NCBI GenBank assembly: GCA_028826165.1
Contig: JAPDFW010000088.1
Coordinates: 1 to 64,000 of the forward strand
Length of the DNA: 64,000 nucleotides
Direction of reading: 5' to 3'
From: Anaeramoeba ignava BMAN
Lineage: Eukaryota; Protista; Anaeramoebae
The notes beneath the pieces were generated by a model, which saw only the letters and a list, made by a program, of their open reading frames with translations, searched no databases and was not told the origin of the DNA. A program made the position numbers and the translations under genes. This document shows, in pieces, positions 1 to 64,000 of this stretch. How positions within the stretch are numbered: the stretch's first letter is position 1; each line of letters starts with the position of its first letter.

Positions 1-3000
1 TATTGCATTAATATCAGCCCTTTTTCTTTTTCAATCAACAATTTGATGATTTCGAATGTTGAATTATGTCCACAAGCAAAATGTAAAGGTGTTTCATCTT
101 CATCTGTTTTTGCATTAACATCAGTACCATTTTCAATTAACAATTTAGCAATTTCAATTTGGTTGTTTTTGCAAGCAAAATGCAAAGGGGTTCGACGAGA
201 ATATGTTAATGCATCGGTATTAACTCCCTTTTCAATAAAGTACTTAACAATTTCAAGTGGAATTATTTGGCAAGCAAAATGAAATGCTGTTATATAATCG
301 TCTGTTTCTGCATTAATATTAGCACCATTTTCCACTAAATATTTGATAACTTGAGTGAATTACACTCACGTTATATGCAAAGCTGTTTCATTAAAATTGT
401 GTTTCTTGCATTAATATCAATGCCGTTTTGAACCAACAATTTGATAATTTCAAAAGAATTGTTTTGACAAGCAACATGTAGCAGTGTTTCATTTTGAATT
501 GCTCTAACATTTATATCAGCTCCCTTTTCAATCAGGTATTCAACAACATCTAAAAGAGCATTTGAAACAAGCAAGGCAAAAATATAAAGGTGTGTTTGAT
601 GTTGATTTGTTGCTTCATTCACATCAAGCCCTTTATCAACTGTTATTATCTAATAATGTCTTTTGATAATCCATTTTGGCAAGCAATATGTAAAACTGTT
701 TGATTTTCACTTGTTCTTGCATGGATATCAATCCCTTTTTCAACAAGATATGCAATATTTTTCTTTGATGATAAATAGGAATTCCCACAAAGTAAATGTA
801 AAGCAGTCTTATTAAATTGTGTTTTTGCATGAATATCAACCTTTTTCAATTAAATACCCAAAAATATGATGATAATATGTTTTTCACAAGCAATATGCAA
901 GGCTGTTTCATTGAAATTTGTTTTTGCGTTAATATCAATCCCATTTTCAACTAAGAGTTTAATAATTTTATTTGATGGAACGTTTTCATCACAAGCAATA
1001 TGCAACGCTGTTTTATTTTCTTTTGTTCTTGCATTTACATCAGCTCCATTCTCAATAAGAAATTGAAGAACTTCCTTTAAAATGATTTTTGACAGGCATA
1101 ATGCAATGGTGTTCGAAGATTATTTTGTTTTGTGTGTTGATATCAGCTCCTTTGGATATTAAATACTCTAGAATATCAATTGAGTGATTTTTGCAAGCAT
1201 AATGTAAAGGTGTTTCTTGTTCATTTGTTTTCGCATTAATATCAGCTCCTTTGGAAATTAAATATTCAACAAATTCAAGTGAACTATGCTTGCAAACAAT
1301 GTGCAAAGCTGTTTCACGCTTATTTGTTTGAGCATTAATATCAACTCCTTTTGAAATTAAATATTCAACAACTTCATTGGAACCATTTTGGCAAGCAAAA
1401 TGTAAAGCTATTTCATTATCATTTGTCTTTGCATTAACATCAGCTCCTTTGGAAATTAAATATTCAATAACTTCTTTTGAATTTTTTTGGCAAGCAAAAT
1501 GTAAAGGTGTTTCATTTTTATCAGTTCTTGCATTAACATCAGCTCCTTTGGAAATTAAATATCCAACAACTTCTTTTGAATTATATTGGCAAGCAAAATG
1601 TAAAGCTGTTTCATTATTATTTGTTTTTGCATTAACATCAGCTCCTTTGGAAATTAAATATTCAATAACTTCTTTTGAATTTTTTTGGCAAGCATAATGT
1701 AAAGGTGTTTCATTATCATTTGTTTTTGCATTAACATCAGCTCCTTTGGAAATTAAATATTCAACAAATTCAAGTGAACTATCCTCACAAACAGAATGTA
1801 AAATAGTTTCTTTTTCATTTGTTTTTGCATTAACATCAGCTCCATTTTCAACAAAAAGTTTCAAAAATTCAATTTCGTAAAATGTCTCACAAAGCATATG
1901 TAAAAGTGTACTTCCATCAGGTAATTGCTCATTAACATCCGCTCCTTTTGAAATTAGATATTCAACCATTTCAAATGAAAAATTGCTTCTGCAAGCAATG
2001 CTTAAAGGTGATTGATATAAAAATCCCGTTATATTAACATCAGCTCCATTTTCAATAAGAACTTTGACAACTTGAGTGTATTATTATCGCAAGCATAATG
2101 TAAAAAGCTGTTTCATTTTCATTTGATTTTGCATTAACATCAACTCTCTTTTGATATTAAATACTCAATAACATCTATTTTATTCTTCCCACAAGCATAA
2201 TGCAAGTTGTTTGTTTTATTTTTGTTTTGTTTTTGCATTAACATCAGCTCCTTTGGAAATTAAATATTCAATAACTTCTTTTGAATTTTTTTGGCAAGCA
2301 AAATGTAAAGGAGTTTCATTTTCATTTGTTTTTGCATTAATATCAGCTCCATTTGAAATTAAATATTCAATAACTTCTTTTGAACTATTATCACAAGCAA
2401 AATGTAAAGGTGTTTCATTTTCATTTGTTTTTGCATTAATATCAGCTCCATTTTCAACAAGTAATTTCACAATTTCAATTTCATTTCTTCGACAAGCAAA
2501 ATGTAAAGGTGTTTTATTTTGTTTTGTTTTTGCATTAATATCAGCTCCTTGGAAAAATTAAATATCAATAACTTTTGAATTTTTGGCAAGCAAAATGTAA
2601 AGGAGTTTCATTATCATTTGTTTTTGCATTAATATCAACTCCATTTGAAATTAAATATTCAATAACTTCTTTTGTATTCTTCTCACAAGCAAAATGTAAA
2701 GGTGTTTTGTTTTCATTTGTTTTTGCATTAATATCAGCTCCATTCTCAACAAGTAATTTCACAATTTCAATTTCATTTCTTGACAAGCAAAATGTAAAGG
2801 TGTTTCTCATCTTATTTGTTTTTTGCATTAATATCAACTCCATTTGAAATTAAATATTCAATAACTTCTTTTGAACTATTCCCACAAGCAAAAATGTAAA
2901 GGAGTTAAATTTTCATTTGTTTTTGCATTAATATCAGCTCTTTCTCAACAAGTATTTCATAATTTCAATTTCATTTCCCTCACAAGCAAAATGTAAAGGT

Positions 3001-3678
3001 GTTTCATTTTCATTTGTTTTTTGCATTAATATCAAGTCCATTTGTTATTAAATATTCAATAACTTCTTTTTGAACTATTATCACAAGCAAAAATGTAAAA
3101 GTTGTTTCATTTTTCATTTGTTTTTGCATTAATATCAAGTCCATTTTGTTATTAAATATTCAATAACTTTTGAATTATATTGACAAGCAAAATGTAAAGT
3201 TGTTTTGTTTTGTTTTGTTTTTGCATTAATATCAGCTCCATTTGTTATTAAATATTCAATAACTTCTTTTGAACTATTCTCACAAGCATAATGTAAAGGT
3301 GTTTCATCTTTATTTGTTTTTGCATTAATATCAGCTCCATTTGAAATTAAATATTCAATAACTTCTTTTGAACCATTCCCAAAGCAAAATGTAAAGGAGT
3401 TAAATTTTCATTTGTTTTTGCATTAATATCAGCTCCATTTGTTATTAAATATTCAATAACTTCTTTTTGAACTATATTGACAAAGCAAAATGTAAAGGTG
3501 TTTCATCTTTATCTGTTTTTGCATTAATATCAGCTCCTTTTGTTATTAAAAGTTCTATCATTTTTTTTGAAGCTTTTTTTGCAATTGCAAAATGTAAAAT
3601 TAGATTGCTTTCTGTTATGGAATCAATTTGTAATAATGCTTGTAAATTATTTTGCTTAATTATTTCCCAAATATTCAT
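1..3678 (-). CDS. Large ankyrin-repeat protein, running off the window's left edge; many frameshifts (assembly error or pseudogene)
   Basis: ATG at 3678 (MNIWEIIKQNNL...), then tandem 33-aa repeats of type ETPLHFACxxNSKEVIEYLISKGADVNAKT across ORF pieces 3472-3678, 2565-2843, 2216-2470, 1052-1969, 646-849 and 371-622. The breaks I inspected fall at A/T homopolymers. Confidence 0.9.
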
Positions 3679-3955
3679 TTTAATTAAAAAATAAAAATGA
3701 AAAATGAAAAATAATAAATTTTTTTTTTGTTTCTTTTTATACTTTTCGTTTTTTTTTTTTTTTTTAAAAATTTTTTTAAGTTTCCTTTTTCAATTTTCTT
3801 GGTTTTCAATAAAATTCCCAATATTTAAAATTAAATTTGTTTCTTATTTATTATTTTAAAGAAATTAATTTGATTAAAAGTAAATTAAAATTGAATTAAA
3901 TTTTGAAAAAAAAAATTAAAAAAAAAAGTTTGATTTTCTTATTATTAATTAATTT

Positions 3956-5623
3956 TTAAATGAAATAAGATTCAACTTCATCAACAACCCATGATTTATA
4001 AGAACCAGCTAAATAACTTTGAGCTTCATTTGATTGATAAGTAATTCCATTAGGTAGATTATAACTATAACCAAAATTTGAATAACCAGGTTGTAAATTA
4101 GAATTTAATTCAAAATCACTTCCATAGCCAAACCATGGGCCATAACTTAAACTAGAATAAATTGCATATTGAGGTTCTTTAATTGTAAACTTTGCAGGTA
4201 TTCTATCCCCTTTATCATTTCTTAATGAAAAAATAAATGCATTTGAATCATTAATGTATCCTGTATTTCCTGATTTAAATCCAACTTGAGTAAAACCTCC
4301 AAAAATAAAATTTTGTTTTGTTTTGATAATAACTAATGTTTTTCCTTTCCCATCAACTGCTTTATGCCAATTTTGAGAATTAAATCCATCTCTTTTTGCT
4401 GAAAATCCTTTTTTCATTTTAGAAAAAAAATCATTATCATTTATCCATTCTTGTAATTTCTTAACATATTCAATATCTTTAACAATTTCTGTTTCTGAAA
4501 ATTGAGGAAAATTCTTTCTTAATTCAATCTCCATTTGATATTGATCAAAAACAGGTTTCATTTTCTCAATTTCCTTCTCTTTATTCTCAACTTCTTTCTT
4601 CCATTTCTCTTCAATTTCTTTCTCTTTGTTTTCAATTTCAATTTTCATTTGTTGATTTTCTTTCTCTTTGTTTTCAACTTCTTTCTTCCATTTCTCTTCA
4701 ATTTCTTTCTCTTTGTTTTCAATTTCAATTTTCATTTGTTGATTTTCTTTTTGATTGTCTTGAATAACTTTGTTTTGAATATCAACTAAAAAAGATTTAG
4801 GAAAAAAATCAAATTGTTTTAATTTATCAAAATCTTGTTTTGAAATTGAATTTTTATCAAATAATGAAAAAAAAGAATGAAATAATCTTTTCTTTTCAAT
4901 TCCTCTTTCTTTTTCTTTTTCTTTTCTTTTTTTCCTTTTAATCTTTGATTTCTTTTTTCAATCCAATTATTTAAAATTGAAAAATCAAATTGAAAATTTC
5001 TTTTTTTTCTTGTTTAAATTGAATAAATTTGATAATTTCTTCTTTAGTTAAATTGAATAAATTCTCATTATTTTGAATTTGGGAAAATTTTTTATTTATT
5101 AATTCAAAACATTTTATTTCAATTTCATTTGAATTTAAATTTCGATTTTGGAATAAAAATTGGAAAAATTTGAATAATTAATTGAATTTGAAATTTTTTT
5201 TTGAATAATTTCTTTCAATAAATTTAATTTAAAATAAATTGAAATTTCTAATAATTGGAGAAGATTTTCTTGATTCTCAAAAGAAATATTTCCATAATAA
5301 ATATAACTTAAAATTGATTCCATTTCTTTTTATTAAATTGATTTAAAAAGAAATAGAAAGAGATTCTTGCCTTAATGATTCATTAAAAAAAGGAGATCTT
5401 GAAGATAAAATTGATTTATGAACTTTAATTTCAAAAGGATTTGATTTATTCTCAACAAAAATTGAAAAATCTTTAAATGAATTTCCATTTAAAAGGTTTG
5501 AATAATTTTTAATTAAATTTTTTGTTACTTTTTTTTCTAAATTTTTCATTTCATTTTCATTTTCATTTCATTTTCATTTTGATTTTCATTTTGAATTTGG
5601 TTATTATTATTATTATTATCCAT
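3956..5623 (-). CDS. BTB/POZ-coiled-coil-TLDc protein, copy 1 (frameshifted; error or pseudogene)
   Basis: ATG 5623 (MDNNNN). BTB motif FKDFSIFV...IKVHKSILSSRSPFF in ORF 5343-5549; TLDc motifs GFSAKRDGF..WHKAVDGKGKTLVIIKT..FIFGGFT..GPWFG..VESYFI in ORF 3956-4735. Collinear with the intact copy at 18600-20339, with 1-2 nt indels in homopolymers. Confidence 0.88.
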
Positions 5624-5887
5624 TTTGTTTTTTTGTGTTTTGTTTTTTGTTTTTTGTTTTTAAAAAAAAAAATGAAAAATTTAAATAAAAATTAATAAAA
5701 AGTGGATTTTGAAAATAAATAAAAATATAAAAATGAGAATAAATTTAAATTAATAATTAATTTAATTTTTCTTTTTAATTTATTATTTTAAATTAATTTA
5801 TTAATAAATTATTATTATTTTTTATTAATTTTTTTTATTAAAAAATAAAAGGAAAATTATTTTAATTTAATTTTTAATTTAATTTTT

Positions 5888-6228
5888 GAATTTAAAATTA
5901 TTAATAATTTTAAATTTTAAAAACAAATTTTAAATTAATATTAATTCAATTTAATTCAAAAAGATAAAATTTTAATTTCAAAAATCAATTTTCAAAATAT
6001 TTTTAAATAATAAAATATTTAAATCTAAAAACATTAAATTATTATTTTAAACATAAATTAAATATTAAATTATATTTTTAAATTAATTTATAAATTAAAT
6101 CTTAAATTAAATCTATTTTCATTTTTTATATTTATATGTTAAATATTTAAATAATAAAATATTTAAATCTAAAACAATAAATTATTATTTTAATAATAAA
6201 ATTAAATATTAAATTATATTTTTAAATT
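5888..6228. repeat. Short array (~1.5 units) of the ~144-bp AT-rich satellite with its head sequence
   Basis: Head GAATTTAAAA(A)TTATTAAT...TTCAATTTAATTCAAAAAGATAAAATTTTAATTT...TCAATTTTCAAAATATTTTT, followed by the unit containing TTTATATGTTAAATATTTAAATAATAAAATATTTAAATCTAAAACA. Confidence 0.85.
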
Positions 6229-6315
6229 ATTTTCCTTTTTTTTCTTTATTTTTCCTTTTTTTCTAATTTTCCTTTTTTTTTTCTTATTTTTTTCTTTAAA
6301 AAAGAAAATTCCAAA

Positions 6316-9300
6316 ATGAATAATAATAACAATAACAATAACAATAACAATAACACAGAAAACTTAAAAGAATTATACAAATTATCAATCAAAGAAATTG
6401 ATAATATTTTACTTAAAGAACAATCACTTAATTTTTCAAAAATTTATCAAACTCAAAAACAATTTACAGATTTTACAATTTATTGTAAAGAAAAGAAGAA
6501 AGAAAATGAAAATGAAAATGAAAATGAAAATGAAAATGAAAAAAGAAACAAAAAAAGAAATAAGAAAGAAGATGAGAGAGAAAACCCAATAAAATGCCAC
6601 AAAATCATTTTAAATGCAAGAAGTTCATTTTTTGATTTATTTACAAAAGAAAAAGGAGAAAATCAAATTTATTTTAAAGAATTCGATTTTGAAATTGTTG
6701 AACCAATAATCAAATATATTTATGAAGGTGAAATCAATATTAATCATCAAGAATTCGAAAAATATTTTAAATTTGCTGATATAATTAAATTAGAAAAATT
6801 AAAAATCAAAATTGAAAAAGAAATTGAACCAATTATTAATCAAAATAATATATTTGAAATATTTTCAAAATCAAAAGAAATTCAATCAGATTTTCTTTTA
6901 GAAATTTGTCAAAATTTTGTTCTTAAAGCCTTCCCCGCAAGCAAAAATATTTTCTTTTACTTACACTTACAAAAAATTAAGTGTAATCATTCTCAAAAAA
7001 TTGAGAAAAATGATTAATAAAAGCAAATATATCTAACTTTCGAAGCTTATCAGGTGATTTTTTTTTCAAAATATCCATTTTAGGAAATGATATACTCAAG
7101 CTGCTGCATATAAATAATTAGAAGATTAGATTTAAATTTAATTTTCATGCTCAAGAATGAAAAAAATTATTAAAATTTTATTGAAATCAATAATTTCTAT
7201 TGTTGCAGAACTTTCAGAATCTGGTCCTATTTTTTTCAACATGCTTAATTTATAGATTATTTTATGTTCTTATTTAGGTTCAAATAAATTCAAAAACTTT
7301 CGTGTTTTATAGAAATGGGATGCTTATTTGTTGATCAAAAAATTGGCATTTTTTCAAATTTTTATATCAACTCATTGATCATTTATTTTGTCGATTTCAA
7401 CCATTAATCTTCTTTTATTTTTATTTTTATTTGTTTTTTTCTCTTACTTTTTTTTCTTATTTGTTGACAAACACTATTTAAATAAAAAAAAATATTTTAT
7501 AAAAAAAAAATAACAAGATCACAAAACATTTTTCTTTTGACATTTTTTTAAAATTTTTTTCTTTTTTTCTATTTTCTTATTCTGTTTTATCTTTTTATTT
7601 TTTTTTCAAATCTTTGTTTTAATTCGTTTTTTACATGAAAGCAATAACTTGTTATATTTGTGGGAAAAAAAATCCCTAAAGCCCAAGTTCCATCCAAAAA
7701 TGAATTATTTTTGAAATTAGAATCTACTCCAAGAAGAAAAAGTAATAAAATATGTAATCGGTGCTATAGAGATAATTTAAAAATGGTATATTTTACTTAT
7801 TTTGCTTCTTTTTAATTTTTTCTCATTCCATCTTTTTCAGAAAAAATTTATTCAGGAAAACAAGGATATCAAAGAAGAAAATAGCTGCCTCAAACAAGAA
7901 TTAGATTATTTAAAAGAGTTGGTTCAACAACAAAAAAAAGAAATCAATCACCAATTCTCAATTTATAAAGAAGTCAAAAAACAATTGAAAACAACTCTCT
8001 CTTGGGTGAATATCCTCAATGAAAAATGTGACAGCATCGCTAGAACTGAAATGGAACTTAGAGAAAATCTGTGTGAAGTTCAAAAGGAAAAAGAAAATTT
8101 GAAGAATCAACAAATCACAATCCACTCACATTTGATGTATCAACTTACAAAAGAAAATCAAGATTTAAAAACACAAGTGGAAAAAAATCAGATTAAAATT
8201 GGGAATTTGAGAGATAGTGTATATTATTGGAAAATTACTAAACCGAAAAGAAAGGAAAAAAAGAAGGAGGAAGAACAAATGAAAAGAGATTCACTCAAAA
8301 ATCTCTCTCAAAATCAAACCTCACTTGATGGTGAAAATGAAAACAATCAAAATGAAAACAATCAAAATGAAAACAATCAAAATGAAAACAATCAAAATGA
8401 AAAGGGAAAAGGAAAGGAAAAAACAAAAATTGAATCTAAATCAATTAAAAAATTCAGAAAACTATATGAAAACGATCGCAAAATGAGATCTGCATTTAAT
8501 ATTGGGACAAAAATTGTAGGAATCAGTATTTCAAAATTTTATAGATTCCTCAACTTATTTGAAATCAAGACACAAGATGGGTTGCAAGATTATTGCGATG
8601 AAGTTAAAATCAAATTAGCTCCAATAGTTAATAGTATGGCAGAATCAATTCTAGATTTATCTGCAGAGGAAGTAGAACAATCTACTGATCCTTCTTCAAC
8701 ACAAACCATGGAACATATGAAAAATCACTTTATATCTGATAAAGATATTGATAAAATTGCTAACTCCTCAAGAAAATTATTTATTAATAAAGAATTGACA
8801 AATTCATCTTCCCTTCTAGACCTCAAAGAAAAAATATATCAATTAGTCATAAGTAATGAAAAAAAAAATTCAATCGAAAGAAAAGATCAGAACAAGAATA
8901 ATTCAAATCAACAGATAGAGAATGAATCTCAACCAGAAATCGATTCCACTAAAAAAATAGATTCGATTTTTTCTCATGATGTAGCATATTCACATCGGAA
9001 TAACCGAGCTGCAGATGCATGCGCAATTTTTATTGAAGCGAACACAAAATTTAACAGAATTATACATTACCAAAGAATGAGCTCAACTTCAACCATCCAT
9101 CCACAAAGTTTAGAGGGATTTTTGATTCCCAAAGGAATACAAAAGCTTTCGGAGAAATACAATATCCTTGCCACGGTCCATGACCAGAATACCTCATCTA
9201 AAGTTAAACAGTGTTTCCCGAATATCATGCATTTACTAGATCCCTGGCACGTAACTAGATCAATTCGAAGAAGATACAACAAACTTGTTAACAAATTCTG

Positions 9301-12300
9301 TGGATCAAATAAAAAGAAACGCTCAAAAGAAGAAAGCGAGAAAATGCGAAAAAAAAAAGAACATTTGATGTCATGGAAAGAATCTATAATTTTCCATTTT
9401 CTAAGATGTGCAAAATCTTGCCAAGGCGATATGACGACTTTATTATCTGAATGGTTTAGATATTTTCTCCACGCTAAAGGCGATCATTCCCTTTGCCCAA
9501 AAAATAGTCCATGCACAAAAAATGAAAATTCAAACGAAAATAAACATCCTGAAGATAAAAAAATTACAAACAAAGAGGAGGAAGCATTCTTCAAAATGAT
9601 ACTTTCTGATTTCACCATTATTAAAAAATTAATTTTTTGTAGATATTTTTTATCCACAAGCTACAACGAATCCTTTTTCAGCACTTTAAACGGTTATCGC
9701 GAAAAAATAAGTCATTTTAAAAATTATAATCTTCTTTATCAACTTGCCATCATTGATTGGAACCAAAATAGGAAAAAAGAAAATGAAAAGGAAATAAATT
9801 TAGGAAACCAAGAAAACGAAATTGAATTCAATGAAAAAAATGTATTACAAGAAAATCAAAAAAAAGAAAAAGATATGGAATGGCAAAAAGAATTACTTCA
9901 TCTCTCTTTACCAGGTATCTTTCAAAAAAGTACATCTTATTTGAAGAATTTAACTCTCTCAAGAATCAAAAAAAAGAAAAGAAATAGCTCAGAAGAAATT
10001 GTCCCTCCTCAAAAAGAAAAAAAAAGAAGTAGAAAGTCACCAAAAAAAGAAGCAAGTTTAAAAACAAAAAAAAACTTGATCTCAACATTTTTATTAAGTA
10101 AGATTCAACCCAATTTGTTTGATTTTGAAAACTATTCCTTGCTTCCTACATTTCAAATCCATTTCAAAGATGCTTTGGAGATGTTAAATCCAAAAGAAAC
10201 TCATAAACAAACTCAAAAGGAAACAGAGAACTCATGTCCCAATATACATGATTTGCACATTTTTTCCAATCAAAATCCTTCATTGTTATCAAGAAAAAGT
10301 AAAATCGATAATAAAAATGACGTTCCCATTCAAACAAAAACAAATAATCATAATGCTATCCAAAATATTCAACTTCCCAAACCCAGAGAAATTCAACTCC
10401 TTGAGGAAGATTATATACACAACAAAAGAGAAGAAATAAAGAGATTTCTGAATGATTTAATTGATAACCCCATTAATCTGTATCTTCCAAGTGGGATACA
10501 AGGATCATGGTGGAAAAGATGGGACTTAGAGCAAATGCTGAGTCTCAAGATTTGTCTATTGGATTTTAGTAAATTTTTTATATCCTCAATATCAAAATGA
10601 TGTAGAATTTACCAGATTAGATTTTGAACCCACGATCCAAAAATTACATCAAGAATACAAAGATTTTCAAGCATTCAAGAACAGAAGAAATCAAATTTAT
10701 GAAGATTTTGATAAATTTTTAGAAGCTTCAAAAAAAAGTTATCCCAAATTGATTGACCATTTCAACAATTTCGTTGAAAATCGACCGAGAATGAACAAAA
10801 TAGATGTCTTTTCTAATTGGTTGATGTCTCCAGAACTCAGAAACCAAATTGAATTGTTTGAATCGTTAATAGAATTTGAGAAAGGAGTGGATGGTTGGAA
10901 GCAATTAAGAACAATATTATTTAATTTTGAAGAATGCGAAAGATTGATGAAATGGGATGAAAAGGAACCTTTAGATATTATACCAATAATATATTTGACT
11001 AATCATCATTATGTGTGTTTTTTGATTGATAAACAATTTCATAAAATCTATTTATATAACACTATTCCAAAATATGCAAAAAAGGAAGTAGAAGATATGG
11101 GAAATCATATAAAACAGTATATTAAATGGCGCATAAATGAAAATTATGAAATTGAAGAACTAGTCAAGAAAAAAATCCAAGAAGATGGCGCCCAATGCGG
11201 GAATTCAGTACTACTTTTTTTATGGTTGATTTTCACTATTAAAATTCCTATTGAAAAAGCAGTGGAAATTATCAACCATTCACTTGCTGTCAGATTTAGA
11301 TTCATGATCCTAAAATGTATTTGTAAATCAACCAGAATTCAATTATTATTCAAATCACCAGAATTCATTCAAGATATAATACAAAATCACCCCAAAAAAT
11401 ATCGGCACAATTCATTTTTTCTTTTTTGATGAATCTCTCTAATTTTTAAACGTTAAATTGATTTTTTTTCAAATCATTTTTTCACATCTTTTATTTTTCA
11501 AAATCTTTTACAAAGAAAAATAAAGAATTTTGTTGAAGGAAATAATTGAATTTTGTATTGGATTCAGTTAAAATTAATATATTTCAAAATGAAAAAGAAA
11601 AATTTGAAAAATTGATCAAAACAATTATCTTTTGAATTCTCATAAATTTCTTATTCATATCATTAATTGAATTTTTCTCATCAATTTCTTTCTCAATAAT
11701 CAAGTTCAGTTGTATGAAACAGAATAGAAAAAAGAACCAAAATGAAGAGATATTCAACAAAATTTTCCAAAAGATAAAAATTTGTTTGAAAAGTTTTGGA
11801 TTATGAAATTATGGAGATTGTCCCAAATAAAAAAAAAGTAGTATTTCTTTTTCTTTTTCCAAATAGAAAAAATTGATGTTTTTTTGATCTATTCTTTAAT
11901 TATTTTTTTTAATAAAAAGGGGAAAAATCAAATTTTTTATTTTTTTTTATTTTTTTTTCAAAGTGACAGCTGTCACTTCAAAAGGGGAAAAAATGACAAA
12001 ATATTTTTGCTTGCGGGGAAGGCTTTAAAATTTCCAATAATCTTCTTGAAAAAAAAGAAATTTCAAAATTAAAAACAAATGAATTCTTAAATATTATTGA
12101 TTTGTTAATTTCAAATTTTGGAAGAGATCAAACAAATTTAATTCAAGAAATCATTATTGAATGGACGAAAAATAATCAAGACAATTTTAATCAATCTTTT
12201 CAAGAATTAGAATTAAATTCAAATTCAAATTCAAATTCAAATTCAATCAAAAAAATTATTTATGAAATTTTAATCAAAATTCAAGAAAAGAAACAAATGA

Positions 12301-14988
12301 CAAAAAAAGAAATTCAAAAAATTGAAAAAATTCAATTATTTCAATTATTTCCATCTGATTTTTTTGTTGATTTATTAGATGAAAAAATGGGAAAATTAAA
12401 ATCAATTTCAGAAAATTTAACACAAAAAGAAAATGATGTAAATGAAAAACAACAAAAAGTAAAGGAAAAAGAAAATGATTTAAATCAAAATAAAATTGAA
12501 TTAGAAAAAATACAACAAAAAATACAACAAAAAGAAAATGATTTAAATCAAAATAAAACTCAATTACAAAAAAAAGAAAATGAAATAAATCAAAAACAAC
12601 AAAAAGCAAAGGAAAAAGAAAATGAAAATTTACAAAAAGAAAATGAATTAAATGAAAAACAACAAAAAGTAAAGGAAAAAGAAAATGAAAATTTACAAAA
12701 AGAAAATGATTTAAATGAAAAGGAACAAAAAGTAAAGGAAAAAGAAAATGAAAATTTACAAAAAGAAAATGATTTAAATGAAAAGGAACAAAAAGTAAAG
12801 GAAAATGAAAATGAAAATTTACAAAAAGAAAATGAATTAAATCAAAAACAACAAAAATTAGAAGAAAAAGAAAATGGTTTAAATCAAAATAAAACTCAAT
12901 TAGAAAAAAGAGAACAAAAAATACAAAAAAAAGAAAATCATTTAAATCAAAAGGAGCAAAAAGTAAAGGAAAAAGAAAATGAAAATTTACAAAAAGAAAA
13001 TGATTTAAATCAAAGCAAAATTGAATTAGAAAAAAGAGAAAACAAAGTTAGAATAAAAGAAGAAAGAAAAATACAAATTAATTTACAAAATTTTCGAGAA
13101 CAAAAAGAAGGAAAAATTCCTGGTAATTTATTCACTAAATCTAAAATTAAAATCTAAAATTAACATCAAAATTAAACAAAAGAAATTAAAGTTGAAGAAG
13201 ATATTAATATTGAAAAAACAATTCAATGGATGAAAGAATTTCAATTAAATGAAAAAATTCAACAAAATGGATGTTTTATTTTACATAATTTTTCTGTTGG
13301 AGATAATGGTAAAATATTTTTATCCATTTAAAAATTTTTTTGAAATGGGCAATTTATTTGTTAATTCAAATACCAAATAAAAATAAAAAGAAAATAAAAT
13401 TGAAATTAGAAAAAAAGAAGGAATTTCAACAATAATTAAATCAATGAATAATTTCCCAAATAATCAAGATATTCAAAAATATGGAATTTGGGCTTTAAGT
13501 AATATTTCTTTGAATGATGGTAAAATATTTTTATCAATTTAAAAAACTTTTTGAAATAGACAATTTATTTATTAATTTAAATACCAAATAAAAATAAAAG
13601 AAAATCGAATTGAAATTGGAAAAAAAGAAGGAATTTCAACAATAATTAAATCAATGAATAATTTCCCAAATAATCAAGATATCCAACAAAATGGAATTTG
13701 GGTTTTAAAAAATATTTCTTTTAATAATGGTAAAATATTTTTATCAATTTAAAAAACTTTTTGAAATAGACAATTTATTTATTAATTTAAATACCAAATA
13801 AAAATAAAAAGAAAATAAAATTGAAATTGGAAAAAAAGAAGGAATTTCAACAATAATTAAATCAATGAATAATTTCCCAAATAATCAAGATATTCAAAAT
13901 TATTCTTGTCAAATTTTTATTAATATTTCTGTAAATAATGGTAAAATATTTTTATCAATTTAAAAAACTTTTTGAAATAGACAATTTATTTATTAATTTA
14001 AATACCAAATAAAAATAAAAAGAAAATCGAATTGAAATTCGAAAAAAAGAAGGAATTTCAACAATAATTAAATCAATGAATAATTTCCCAAATAATCAAG
14101 ATATTCAAAAATATGGAATTTGGGCTTTAAGTAATCTTTCTTTTAATAAGAGTAAAATATTTTTATCAATTTAAAAAACTTTTTGAAATAGACAATTTAT
14201 TTATTAATTTAAATACCAAAAATAAATAAAAGAAATTCGAATTGAAATTCGAAAAAAAGAAGGAATTTCAACAATAATTAAATCAATGAATAATTTCCCA
14301 AATAATCAAGATATTCAAGAAAATGGAATTTGGGCTTTAAGTAATCTTTCTTTTAATAATGGTAAAATATTTTTATCAATTTAAAAAACTTTTTGAAATA
14401 GACAATTTATTTATTAATTTAAATACCAAAAATAAATAAAAGAAAATCGAATTGAAATTCGAAAAAAAGAAGGAATTTCAACAATAATTAAATCAATGAA
14501 TAATTTCCCAAATAATCAAGATATTCAAAAATATGGAATTTGGGCTTTAAGTAATCTTTCTTTTAATAATGGTAAAATATTTTTATCAATTTAAAAAACT
14601 TTTTGAAATAGACAATTTATTTATTAATTCAAATCCCAAATAAAAATAAAGAAAATCAAATTGAAATTGGAAAAAAAGAAGGAATTTCAACAATAATTAA
14701 ATCAATGAATAATTTCCCAAATAATCAAGATATTCAAGAAAATGGAATTTGGGCTTTAAGTAATCTTTCTTCTAATAATGGTAAAATATTTTTATCAATT
14801 TAAAAAATGAAAATTAAAATGTATTAAATAAATATTCTCAAATTTATAACAAAAAAAAACAAGAAAATCAAAAAGAAATTAAAAGATTAAATGGAAGTGA
14901 ATTAATTAAAAAAGCAATGAATAATTTCCCAAATAATCAAGACATCCAGAAAAAAGGAAATTGGGCACTTGAAAGATTAGAAAAATAA
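6316..14988 (+). CDS. BTB-BACK-coiled-coil-ARM-repeat protein, disrupted by a transposon in exon 1. Coding segments: 6316-6926 + 12029-13122, 13183-13308, 13391-13519, 13601-13729, 13812-13940, 14023-14151, 14233-14361, 14443-14571, 14652-14780, 14864-14988
   Basis: BTB motif (FTDFTIYC...IKCHKIILNARSSFF). Removing 6927-12028 joins ...EICQNFVLK to ISNNLLEKKEISKL... in frame with ORF 12102-13157. Downstream phase-1 GT-AG introns join 43-aa ARM-like exons (ENKIEIRKKEGISTIIKSMNNFPNNQDIQKYGIWALSNIS). Stop TAA at 14986-14988. Confidence 0.85.
6927..6953 (+). repeat. Left terminal inverted repeat (27 bp)
   Basis: AGCCTTCCCCGCAAGCAAAAATATTTT, exact reverse complement of 11998-12024. Confidence 0.97.
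7635..11429 (+). CDS. Transposase-protease fusion (~1,230 aa): N-terminal CxxC..CxxC Zn finger, coiled coil, Kolobok-type DDE transposase, C-terminal Ulp1/SENP-like peptidase. Exons 7635-7785 (one extra A in a poly-A run), 7841-10568, 10606-11429
   Basis: Exon 1 reads MKAITCYICGKK(fs)IPKAQ...KICNRCYRDNLKM, then intron GTATAT...TTTCAG 7786-7840 in frame. Transposase motifs: SHDVAYS (D 8978), SLEG, VHDQN (D 9182), LDPWH (9239-9250), W..SIIFHF..C...C.G, H..GDH..C, STSYNESFFS (E 9668), LAIIDWNQN. A 37-nt intron GTAAAT...TGTAG (10569-10605) joins it in frame to ORF 10749-11429, which has NHHYVCFLID...YLYNT...IQEDGAQCG. Confidence 0.8.
11998..12024 (-). repeat. Right terminal inverted repeat (27 bp)
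   Basis: AAAATATTTTTGCTTGCGGGGAAGGCT followed directly by TTAA. Confidence 0.97.
13309..14800 (+). repeat. Tandem exon+intron duplication units (~210 bp) of the ARM-repeat region
   Basis: Seven 129-nt exons separated by ~80-nt near-identical introns GTAAAATATTTTTATCAATTTAAAAAACTTTTTGAAATAGACAATTTATTTATTAATTTAAATACCAAA...TAAAAG. Confidence 0.95.
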
Positions 14989-15100
14989 GCAAAAAAAGGA
15001 TTTCTTTTTTAATTCTATTTTTTAAAAAAGAAAAAATGAAAACCACAATAACAAAACAATTAGATTTTTTATCCAATTTTGGTTTATTTTGGTTTATTTT

Positions 15101-18059
15101 GGAATTTAAAAATTATTAATAAATTTAAATTTAAAAACAAATTTCCAAATTAATATTAATTCAATTTAATTCAAAAAAAAAGATAAAATTTTAATTTAAA
15201 AAAAATCAATTTTCAAAATATTTTTAAACATAAAATTAAATATTAAATTATTATTTTGATAATAAAATTAAATATTAAATTATATTTTTAAATTAATTTA
15301 TAAATTAAATATTAAATTAAATCTATTCTTATTTTTTATATTTATATGTTAAATATTTAAATAATAAAATATTTAAATCTAAAACATTAAATTATTATTT
15401 TAATAATGGAATTAAATATTAAATTATATTTTTAAATTAATTTATAAATTAAATATTAAATCAAATCTATTTTTATTTTTATATTTATATGTTAAATATT
15501 TAAATAATAAAATATTTAAATCTAAAACATTAAATTATTATTTTAATAATAAAATTAAATATTAAATTATATTTTTAAATTAATTTGTAAATTAAGTATT
15601 AAATTAAATCTATTCTCATTTTTTTATATTTATATGTTAAATATTTAAATAATAAAATATTTAAATCTAAAACAATAAATTATTATTTTAATAATAAAAA
15701 CTAAATATTAAATTATATTTTTAAATTAATTTATAAATTAAATATTAAATTAAACTTATTCCTATTTTTATATTTATATGTTAAATATTTAAATAATAAA
15801 ATATTTACATTTAAAACATTAAATTATTATTTTAAACATAAAAATTAAATATTAAATTATATTTTTAAATTGAATTTATAAATTAAATATTAAATTAAAT
15901 CTATTCTTATTTTTATATTTATATGTTAAATATTTAAATAATAAAATATTTAAATATAAAACATTAAATTATCATTTTAATAATAAAATTAATTTAGAAA
16001 TTATATTTTTAAATTAATTTATAAATTAAATATTAAATTAAATCTATTTTCATTTTTATATTTATATGTTAAATATTTAAATAATAAAATATTTAAATCT
16101 AAAACATTAAATTATAAATTGAATAATAAAATTAAACATAAAATTATATTTTTGAATTAATTTATAAATTAAATATTAAATTAAATCTATTTTCATTTTT
16201 ATATTTATATGTTAAATATTTAAATAATAAAATATTTTAAATCTAAAACATTAAATTATAAATTGAATAATAAAATTAAATATTAAATTATATTTTTAAA
16301 TTAATTTCTAAATTAGATATTAAATTAAATCTATTTTCATTTTTATATTTATATGTTAAATATTTAAATAATAAAATATTTAAATCTAAAACATTAAATT
16401 ATTATTTTAAACATAAAATTAAATATTAAATTATATTTTTAAATTAATTTATTAATTAAATATTAAATTAAATCTATTTTCATTTTTTATATTTATATGT
16501 TAAATATTTAAATAATAAAATATTTAAATCTAAAACAATAAATTATTATTTTAAACATAAAATTAAATATTGAATTATATTTTTAAATTAATTTATAAAT
16601 TAAATATTAAATTAAACCTATTCTCATTTTTATATTTTTATGTTAAATATTTTAATAATAAATCAAATAAATTTAAAAACATTAAATTATTATTTTAATA
16701 ATAAAATTAAATATTAAATTATATTTTTAAATTAATTTATAAATTAGATATTAAATTAAACCTATTCTCATTTTTATATTTATATGTTAAATATTTAAAT
16801 AATAAAAATATTTAAATATAAAACATTAAATTATCATTTTAATAATAAAATTAAATATTAAATTATATTTATAAATTAATTTATAAATTAAATATTAAAT
16901 TAAATTAATCTTCATTTTTTATATTTTTATGTTAAATATTTAAATAATAAAATATTTAAATCTAAAACAATAAATTATTATTTCAATAATAAAATTAAAT
17001 ATAAAATTATATTTTTAAATTACTTTATAAATTAAATATTAAATTAAATCTATTCTTATTTTTTATATTTTTATGTTAAATATTTAAATAAGAAAATATT
17101 TAAATCTAAAACATTAAATTATTATTTTAAACATAAAAATAATTTAAAAATTATATTTTTAAATTAATTTATAAATTAAATATTAAATTAAATCTATTCT
17201 TATTTTTATATTTTTATGTTAAATATTTAAATAATAAAATATTTAAATCTAAAACATTAAATTAATATTTTAATAATAAAATTAATTTAGAAATTATATT
17301 TTTAAATTAATTTATAAATTAAATATTAAATCAAACTTATTCTTATTTTTATATTTATATGTTAAATATTTAAATAATAAAATATTTAAATCTAAAACAT
17401 TAAATTATAAATTGAATAATAAAATTAAACATAAAATTATATTTTTAAATTAATTTATAAATTAAATATTAAATCAAACTTATTCTTGTTTTTATATTTA
17501 TATGTTAAATATTTAAATAATAAAATATTTAAATTTAAAACAATAAATTATTATTTTAATAATAAAATTAAATATTAAATTATATTTTTAAATTAATTTT
17601 TAAATTAAATATTAAATTAAATCTATTTTCATTTTTATATTTATATGTTAAATATTTAAATAATAAAATATTTAAATCTAAAACAATAAATTATCATTTT
17701 AAACATAAAATTAAATATTAAATTATATTTTTAAATTAATTTCCAAATTAAATATTAAATTAAATCTATTTTTATTTTTATATTTTTATGTTAAATATTT
17801 AAATAATAAAATATTTAAATCTAAAACAATAAATTATTATTTTAAACATAAAATTAAATATTGAATTATATTTTTAAATTAATTTATAAATTAAATATTA
17901 AATTAAACCTATTCTCATTTTTTATATTTATATGTTAAATATTTAAATAATAAAATATTTAATTCTAAAACAATAAAGTATCATTTGAATAATAAAATTA
18001 AATATTAAATTATATTTTTAAATTGATTTATAAATTAAATATTAAATTAAATCTATTCC
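15101..18059. repeat. ~144-bp AT-rich tandem satellite, ~19-20 units, preceded by the shared head sequence
   Basis: The marker TATGTTAAA recurs at ~143-145 bp intervals (G at 15348, 15491, 15636, 15780 ... 17790, 17934). Confidence 0.95.
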
Positions 18060-18599
18060 CAATAATTTAATAAAATTGAAGATAAAATTGAAATATTTTA
18101 ATAAATATAAAATTTGAATTTTAATAATTTTAAATAATAAATTAATTTGAATCTGATTCATTTTAAATTTAAATAATATTTTCATTTATTAAATTACTAT
18201 TTTTAATTATTTATTAATCCAATTTTAATTCAAGAAAATAAATTGAAAAAAAGTGGAATAAATATTTTAATAAAGATATAAATTAAATTTTAATATTATT
18301 GAATAATAAATTATAATTAATTTTATTCTTAATTTATCTAGTAATAAATAATTTAAATTTAATTATTATTAATTTCTATTTTCAATTTTTTAAAATTTAT
18401 TATTTTTTTTTTGGATTATTTTTATTAATTAAATTTTTAATAAATATTTTAAATTAAAATTAAATTATTTAAAATTAAATTTGTTTCTTATTTATTATTT
18501 TAAAGAAATTAATTTGATTAAAAGTAAATTAAAATTGAATTAAATTTTGAAAAAAAAAATTAAAAAAAAAAGTTTGATTTTCTTATTATTAATTAATTT

Positions 18600-20339
18600 T
18601 TAAATGAAATAAGATTCAACTTCATCAACAACCCATTTATCATAAGAACCAGCTAAATAACTTTTAGCTTCATTTGATTCATAAGTAATTCCATTAGGCA
18701 GATTATAACTATAACCAAAATCTGAACGACCAGGTTGTAAATTAGAATATAAATAAAAATCATGTCCACCACCAAAATTTGGACCAAAACTTAAACTAGA
18801 AAAAATTGCATAATTTTGTTTATATGTAAACTTTGTAGGTATTCTATCCCCTTTATCATTTCTTAATGAAAAAATAAATGCATTTGAATCATTAATGTAT
18901 TCTCCACTTGAATGTTTAAATCCAACTTGAGTAAAACCTCCAAAAATAAAATTTTGTTTTGTTTTGATAATAACTAATGTTTTTCCTTTCCCATCAACTG
19001 CTTTATGCCAATTTTGAGAATTAAATCCATCTCTTTTTGCTGAAAATCCTTTTTTCATTTTAGAAAAAAAATCATTATCATTTATCCATTCTTGTAATTT
19101 CTTAACATATTCAATATCTTTAACAATTTCTGAATCTGAAAAAATCTTTTGTAATTCCATTAATTCAAATTTGGATTTCAACTCTTCAACTTCTTTCTTC
19201 CATTTATCTTCAATTTCTTTGTTTTTATCTTCAATTTCTTTGTTTTTATCTTCAATTTCTTTCTTCCATTTCTCTTCAATTTCCTTGTTTTTATCTTCAA
19301 CTTCTTTCTTCCATTTATCTTCAATTTCTTTGTTTTTATCTTCAACTTCTTTCTTCCATTTCTCTTCAATTTCTTTCTCTTTGTTTTCAATTTCAATTTT
19401 CATTTGTTGATTTTCTTTCTCTTTGTCTTCAATTTCCTTCTCTTTGTTTTCAATTTCTTTTTGATTATCTTGAATAACTTTGTTTTGAATATCAACTAAA
19501 AAAGATTTAGGAAAAAAATCAAATTGTTTTAATTTATCAAAATCTTGTTTTGAAATTAAATCTTTATCAAATAATGAAAAAAAAGAATGAAATAATCTTT
19601 TCTTTTCAATTCCCTTTTCTTTTTCTTTTTCTTTTTCTTTCTTTCCTTTTAATCTTTGATTTCTTTTTTCAATCCAATTATTTAAAAATTGAAAAAAATC
19701 AAATTGAAAAATTTCTTTTTTTTCTTGTTTAAATTGAATAAATTTGATAATTTCTTCTTTAGTTAAATTGAATAAATTCTCATTATTCTGAATTTGGGAA
19801 AAATTTTTATTTATTAATTCAAAACATTTTATTTCAATTTCATTTGAATTTAAATTTCGATTTTGGAATAAAAATTGGAAAAAATTTGAATAATTAATTG
19901 AATTTGAAATTTTTTTTTGAATAATTTCTTTCAATAAATTTAATTTAAAATAAATTGAAATTTCCATTAATTGAATAAGATTTTCTTGATTCTCAAAAGA
20001 AATATTTCCATAATAAATATAACTCAAAATTGATTCCATTTCTTTTTTATTAAATTGATTTAAAGAAATAGAAAGAGATTCTTGCCTTAATGATTCATTA
20101 AAAAAAGGAGATCTTGAAGATAAAATTGATTTATGAACTTTAATTTCAAAAGGATTTGATTTATTCTCAACAAAAATTGAAAAATCTTTAAATGAATTTC
20201 CATTTAAAAGGTTTGAATAATTTTTAATTAAATTTTTTGTTACTTTTTTTTCTAAATTTTTCATTTCATTTTCAATTTGGTTTTCATTTTGATTTGCATT
20301 TTCAATTTGGTTATTATTGTTATTATTATTATTATCCAT
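18600..20339 (-). CDS. BTB/POZ-coiled-coil-TLDc protein, copy 2 (intact, 579 aa)
   Basis: Single ORF with BTB (DFSIFV...VHKSILSSRSPFF...ILSYIYYG), BACK-like helices, EDKNKEIE coil repeats and a C-terminal TLDc domain. Confidence 0.93.
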   Translation of the reverse strand: MDNNNNNNNNQIENANQNENQIENEMKNLEKKVTKNLIKNYSNLLNGNSFKDFSIFVENKSNPFEIKVHKSILSSRSPFFNESLRQESLSISLNQFNKKEMESILSYIYYGNISFENQENLIQLMEISIYFKLNLLKEIIQKKISNSINYSNFFQFLFQNRNLNSNEIEIKCFELINKNFSQIQNNENLFNLTKEEIIKFIQFKQEKKEIFQFDFFQFLNNWIEKRNQRLKGKKEKEKEKEKGIEKKRLFHSFFSLFDKDLISKQDFDKLKQFDFFPKSFLVDIQNKVIQDNQKEIENKEKEIEDKEKENQQMKIEIENKEKEIEEKWKKEVEDKNKEIEDKWKKEVEDKNKEIEEKWKKEIEDKNKEIEDKNKEIEDKWKKEVEELKSKFELMELQKIFSDSEIVKDIEYVKKLQEWINDNDFFSKMKKGFSAKRDGFNSQNWHKAVDGKGKTLVIIKTKQNFIFGGFTQVGFKHSSGEYINDSNAFIFSLRNDKGDRIPTKFTYKQNYAIFSSLSFGPNFGGGHDFYLYSNLQPGRSDFGYSYNLPNGITYESNEAKSYLAGSYDKWVVDEVESYFI

Positions 20340-20620
20340 TTTGTTTTTTGTTTTTGTGTTTTTGTTTTTTGTTTTAAAAAAAAAAGGAAAAAAATGAAAA
20401 AAAAAATTTAAATAAAAAAATTAATAAAAAAAGTGGATTTTGAAAATAAATAAAAATATAAAAAATGAGAATAAATTTAAATTAATAATTAATTTAATTT
20501 TCTTTTTAATTTATTATTTTAAATTAATTTATTAATAAATTATTATTATTTTTATTAATTTTTATTATTAAAAAAAAAGGAAAATTATTTTAATTTAATT
20601 TTTAATTTAATTTTTTTTTT

Positions 20621-21587
20621 GGAATTTAAAAATTATTAATAAATTTAAATTTTAAAACAAATTTCTAAATTAATATTAATTCAATTTAATTCAAAAAAAA
20701 GATAAAATTTTAATTTCAAAAATCAATTTTCAAAATATTTTTAAATAATAAAATATTTAAATCTAAAACATTAAATTATTATTTTAATAATAAAATTAAA
20801 TATTAAATTATATTTTTAAATTAATTTATAAATTAAATATTAAATTAAATCTATTCTTATTTTTTTATATTTATATGTTTAATATTTAAATAATAAAATA
20901 TTTAAATCTAAAACAATAAATTATTATTTTAATAATAAAATTAAATATTAAATTATATTTTTAAATTAATTTATAAATTAAATATTAAATTAAATCTATT
21001 TTTATTCTTTTTATATTTATATGTTAAATATTTAAATAATAAAATATTTAAATCTAAAACAATAAATTATTATTATAAACATAAAATTAAATAATAAATT
21101 ATATTTTTAAATTAATTTATAAATTGAATATTAAATTAAATCTATTCCCATTTTTTTATATTTATATGTTAAATATTTAAATAATAAAATATTTAAATCT
21201 AAAACAATAAATTATTATTTTAATAATAAAATTAAATATTAAATTATATTTTTAAATTAATTTATAAATTAAATATTAAATTAAATCTATTTTTATTTTT
21301 TATATTTATATGTTAAATATTTAAATAATAAAATATTTAAATATAAAACATTAAATTATTATTTTAATAATAAAATTAAATATTAAATTATATTTTTAAA
21401 TTAATTTATAAATTAAATATTAAATTAAATCTATTCTCATTTTTTATATTTATATGTTAAATATTTAAATAATAAAATATTTAAATCTAAAACATTAAAT
21501 TTTTATATTAAACATGAAACTAAATATTAAATTATATTTTTAAATTAATTTATAAATTAAATATTAAATTAAATCTATTCTCATTTT
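20621..21587. repeat. Third array (~5-6 units) of the ~144-bp satellite with head sequence
   Basis: Head at 20621; marker G at 20877, 21023, 21168, 21312, 21456. Confidence 0.92.
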
Positions 21588-21726
21588 GAAATAATAAAAA
21601 CTGAATTTTTTTGTATCATTTTGATTGATTTCTTTTATTAAAAAAAATGTATTTATTGAAAAAAAAATATTTTGCTTGATTTGATTGTTTTTGTTTTGTT
21701 GAAAAATGAAAAAATGAAAATAATTC

Positions 21727-23192
21727 TTATTTCAGTCTTCTTGCTTCTCTTTCTGATTCTAAAAGAACGAGGATATCACCTTTTTTAATAGGACCTTTAA
21801 CATTACGAATAATAGATCGAGTTGGATCTTTAAGAAAATCAACTCTTACTTGAGTAACTCCACCAGTGTTTCCAGTTCTTCCAAGAATTTTAGTAACTCT
21901 TGCTAATTGGCCTTCACCTTCAGTAATTGAATCATCTTGTTCTTGATCTACTTTGTCATCTTTTCCTTTACCTTTTCCTTTTGTTACTTTTCCTTTTCCT
22001 TTTCCTTTTTTTTCCTATTTAAAAATTTTTGAGTTTATAATATGAATATTTCTTTTACAATTCTTTTATAATTCTTTTTTAAATTCATTTTTGAATTCTT
22101 TTTATAATTCATTTTTAAATTCTTTTTTAAATTCTTTTTTATAATTCTTTTTATAATTCATTTTTGAATTCTTTTTTAAATTCATTTTTGAATTCTTTTT
22201 TAAATTCTTTTTTGAATTTAGTTATTAATTCTTTTTTGAATTTAGTTATTAATTTTGTTAATAATTTTATTATTAAATTAATTATTAATTTTGTTATTAA
22301 ATTTATTATTAAATTTATTATTAAATTTATTATTAAGTTTGTTATTAAATTTGTTATTAAATTTATTATTAATTTTATTAATTTTGTTATTAATTTTATT
22401 ATTTAATTTATTATTAAATTTATTATTAAATTTTATTATTAATTTTGTTATTAAATTAATTATTAATTTTTATTATTAAATTTGTTATTAAATTTGTTAT
22501 TAAATTTGTTATTAAATTTATTATTAATTTTGTTATTAATTTTTGTTATTAATTTTGTTATTAATTTTGTTATTAAATTAATTATTAAATTAGTTATTGA
22601 TTTGTTATTAATTTTGTTATTAATTTTGTTATTAAATTAATTATTAAGTTTATTATTAAATTTGTTATTAAATTTGTTATTAAATTTATTATTAAATTTG
22701 TTATTAATTTTGTTATTTAATTTATAATTAAATTTGTTATTAAATTTATTATTAAATTTGTTATTAAAATTATTATTAAATTAATTATTAATTTTTATTA
22801 TTAAATTTATTATTAAATTTATTATTAAATTATTTTTTTTTTGTTATTAAATTTATTATTAATTTTGTTATTAAATTAATTATTAATTTTTGTTATTAAA
22901 TTTATTATTAAATTTATTATTTAATTTTATTATTAAATTTGTTATTAAATTTATTATTAAATTTATTATTAAGTTTATTATTAATTTTGTTATTAAGTTT
23001 GTTATTAAATTTGTTATTAATTTTGTTATTAAATTTATTATTAAGTTTATTATTAAATTTGTTATTAATTTTGTTATTAAATTTATTATTAAATTTATTA
23101 TTAAATTTATTATTTATTTTGTTATTAAGTTTAAAAAAAAATTTTTTTTTATTTCTTTTATTTATTTTTTTTATTTATTTTTTAAATACCAT
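21727..23192 (-). CDS. RPS28: 40S ribosomal protein eS28 (97 aa). Exons 23192-23190 (ATG only) and 22014-21727
   Basis: Minus strand reads ...[59 protein letters not shown], a canonical eS28 sequence. ATG|GTATTT donor at 23189 and TAG acceptor at 22015; exon 2 is 288 nt in phase 0. The first exon is less certain than the core. Confidence 0.93.
22040..23130. repeat. Intronic ~12-bp tandem repeats (TTATTAAATTT[A/G]; AATTC[A/T]TTTTT) in the RPS28 intron
   Basis: Visible periodic repeat; it generates the spurious FIIK/LLNL ORFs. Confidence 0.9.
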
Positions 23193-23492
23193 TTTATATT
23201 TATTTTTATTTGAATTAAAACGATAAAAATGAAAATTAAAAAATTTTTTTTTTCTTTTTTTTTTTAATAATTACTAATTTTTAAAAAATCTTTATTAATT
23301 TTTTGTATAAAATTATTAATTTTTAATTTTTTTTTCTCTTTAATAAAATTAATTAAATTAAAAGAAGTACAATAGAATAATTTTAAAATTAATATTGAAT
23401 TTAAAATTTATGGGAAAGATTGATTAAATAAAGAATTAAATCTTTAAATTTTTTTAAAAATAAAAATTCATTTTTTTTTGCTTTTTTTTTGA

Positions 23493-26400
23493 ATGGAAAT
23501 TTTTACTTCACAGAAATGGGAGCAAACAAGTCCCATTTCTCAAAACCAAGAAAAATTAGTAAAACAACTTGAAAAGATGAATGATTTATCTTTTCCTTGG
23601 CGAATAATTTCACAAACAGAAACAAATATAAATTCAACTGAAAAAAAAACCGATTTAAAAAAACAAAAACAAAAAATTACAAATTTAAAATCTTTCTTTT
23701 CATGGAACTTGGATTTCAGTGAAGAGCAAGAAGAAGTTAATGATCAAGATGTTAATATTCATTATGACGAGCTTAACAAACAAGAAGCGATTCTTGATTC
23801 TATTCTAGATGATATTAATATAGGGATGGAAAAACTTGTTCAACTTGAAAAAGATCATAAAATAGCAAGTACTAAAACAGAAAAACTGCATCAATTATGC
23901 CAGAATCTTCTTCATGATCAAAACTTACTGACTACTTTTTCAAAATCTATTGATGATAAACTTAAATATTTTAATTCATATCAACCTCTTCTTGCTCGTT
24001 TTCAATCTGGAAATTTAAATATTTTTTCAAAAGATTTTGTTTCTCTTATTGAAGATTTAGATGATTCAATTCAATTTTTTCAAGCCAATGTAGATATTAT
24101 TTAATTTCAAAATAATATTTAATTTCAAAATAATATTTAATTTAAAAATATTATTTAATTTCAAAATAATATTTAATTTCAAAATAATATTTAATTTCAA
24201 AATAATATTTAATTTATAAATAATATTTAATTTATAAATAATATTTAATTTATAAATAATATTTAATTTCAAAATAATATTTAATTTATAAATAATATTT
24301 AATTTATAAATAATATTTAATTTCAAAATAATATTTAATTTCAAAATAATATTTAATTTATAAATAATATTTAATTTATAAATAATATTTAATTTCTAAA
24401 ATAATATTTAATTTCAAAATAATATTTAATTTCAAAATAATATTTAATTTCAAAATAATATTTAATTTAAAAATAATATTTAATTTCAAAATGATATTTA
24501 ATTTATAAATAATATTTAATTTCAAAATAATATTTAATTTCAAAATAATATTTAATTTCAAAAATAATATTTAATTTAAAAATAATATTTAATTTCAAAA
24601 TAATATTTAATTTCAAAAATAATATTTAATTTAAAAATAATATTTAATTTCAAAATAATATTTAATTTCAAAATAATATTTAATTTCAAAATAATATTTA
24701 ATTTCAAAATAATATTTAATTTATAAATAATATTTAATTTCAAAATAATATTTAATTTTAAAAATAATATTTAATTTCTAAATAATATTTAATTTAAAAA
24801 TAATATTTAATTTCAAAATAATATTTAATTTCAAAATAATATTTAATTTCAAAATAATATTTAATTTCAAAATAATATTTAATTTATAAATAATATTTAA
24901 TTTAAAAATAATATTTAATTTAAAAATAATATTTAATTTATAAATAATATTTAATTTATAAATAATATTTAATTTCAAAATAATATTTAATTTCAAAATA
25001 ATATTTAATTTCAAAATAATATTTAATTCCAAAATAATATTTAATTTAAAAATAATATTTAATTTCAAAATAATATTTAATTTATAAATAATATTTAATT
25101 TAAAAATAATATTTAATTTAAAAATAATATTTAATTCCAAAATAATATTTAATTTCAAAATAATATTTAATTTCAAAATAATATTTAATTTCAAAATAAT
25201 ATTTAATTTCAAAATAATATTTAATTTAAAAATAATATTTAATTCCAAAATAATATTTAATTTAAAAAATAATATTTAATTTAAAAATAATATTTAATTT
25301 CAAAATAATATTTAATTTCAAAATAATATTTAATTTCAAAATAATATTTAATTTCAAAATAATATTTAATTTCAAAATAATATTTAATTTCAAAATAATA
25401 TTTAATTTAAAAATAATATTTAATTCCAAAATAATATTTAATTTCAAAATAATATTTAATTTCAAAATAATATTTAATTTAAAAATAATATTTAATCCAA
25501 AATTAATATATTCTCTTCTTTTTGATCTTTTTTAAAGGATACTTTTTTGGAAAGTAACATTTATCTTATTAAATTCAAACAACTTCAAACAAGAGCATTT
25601 ACAATGATTAAGCATCAATTTATCGAAAAAATAAGAATTACAACAGAAAAAATAACTCAATCATTAAATGTAAATTGAAATTAAATTGAAATTAAATTAA
25701 ATTGAAATTAAATTAAATTGAAATTAAATTGAAATTAAAATTAAATTGAATGTAAATTGAAATTAAATTGAAATTAAATTGAAATTAAATTGAAATGTAA
25801 ATTGAAATTAAAATTAAATTGAAAATTGAAATTGAAATTAAATTAAATTGAAATTAAATTAAATTAAATTAAATTGAAATTGAAATTAAATTAAAATGAA
25901 ATTAAATTAAAATTGAAATTAAATTGAAATTAAATTGAAATGAAATTGAAATTAAATTGAAATTAAATTGAAATTGAAATTAAATTGAAATTAAATTAAA
26001 TTAAAATTAAAATTAAATTGAAATTAAATTAAAATGAAATTAAATTAAAATTAAAATTGAAATTGAAATTAAATTGAAATTGAAATTAAATTGAAATTAA
26101 AAATTTAAATTGAAATTAAATTGAAATTAAATTGAAATTAAAATTAAAATTGAAATTAAATTGAAATTGAAATTGAAATTAAATTAAAATTAAAATTAAA
26201 TTGAAATTGAAATTAAATTGAAATTAAAATTAAATTAAATTGAAATGTAAATTAAAATTAAAATTAAAATTAAATTGAAATTAAAAATTAAATTGAAATT
26301 AAATTGAAATTAAATTGAAATTAAATTGAAATTAAAATTAAATTGAAATGTAAATTAAATTGAAATTGAAATTAAAATTAAAATTAAATGAATCAAAAGG

Positions 26401-28575
26401 AATTTTCACAACTTGGAGAAACATCAATAATGAAATCTTCAGAAATTTCTCTTTTTTATGCAAATTATAAAACTTTTGCTTCTTCATTTAAAGAACTTTT
26501 TATTCAGTTTGATAAAAGATCTAACAACATTGAAAGCTCAAATATTTATAACGATTGCAAAAACTTTTTCACAAATTCAAGATTAAATTTACTTTTTGAT
26601 CCAATTAACAAACACTTTAAAAAAATCAAAGTATCTCTTGATCTTGTTGATTTTGTAAGTCTAAAAATTTTATTTCCAAAATTTTCAATTTAAGAATTAA
26701 AAAATTAATTTTTTGTTTTTAAGACAAGATTTGTTTCTGAAGAAATTATATTAATAAGCCGAAGAGAATATGAACTTTATCATCAATTCTTCCCTAATTT
26801 TTCTCATCTTGAATTTTCTAAACAAATCATAAATGAAAATCAACAAAATTCAAATGATCCAAATGATAATAACAAAAATGATTCTGAAAACAAGAAAAAC
26901 AATCAATCAGAAAATCAAGATCAAAACCAACAAAAAACACACAATCAAGAACAGACAGATTATCAAATTGATGAATTGGTTAAAAATATAGGGAATATTG
27001 GGTATGATTTATTGCGTACAGATGTATTACAAACAAGAGAAATTATTAAACTTTCCAATTTAATCAATTTAATTCGACAAGAAATCAAGCCACAAATTTT
27101 TCAGAAAGAGAAATATCTACAAATACTTTGGGGAATTTTTGACAGTCTTGTTGAGGATGCACAAGAGCGACTTGTTTTCCAAGCTCAGCTTCTTATTTAT
27201 AATAAAATTGCAGGATTTTCTTTTAATGCGGAACAAATTATGAATTTCATTGAGACTCAAATTGAAAAAAAAAGCTCAACTAACACAGAACCGACAAAGG
27301 ATAGTAATGAAAATTTAACCAAACAAGAAATACAAAGCTGGTATCCTTCCGTTCGTTGGTCTTTGTCGGTTCTTGCTCGGACACACAAGTTAGTTGATCA
27401 AACAATTTTTCAAGCTCTTTCTCAAGAAACTTTACTTTTATGTGAACACTCGCTTGTTCAAGCCTCAAAAACTATTCTTCACTACAAGAAATTTCCTAAT
27501 CCTCTTGAGGCAAATTTTTTTTCGTTACTCTTCTTACTTAGAAATCTTCATATTCTTGTTAGAGAAATGTCTCGTTTTGGAGATATTTATTTTGATAAAC
27601 AATCAATTGCTGATTATTCTTCTTTTGGTACAAAAATTCAACAAAATAATCCTGCTAATCATTCTTTATCCCCCTTTCTTGACCCTAAAAAGTTTATTTT
27701 GGAATTGATTCAAATTAATAATGATAATGATGATAATAATTCTATTCATTCTAAAGTTTTAATGAAAAATGAACTCGGAAAAAAAATTAATGCAATTCAA
27801 CAAGAATTAATATGGATTATAGTTAATGATTCTGCAAATTCTTTGTTAATTCTATTAGATCGTTTGAAAAATGAAAATAAAAATGAAAATCAAATTGAAA
27901 ATGAAAATCAAAATTGAAAATCAAATTGAAAATGAAAATCAAAATGAAAATCAAATTGAAAATCAAATTGAAAATCAAATTGAAAATCAAAATCAAATTG
28001 AAAATCAAATTGAAAATCAAAATCAAATTGAAAATCAAAATCAAATTCAAAATCAAAATCAAATTGAAAATCAAAATGAAAATCAAAATCAAAATCAAAA
28101 TCAAAATCAAATTGAAAATGAAAATCAAATTGAAAATCAAAATCAAAATCAAAATCAAAATCAAAATCAAAATCAAAATCAAAATCAAAATCAAAATCAA
28201 AATCAAAATCAAAATCAAAATCAAAATCAAAATCAAATTGAAAATCAAATTCAAAATCAAAATCAAAATCAAAATCAAAATCAAAATCAAAATCAAAATC
28301 AAAATATTCAACTTCTTTCAGAAATTTCTCATGTAATTGAAGAAACTTCTCATAATTTTACAAAAATTTTAATTCCTAGACTTTCTCGTGTTCTTCTTCA
28401 TGTTAAAAAAGAACTTATTGTTGATCAAGTTTTAATAAATATTTCTTCTTTTCTTTCAAAACTTAAAGAAATAATCCAAAATAATATTTCATCAAAAGGA
28501 GAAGAAAAAATTAAATTATATGAAAAGATTCAAAAACTTCAAAATCTTTTAACAAATTTTAACAAAATGAATTAA
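23493..28575 (+). CDS. COG3: Conserved oligomeric Golgi complex subunit 3. Exons 23493-24089, 25538-25669, 26400-26654, 26724-28575 (1-nt frameshift in the NQ microsatellite near 27910)
   Basis: Sec34/COG3-type motifs KTEKLHQLCQNLL..Q..L...IDDKLKYF, FLESNIYLIKFKQLQTRA, DAQERLVFQAQ, WYPSVRWSLSVLAR...IFQALSQE. All three GT-AG introns are phase-consistent. Confidence 0.88.
24098..25497. repeat. 18-bp minisatellite (TAATATTTAATTTCAAAA variants) filling COG3 intron 1
   Basis: Roughly 75-80 tandem copies; source of the KLNIIL antisense ORFs. Confidence 0.95.
25670..26390. repeat. AAATT/AAATTG simple repeat filling COG3 intron 2
   Basis: Visible simple repeat between the donor at 25670 and the acceptor at 26399. 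Confidence 0.9.
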
Positions 28576-28857
28576 TTAAATATTTTTTTATTATTTTTAA
28601 TATTTTTCGTTATTTTTTTTTTTAACGATTCAAAAAAAAAAAGAAAAAGAAAATTTTTAAAAAGCAAATAAATTTTAAAAAATATCAATTTAATTAATTT
28701 TGACCGTTAGATTTAATTCCTTTAATAATAACTAAAAAATTTTTTTTTTTCTTTTTATTATTTTTCTTTTTCTTTTTTTCTTTTTTTCTTTTTATTAAAT
28801 TTTTTATTAATTTTCAATTAAATCAAAACATAAAAATAAATATTAATATTAATATTA

Positions 28858-30823
28858 ATGACAACAACAGATTCTTGGGTTGATGATGATTTTGAATTTG
28901 ATGCTCCTATGTTTGTTGATTTTAAACAAATGAGTTCAAATGATCCAACTGTTGATAATTGGTTTGAAAATTTCCAAAATGAAAAAACACCAGAAAAAAA
29001 GAAAAATCCTTCACAAAAAACAAATCTAACACAACAAAAAAATCAATCGCATATAAAGAAACAAAAGGTGAAAAATTCTCATTTTCCAAAAAATCCACTT
29101 TTGACTCCCAAAAGTTAAATCAAATAAAAGGATTAATTCTTCATCAATTAAATCAAGAAATGAAACAATTAATGGTTATCAAAAAAATCAACAAGAAATC
29201 AATAAATCTCAATTCAAATCAAATTCCAAAAGAAAACCTATTCTGAAAAGATTGACTAAAAAAAATGATAAAAATATTAATGATGATAATCAAAGAAAAA
29301 AACCAAATCTTCATCAATTTCTCCAACGAAATTGTCCTTTTTTTCAAATTCCAGATTCTGATTCTTCAAAAAATAATCAAAAAAAGGAAAATAAGCCTAA
29401 AATCAATAATCAATTAAAAACTAAACCCTTATTAAAAAAAAACACAACAAATAACAATTTGAATAAAAAAAGTTCAATTAAACCAAGTAGAAAAACCAAT
29501 CAAACAAAACAACCATTTAATAATAAATCATTAATGAGAAGAATATCAGTAAATCAAAATCAAAATCAAAATGAAAATCAAAATGAAAATCAAAATGAAA
29601 ATAAAGAAAATATACTTAAACCAAGTAGAAAAACCAATCAAACAAAACTACCATTTAATAATAAATCATTAATGAGAAGAATATCAGTAAATCAAAATGA
29701 AAATTCAAATGAAAATGAATCAAAATCAAACAGAATAATAAATCAATCCAAATTTTCAAGTTCAATTAAACCAAAAAAAAAGGAGTCAATTAATCTCTCA
29801 CAACAAATTAAACCAAGTAGAAAAACCAATCAAACAAAACATCCATTTAATAATAAATCATTAATGAGAAGAATATCAGTAAATCAAAATCAAAATCAAA
29901 ATGAAAATTCAAATGAAAATCAAAATGAAAATAAAGAAAATATACTTAAACCAAGTAAAAAAACCAATCAAACAAAACTTCCATTTAATAATAAATCATT
30001 AATGAGAAGAATATCAGTAAATCAAAATGAAAATTCAAATGAAAATGAATCAAAATCAAACAGAATAACAAATCAATCCAAATTTTCAAGTTCAATTAAA
30101 CCAAAATCAAACAAATCAAACAGAATAACAAATCAATCCAAATTTTCAAGTTCAATTAAACCAAGTAGAAAAACCAATCAAACAAAACTTCCATTTAATA
30201 ATAAATCATTAATGAGAAGAATATCAGTAAATCAAAATGAAAATTCAAATGAAAATCAAAATGAAAATCAAAATGAAAATAAAGAAAATATACTTAAACC
30301 AAGTAAAAAAACCAATCAAACAAAACTACCATTTAATAATAAATCAATCCAAATTGAGAAGAATAAACCAAGTAAAAAAAAAATCAAAAATTCAAATGAA
30401 AATGAATCAAAATCAAACAGAATAACAAATCAATCCAAATTTTCAAGTTCAATTAAACCAAAATCAAATAAATCAAACAGAATAACAAATCAATCCAAAT
30501 TTTCAAGTTCAATTAAACCAAGTAAAAAAACCAATCAAACAAAACAACCATTTAATAATAAATCATTAATGAGAAGAATATCAGTAAATCAAAATGAAAA
30601 TTCAAATGAAAATGAATCAAAATCAAACAGAATAACAAATCAATCCAAATTTTCAAGTTCAATTAAACCAAATCGCAAAAATCAATCTAAATTAAAAAAG
30701 AAAAATCAAAATGAAAATGAAAAAGAGAAAGAAGAAGAGAAAGAACAAAACTTTACACCCAGTTTACAAGAGTTGATTCAAAGATTAACACAAATTGAAA
30801 AAAAAAGAAATCCACTTTTTTAA
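28858..30823 (+). CDS. TPX2-like protein: N-terminal Aurora-A-binding-like motif plus basic internal repeats; probable intron ~29068-29130 (phase off by 1 nt)
   Basis: The N-terminus DDDFEFDAPMFVDF...VDNWFE matches the TPX2 pattern [YF]x[YF]DAPxxFxxF...DxWF. The second ORF has 7 KPSRKTNQTKxPFNNKS(LMRR) repeats. The splice junction does not resolve cleanly. Confidence 0.6.
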
Positions 30824-31001
30824 AAATAAATAATAAGATAAAAGATTATTTGATTAAAATTTGTTTTTGTTTTTTTTTTAAAATGAACCCTTTTTTTTTA
30901 ATTTCTTTTTTATTAATAAAAACTAAAAAATAAATTTTTGAAAATTTCATTTTTAATTTTTCATTTTTCTTTTTTTCTTTTTTCTTTTTTTAATTTTAAA
31001 A

Positions 31002-32713
31002 ATGAATCCACAAAAAAACTTACTTGAACAAAATTTAGAAGAAATTTTACAAAACGGAAAATTTCATGATGTGATTCTTTGTGTAGGAGAAACACGAAAG
31101 CAATATCGAGCGCATAAATTAATACTAGCAATAAACTCTATGTATTGGAAAAGAATGTTTTATGGGGCATCATGGAAAGAGGTGACCTCAAAAACGATTC
31201 CCGAAATTGAAGTCCCTAATATCGATCCGTTTTTTTTTGAAAAAATATTATTATATGTTTACACTCGCAAAATCGAGTTTCCAAATTTCGATGAGATGAT
31301 TAATATACTTAAAGCTGCTGATTTCTTACTCATAAATGACTTGAAAGATGATTGCGAAAAAATTCTACTTGAAAGTCTTAATGAAGAAAATGTCATTTCT
31401 TTAATTGGATATTCTCTACTTTATAAACTTGACAACCTATTACAAAATGCCAACCGTCTCGTACAAAACTCAATGGAAATATTCAACGATTCTTCTTTAC
31501 TTGTTGGATTTCCAATTGCTGTTGTCGAATATATACTTTCTCTGCAAAATATAAAGTGTTCTGAAATTGATGTTTTTAAATGTTTTCATCAATGGTATTT
31601 GGATTCTACAACCATTTCAGATCATGAAATCCAGCATCTTCTTACTCTCATTAACTTAGAGATCATGAATTTTTCAGAATTGGATGATGTTCTTAAATCT
31701 GGTTTGGTTTCAATGGAAAAAATTGATTTACTTAAAAAGGAATTTAGTTTAGATGATAAAAAAAAGAATTGGGAAAAAATGTCCCGAAGAAAATCAAGGT
31801 TTATTCCTGAAAACAAGGTGTGTTCATTGATTAAATGCTTTTCAACATAATTAATATTTTTTTAAAAATCAAAAAATCAAAAAATCAAAAAATCAAAAAA
31901 TCAAAAAATCAAAAAATCAAAAACATTTCAAAAATATTTACTTTCAAAATTATTCTTTTTCTATTAAAATAATAAAAACACATCTTATGTCTTAAACATT
32001 CAATTTATGATTCTAAATGACTATACTAATTGGGGAATTAAAAATCAATACAGATCAAAGTATTAATAACTGCAGCAGATGACAATACAACATTCAAGAA
32101 CAACATAACCGAATACGTAAAGAGTCATGGAATTGAGAATGCCGAATTGATAGACGCGCGGTACAACCTCCCAACGCTTGAAGAGATGCTAGAATACGAT
32201 GTGATTTTTACATACTCAAGATTTAGTGCATATTTGGACCCAGTTGAGTGGGGAAATCGGCTTGCGGATTATGTTGAGCGTGGCGGAAATATTGTGATGT
32301 CAACCCGGAATTCTCTTCGTTCTGATGCGTCTTATTTTATTGAGGGAAGAATAATCGATGAAAATTTTCTATCCTTAACAAAAGGTCCAAATATTACACA
32401 TCAACATTCTGTTCTTGGAAAGTATGAAGCTGATCATCCTCTCATGGAAAATGTCAAGTCTTTTGATGGCGGAACAGGTTCTTTTCATATTGATGGAAAT
32501 TTGACTGAAGGTGCTCGTTGTGTTGCTTACTGGAATAACGGTAGACCTCTTATTACTTTTAAAAGAAAATTACCTCGTTTTGGAATGGTTGTTGTTATGA
32601 ATATGTTCCCTGTTTCTTTCAAGGTTGCCCATGATTGTTGGGTTACAAGTACTGATGGTGATTGGTTGATTTCAAATGCTCTTTTTTTTGCTGTTAATTC
32701 TCATTTTCTTTAA
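31002..32713 (+). CDS. BTB-BACK protein with a C-terminal alpha/beta (GATase-I/ThuA-like) domain. Exons 31002-31817, 32054-32713
   Basis: BTB motif FHDVILCVG...YRAHKLILAINSMYW and BACK motif SEIDVFKCFHQW. Phase-0 intron GTGTGT...TACAG joins in frame to IKVLITAAD...PTLEEMLEYDVIF...LADYVERGGNIV...HPLM. The C-terminal fold call is an inference. Confidence 0.85.
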
Positions 32714-32799
32714 AAAGAAAAGAAAAGAAAAAATTTTTTTTTGTTCCACTTTTTTTTTTTCTAAAGAAATTGTTGAATCAAATTTTATATTTTGATTTT

Positions 32800-34475
32800 T
32801 ACATTAAATATTGAATTAAATTAAATACTGAATTAAATTAAATATTGAATATTGAATATTAAATTAAATATTGAATTGAATATTGAATTAAATATTGAAT
32901 TGAATATTGAATTGAATATTAAATATTGAATTGAATATTAAATATTGAATATTAAATTAAATTGAATATTGAATTGAATATTAAATATTAAATATTAAAT
33001 ATTGAATTGAATATTAAATTAAATATTAAATATTAAATATTGAATATTGAATATTGAATATTGAATGAATATTGATATTAAGATTGAATATTGAATTAAA
33101 TATTAAATATTAAATATTGAATATTGAATTGAATATTGAATATTGAATTGAATATTAAATTAAATATTGAAATATTAAATATTGAATTGAATATTAAATA
33201 TTGAAATTGAATATTAAATATTGAATCTGAATATTGAATTAAATGAATTGAATATTGAAATTAAATATCTATTGAATATTGAATATTAAAAAAATTAAAA
33301 TATTGAATATTGAATTGAATATTGAAATTGAATATTGAATATTGAAATTGAATATTGAATATTGAAATATGAATATTGAAATGAAATTCGAAAATATGGA
33401 AAATATTGGTGAATATGAAAATTGAATGAATATTGAATAAATATTAAATATGAATAAAAATTGAATTGAAAATAATAAAATTAAATATTGAATTGAATGA
33501 ATCGAATGAATATTGAATATTGAAATTTAAATATAAATATGAATATTGGTAAATCAAATAAATATTGAAATCAAAATTGAAATACAAAATGAATATTGAA
33601 ATATTAAATTAAAATTGAATTGAATAAAAATAAATTGAAAAATCGAAATTGAAATGAAAATGAAAAATTGAATATTGAATTGAATATTGAAATGAATAAC
33701 AAAATATTGAATTATGAAATTGAAATTAATATTAAATATTGAATATTGAAATTGAATATTGAATATTGAATACAAATATTTGAATATTGAATATTGAATA
33801 TTGAATTGAATATTGGTGAATATCGAATATTGAATATTGAAATTGAATATTGAATATTGAATGGAATTGAATGAAATTGAATATTAAAATGAATAAATAT
33901 TGAATATTGAAATAAATATTGAAAATTAAATACGGGAATTGGGAAATTGAATATGAATAAATGAATTGAATGAAATTATTGAATGAATTAAATTAAATAT
34001 TGAATATTAAATATTGAATATTAAATATTGAATATTGGAATTGAATATTAAAATTAAATATTGAATTGAATATTGAATTGGGCCTTTCTTAATAAAATTA
34101 AAATTTAAATATTGAATTGAATATTGAATGAATATTAAATTAAATATTGAATATTAAATATTATTGAATATTGAATTAAATATTATATTGAATTGAATAT
34201 TGAATATTGAATTGAATATTAAATATTGAATTGAATATTGAATTGAATATTGAATTAAATATTAAATATTGAATATTGAATATTAAATTAAATATTGAAT
34301 ATTGAATTGAATATTAAATATTGAATATTGAATTGAATATTGAATATTGAATATTGAATTGAATATTGAATTGAATATTGAATTGAATATTGAATATTGA
34401 ATATTGAATATTGAATATTGAATTGAATATTGAATTAAATATTGAATTAAATATTGAATTAAATATTGAATTAAT
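32800..34475. repeat. Degenerate (ATATTGA/ATTGA)n simple-repeat tract
   Basis: Visible 5-7 bp periodicity. The middle is more scrambled, possibly from low consensus quality. Confidence 0.9.
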
Positions 34476-36121
34476 TTTATATGATCATTTGTTTATTTCT
34501 TTTTATGTTGAGTTTATTTATTTTTTTTTGATACCATAAGACCCCCTTAATTAACAAAAAAAAAGGGAGATTTGATGGGAAATTGGACACCTAAAAGAAA
34601 AAAATTGGGTTTCATTTTTTTCATTTCTATCTTTTTATTTTATCCTTTGTTTTATTATTATAATTATTATAATTATTTTTATTTTTTATTCTTTAAATTG
34701 ATCACATCAAAACGAAAATTAAATTCAAATTCAAATTCAAATTCCAAAACCAAATCAAGTTCAAGGTCTAATCCAAAACTAAAATCAAATCCAAAGACTA
34801 ATCCAAAATCAAAATCAATTGAATCAAATTCAAAATTAATTGAAATACAATTAACACTTTCTAAATTTAAAGGTTTGTAGTGTTTTTTTTAAATAAAATA
34901 AAAATAAAAGATCAAATACAAGAGAAAAAAAAATTTTTTTGCCTTACAAAAATTAAAATTAAAATTAAAATTAAAATTAAAATTAAAATTCAATTCAAAT
35001 TAAAATTAAAATTCAATTCAATTCAAATTAAAATTCAAATTAAAATCAAAATTCCAATTAATTAAAATCAAAATTAAAATTAAAATAAAAATTAAAAATA
35101 AAAATTAAAATTAAAATTCAAATTAAAATTAAAATTAAAATTAAAATTAAAATTAAAATCAAAATTAAAATTAAAATCAAAATCAAAATTAAAATTAAAA
35201 TTAAAATTAAAATTAAAATCAAAATCAAAATTAAAATTAAAATTAAAATTAAAATTGATTAAAATTAAAATTGAAATAATCAAAATTAATTTAAAGGGGT
35301 TAATTTTATTTAATTTAAAATTTAATTAAAATTAAAATTCCAATTAAAATCAAAATTCCAATTAAAATTAAAATTCAAATTAAAATTAAAATTAAAATTA
35401 AAATTGATTAAAATTAAAAATTGAAATAATTAAAATTAATTTAAAATTTAATTAAAATTTAATTAAAATTTAATTTAAAATTTAATTGGAATTAAATTGG
35501 AATTTTCCTTTGATCAAAATAATAAAAATTTAATTAAAATAATAATAAAAATAACTCTAAATAAAATTACTCATATGGTGACTCAGATCAATTATTAATT
35601 AAATTATAGAAATAAAATCTATAAAAATTGGAAATCTATAAAAAGAGAAAAAAAAAAATTTTAAAAAGAAAACGTGGCAAAAAATTAAAAAAAAAATAAA
35701 CCCTTTGAAAAAGAATTTTGTTAACAATAAATCAATAGATTATCTTACAAATTAATTAAAAAAATAAAAACAATCCCTTTTATAATAATAATAATATTTA
35801 ATAAGAATATTTTAATTTTAATTTTAATTTTAATTTTAAAATATTAAATTTTGATCAAAGCTTTTTTTTTAAATACGTGTAATTAAATTTTTGTTTTTTT
35901 CTATTTGGCAAAATAATTCAAATTTAAAAAAAATTAATTAAAATTACAATTAAAATTAAAATTTTTAATTATTATTATTTAAAAAAGAAAAGAAAAAAAA
36001 TTTTTTTTTTAGATCAATGAAGGGTTAAAAATCCAAAAATTCAAAAAAAACAAAAATCAATTTTATTTTCGTTTTTTTTTAAAATTTGTTTTAATTTTTT
36101 TAATTCAAACAAAAAATAATA

Positions 36122-38509
36122 ATGAACAACAAAAAAGAAACACAAGAAAGTCAAGAAAATCAAGAAATTGAAGACGTAGAAGACAACCAAAAGATTGAAC
36201 AAGTTAACACACAAAAGGAAGAAATGAAGGAAGATTTGATGAAAAACCAAGAAGATGAAAAAAGTGAAGAAACACCAAAAGAAGAAGAAAAAAATCAAGA
36301 AGAAAATTCAACTGAAAAAAATCAAGAAGAAAATTCAACTGAAAAAAAAGAAGAAGAAAAAAATCAAGAAGAAAAAAATCAAATTGAAAAAAATCAAGAA
36401 AAAAATCAAGAAGAAAAAAATCAAATTGAAAATGATCAAATTTCTCATTCAAATAAAATTGCTATCAAATCTGGAAATGGTGATGTTATTTATGAAGATA
36501 CAAATGATTCTGATGAATATTTTCCTGCTCAAACTCAAAAACAAACATCAAATCAAAATCAAAATCAAATTCAAAATCAAATTCAAAATCAAGTTCAAAT
36601 TGAAAATCAAAATCAAAATCACATTTTCATAAATCAAAATCAAAATCAAATTAAAAATCAAAATCAAAATCAAAATCAAAATCAAAATCAAAATCAAAAT
36701 CAAAATCAAAATCAAAATCAAAATCAAAATCAAAATCAAAATCAAAATCAAAATCAAAATCAAAATCAAAATCAAAATCAAAATCAAAATCAATTTCTCA
36801 ATTCAGAAGATTACGAGACAAAAGAACAACAAAATCGAACAATTAATCAACAAATCCAAACAAAAGATCAAACAAAAGATCAAACAAAAGAATACATTTC
36901 CTTCAATGTAGTATTTTTGGATCAAAATTTACAAATTATTCAATCAAGCGTTTTTCTTTCAATAGCAAACAATGAAATCAAACTTCAACTTAACAATAAC
37001 CAAATTTTCCAAAATCACATCACAGAAGTCAGTGTTGCTCCAAACCTCAGCAATCCATTCCTTACTCGTGTAGTTTTCTTGCAAAATCAAAGTTTCATTC
37101 TTGCATTCCAATCAATCGAGGAAAAAAACTTCTTTTTGAAAATGTACATTGAAAATTCAAGAATTCAATTACAAAAAAAACAATTAGAACAAGAAACAAA
37201 ATCAAAGAAGAAAAAAGGCTACAAAGTAGAAATTATCAATCCATATCATCAAAAACTCAGCGATGCCAAGCTTATTCTTGAGAACAACAAACTTACATTG
37301 CTTACAAAAGAAGAATTATCACCAAATGTTTTCCAAAAAAACGTCAGAATCAAAAGAAAAATCGAATATCCAAATGTTTTGATTTTTTCTTCTACAAAAA
37401 AATCTTTTTTCGATTGTTCAAATGATAGAGTTTACGTTAGATTTCCAAGTATAAGCAGTTCAAATGAATTTGTTCGTGATTTCCAACTATTAAAATCTTC
37501 TCAATTGAATTCAAAACCAATCGCAAATCAAAATCAAAATCAAAAGAAAATTTCATCAGGAATTCAATTTCCGATTCAGTTGTATTCCTCAAGTTATGTT
37601 ATTCAAGTAGCAACTCTTGAAATTGGGCAAAGAATGGTCAGAATATTTGATCAAAATGGATCACGATTATCCCAAATTGACAAATTGAAGCTTGTGGAAC
37701 CAATCAATCCAGAACTTGGAATTTTTGAGATGATGTTTTTAAACGATAATTCTTCACTCAAATTTTCTTTTTCCAATTTCAACGATGCTCAAGCGTTTCG
37801 ACAACTTTACTATTCTTCATTAGGATCAAAGAACACATCAAATCCAAATCCAAATCCAAATTCAACACAAAATCAAAAGCAAGATTCAAATATTCGCTAT
37901 CAAATTGATGTTCTGAATAACAAATTCCAAAAAATCGATCAAGGAAAGGTTGTTTTTAATAAGAAATTCATCTCAATCTACACAAAGTATGAAAAATATC
38001 AAAATTTAGAAAGAAAAAAATTAGAGTTCAAAATTATTACTGTTGATAAAAAAGTGATTGAAGTTATAATTTCTCGCAAAAAAGAAGGATCCAAAAGATT
38101 TTGCACAACAAATGAAGATTCAATGATAATGCGTTTCAAAACACCAAAAGAGGCTGAAATGTTTCTTTATTTCGAAGAAGGAAAAGAAACCCCAAATCAA
38201 AATCAAAATCCAAAATCCAAATCAAAATCCAAATCAAAATCAAAATCACAATTTTCTGTTATGATGCTTACAAAAAATAAACAAGTTATAAAGGCTCAAA
38301 TAAACTTGAACAATGAATCTATGGCGATAAGTTTTGCTGGACTTGTTGTGTATTCATTTTATCACCAAACCTCTATTTCTCATATTCCAAGTTTTCCTCG
38401 AAATTTAAGATTAAATTTTGAAAAGGATAATTCTCATTTTTACATTGAATTTCCAAATGCTGAAGAAATTAATAATTTTATTGAAGAATTTACTAAAAAA
38501 TTCATTTGA
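36122..38509 (+). CDS. 795-aa protein: acidic/NQ low-complexity N-terminus plus about five tandem PH-like domains
   Basis: Long intact ORF. Five beta-rich segments each end in a PH/RanBD-like C-terminal helix motif: LAFQSIEEKNFF, VRFPSISSSNEF, FSFSNFNDAQAF, MRFKTPKEAEMF, IEFPNAEEINNF. Confidence 0.75.
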   Translation: MNNKKETQESQENQEIEDVEDNQKIEQVNTQKEEMKEDLMKNQEDEKSEETPKEEEKNQEENSTEKNQEENSTEKKEEEKNQEEKNQIEKNQEKNQEEKNQIENDQISHSNKIAIKSGNGDVIYEDTNDSDEYFPAQTQKQTSNQNQNQIQNQIQNQVQIENQNQNHIFINQNQNQIKNQNQNQNQNQNQNQNQNQNQNQNQNQNQNQNQNQNQNQNQNQNQNQFLNSEDYETKEQQNRTINQQIQTKDQTKDQTKEYISFNVVFLDQNLQIIQSSVFLSIANNEIKLQLNNNQIFQNHITEVSVAPNLSNPFLTRVVFLQNQSFILAFQSIEEKNFFLKMYIENSRIQLQKKQLEQETKSKKKKGYKVEIINPYHQKLSDAKLILENNKLTLLTKEELSPNVFQKNVRIKRKIEYPNVLIFSSTKKSFFDCSNDRVYVRFPSISSSNEFVRDFQLLKSSQLNSKPIANQNQNQKKISSGIQFPIQLYSSSYVIQVATLEIGQRMVRIFDQNGSRLSQIDKLKLVEPINPELGIFEMMFLNDNSSLKFSFSNFNDAQAFRQLYYSSLGSKNTSNPNPNPNSTQNQKQDSNIRYQIDVLNNKFQKIDQGKVVFNKKFISIYTKYEKYQNLERKKLEFKIITVDKKVIEVIISRKKEGSKRFCTTNEDSMIMRFKTPKEAEMFLYFEEGKETPNQNQNPKSKSKSKSKSKSQFSVMMLTKNKQVIKAQINLNNESMAISFAGLVVYSFYHQTSISHIPSFPRNLRLNFEKDNSHFYIEFPNAEEINNFIEEFTKKFI

Positions 38510-39254
38510 AAAAGTTCAAGATATTTCAAAAAAAAGTAAAAAATCACAAATGAACAATTGATAAAGATTGGATTTCTTCTTAGTTTTTTTTTTTCACTTT
38601 TTTTTTGATTTGTCTTTTTTTTTTTCATCATTCTTAATTGATTTTGAAATCCAAAATAAACCAAAATTGTTTGGAATTTAAAACAAGCAATTATTTTTTT
38701 TGTTTTAAAAATTTTAGAAGTAAATTTTAATTAAATCTTTAATCCAAAAATTTTCATCAAAAAAAAAAAAATTTTTTTTCATTTTCATTTTTATTATTTT
38801 TTTTCAAAGATTTGTTTCAGGATTAATTTAATAATTTGCAAGAAAAAACTCTTTAGAAATATTTTTGAAGTAAGTTTTATTTAAAGTGAAAAATTTTTTT
38901 AAGTTTTTTTTTTAATTTTTTTTTTCATTTTTTTTTAATTGCAAATATAAAAAATTTATATTAGTAATAATAAAATACAACTGGATAAAAAAAAAATGAA
39001 CAACAAAGAAAAATAAAATACAAATAAAAAAATCAAATTTCTTATTAAAAATAATCATAATAAAAAATTTTTTAAATTAAATAATTTTAATTTAATCTTC
39101 AATTATTATTCTCTTTTTTTTTTAAAAAAAATAATAAATTTAATTTACAAATCATTTAAATAATATGATTTAAATAACGAAAAAAAAATAATAATAAAAA
39201 TAACTGATCATTTTTTTTTCATTTTTTTTCTATTAAAATTAAAAGAAAATTAGA

Positions 39255-41333
39255 ATGAAAACGATAAATTTGATACTTTTTGCGATAATTTTTCTTTCTT
39301 CTTCTTTTCCTTCTTCTCAAAATTCAATAGTTGAAATTGATTCTGAGAATTTTACTCGACTTTTATCTCAATCATCGAATTGGTTTGTTATATTTGTTGC
39401 TTCTTGGTGTGTTCATTGTGAACCTGTAAGTTTTATCAAATCAAAAATTTGTTTTTTTTGCTTTCTTTTTCTTTTAAACTAAAATCAATGTTAAAATTTA
39501 AAATTAAAATTAAAATTAAAATTAAAATCAAAATCAATATTAAAATTTAAATTTAATTTAAAATTAAAATTAAAATTAAAATTAAAAAAATTAAAATCAA
39601 AATTAAAATTTAATATTAAAATTAATATTAAAATCAATATTAAAATTTAAATTTAAAATGAAAATTAAAATTAAAATCAATATTAAAATTGAAATTGAAA
39701 TCAAAATTAAAATCAAAATTAAAATCAAAATTAAAATTAAAATTAAAATCAATATTTAATATTAATATCAATATCAAAATTAAAATGAAAATTAAAATTA
39801 ATATTAAAATTGAAATCAAAAATTAAAATCAAAATTAATATTAAAATTAAAATCTAAATTAAAATCAAAATTAAAATTAAAATTAAAATCAAAATCAATA
39901 TTTAAAATCAAAATTAAAATTAAAATTAAAATTAAAATCAAAATTAAAATTAAAATCAAAATTAAAATCAAAATTAAAATTAAAATCAATATTAAAATCA
40001 AAATTAAAATTAAAATCAATATTAAAATGAAAATCAAAATTAAATTTAAAATCAAAATCAATATCAAAAATGAAAATCAAAAATGAAAATCAAAAATCAA
40101 ATTGAAAATTAAAATCAAAATCAAAATTAAAATCAAAATTAAAATCAAAATCAAAAGCTTGAAAATAAATTTATAGCAGCATCAACATTATACGAAGGGG
40201 AAGTTTCATTTGGAAAAGTTGACTGCAACGAAAACTACGAAATATGCGATTCACTAAAAATAGATTACCTACCTAGCCTTGTATTTTTCAGTGATCAAAC
40301 AGCGCACCGATACCTAAAAGACGATCCAACGGAAAGCGATCTACTGTCATTCACTGAGAAAATGTCACACCCCGTGCTTTCCAAACTAACGAACCTGGAC
40401 TCAATACCGCGACACTTGAGCCAGAATTACACGGTGTTTATAGTTGCGACGCCGAACCAAATGACGCGAGAAGGATCGATCGCATTGATCATGCCTTTTG
40501 CTATTAAGTACAAAAGTCGAAGTTACTTTTATATGGCCGATACGACATGGCTGATCGATGAACTCCGCAAGAGACTTCCTTCTCCATTGTGGGAGAGCAT
40601 GCTTAAAATAGCGACGCTAATGCTTGAGCTTAAGCATCCGGTTATTTTGGCTGGGATCGATCCAGAAACAAGTGTTTTTTTGCCTTGCGATCCGTTCCAA
40701 AAGGGAAAACTCCAATCCTGGATCCGCAAGAATACCATGAGCCTCATCTCAGAGCTTTCGGAACTATCATACCAAGATCTTCTTTATTACCCAAAAAAAA
40801 CTGCAATTGCGGCCGTTAACCTGTCAAATCCAGAAACAACTGAATTTTTCCAATTATATCGACAAGTCGCAAAAAATTATACTGATTTCATCATCTTTTC
40901 CTGGATCAATGTCGACAAATGGGCAAAGTTTCTTGAGCAATATCATCTTGATCCAGCAAAAACACCTTCGATTCTTTTTATTGATTCAAAAACTGAGGAA
41001 TATTATGTCAAAACTGATAATATGCTTGATTTGAATTCTTTGTCTACTTTTTTGGATCAAGTCAAAAAGAAACAGATAAAATCAAAGAGTAGATTATCCG
41101 CGTTTGTTCGGCTGACTCGATATATCAAGCAAAAGTTTAGTTTTGCGGGAAATCATCTTGTCAAATTTATTGTTTCCATTTTCGCACTTATTCTTGCTTT
41201 TCTTTTTTTACTCAAGAATTTGTTGAATAAAAATAAAGATCAGCCCAATAATAATAATTCTGGAAGGAAAATCAAACGCAATTCAAGTAAAGAAAAGAAG
41301 AAGAGAAAAAAAAGAAACGGACAAAATAATTGA
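39255..41333 (+). CDS. Membrane-anchored PDI/thioredoxin family protein (TMX3-like). Exons 39255-39425, 40158-41333
   Basis: Signal peptide; FVASWCVHCEP|LENKF...FGKVDCNE...YLPSLVFF; b/b'-like domains (IIFSWINVDKW...TPSILFID); C-terminal TM helix and basic tail. The phase-0 GTAAGT...AAG intron is in frame. Confidence 0.87.
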
Positions 41334-41410
41334 TTAAAACAAAAAAAAATATAATGATTTAAAGTTTTATTTTCATTCTTTTTCTTTTTCTTTTTCTTTT
41401 TCTTTTGTGA

Positions 41411-42760
41411 TTAAAATCGTTTCACAAAAACATAAAGACAAACAAGAAGAAAAAAAATTGATCCAAAAACAACTAAATAAAAATCAAATTTTTCTTTTCT
41501 TTTGATTTGGGAAAGGAGATTGTGTCCCATTTGAATAAAATCAGAAACAGAATAATTTTCAGTTAATGTTTTTTCGAGAGTTTGAGAAGATCCATCTAAA
41601 AAAAAATAAAAATCGAATTTAATTTAATTTAATTTAATTTAATTTAATATTGAATATTGAATATTGAATTTAATTGAATATTGAATATTGAATATTGAAT
41701 ATTTAATTGAATATTAAATTGAATATTGAATATTTAATTGGAATTTAATATTGAATTGAATATTGAACTGAATTGAATATTTAATATTGAATATTGAATA
41801 TTGAATATTGAATATTGAATTGAATTGAATTAAATATTGAATTAAATATTGAATTGAATATTGAATATTTAATATTAAATATTGAATTGAATATTGAATA
41901 TTTAATATTGAATTGAATATTGAATTGAATATTGAATATTGAATTGAATATTGAATATTGAATTGAATATTGAACTGAATTGAATATTTAATATTGAATT
42001 GAATTGAAAAATTATCAACCTAATATTTCTAAAATATGTGCACTTTTTTGTACTTCATCAGACATTAAGTTTACAGTTTTAACAAGTTCTTTTGTGATTT
42101 TCTTGTTTAATTCTTGATCTGTTTTATCCTTTTTGGATCTTAATGAAATACTTGAATAATCTTGTTCTAATAAAAGTTCTCTTTCTTTTATTTCTTGTTT
42201 TTTTTGGATTTGGAAAATTTTAATTCCAATTTGTCGAATTAAATTATCGCAACTTTAAAAATAAAGATTTATATTTAAATTTAAATTTGAATTTTGAATT
42301 TGTATTTTTATTTGAATTTGAATTTATATTTGTATTTATATTTGAATTTGTATTTATATTTGAATTTATATTTGTATTTATATTTAAATTTGAATTTATA
42401 TTTGTATTTGTATTTGTATTTTAATTTATATTTGTATTTGAATTTATATTTGTATTTGAATTTGAATTTGAATTTGAATTTAAATTTTAATTTTAATTTT
42501 GATTTAGATTTGAATTGAATTTGAATTTAAATTTAAATTTGAATTTAAATTTGTTTCTACTCTTTAAATAAAGTTTTTGTTTTCTCCGTTTTTTGTTGTT
42601 TATCATTTATAATCGTTTTTTGAATTTCTTTGATTTGTTTTTTCACTTTTTTTAAATCTTTTAAAATTTGTTCAAAATTAATTTCTTTTTCTTGTTCAGT
42701 TTGTAATAAAATTTTTTGTAAAAAAACACGATTTTTAATCAAAGATTCTTCAATATTCAT
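41411..42760 (-). CDS. SEC20: ER SNARE Sec20/BNIP1. Exons 42760-42561, 42252-42020, 41595-41411
   Basis: The spliced product contains ITKELVKTVNLMSDEVQKSAHILEILDGSSQTLEKT...LLSQIKRKEKFDFYLVVFGSIFFLLVCLYVFVKRF*, the Sec20 SNARE motif plus tail anchor. Intron phases 2 and 1 are consistent. Confidence 0.82.
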
Positions 42761-43035
42761 TTTTTTTTTATTTTTATATTTTTTATATTTTTTAAAAAAA
42801 GAAAAAAAATGAAAAAAAAAATATTTGAAAAAAAAAAAAGAAGAAGAAGTAATTTTATAACAAATTTCAAAATATAAGCTTCATTTTCCTCTGCAAGCAA
42901 ACCTGGAAAAATCTAAATAAAGAAAGAAAGAAAGAAAAAAAAGGGAAGAAACAAAAAGTAAAATAAAAATACTAAACTGCAAAGAATTTAGGAAAGAAAT
43001 GAAAAATAAGAAAAAAAAGACACAATATATTTTGT

Positions 43036-46000
43036 TCAAAGGTAATGCTTGCGTTGATTTGGGAAAACGGCACGGTCATCCTTAGCTTCTTGAGGCAAAG
43101 AATGGATCTGTTGATGAGAAGAGTTTAGAACGAAATTTTGAGGGATAGAATTATCTCTTTTTTCAAAAGGAATTTGATGTGAATTTTTTTCAAAAGGAAT
43201 TTGATGTGAATTTTTTTCAAAAGGAATTTGATGTGAATTTTTTTCAAAAGGAATTTGATGTGAATTTTTTTCAAAAGGAATTTGATGTGAATTTTGTGAT
43301 TTTTGAGGGGGATAATGTGAATTTTTGGGGGGTATTGGTTCTAATTTTGAGGGAATTGGATTATTTCTTTGATGGTAATTGTTTGTGGAGTGGTAGTGAA
43401 TATGTTGGTGTGAATGAGTGTGTTCTTGATGAAGAAATACACTTGTGTTGTAATTGTATTGTTGTTTTTGTTGTTGTTGTTGTTGTGGTTTTTGTTGTTG
43501 TTGTTGCGGTTGTTGTTGTGGTGGTTGTGGTTGTTGTTGTTGTTGTGGTTGGGGATGTATCCCGAAATTCCGTTGAGTTGTTCGTGAGAATTTGTTTTCT
43601 TGGTTTTCTTGATGATATTTCCGATATGGATGATACGGTTGGTTAGGGTTGTGAGGGTATTTGTGATGGATCGGTTTGGTTCCGTGTGGTGGTTTTGCAT
43701 GAGGATGAGGATGTTGATATGGATGCTGGTATGGATGTTGATATGGATGTTGATATGGATGTTGATATCCATGATTTTGTGGATGTCCATGCCCGTAATA
43801 TCCATGTGTTTGTTGATGTGGATGTGCTGCTTCATGTACATTTGTTTCTGTGTTTGCTTGTTTTTCTTTCTCATTCTCATTTTCTTTTTCTTTTTCTTTT
43901 TCTTTTTCTAAACTTTTTTGTGACTCAATTTCAAGTTTGGTTGGTTGAGTTCGAGTATTATTATTGAACCGCCCGCTCGTTTTTTTATAATGATCAAATG
44001 AATGTTTCACTTGCTTTGGAAACGTTGGGTTCGAATAGTTCAAATAGGGTTTATCAGGTCGTTTTGGTGCGAAATTACGATGTTCAATTCGCGTGTTTTT
44101 GAAGTTTTGTTTCTTGACAAAAACTTCAGTTTTGAACTGATTTCGATCCCTGGCTTGGCGGTTCATGTTCATATTCCTTCTGCGCTCTTTAACATCGAGT
44201 TCGTAACATGATGTATAAGTGCGGAAAGAGCCTATCTCACCCGGCATTGGATCTGTCCAGAAGAAATCATGGTCCAGAGCCTGCTCCGCAGTGATCCTGT
44301 TTTCGGGATCCAAAGAAAGTAGTTTGTCGAGTAGATCTACGCCTTCGGAACCCATAAGCGTGCGGTATTTCATCCGCAAATTCCGCTCGTATTTTTTCTT
44401 GATTGAATATTTTTGTATAAACGGAAGATTCTCGGCAGTCTTCCATCCAGTCGATTCAGGTGTTCCACAAAGACTGAAAATATAATCGAGTTGTTCGAAC
44501 TCGTTGTCGCCAGGAAAGAGTGGTTTGCGTGTGAAGAGTTCCGCAAGAACACATCCTGCAGACCACATGTCAATTGCACCTGTGTATTCCTTCGCGCCAA
44601 GTAACAATTCTGGCGCACGATACCACAGTGTTACTACTCGGTTTGTGTATGTGTTTTTTTGTTTGTGGAATGATTTTGCAAGTCCGAAATCCCCCAGTTT
44701 AAGCTCCCCTTTGTTGCTTATTAACAAATTCGCTGCCTTCACATCGCGATGATACACTTGGTGATTGTGGCAGAAAAATAACGCCTCAAGTAACTGTTGA
44801 AAATAGCACTTGATTTGTGGCAATGTGAATCCTGTGATCTGAGGCGAATTGCTTAATCCTACTAAATCATGATCCATATATTCAAATACTAAATAAAATT
44901 CCATCGGTTTTGTTATGTCACTAAAATTAGGTCCTGTTGTTACTACCTCTTTCAATTTGATTATGTTTCTGTGCTCCAGTTTTTGAAGTAAAATAATCTC
45001 CCGAATTGCTGTTATTGGAAATCCTTGTTTTTCTTGTTCAAGTTTTATTTTTTTTAATGCTACAATTTCCCCGCTTTCTTTGTCTTTAGCTTTGATTACT
45101 TGTCCGTACGTTCCATCTCCTACTACTTTGATCTTCTCAAACATGCTGATATCTCGTGAACAAAAGTTTTCCAGTTTATTTTTGTTTTGATTTCTATTGC
45201 ATCCAAATAAGTCAATTCAATTTAAATTTAATTTTAAATTTAAACAGAATTAAATTTAATTCAAAATTTCAATAAATTTTAAATAAATTTAATTTAATTT
45301 AATTTTAATTTAATTTAATTTAAATTAATTTTAATTTATTTTAATTTTAATTTTAATTTAATTTAATTTTAATTTAATTTTAATTTAATTTAATTTAATT
45401 TAATTTAATTTTAATTTTAATTTTAATTTTAATTTTAATTTTAATTTTAATTTTAATTTAATTTTAATTTTAAATTTAAACAGAATTAAATTTAATTCAA
45501 TTTCAATAAATTTTAAATTTAATTTTAATTTTAATTTTAATTTTAATATTAATTTTAATTTAATTTTAATATTAATTTTAATAATTTTAATTTTAATTTA
45601 ATTTAATTTAATTTTAATTTAATTTTAATTTTAATTTTAATTTTAATTTTAATTTTAATTTTAATTTAATTTAATTTTAATTTAATTTTAATTTTAATTT
45701 ATTTTAATTTTAATTTTAATTTTAATTTAAATTTTAATTTTATTTTAATTTAATTTTAATTTTAATTTTAATTTTAATTTAATTTTAATTTAATTTTTAA
45801 TTTTTAATTTTAATTTTAATTTTAATTTAATTTAATTTAATTTTAATTTAATTTAATTTTTAAATTTAATTTTAATTTTAATTTTTAAATTCATTAAAAC
45901 AAAATGGACATAATTTTTTTTTCAATAAATAATTTAATTTTAGAATAAAAAAAAAAAGGAAAAAAAAATTTAAATTAAATTAAATTTAAATTAAATTAAA

Positions 46001-46161
46001 TTAATCTCTTTAACATTTTTCATAAACATTATAATCAAAAACATTCAATTTTTGTGATGTGTTTTTTTTTTTTTAAATAAAATTTTTTTTTATGCAACAT
46101 TTCAATTTAATTTATAAATAAATTATAAATAAATCTTTAACAAAAACCTTTTTTGTTGCAT
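43036..46161 (-). CDS. CDK9/CDK12-type (PITAIRE) CTD kinase with a His/Pro/Gln-rich tail. Probable exons 46161-46148 and 45193-43036
   Basis: GDGTYG, VALKK, GFPITAIRE, HRDVKAANLL, DFG, YTNRVVTLWYRAPE, ALDHDFFWTDPMP. The tentative micro-exon ATGCAACAAAAAAG|GT joins in frame via TAG at 45194. Confidence 0.92.
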
Positions 46162-46538
46162 AAGTAATTTCTTTTGTTGAATTTATATTTGTTTTTGAAT
46201 TTATAAAAGAGTTTATAAGATAAAATAAATGTGCAAAGTTTATAAAAAAAGAAGTAAAGTAAGTTAACAAAGATCAACAAAAAGAAAAATGAAAATTAAA
46301 AAAAAAAATGAATTTAAAAAAAAAAAAAAAAATTTTTTTAAAATAAAAAATTTAAATTAAAAAAGAAATTAAATTAAAAGTTGACAATCAAACGTCATTT
46401 AAATAATTTTTTTTTTCCTTTTTTTATTTTAATTTTTTTATTTTAATTTTTTTATTTTAAATGATCAAAAAAAAAAGAAAAAAGGAGAAAAAATAATAAT
46501 TAAAATATTTTTTTCTCCTTTCTTTTTTCTTTTTTTAA

Positions 46539-48761
46539 TTATTTTTTTTCTTTTTCTTTTTCTTTTATATTTTTTAATTCTTTTAAAATAATAGTTGATT
46601 TAACTAAAGTTTGATATTCATTTAATAAAAGTGGCATTTCTTTCATTGTAATTTCTTCAAAAGATTTCTTATTTGATAAAGATAAAGGTATTTCAAATAA
46701 TCTATTCCAATCAATTTTTGGATCTTGACTCTCTTGTACTTTATCTGTTAAAGTTGATAAATAATTCCTTAAATTTCTAACTTGAATTGGATAATCAGTT
46801 TGGACAAGGATTTCTTCTTCAAAAGATTCCACTTTTTGTAAATGAAAATCTTCAAAAATTTTTCGACTTGTTTTTTCTAAAACATTTGCACATTGAGTAA
46901 ATAAAGAAAAAAAATAACCGTCTTCTTTCTTTCCAAACAATTCTGGATTTTCAAAATTTCGAATAAAGAAAATATTTGTATATAATTTTTCCGGATTCAC
47001 TTTTAAAATAACATAACTGAGTAAAGTGGACAAGTCCCCCTTTTCCCAAAAAGATCGTCGATGTGAAATTCCCAAAAGAGATTCACATGTTTTTACAATG
47101 CATTTTAATTTATCTTTTGGTGTTTTTTTCTGATTTAGTTTCGCTAGTATTTCTTGTGATTGTTGTATTTTTGAATGATCAACAAATCTTCCTTTAATTT
47201 TGAAGTGCTTTAATGTTACAAATTTTAAATGTTCAAATTGCTTGTGAATTTTTGTATCTTGAAAAAACATTTCGTTTTCTCCTGATTGAAATATTTTTTC
47301 ATAAACTCTTTTAATAATAAATTGTTCAAATATATATGTTAATGTTTCTTTCTTTTGTTTTTGTTGTTTTTTTATTTGTCTTTGTAGTTGTGCTAAGCGA
47401 TCTTGATTTTGATTTTTATTTTGATTTTGATTTTCATTTTGATTTTGATTTTGATTTTCATTTTGATTTTGATTTTGATTTTGATTTTGATTTTGATTTT
47501 GATTTTGATTTTGATTTTGATTTTGATTTTTATTTTGATTTTGATTTTGATTTTGATTTTGATTTTCATTTTGATTTTGATTTTGATTTTGATTTTGATT
47601 TTGATTTTGATTTTGATTTTGATTTTGATTTTGATTTTTATTTTGATTTTGATTTTTATTTTTATTTTGATTTTTATTTTGATTTTGATTTTGATTTTCA
47701 TTTTGATTTTGATTTTGATTTTGATTTTGATTTTGATTTTGATTTTGATTTTGATTTTCATTTTGATTTTGATTTTGATTTTGATTTTGATTTTGATTTT
47801 CATTTTGATTTTGATTTTGATTTTGATTTTTTGATTTTGATTTTGATTTTGATTTTGATTTTGATTTTGATTTTTGATTTTGATTTTGATTTATATTTAA
47901 ATTTTCATTTTTTTCCTCCTTATTAAAAAGTGGATCTGTGATATATTTATCAGTTAAATTAATTATAAATGAAGAAATAAACTCTTTTGATTCTTTTTGT
48001 GAAAAATCTCTTTTCAAAAAAGCACCAATAAAAAGTATTAATTCTTGAGAAATTTCTTCATTTGGGAATTTTTTAACATAATTTTCTAATTCTTCCTCTG
48101 TTAATATTTTCATTTTATTCGCTTGATTATTATTATTATTATTTTGTTCTTGATGTTCTTTTAATATTTTATTTTTAATTTTCTTTTCAATTGAAATAAT
48201 GATTGGATTTTTAAATTTGAAATGATGCTTTAAAAAATTTTCATGAACATTTTGACCCCAATAACATAAATCATAAACTAAGGGTTGGGAAATAATAATA
48301 ATCTCCTGTTCTTGAGTAATATCATTAAACCACAACCTTTCCTTTTTAACAACTGTTGATTTCGAATGAATTTCTTTAGGTTTTTGTAAGAAAATTTGAG
48401 ATTTCATTTCAAATAATTCTTTATATTTCTTTTTCTTCAAAAATCGAAATTCACGTTTTTCTAACGGATTTATTGGTTGTGTAAGAATCTCAAATATTTG
48501 TGTCCTTCCTTTAAAATAGATTATTCCAAATGCTCCATTGAATGTAATAAATTGTTTTGAATTTTTTTCATTTAAAAGAATTAAATGAGTTGCAAGAAGT
48601 GTTTGTGTTATTTCAATTGATTCAAGTGATTTGCTTTTTGGAATTAAAATAAGTGATGCTTCTTGTGATATAAAATGAAAAATTTCTTTGTTTTGAGTTT
48701 TTCTTAATAATGTTATTAAGGGATTATCTCTTTCATTTGAAATTAAATTTTGATTTAACAT
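46539..48761 (-). CDS. VPS9-domain Rab GEF-like protein with a Varp/ANKRD27-like N-terminus and a long NQ insert
   Basis: KTPKDKLKCIVKTC, LLSYVILKVNPEKLYTNIFFIRNF, GYFF (VPS9). The N-terminal NPL...LILIPKSKSL...THLIL...FITFNG resembles the Varp N-terminal region. Confidence 0.82.
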   Translation of the reverse strand: MLNQNLISNERDNPLITLLRKTQNKEIFHFISQEASLILIPKSKSLESIEITQTLLATHLILLNEKNSKQFITFNGAFGIIYFKGRTQIFEILTQPINPLEKREFRFLKKKKYKELFEMKSQIFLQKPKEIHSKSTVVKKERLWFNDITQEQEIIIISQPLVYDLCYWGQNVHENFLKHHFKFKNPIIISIEKKIKNKILKEHQEQNNNNNNQANKMKILTEEELENYVKKFPNEEISQELILFIGAFLKRDFSQKESKEFISSFIINLTDKYITDPLFNKEEKNENLNINQNQNQKSKSKSKSKSKSKSKNQNQNQNQNENQNQNQNQNQNQNENQNQNQNQNQNQNQNQNQNENQNQNQNKNQNKNKNQNQNKNQNQNQNQNQNQNQNQNQNQNQNENQNQNQNQNQNKNQNQNQNQNQNQNQNQNQNQNQNENQNQNQNENQNQNKNQNQDRLAQLQRQIKKQQKQKKETLTYIFEQFIIKRVYEKIFQSGENEMFFQDTKIHKQFEHLKFVTLKHFKIKGRFVDHSKIQQSQEILAKLNQKKTPKDKLKCIVKTCESLLGISHRRSFWEKGDLSTLLSYVILKVNPEKLYTNIFFIRNFENPELFGKKEDGYFFSLFTQCANVLEKTSRKIFEDFHLQKVESFEEEILVQTDYPIQVRNLRNYLSTLTDKVQESQDPKIDWNRLFEIPLSLSNKKSFEEITMKEMPLLLNEYQTLVKSTIILKELKNIKEKEKEKK

Positions 48762-49138
48762 TTTAAAAAAAAAATGAAAAATAAAAATTAAAATTAAAAT
48801 TAAAATAAAAAAAGAAAAGAAAAGAAAAGAAAAGAAAAAGAAATATAAAAAGATAAGATTTAAAAAAAAGGATTTACAAAACGTTTTGTTTCCAAAATTT
48901 TATTTATTTATAATAAAAAAACAAAACGTTTTTTGAAAAAAAAAATAAAAATTTAAAAATAAAAAAATCTAAAAAAAAAAAACTTTCATTTTTTTCATTT
49001 CTTTTTTATTTTTCTTTTTCTTTGCTTTTTTCTTTCTTTTTACTTATCTTTCTTTTTTAATACAAATTAAAGTAAAAAAATTTTTTTTTTATTTTTAAAT
49101 ATAAATTTTAATTTTTTAATTTTAATTTTTTAAAAGGA

Positions 49139-51842
49139 ATGAATCCTGAATACGATTATCTTTTCAAACTTTTACTAATTGGAGATTCTGGTTTGTTATT
49201 TTTATTTTTTTTTAATTTTTTAATTTTAATTTTATAATTTTAAAAAAAAAAAATTTTTTTAATTTAATTAATGAATTTGCTTTTTATTTTTAATTTTTTT
49301 TTATTAAATAGGTGTCGGAAAAAGTTGTTTGTTACTTCGATTTGCTGTTTGTTTTTTTTTTTATTTTTATTTATTCTTTAATTAATTCCACATTTTTATT
49401 AATTTTCCGGTTTTTTTTTCTCTCTTTTCAAAAAAAAATAAATAAAATTCATTTTCAAAATAGGATGATACTTATACAGAAAGTTATATTAGTACAATTG
49501 GAGTTGATTTTGTAAATATTTTCTTTCTTTTTTATAAAACAAAAAGAGAAATAATTATTTCTCATTTATTGATAAAATTATTTTTATTTTTTTTTAAAAT
49601 AGAAAAATGAACAATCGAATTAGAAGGAAAAACAATTAAACTTCAAATTGTAAATTAAATTTAATAATTTTAATAATTTTAATAATTTTAATAATAATTT
49701 TAATAATAAATATAATAATAATTTTAATAATAATTTTAATAATAATTTTAATAATAAATTTAATAATAATTTTAATAATAATTTTAATAATAATTTTAAT
49801 AATAATTTTAATAATAATTTTAATAATAATTTAAATAATAATTTTAATAATAAATTTAATAATAATTTTAATAATAATTTTAATAATAATTTTAATAATA
49901 ATTTTTAATAATAATTTTAATAATAAATATAATAATAATTTTAATAAATTTTTTAATTTTAATAATAATTTTAATAATAATTTTTAATAATAATTTTAAT
50001 AATAATTTTAATAATAATTTTTAATAATAAATTTAATAATAATTTTTAATAATAATTTTAATAATAATTTTTAATAATAATTTTAATAATAATTTTAATA
50101 ATAATTTTAATAATAAATTTAATAATAATTTTAATAATAATTTAAATAATAAATTTAATAATAAATTTAATAATAAATTTAATAATAAATTTAATAATAA
50201 ATTTAATAATAAATATAATAATAAATATAATAATAAAAATATAATAATAAATATAATAAATATAATAATAATTTTAATAATAATTTTAATAATAATTTTA
50301 ATAATAATTTTAATAATAATTTTAATAATAAATTTAAATAATAAATTTAATAATAAAATTTAATAATAAATTTAATAATAAATTTAATAATAAATAATAA
50401 TAATTATAATAATAATATAATAAAAAATATAATAATAAATATAATAATAAATATAATTAATAATAATAATTTTAATAATAATTTTAATAATAAAAAATAT
50501 AATAATAAATATAATAATAAATATAATTAATAATAATAATTTTAATAATAATTTTAATAATAATTTTAATAATAATTTTAATAATAATTTTAATAATAAT
50601 TTAATAATAATTTAATAATAATTTTTTAATAATAATTTTAATAATAATTTTAATAATAATTTTAATAATAAATTTAATAATAATTTTAATAATAATTTTA
50701 ATAATAATTTTAATAATAAATTTAATAATAATTTTAATAATAAATTTAATAATAATTTTAATAATAATTTTAAATAATAATTTTAATAATAATTTTAATA
50801 ATAATTTTAATAATAATTTTAATAATAAATTTAATAATCAATTTAATAATAAATTTAATAATAAATTTAATAATAATTTTAAATAATAATTCTAATAATC
50901 AATTTAATAATAAATTTAATAATAAATTTAATAATAAATTTAATAATAAATTTAATAATAAATTTAATAATAAATTTAATAATAATTTTAATAATAAATT
51001 TAATAATTTTAATAATAATTTTAATAATTTTAAAGTGGGATACAGCTGGTCAAGAAAGATTTAGAACAATTACAAGTAGTTATTATAGAGGAGCTCATGG
51101 AATTATTATTGTTTATGATGTTACAGATCAAGAATCTTTTAATAATGTTAAAACTTGGCTTCATGAAATTGATAGATATGCATCAGAACATGTTAATAAA
51201 CTTCTTGTTGGAAATAAATCAGATCTTGTTTCTAAAAAAGTAGTTGACACAGATACAGCAAAAGTAATTATTAAATTAAATTAAAATTCAATTTAAATTT
51301 AAAATTAAAATTAAAATTAAAATTAAAATTAAAATCAAAATTAAAATTAAAATTAAAATTAAAATTAAAATTAAAAATAAAATTAAAATAATAAAATTAA
51401 AATTAAATTTAAAATTAAAATTAAAATTAAAATTAAAATTAAAATTAAAATTAAAATTAAAATTAAAATTAAAATTAAAATTAAAAAATTAAAATTAAAA
51501 TAAAATTAAAATTAAAATTAAAATTAATATTAAAATTAAAATTAAAATTAAAATTAAAATTAAAATTAAAATTAAAATTAAAATTAAAATTAAAATTAAA
51601 TTTAAAATTAAAATTAAAATTAAAATTAAAATTCATTTTAAAAATAGTCTTTCGCAGATCAACTTGGAATTCCTTTCCTTGAAACAAGTGCTAAAAATTC
51701 AACAAATGTTGAAAAAGCTTTTATTACAATGGCAGCAGAAATTAAGAAAAGAGTAGGAACAACTTCAACTACAACTTCAACACCAAAAAACGTCAAAGTT
51801 TCTGGAGGTCAAAATGTAGGAAAGAAAGGAGGTTGTTGTTAG
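49139..51842 (+). CDS. RAB1: Rab1/Ypt1 GTPase. Exons 49139-49190, 49312-49346, 49464-49511, 49603-49649 (1 nt short), 51036-51263, 51648-51842
   Basis: [45 protein letters not shown]...[35 protein letters not shown]...GNKSD...ETSAK...GGCC*. Confidence 0.96.
49660..51030. repeat. ~12-bp tandem repeat (AATAATAATTTT/AATAATAAATTT) filling RAB1 intron 4
   Basis: Visible tandem repeat between the donor at 49650 and the acceptor at 51035. Confidence 0.93.
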
Positions 51843-52208
51843 AAAAAAAATATGATCCAAAAATTAATCAATTAATCAATTAATCAATTTTATTTTTTTA
51901 ATTTTCTATTTTCTTTCCATTTTCTTCTCAATTCTTAATTTCTTTCTTAATTTCTTTTTCTATTTCTTTTTCTTTCCAAAAAAAAAATGATGATTTTTTT
52001 TAATTTGATTTGGGTTGGTTTAAATTAATAAAGAAAATCAAAATAATTTAAATTAAATAATTATTATTTTTATTCTTATTTAATTAAAAAAAAAACCGTT
52101 AAACAAAATAAAACAAAATAAAACTAAATTAAACAAAACAATCTAAAAGGAAATTCTTTTTTTTTTTTCATTTTTCATTTTTCATTTTCCTTATTTTTTA
52201 ATAAAGAA

Positions 52209-55200
52209 ATGGTTTGAATTTTATTTATAAATAAAAATATCAAAAAATATCTTTATTATAATTTTGTTTGATTTAATTCAATTCAAATTCTTTTGAAAAA
52301 TAAAAAGGATATTCGAAAATTTGTTATGGTTAAAACTAGAGAAGAAAAAAAAAGAAAAGAAATGAGTCCACCTCCAAAACAAGAATCAGAATCACATAAA
52401 AAAGAAGAAATTGTAAAGATTTACTAATAAATATTTTATTCAATCTTCTTTTATTTAAATGAAAATTTTTTTGATAATCAATTATTTATTTTCAATTCAA
52501 TTCAATTTATAAAAAAAAAATATTATTTAAATATAAAAGAATCAAGAATTGAAGAAAATAAAAGTAAAAACTCCAACAAAAAAACGACTCACAAGATCAG
52601 CAACAAAAAAACAAAAAGAAGAAAAAAAGCAATTGAAACAAAAATCAAAGTTAAACCAAAAATCTCAATCAAAAGCAAAAAAGAAATCAGAATCAAAATC
52701 AGAAACAGAACCAAAAGAAAAATTACAATCACAATCAAAATCAAAATCAAAATTAAAATCAAAATTACAATCACAATCAAAATCAAAATCAAAATCAAAA
52801 TTACAATCACAATTAAAATCAAAATCAAAGTTAAAATCAAGTGAAAATCTTGAATCAAAAAATAAATTAAATGAAAAGCCTAAATTAAAATCAAAATCAA
52901 AATCAAAATCAGAAATAAAACCAAAATCAAAATCAAAATCTAAATCTAAATCAGAAATAGAACCAAAATCAAAATCAAAATCAAAATCAAAATCTAAATC
53001 AGAAATAGAACCAAAATCAAAATCAAAATCAAAATCAAAATCAAAATCAAAATCTAAATCAGAAATAGAACCAAAATCAAAATCAAAATCAAAACCAAAA
53101 TCAAAAATAGAACCAAAATCAAAAATAGATAAATCAAAATCTAAATCAGAAATAAAACCAAAATCAAAATCAAAATCAAAATCAGAAATAGAACCAAAAT
53201 CAAAATCAAAATCAAAATCAAAATCAAAATCAAAATCAAAATCAAAATCTAAATCTAAATCAGAAATAGAACCAAAATCTAAATCAAAACCAAAATCAAA
53301 ATCAAAATCAAAATCAAAATCAAAATCAGAAATAGAACCAAAATCAAAATCAAAATCTAAATCAGAAATAGAACCAAAATCAAAAATAAAACCTAAATCA
53401 GAAATAAAACCAAAACCAAAAGAAAAAACTAAATCGAGTAAACAAAATCAAACAGAGAAAAAAACTACACCATCAAAAAAATCCAAAAGAAGCTTGTAAT
53501 TAATTTGATCTTATTTAAAATGGAAAAAAAAATATTCTTTAAACTTGATATAAATTGAAATTAAAAAAAAAACTCAAAATTTTTTCTTTATTAAATAAAT
53601 AATAGTTTTTTTGCAAAGAAAACACAAGCACCTCCAAATAAAGGAAAAAAAGAAATTCCAAAAGGAGAGTCAATGTGTTTAGATCAATTAACATTCACAA
53701 TAACTGGAGTATTGGATTCATTAGAAAGGGAAGAAGCAACAGATCTTATTAAAAGTTATGGCGGGTAAAAAACAAAATAAACAAACAAATTTTTTAATTG
53801 AAAAAAAATTTTGACACTTTATTTTTCGATATTTTTTTCGATATTTTTTTCGATATTTTTTTCGATATTTTTTTTTAGTCGAGTTGTTTCTGCTGTTTCA
53901 GGAAGAGTTAACTATTTAATTGCAGGAATTGAACCAGGAGAAACAAAAATCAAAAAAGCAAAGCAATTAAGAACAAAGATGATTGATGAAGATGGATTAT
54001 TCGAACTAATCAAAACAAGAAAACCACCAAAAACATCGAAAACTCCAAAAAAATCACAAAATCGGAAAAAAACAAGTTCTTCAAATCAAAATCAAAATCA
54101 AAATCAAAATCAAAATCAAAAAAATTCTTCAGATTTGCAACTTTGGACAACAAAATATCATCCTCAAACAACAAAAGATATTGCAGCAAATGGAACTGCA
54201 ATCCAAACTTTAAGGCATTGGCTCCAAAATTGGAGTGAAAACAAGAAAAAAGATGAACAAAAAAAAAATGAAGCAAAAAAACAAAAAGGCAAAAAACCGA
54301 AAAATTCAGGAAACCAAAAAAAAACAACAAAAAACGAATTTACAAGAGCTGTATTAATTTCTGGAGCTCCTGGAATAGGAAAAACAACATCAGCCGTTCT
54401 TGTTTCTAAAGAATTGGGTTTTTTTCCAGTTGAGTTAAACGCAAGTGATTCTAGAAGCAAACAAAGTTTCCATGAATTTACAAATTATTTAAGTGATAAC
54501 GTCACTTTGGAATCTTTTTTTGCAAAAAAAGTTCGCCAACAAAACGGGAGTTTTTTGATCCAAAATTTAATCCAAAAACATGAAAAGGCAGTTTTGATAA
54601 TGGACGAAGTTGATGGAATGAGTACTGGTGATAGGGGGGGCATGCTTGAGTTGATCACCTTTATCAAAAATGCTCCTCTTCCAGTTATTTGTATTTGCAA
54701 TGATCGTCAAAGCTCAAAGGTTCGCAGATTGGCTCAATATTGCTTGGATTTGAAGTTTAGAAAACCAACTTCTGCTCAATTAATTCCTGTAATCTCCAAA
54801 ATTGTTGAAAAGGAAAACTTTAAGAATTTTTCTCGAAATTCTCTTGAAAAACTTTTGGATGAAACTAATTGTGATCTTCGTTATGCAATTAATATGCTTC
54901 AAACATGGCATTCTACATCTAATAGTTTAGCATATAATGAGGTTACTGAAAGGTAAATTATTCAAATTAATTTATTCAAAATTATTTTATTCAAATTATT
55001 CTATTTAAAATTATTTAATTTATTTTATTCAAATTATTCAAATTATTTTATTCAAATTTATTTTATTCAAATTATTTATTCAAATTATTCAATTTATTTT
55101 ATTCAAATTATTCTATTTAAAATTATTCAATTTATTTTATTCAAATTAATTCATTTAAAATTATTCAAATTTATTCAATTTATTTTATCCAAAATTATTT

Positions 55201-56285
55201 TATTTATCCAAAATTATTTTATTTATCCAAAATTATTTTATTTATTCAAAATTATTCAAATTTATTTAAATAGAATGAAAAATGTCACAAAAAATCAATC
55301 TCTTTCTCCTTTTGATATCACAAGAAAATTATTCAGTTCTCCAACAAAAAAAGATAAAATATCAGATTTACTTTCTTTATTTTTCCAGGATTACGAACTG
55401 ATTCCAGTAATGACTTTTGAGAATTACTTGAACACTTATCCAGTCCAAACAGATGGATTTGGAGATCAAAGTTTACAAGAATCACACACAATCGCAATCG
55501 ATATGATTTCTGATGCTGATATAATGTATCGGAAAATACGAACAAATCAAAATTGGGAATTATTGAACAGTTATGGATTCTTATCTTCAGTTGGACCAGC
55601 AAAAATGTTTAGTGGATTAAACACAAAGATCAATTTTCCCACAATTTGGCCCAAAATTTCAGTTACAAACCGGCGATATCGCGAACTTCGAGAAATTCAA
55701 TCCAAAATGAACCCAGTTTCACAATCAGATAAAATTTCAATTAGACTTGATTATCTTGATTCAATGAGAAAATTTCTTTCTTTGCCTCTTATTAACAAAA
55801 AAGAAAATGGAATTCCTGAAGTCATTCAAATAATGGATTGTTATAAATTAGAAAGAAGTGATTGGGATTCAATTATGGAAATGACACAAATTTTTGGAGA
55901 TAAAAAAAAATCTAATTTTTTTGGTCCAATTTCTTCTGTTGATTTAAGTTTAATTCCAACAGCTTTAAAAACAAAATTCACTCGTCAATTCAATCAATCT
56001 CATGGAAAAGCAATTTTAGTTAGGAAAAAGAAAGGAAAAAATGAAAATAATGGATCTGGTTTAGATGCTCCTCCTGTTGATGATTCTGCCATTTTATTAG
56101 AAGATGATGAAAACAAAGATGATGATGAAGATGATGATGATCTTTTAGTTCAAAAATTACAAATAAATAAAAATAAAAAAATAAAAATAATAAAAAATAA
56201 TAAAAATAATAACAAGAAATCAACTGGAACAAGAAAGAAATCACCAACAAAAAGAAAGAAAACTCAAACAAGAAAGAAAAAATAA
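52209..56285 (+). CDS. RFC1: Replication factor C subunit 1. Exons 52209-52211 (ATG), 52308-52412, 52540-53495, 53606-53764, 53879-54952, 55274-56285
   Basis: MDIRKF N-terminus; BRCT CLDQLTFTITGVLDSLEREEATDLIKSYGG|RVVSAVSG; LWTTKYHP; Walker A GAPGIGKT; ELNASD; MDEVDGM; RFC1 C-terminal KTKFTRQFN. All junctions are phase-consistent. Confidence 0.95.
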
Positions 56286-56568
56286 CAAAAATCTTTTTCA
56301 ATTATTTTCTTTTCTTTTCTTTTCTTTTCTTGTTTTTCAAAAATTTAAAAATTTAAATTAAAAAGAAATGATTTTTTTTGATTTGATTTGTATTTTAAAA
56401 AGTTTTTTTTTATTGTTTCTGAAATTTTGAATTTAAAAAAATGAAAAAGTAATTTTAATTTTGGTTTAAATTTTGGAAATTGTTTTTTCTTTTTGGGAAA
56501 TGTTAATTTGAATTTGAAAATATTTTGGTTTTTAATTTTTAAGGATCTATTGATTGAATAAATGAAGC

Positions 56569-58345
56569 TTAACGATATCTTCTTAATGAGAGAGTATTTC
56601 TTCTCTTCCAATCTCCACGTCTTGATGGTCTAAGTTTAGAATATCTATGTCCTCTTCCTCTCAAACCTTTATAAATAGAAATAATTTTTAATTTTATTTC
56701 AATTTAATTTCATTTCAATTTATTTCATTTTATTTCAATTTAAATTTCAATATTTTATTTCAATATTTTTATTTCAATTTAATTTTAATTTTAATTTTAT
56801 TTTAATTTCATTTTATTTTAATTTAATTATTTCATGTTAATTTAATTTCAATTTAATTATTTCATGTTTTGGATTAATTTCATTTTAATTTTATTTCATT
56901 TCAATTTAATTTTATTTTATTTCATTATTTTATTTCATGTTTTGGATTAATTTAATTTTATTTCATTTTATTTCATTTTATTTTATTTCATTTCAATTTT
57001 ATTTTATTTCATTTCATGTTTTGGATTAATTTCAATTTAATTTCATTTTATTTCAATTTAATTTTATTTCAATTTAATTTTATTTCATTATTTTATTTAA
57101 TTATTTTATTTCATTTCAATTTAATTTTATTTCATTTTATTTCATTTTATTTTATTTCATTTTAATTTTATTTTATTTTATTTCAATTTAATTTAATTTT
57201 ATTTCATTTCATGTTTTGGATTAATTTCAATTTAATTTTATTTTTGAAATTAATTTATTTACCTCGATGTTTTCTTCCTGCTGAAGTTAATCCTCTTGAT
57301 TCTCGATGTTTCATTGTTGGTCTACAAATCCAATTTATTCTTGGATTATCTCGGATTCTTTTATGAAATGGATCAACTAAAATAACTTCATAAAATTTAT
57401 AAGTTGAATCTGCATTGATCCAATAACTATTTAAAACTCTTAAATTTCCACATCTTTTGCCAACTCTTTCTTCAGCAACACTTCTTATATTTTTTGCTGA
57501 TTTCATTCTGTTAACACCTTGACTTTTTGGTTTTCCATGAACTTGACCCTTTCTAACTTGCTTTTTGCGACCACCTTTTCTTATTCTAATTCTATAAATA
57601 ACAAATCCTAAAATAAAAGTAAATTTTCAAAATGAATTTTAATTTTAATTTTAATTTTAATTTTAATTTAAATTTTAATTTTAATTTGAATTTTAATTTT
57701 AATTTTAATTTTCAAAATTAATTTTAATTTTAATTTTAATTTTAATTTTAATTTTAATTTTATAAATGAATTTTAATTTTAATTTTAATTTTAATTTTGA
57801 TTTTAATTTTAATTTTAATTTTAATTTTAATTTTAATTTTAATTTTAATTTTGATTTTAATTTTAAATTTAATTTTAATTTTAATTTTAATTTTAATTTT
57901 AATTTTAATTTTAATTTTAATTTAAATATTAATTTTAATTTTAATTTTAATTTTAATTTTAATTTTAATTTTAATTTTAATTTTAATTTTAATTTTAATT
58001 TTAATTTTGATTTTAATTTTAATTTTAATTTTAATTTAAATTTTGATTTTAATTTTGAATTTAAATTTTAATTTTGAATTTAAATTTTAATTTTAATTTT
58101 ATTTTTATTTTTATTTTTATAAATGAATTTTAATTTTAATTTTAATTTAATAAATGAATTTTAATTTAAATACCTTGAGATGCTTTATAACCAAGCATTC
58201 TAGCTTTATCAGGTCTAGAAGGTCTTGGAGCACGATGAATTGTAGGTAATTGACGATATTGCCAAGCTCTCATTCTAAGCAGAAAACGGATTACATCGCT
58301 CTGCTTTTTTCTCATTAATTCTTGCATATACTTATAAGCTCCCAT
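56569..58345 (-). CDS. RPL15: 60S ribosomal protein eL15. Exons 58345-58174, 57607-57263, 56666-56569; possible 5'-UTR intron 58442-58352
   Basis: [28 protein letters not shown]...[15 protein letters not shown]...[19 protein letters not shown]...[16 protein letters not shown]...[13 protein letters not shown]. Confidence 0.97.
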
Positions 58346-58638
58346 TATTTACTTTTAAATTTTTAATTTTAATTTTTATTTAATTTTTATTTTAATTTTT
58401 ATTTTAATTTTTATTTTTATTTAATTTATTTTTAAAATAAACCTTCTAAAACAAAAGAAAATGGAAAAGAAAAAAATGAAAAAAAAAAAAAAATTTTTTT
58501 TTAATTAAAAAAAAAAAGGAGAAAAAAAATAAATTAAAAAAAAAAAGAAGAAAAATAAAAATAAATTAAAAAAATTCTTTTTCATTTTTTCTCTTCATTT
58601 TCTTTTATTTTTTTTAAAATTAAAATTAAAATTAAATA

Positions 58639-59340
58639 ATGTCAACAACAAAAACCCAAAAAAAAACGAAATCAAAAAAGCAAAAAAAACTTGCTACACG
58701 TAAAAAGCGGATTGAAACATTTAAAAGAAACCGATGGTATATGGGATTTTCACTTTGCGAAGAAAAAAAAAGCAAAAAAAAAGATAAAAAAACGGACGAA
58801 GTTGTGAATAGTAACGAATTAAAAGTACGATTTCGTGAACAAGAATTCCGAGTTCGCCTGGCTATAATTGAAGCACCTGAGAAGACAAGCGAAGATCACA
58901 AGAAATACAAGCGAGGGATCAAACGGTTACTTAAAGGAAGTTTTTCAGTTTTTGTTCGAAATGTTAACGACAATAATATCCCTAATGTAGATATCATACA
59001 CGGAAGTGGTACACATCCAAAGCGCCCTTGGGATTCTCCTAATAGATGGTTGCAGGCTACTTTGCTTAAGGCTCAGATCGTTAAAAGAGCTCCTGATAAT
59101 AATACTGAAAGTCAAAGAGTTATTGATATTCATTTATCTAAATTTAAAAAAAATCAAGAAAAAAAAAAAAGAAAAGAACAAAATGATTTACAAGAACAAG
59201 AAAAAAAAAGAAAAAAAAATCTGAAAAATTCTAATTCTAATCTAGATTCTGATAATAGTCTTTCTGAAAGTGACAGTCAAAGCGAAAGTGAAAGTGAAAA
59301 AGAAAAAGAAAAAGGAAAAGGAAAAAGAAAACAAAATTAA
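58639..59340 (+). CDS. Basic 233-aa protein with a degenerate staphylococcal-nuclease (SNase) fold-like core
   Basis: Intact ORF. VVNSNELKV...RVRLAIIEAPE...LLKG...NDNNIPNVDI...LQATLLKAQIV parallels the SNase consensus V.DGDT..V...VRL.GIDAPE...D.YGR..A.V...N..LL..G.A. Confidence 0.6.
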   Translation: MSTTKTQKKTKSKKQKKLATRKKRIETFKRNRWYMGFSLCEEKKSKKKDKKTDEVVNSNELKVRFREQEFRVRLAIIEAPEKTSEDHKKYKRGIKRLLKGSFSVFVRNVNDNNIPNVDIIHGSGTHPKRPWDSPNRWLQATLLKAQIVKRAPDNNTESQRVIDIHLSKFKKNQEKKKRKEQNDLQEQEKKRKKNLKNSNSNLDSDNSLSESDSQSESESEKEKEKGKGKRKQN

Positions 59341-59344
59341 ATTT

Positions 59345-60600
59345 TGATTTTCAATTTCAATATCAAAATCAATATCAAAATCAAAATCAAAATCAAAATC
59401 AAAATCAAAATCAAAATCAATATCAATATCAATATCAATATAAATATCAATATCAAAATCAATATCAAAATCAAAATCAAAATCAATATCAATATCAATA
59501 TCAATATCAATATCAATATCAATATAAATATCAATATCAATATAAATATATTAATATAAATATCAATATCAATATAAATATATTAATATAAATATCAATA
59601 TCAATATAATATAAATATAAATATAAATATCAATATAAATATAAATATAAATATAAATATATAAATATAAATATAAATATAAATATCAATATAAATATAA
59701 ATATAAATATCAATATCAATATAAATATAAATATCAATATTATTAATATCAATATCAAATATCAATATAAATATCAATATCAATATCAAAATCAATATCA
59801 AAATCAAAAATCAAAATCAAAATCAAAAATCAAAATCAAAATCAAAAAAATCAATATAAATATCAATATCAATATAATATAATAAAATATAAAATATAAA
59901 TATAAATATAAAATATCAATATAAATAAAATATAAATATAAATATAAATATCAATATAAATATAAATATCAATATCAATATAAATATCAATATCAATATC
60001 AATATCAATATAAATATCAATATCAATATAAATATCAATATAAATATCAATATCAATATCAATATCAATATCAATATAAATATCAATATCAATATCAATA
60101 TCAATATCAATATCAATATAAATATAAATAAAAATCAATTCAATATAAAATATAAATATCAATTTCAAAATTAAAATCAAAATCAAATAAATATCAATAT
60201 AAATATCAATATCAATATATCAATATAAATATAAATATAAATATCAATATCAATATCAATATCAATATAAATATCAATATCAATATAAATATCAATATAA
60301 ATATCAATATAAATATCAATATAAATATAAATATCAATATCAATATAAATATCAATATAAATATAAATATAAATATAAATATAAATATAAATATCAATAT
60401 CAATATCAATATTAATATCAATATCAATATAAATATAAATAATTTCAAATTTTAATATCAATATCAATATAAATATAAATATAAATAATTTCAAATTTTA
60501 ATATCAATATCAATTTCAATATCAATATCAATATCAATATCAATATCAATATCAAAATTAAAATCAATTTCAAAATTAAAATCAATTTCAATTCCAATTT
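59345..60600. repeat. (AATATC/AATATA/AAAATC)n hexamer tract, intergenic
   Basis: Visible hexamer periodicity; source of the IDID/ININ ORFs. Confidence 0.92.
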
Positions 60601-60708
60601 TAATTCCAATTTCAATTTTAGTTTTTATGCTTCTTAAATTCTTTAAATAAAAAAATTTATTTTTATCTAAAATTTTTTTTCATTTTTTTTTTCATTTTTT
60701 TTTCTAAT

Positions 60709-61497
60709 ATGGATGATACACAATTACAAACAGGAAATAAAGTTTTTGGAGCAAACAAACCTTTTGAAATCCTTGAGAAAGGAATACAAATTTTAATACA
60801 AGATGTTGAAAAATTTATAGAAAACACAACACAAGATGTTTGAAAGAAAAATAACAAAAAAGAAAAAAAAAAAGCAATTAAATTCCTTTATAAAAATAAA
60901 TAAAAAAATTTACAAATAAAAAATTAGTTTGAAATGAAAGATGTAAAAGATTTTATTCCAGAAAAAACAGTTCATGATAAAGTTGAAAATGTGTCAAAAA
61001 ATGTAGAAAAAATTGTAACGTTTTTAAAAGATTATTTAAGTTTTATTGGAAATGCAAGAAAAGATATTGAATTTGGAGCAACAAGTGTTTTTGGAATGAA
61101 AGAAGCAATTATTCAAATGATTTCAATTCTTCGCAAAGAATCTGATGAAACAGATAAAAAACTTGAGAATTTATTTTCTCAAAGTCAAGAATTAAAATGG
61201 GATGATTTACAATCAAAAATTGATGGATTAAATCAAAAAGAACTTGAAATTCAACAAAAATTCATTGAATTGAAAAAAAAAGAATTACTTTTAAAACAAA
61301 AAGAACAAATTTTGGAAGAAAAACAAATTCATTTAGAACAAACTCATTCAAAACAAGAAATGCTTTCTGTTTTTTTGGAAAAATGGGATAAAGAATTAAA
61401 AACTGGTAATAAAAATGTTAAAAGATCTCCAAAATCTCAAACTCAAACTCCGAAAACAAGATCAAATTTAAAAAAAGATCAACATTTAAAGAATTGA
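60709..61497 (+). CDS. Uncharacterised coiled-coil protein. Exons 60709-60837, 60928-61497
   Basis: MDDTQLQTG...ENTTQD|GTTTGA...TTAG|FEMKDVK joins in frame; heptad-rich C-terminal half. Confidence 0.7.
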
Positions 61498-61907
61498 ATT
61501 TTAAAGAATTATTTTAAAGAATTATTTTAAAGAATTATTTTAAAAGAATTATTTTTAAAGAATTATTTCAAAAGAATTATTTTAAAAGAATTATTTAAAA
61601 GAATTATTTCAAAAGAATTGAATTTAAAGAATTATTTTTAAAAGAATTATTTTAAAAGAATTGAATTTTAAAAGAATTATTCTAAAGAATTATTTTAAAG
61701 AATTATTTTAAAGAATAAAAGAATTATTTCAAAAGAATTATTTTAAAAGAATTATTTTTAAAGAATTATTTTAAAAGAATTGAATTTAAAGAATTAATTT
61801 TAAAGAATTATTTTAAAAGAATTATTTTAAAGAATTGAAATTTTAAAGAATTATTTTAAAGAATTATTTCAAAAGAATTATTTTAAAGAATTATTTTAAA
61901 AGAATTG
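61489..61907. repeat. ~14-15-bp tandem repeat AAGAATTATTTTAA starting at the stop codon of the upstream gene
   Basis: Visible tandem repeat; a variant AAGAATTGAATTT overlaps the TGA stop at 61495-61497. Confidence 0.88.
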
Positions 61908-62002
61908 TTTTTTTTTTCTTTTTTGGAATTCAGTAAAAAATTTTTTTTCATTTTTCATTTTTCATTTTTCATTTTTCATTTTTTTCCTTTTTTCCTTTTT
62001 AA

Positions 62003-64000
62003 ATGTCTTCATTATTTTTTAAATTTTTATTTTCTCCAATTCAAAAAATATTCAATCAAGTTAATTTTAAATCAATTTTAAATCAATTTTATATCAATTT
62101 TAAATCAATTTTAAATCAATTTTATATCAATTTTAAATTAATTTTATATCAAATTTAAATCAATTTTAAATCAATTTTAAATCAATTTTAAATCAATTTT
62201 ATATCAATTTTAAATAAATTTAAATTAATTTTATATCAATTTTAAATCAATTTTATATTAATTTTATATCAATTTTATATCAAATTTATATTAATTTTAA
62301 ATCAATTTTAAATCAATTTTAAATCAATTTTAAATTAATTTTAAATGAAAATTTAGATTACAAACATTTTATCTTCAATTATCCATAAAATTTTCGATAC
62401 TTTACAAATCAAGAAAAATCTACAAAGATTATTAAATTTCATCTTAACAATAATTTCATTTCAAGTGAGAACATTTATAAGAATAACAATAATTGTGATT
62501 ATAGCAATTTCATTTTTAGTTACATCAATAATAATATATATAATATTTTATCGAGCATATGTTCCTTATATAAAACTTTCAGCACCAGTTTATTTCCAAT
62601 ATTATAACGATAAACCTTATGCAGAACTTGATTTATTTGAAAAATTTTATCAAAAAAAAGATTCAACAGGTTCTGTTCTCAGAAGAGGTCAATCTTATAC
62701 TATTAAAAACACTATTATTCTCCCAACTTCTCCTCATAATTTGGATCATGGAATTTTTATGCTTAATGCTTCTTTGCTTTCTTTTGGAAATTCTCTTATT
62801 TCTTCTTCAGCAAGACCTGTGAATTAATTTTAATTTTAATATTAATTTTAATTTTAATTTGAATATTAATTTTTTATCCGAATTTGAATTTTAATTTTAA
62901 TTTTAATTTTTAATTTTAATTTTAATTTGAATTTTAATTTTAATTTGAATTTTAATTTGAATTTTAATTTTAATTTGAATTTTAATTTTAATTTTAATTT
63001 TAATTTTAATTTTTAATTTTTAATTTTAATTTTAATTTTAATTTTAATTTTAATTTTAATTTTAATTTTAATTTTAATTTTTAATTTTTAATTTTAATTT
63101 TAATTTTTTTAATTTTTTATCCGAATTTTAATTTTAATTTTAATTTTAATTTTAATTTTAATTTTAATTTTAATTTTAATTTTAATTTTAATTTTAATTT
63201 AATTTTAATTTGAATTTTAATTTTAATTTTAATTTTAATTTTAATTTTAATTTTAATTTTAATTTTAATTTTAATTTTAATTTTTTATCCGAATTTGAAT
63301 ATTAATTTGAATTTTAATTTTAATTTTAATTTTAATTTTTTAGTATTTAATGATTTATTCATCTCCTTTTATCCAAAAATTGAAAGTTTTCGTACTTTCT
63401 TTTTTCTATTTAATTGGCTTGAAAAAAGAACAACAAACTTTAGTTGCAATTCTTTATGAAAATTTTATTGAAAATAAAGTTTGTTTTCCTTTTAAAATTT
63501 TTATTAATATGGAAAATTAATCGAAAACAAAATTTTCTTTTAAATTCAATAAATAGAATCAACCTTTATCAAAAATAATATTTGAATTATCAAATTCAAC
63601 AGTTAATATTTATAGTTCTAAAATTGAATTTATAGCGAATTTAAAAGGATTTCGGTAAAAGATTTTAAATTTAAAAATTTGAAAAGTAAAATTAATTTAA
63701 AATGAAATAAAATTCAATTAAATTTAAAACAATTTTAGATATTGGTGTTATCATTGGTTTTTTAGTTCAATGTTTATTGGTGTTATTGTAATATTCTTTG
63801 CTCAATGGTTCTTTCTTATTTTATTGCTTGTTTTTTATAAGATAAAAGTTTATCAAACAAAACTTGATTCACAAGTTACAGAAGTTGATTTTCATTTTAA
63901 CATTCCAAAAAATAATTCAGAAAAAAAAAAGAAAAAGATTAATAATTTTTCCAATTTAAAAAATACGAATCTTGATTTAAATGATAATAATAATAATAAT
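62003..64000 (+). CDS. BSCL2: Seipin (lipid-droplet biogenesis), partial at the 3' end. Exons 62003-62059, 62357-62818, 63344-63478, 63557-63654, 63739->64000
   Basis: TM1 then FYRAYVP...PVYFQY...LRRGQSY...LPTSPHNLDHGIFML...SSARP...KEQQTL...IYSSKIEFIANLKGFRYWCYHWFFSSMFIG (TM2), the seipin pattern. Junctions are phase-consistent. Confidence 0.9.

Follow-up and report, generated by a model that had tools for sequence, protein, structure and literature searches.

The genome of Anaeramoeba ignava contains nine transposon families, from three superfamilies, in which related domains predicted to be clan-CE proteases sit at the C terminus of the transposase. One of them is a Kolobok element located in the window, by which we mean the whole 64,000-nucleotide stretch of contig JAPDFW010000088.1 that was analysed. 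Ulp1 proteases on transposases are known already, and here a protease-bearing lineage is added to Kolobok. The sharing of an Asn-type protease across superfamilies is a more interesting result than the 37-nt intron by which a sequence-only reading of this DNA had joined the transposase and protease frames.

The element spans positions 6927–12024 (5,098 bp), has AG...CT ends, and its arms (6923–6953 and 11998–12028) are 100% complementary over the 27-bp terminal inverted repeat (TIR) plus TTAA (Table 1). By BLAST, there are five full-length, near-identical copies in the A. ignava genome including that in the window (97–100% identical, or 98.2–99.8% without gaps), each at a different site and all with TTAA on both sides. 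The window copy lies inside a BTB-domain gene and divides it into two halves that are in the same frame. Five paralogues of this gene (C107) are 97–98% identical to the left flank, and the three that were read are all empty, with a single TTAA followed by 95–96% likeness to the right flank; the empty joint 6922→12025 is also present in Logan run contigs. The TIRs, TTAA target-site duplication (TSD) and AG...CT ends claimed by the sequence-only reading are thereby confirmed. Furthermore, since near-identical copies occupy different sites, and both empty paralogous sites and an empty joint exist, the element has been mobile recently; we think it probable that this A. ignava element is an autonomous DNA transposon of the Kolobok superfamily. 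A link of the element to BTB/Cul3 is circumstantial, coming from the position of the window copy inside a BTB gene only. A second Kolobok family (family 2; C68 and C69) has a looser subterminal palindrome in a place comparable to that of the perfect one in the element.

Table 1. Features of the element and of its insertion site, in window coordinates
Feature	Position	Strand	Support or detail
Host BTB-domain gene split by the element (halves 6316–6926 and 12029–13157)	6316..13157	+	Pfam BTB, E 1.4e-13
Left TTAA TSD	6923..6926	.	Empty C107 paralogous sites with one TTAA
Left 27-bp TIR, starts AG	6927..6953	+	Same in 5/5 copies
Exon 1, 51 aa, CYIC...CNRC putative Zn finger	7635..7785	+	Copies, run contigs, family 2, NCBI model
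GT-AG intron, phase 0 (predicted)	7786..7840	+	Family 2 position, NCBI model
Exon 2, one frame of ~1,195 aa	7841..11429	+	Copies, run contigs, family 2
Kolobok-type DDE core	8954..9808	+	Alignment of homologues, predicted fold
Predicted clan-CE protease domain, ~100-aa helical insert	10520..11426	+	H11007, N11058, Q11178, C11196
Proposed 37-nt intron, rejected (coding sequence)	10569..10605	+	Other copies, run contigs, five-family alignment
Perfect 18-bp subterminal palindrome	11961..11978	.	Read from sequence
Right 27-bp TIR, ends CT	11998..12024	-	Arm comparison, copies
Right TTAA TSD	12025..12028	.	Arm comparison, copies, empty sites

The DDE motif series put forward for the transposase is well conserved: D8978, D9182, DPWH (9239–9248), a His/Cys finger (9470–9512) and E9668 hardly vary among about 100 homologues. 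The finger—H9470, H9485, C9494 and C9512, the last Cys being present in 98 of 101 homologues—lies between DPWH and the Glu, and the predicted structure (pLDDT 89) adopts the RNase H-like fold of integrases and transposases (best Z 11.2). MULE/MuDR elements, which have variable TSD of 8–11 bp, are at odds with the fixed TTAA, and weak Pfam Mutator/MULE matches occur in homologues only. The piggyBac elements have a TTAA TSD, 5'-CC...GG ends and a DDD triad, and do not agree with the AG...CT ends and Glu as the third residue. Kolobok elements are defined by a TTAA TSD, 5'-RR...YY-3' ends with TIRs, and a DDE transposase with C/DxxH and a Zn finger before the Glu (PMC9587614), all of which match our element and support the proposed Kolobok identity. 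Our transposase tree consists of unnamed homologues only, and the named Kolobok references (Data S5 of PMC9587614) were compared by eye; in this comparison, the motif strings are nearest to trichomonad families (parabasalid Kolobok-TV/TrFo). The same survey also covers KolobokD, E, H, P and Kol0, with which the element has the TTAA, RR...YY, DxxH and His/Cys finger in common. It gives KolX, DEDDh, PD-D/ExK, His-Me and RecQ as accessory domains and no protease, whereas the accessory domain here is a predicted clan-CE protease. Pfam has no match for either the transposase or the protease domain of the window copy, word-based protein searches return A. ignava itself only, and the closest transposases outside Anaeramoeba (P0008 and P0009), which are on short contigs, are without protease.

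Transposase and protease are fused in one frame, which is simpler than the intron model. The fusion proposed by the sequence-only reading is thus real and its in-frame arithmetic is correct, but the hidden intron is not borne out. In the window copy, the exon 2 frame is broken by indels at 10539 and 10564. Each of the four other full copies has, after 10539, a G that the window copy lacks and is shorter by two T at 10564; with this net change of −1, the two window ORFs are a single frame in them, reading ...QMLESQDLSIGLVNFLYPQ... The same three changes recur in Logan contigs from runs X1, X2, X4 and X5, which belong to two studies. No joint skipping 10569–10605, which would have brought 10568 next to 10606 as predicted, is listed in the contigs of these four runs, and an X5 contig covers 10478–10737 unspliced. 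Family 2, whose transposase core and protease are 48% and 37% identical to those of the element and whose right ends read ...GGGAGAAGGCT followed by TTAA, encodes both in an uninterrupted 1,534-aa frame on C68. Splicing would also delete the Ulp-type W/L-x-x-x-D-I/L motif and the helix that follows it, which align across five families. Despite its GT...AG borders, a 37-nt intron is therefore scarcely credible, since the apparent splice compensates for the indels of the window copy. From its N terminus, exon 2 encodes a coiled/low-complexity part, the DDE core, a basic linker and the protease. NCBI splits the gene in another copy, the frame of which is interrupted by an additional A at 10437.

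The indels of the window copy are most likely assembly errors, because every copy has private homopolymer indels and the A. ignava assembly was made from nanopore reads and polished with short reads (10.1101/2023.03.03.530753), a procedure that we infer cannot correct near-identical repeats. That the window copy is instead truly frameshifted, hence dead, is quite improbable and would leave the identity of the family unchanged; Logan contigs merge repeat copies and lose rare variants, which would be compatible with a dead copy, but the position of the indels in or beside homopolymers and the nature of the assembly argue against it. Short "hidden introns" from repeats of this assembly can be homopolymer errors.

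The upstream CxxC...CxxC exon of the sequence-only reading has fared better than its intron. Although frameshifted in the window, where two A are missing at 7664, exon 1 is open in copies L002–L004 and the two A are present in run contigs. Family 2 has the same exon 1 and donor position, and the NCBI model KAJ5079675.1 begins with exon 1 and splices 7786–7840, which supports a predicted 5' intron at this place. There is no spliced read for the 7785/7841 joint in the run contigs, one X5 contig (from a run that is possibly RNA) stops exactly at 7785, and the element is absent from every run recorded as RNA. We favour, on balance, a two-exon gene for a protein of ~1,250 aa (51 + ~1,195 = ~1,246) consisting of a Cys-finger, a DDE transposase, a linker and a predicted clan-CE protease.

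Structural comparison and profile searches bear out the prediction of a clan-CE (Ulp1/SENP/ChlaDUB-like) fold for the C-terminal domain, whose four key residues are where the sequence-only reading had placed them. With a protease model of middling quality (mean pLDDT 60, built from five sequences), all 50 Foldseek matches listed are clan CE (best E 1.5e-4), and the VIA list is headed by 19 rows of bacterial, viral and eukaryotic chains that belong to the CE clan or are CE-like (Z 6.6–8.2). A protease profile matches ChlaDUB1 with E 2.4e-5, while the sequence alone gives a weak match to Simkania/Chlamydia deubiquitinases (E 0.007). The domain has the His, then Asp/Glu/Asn (here Asn), Gln and Cys of clan CE, and these residues are invariant in five families that are 18–38% identical to this one. 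It is not Peptidase_C48 proper, since the window copy has no Pfam match and Asn replaces Asp; family 2 scores 19–21 bits against Pfam Peptidase_C48, for which the cut-off is 20.7. The W-motif and the His are 158–160 residues apart as against 58–68, i.e., ~100 extra residues that are helical. The nearest atlas clusters include giant-virus proteins, and scans of metagenome and viral contigs with the protease alignment found no relative, such blanks being no proof of absence. A CE enzyme of African swine fever virus (ASFV), pS273R, works with a His-Asn-Cys triad (PMC9920524), and we consider it highly likely that the protease is active through a predicted Cys-His-Asn triad.

Several known systems are similar to this element. 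Ulp1/OTU domains fused to the transposases of Ginger1 and Mutator have been described, and it was proposed that they take part in transposition (PMC2836005). The Ulp1-like protease is likewise C-terminal to a DDE transposase in those elements, but they belong to other superfamilies with another TSD, and the domain in our element differs by its Asn in place of Asp, its 100-aa insert and its position below Pfam C48 detection. P0055 (Logan ERR1352942, 1,518 aa) has the same layout as the element, with a Peptidase_C48 domain (E 3.8e-23) C-terminal to a Kolobok-like DDE core. However, its protease has a canonical His-Asp-Cys triad without insert, and its transposase stands apart from those of Anaeramoeba on a long branch; it probably denotes an independent capture. 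Simkania SnCE1, ChlaDUB1/2, SseL, Ulp1/SENP, SENP8/DEN1 and ASFV pS273R share fold and H...Q...C order with the element, from which they differ by identities of only 10–22%, and its Asn third residue matches pS273R. We found no description of an Ulp1-type protease on Kolobok, nor of a Zisupton with a SUMO protease, in a literature search outside the scope of which lay Repbase Reports and most subscription journals.

What such a protease would do for the element can be proposed as follows. A deconjugase at the C terminus of the transposase would be brought wherever the transposase binds, where it may remove ubiquitin or an ubiquitin-like protein (Ubl)—SUMO or NEDD8, none of which we rank first—from the transposase itself or from chromatin/repair proteins, and thereby protect the transposase or ease silencing or repair. 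We regard a predicted ubiquitin/Ubl deconjugase serving the element as the likelier role. The protease is dispensable for Kolobok transposition, considering that most homologues are without any (among 103 transposase homologues, only P0055 has one). The host genome encodes many ubiquitin-like domains and contains three genes with a Piwi domain and a zf-MIZ gene, which provide context for an anti-silencing role and not proof of it; a SUMO E1 search gave no match anywhere, the controls likewise being without match.

The CE fold leaves the substrate unfixed, since viral CE proteases cut polyproteins, and some CE enzymes are acetyltransferases. It is thus conceivable, although rather unlikely, that the domain is an acetyltransferase, or a protease that is active but has a task unrelated to Ubl, such as its own release from the transposase or the cleavage of a host defence protein. 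The Asn triad shared with a viral processing protease, pS273R (PMC9920524), the giant-virus proteins in the nearest atlas clusters and the 100-aa insert, which may alter the substrate site, are consistent with this, but in both sequence and structure the domain is best matched by deubiquitinases/deSUMOylases. Self-processing, one of the roles suggested by the sequence-only reading, is disfavoured because Gly-Gly and Ala-Gly sites are missing from the translated frames of the window and of family 1, family 2 having one unconserved Ala-Gly. Still less probable is that the domain is non-catalytic or neutral cargo that may only tether ubiquitin/Ubl. The replacement of Asp by Asn (Ser in one family) and the great divergence from host SENPs would fit an inert domain; however, all nine families, at ~20% identity, retain the Cys, the His and the oxyanion Gln against a background of drift in the remaining sequence.

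The distribution of the domain extends well beyond Kolobok. Related proteases are C-terminal to DDE_Tnp_4 (PHIS/IS5-like) transposases (C117, C74 and C35/C98), lie downstream of the same transposase type in the C134/C137/C126 family, and also occur with DDE_1 pogo-like transposases (C20/C114, C1 and C41). Several PHIS-type families, of which right ends only were read, end in ...CC followed by ANT, which is the Pangu-type target (PMC4482050). The third catalytic residue is Asn in eight of the nine families and Ser in the other, and a host SENP8-like gene (C109) has the usual Asp. Two types of protease can be told apart: type A, which has the insert and occurs in the two Kolobok families as well as in three of the PHIS families, and type B in the pogo families and one PHIS family, a split supported at 100/99 in a tree with long branches and no outgroup. 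The four PHIS transposases are 45–50% mutually identical, yet both protease types are found among them, which suggests that the protease module has been exchanged between transposon superfamilies in A. ignava. Tentatively, Kolobok, PHIS/IS5-like and pogo-like elements may be swapping a transposon-specific clade of His-Asn-Cys deconjugases as a shared counter-defence against one ubiquitin/SUMO-dependent step of silencing or degradation by the host.

Ever since the reports on Mutator and Ginger1, it has been a question why Ulp1/OTU proteases are found on transposases. The occurrence of nine families and two protease types across superfamilies in one small genome suggests strong host-specific selection, and these protease-bearing families are a ready panel for assays. 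If they do share a counter-defence, the module would be passed around between transposons much like bacterial anti-defence cargo.

The second A. ignava Kolobok-protease family (family 2), about 5.5 kb in size with imperfect TIRs, has an ORF that contains long Asn/Glu/Lys repeats. A decayed relative lies near C68:465746-470365 (C-numbers denote A. ignava contigs). A more distant, fragmented Kolobok-like transposase (C1:85725-89090, L046) adjoins an ORF that by eye resembles a Crypton/DUF3504-type tyrosine-recombinase relative, and no protease was seen within this stretch. A decayed Kolobok piece is found close to a MULE-like transposase fragment (C35:504209-507553, L044) with an FLDETF motif recognized by eye. 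Outside Anaeramoeba, P0055, a protein from Logan ERR1352942 (L068), combines a Kolobok-like transposase with a canonical Ulp1 domain; it also has a segment rich in Cys and, by eye, an OTU-like motif at its N terminus.

Transposase-protease combinations in the A. ignava genome (G000)
Feature	Location	Loci
Kolobok-protease family 2	C68:366667-372177; C69	L035, L053, L055, L070, L078
PHIS/IS5-like DDE_Tnp_4 elements with His-Asn-Cys protease (Asn in place of the usual Asp)	C117:142196-; C74:178996-; C134 (two places); C137; C126; C35:574420; C98:18492	L057-L062, L069, L071
Pogo/DDE_1 transposases fused to Peptidase_C48-scoring domains	C20:8105; C114:172949; C1:785183; C41:8872	L072, L073, L076

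In the PHIS/IS5-like protease elements whose right ends were read (C117, C74, C134, C137 and C126), ANT follows the right end, as in Pangu; left ends were not found for these or for the elements on C35 and C98. The protease domains of the pogo/DDE_1 fusions have Asn in place of the usual Asp on C20, C114 and C1, and Ser on C41.

The whole host genome has at least 127 ubiquitin-like domain matches and three Piwi-domain genes, with several long polyubiquitin arrays on C75. Two ORFs of the window, 29252-30823 (523 aa) and 36122-38509 (795 aa), are without a Pfam match. C107 carries five close paralogues of the BTB gene interrupted by the window copy, and a full element copy lies ~1.5 kb from one close paralogue (C107:35699 and 37412 for the pair). 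Public NCBI models (KAJ5079675.1, KAJ5079676.1, KAJ5071396.1) either break the element ORF at assembly indels, one half being named "deneddylase 1," or merge it with a neighbour into a 1,947-aa "aardvark." Just inside the right TIR of the element is a perfect 18-bp palindrome (window 11961-11978), which may be a transposase-binding site; family 2 has a looser one in a similar place.
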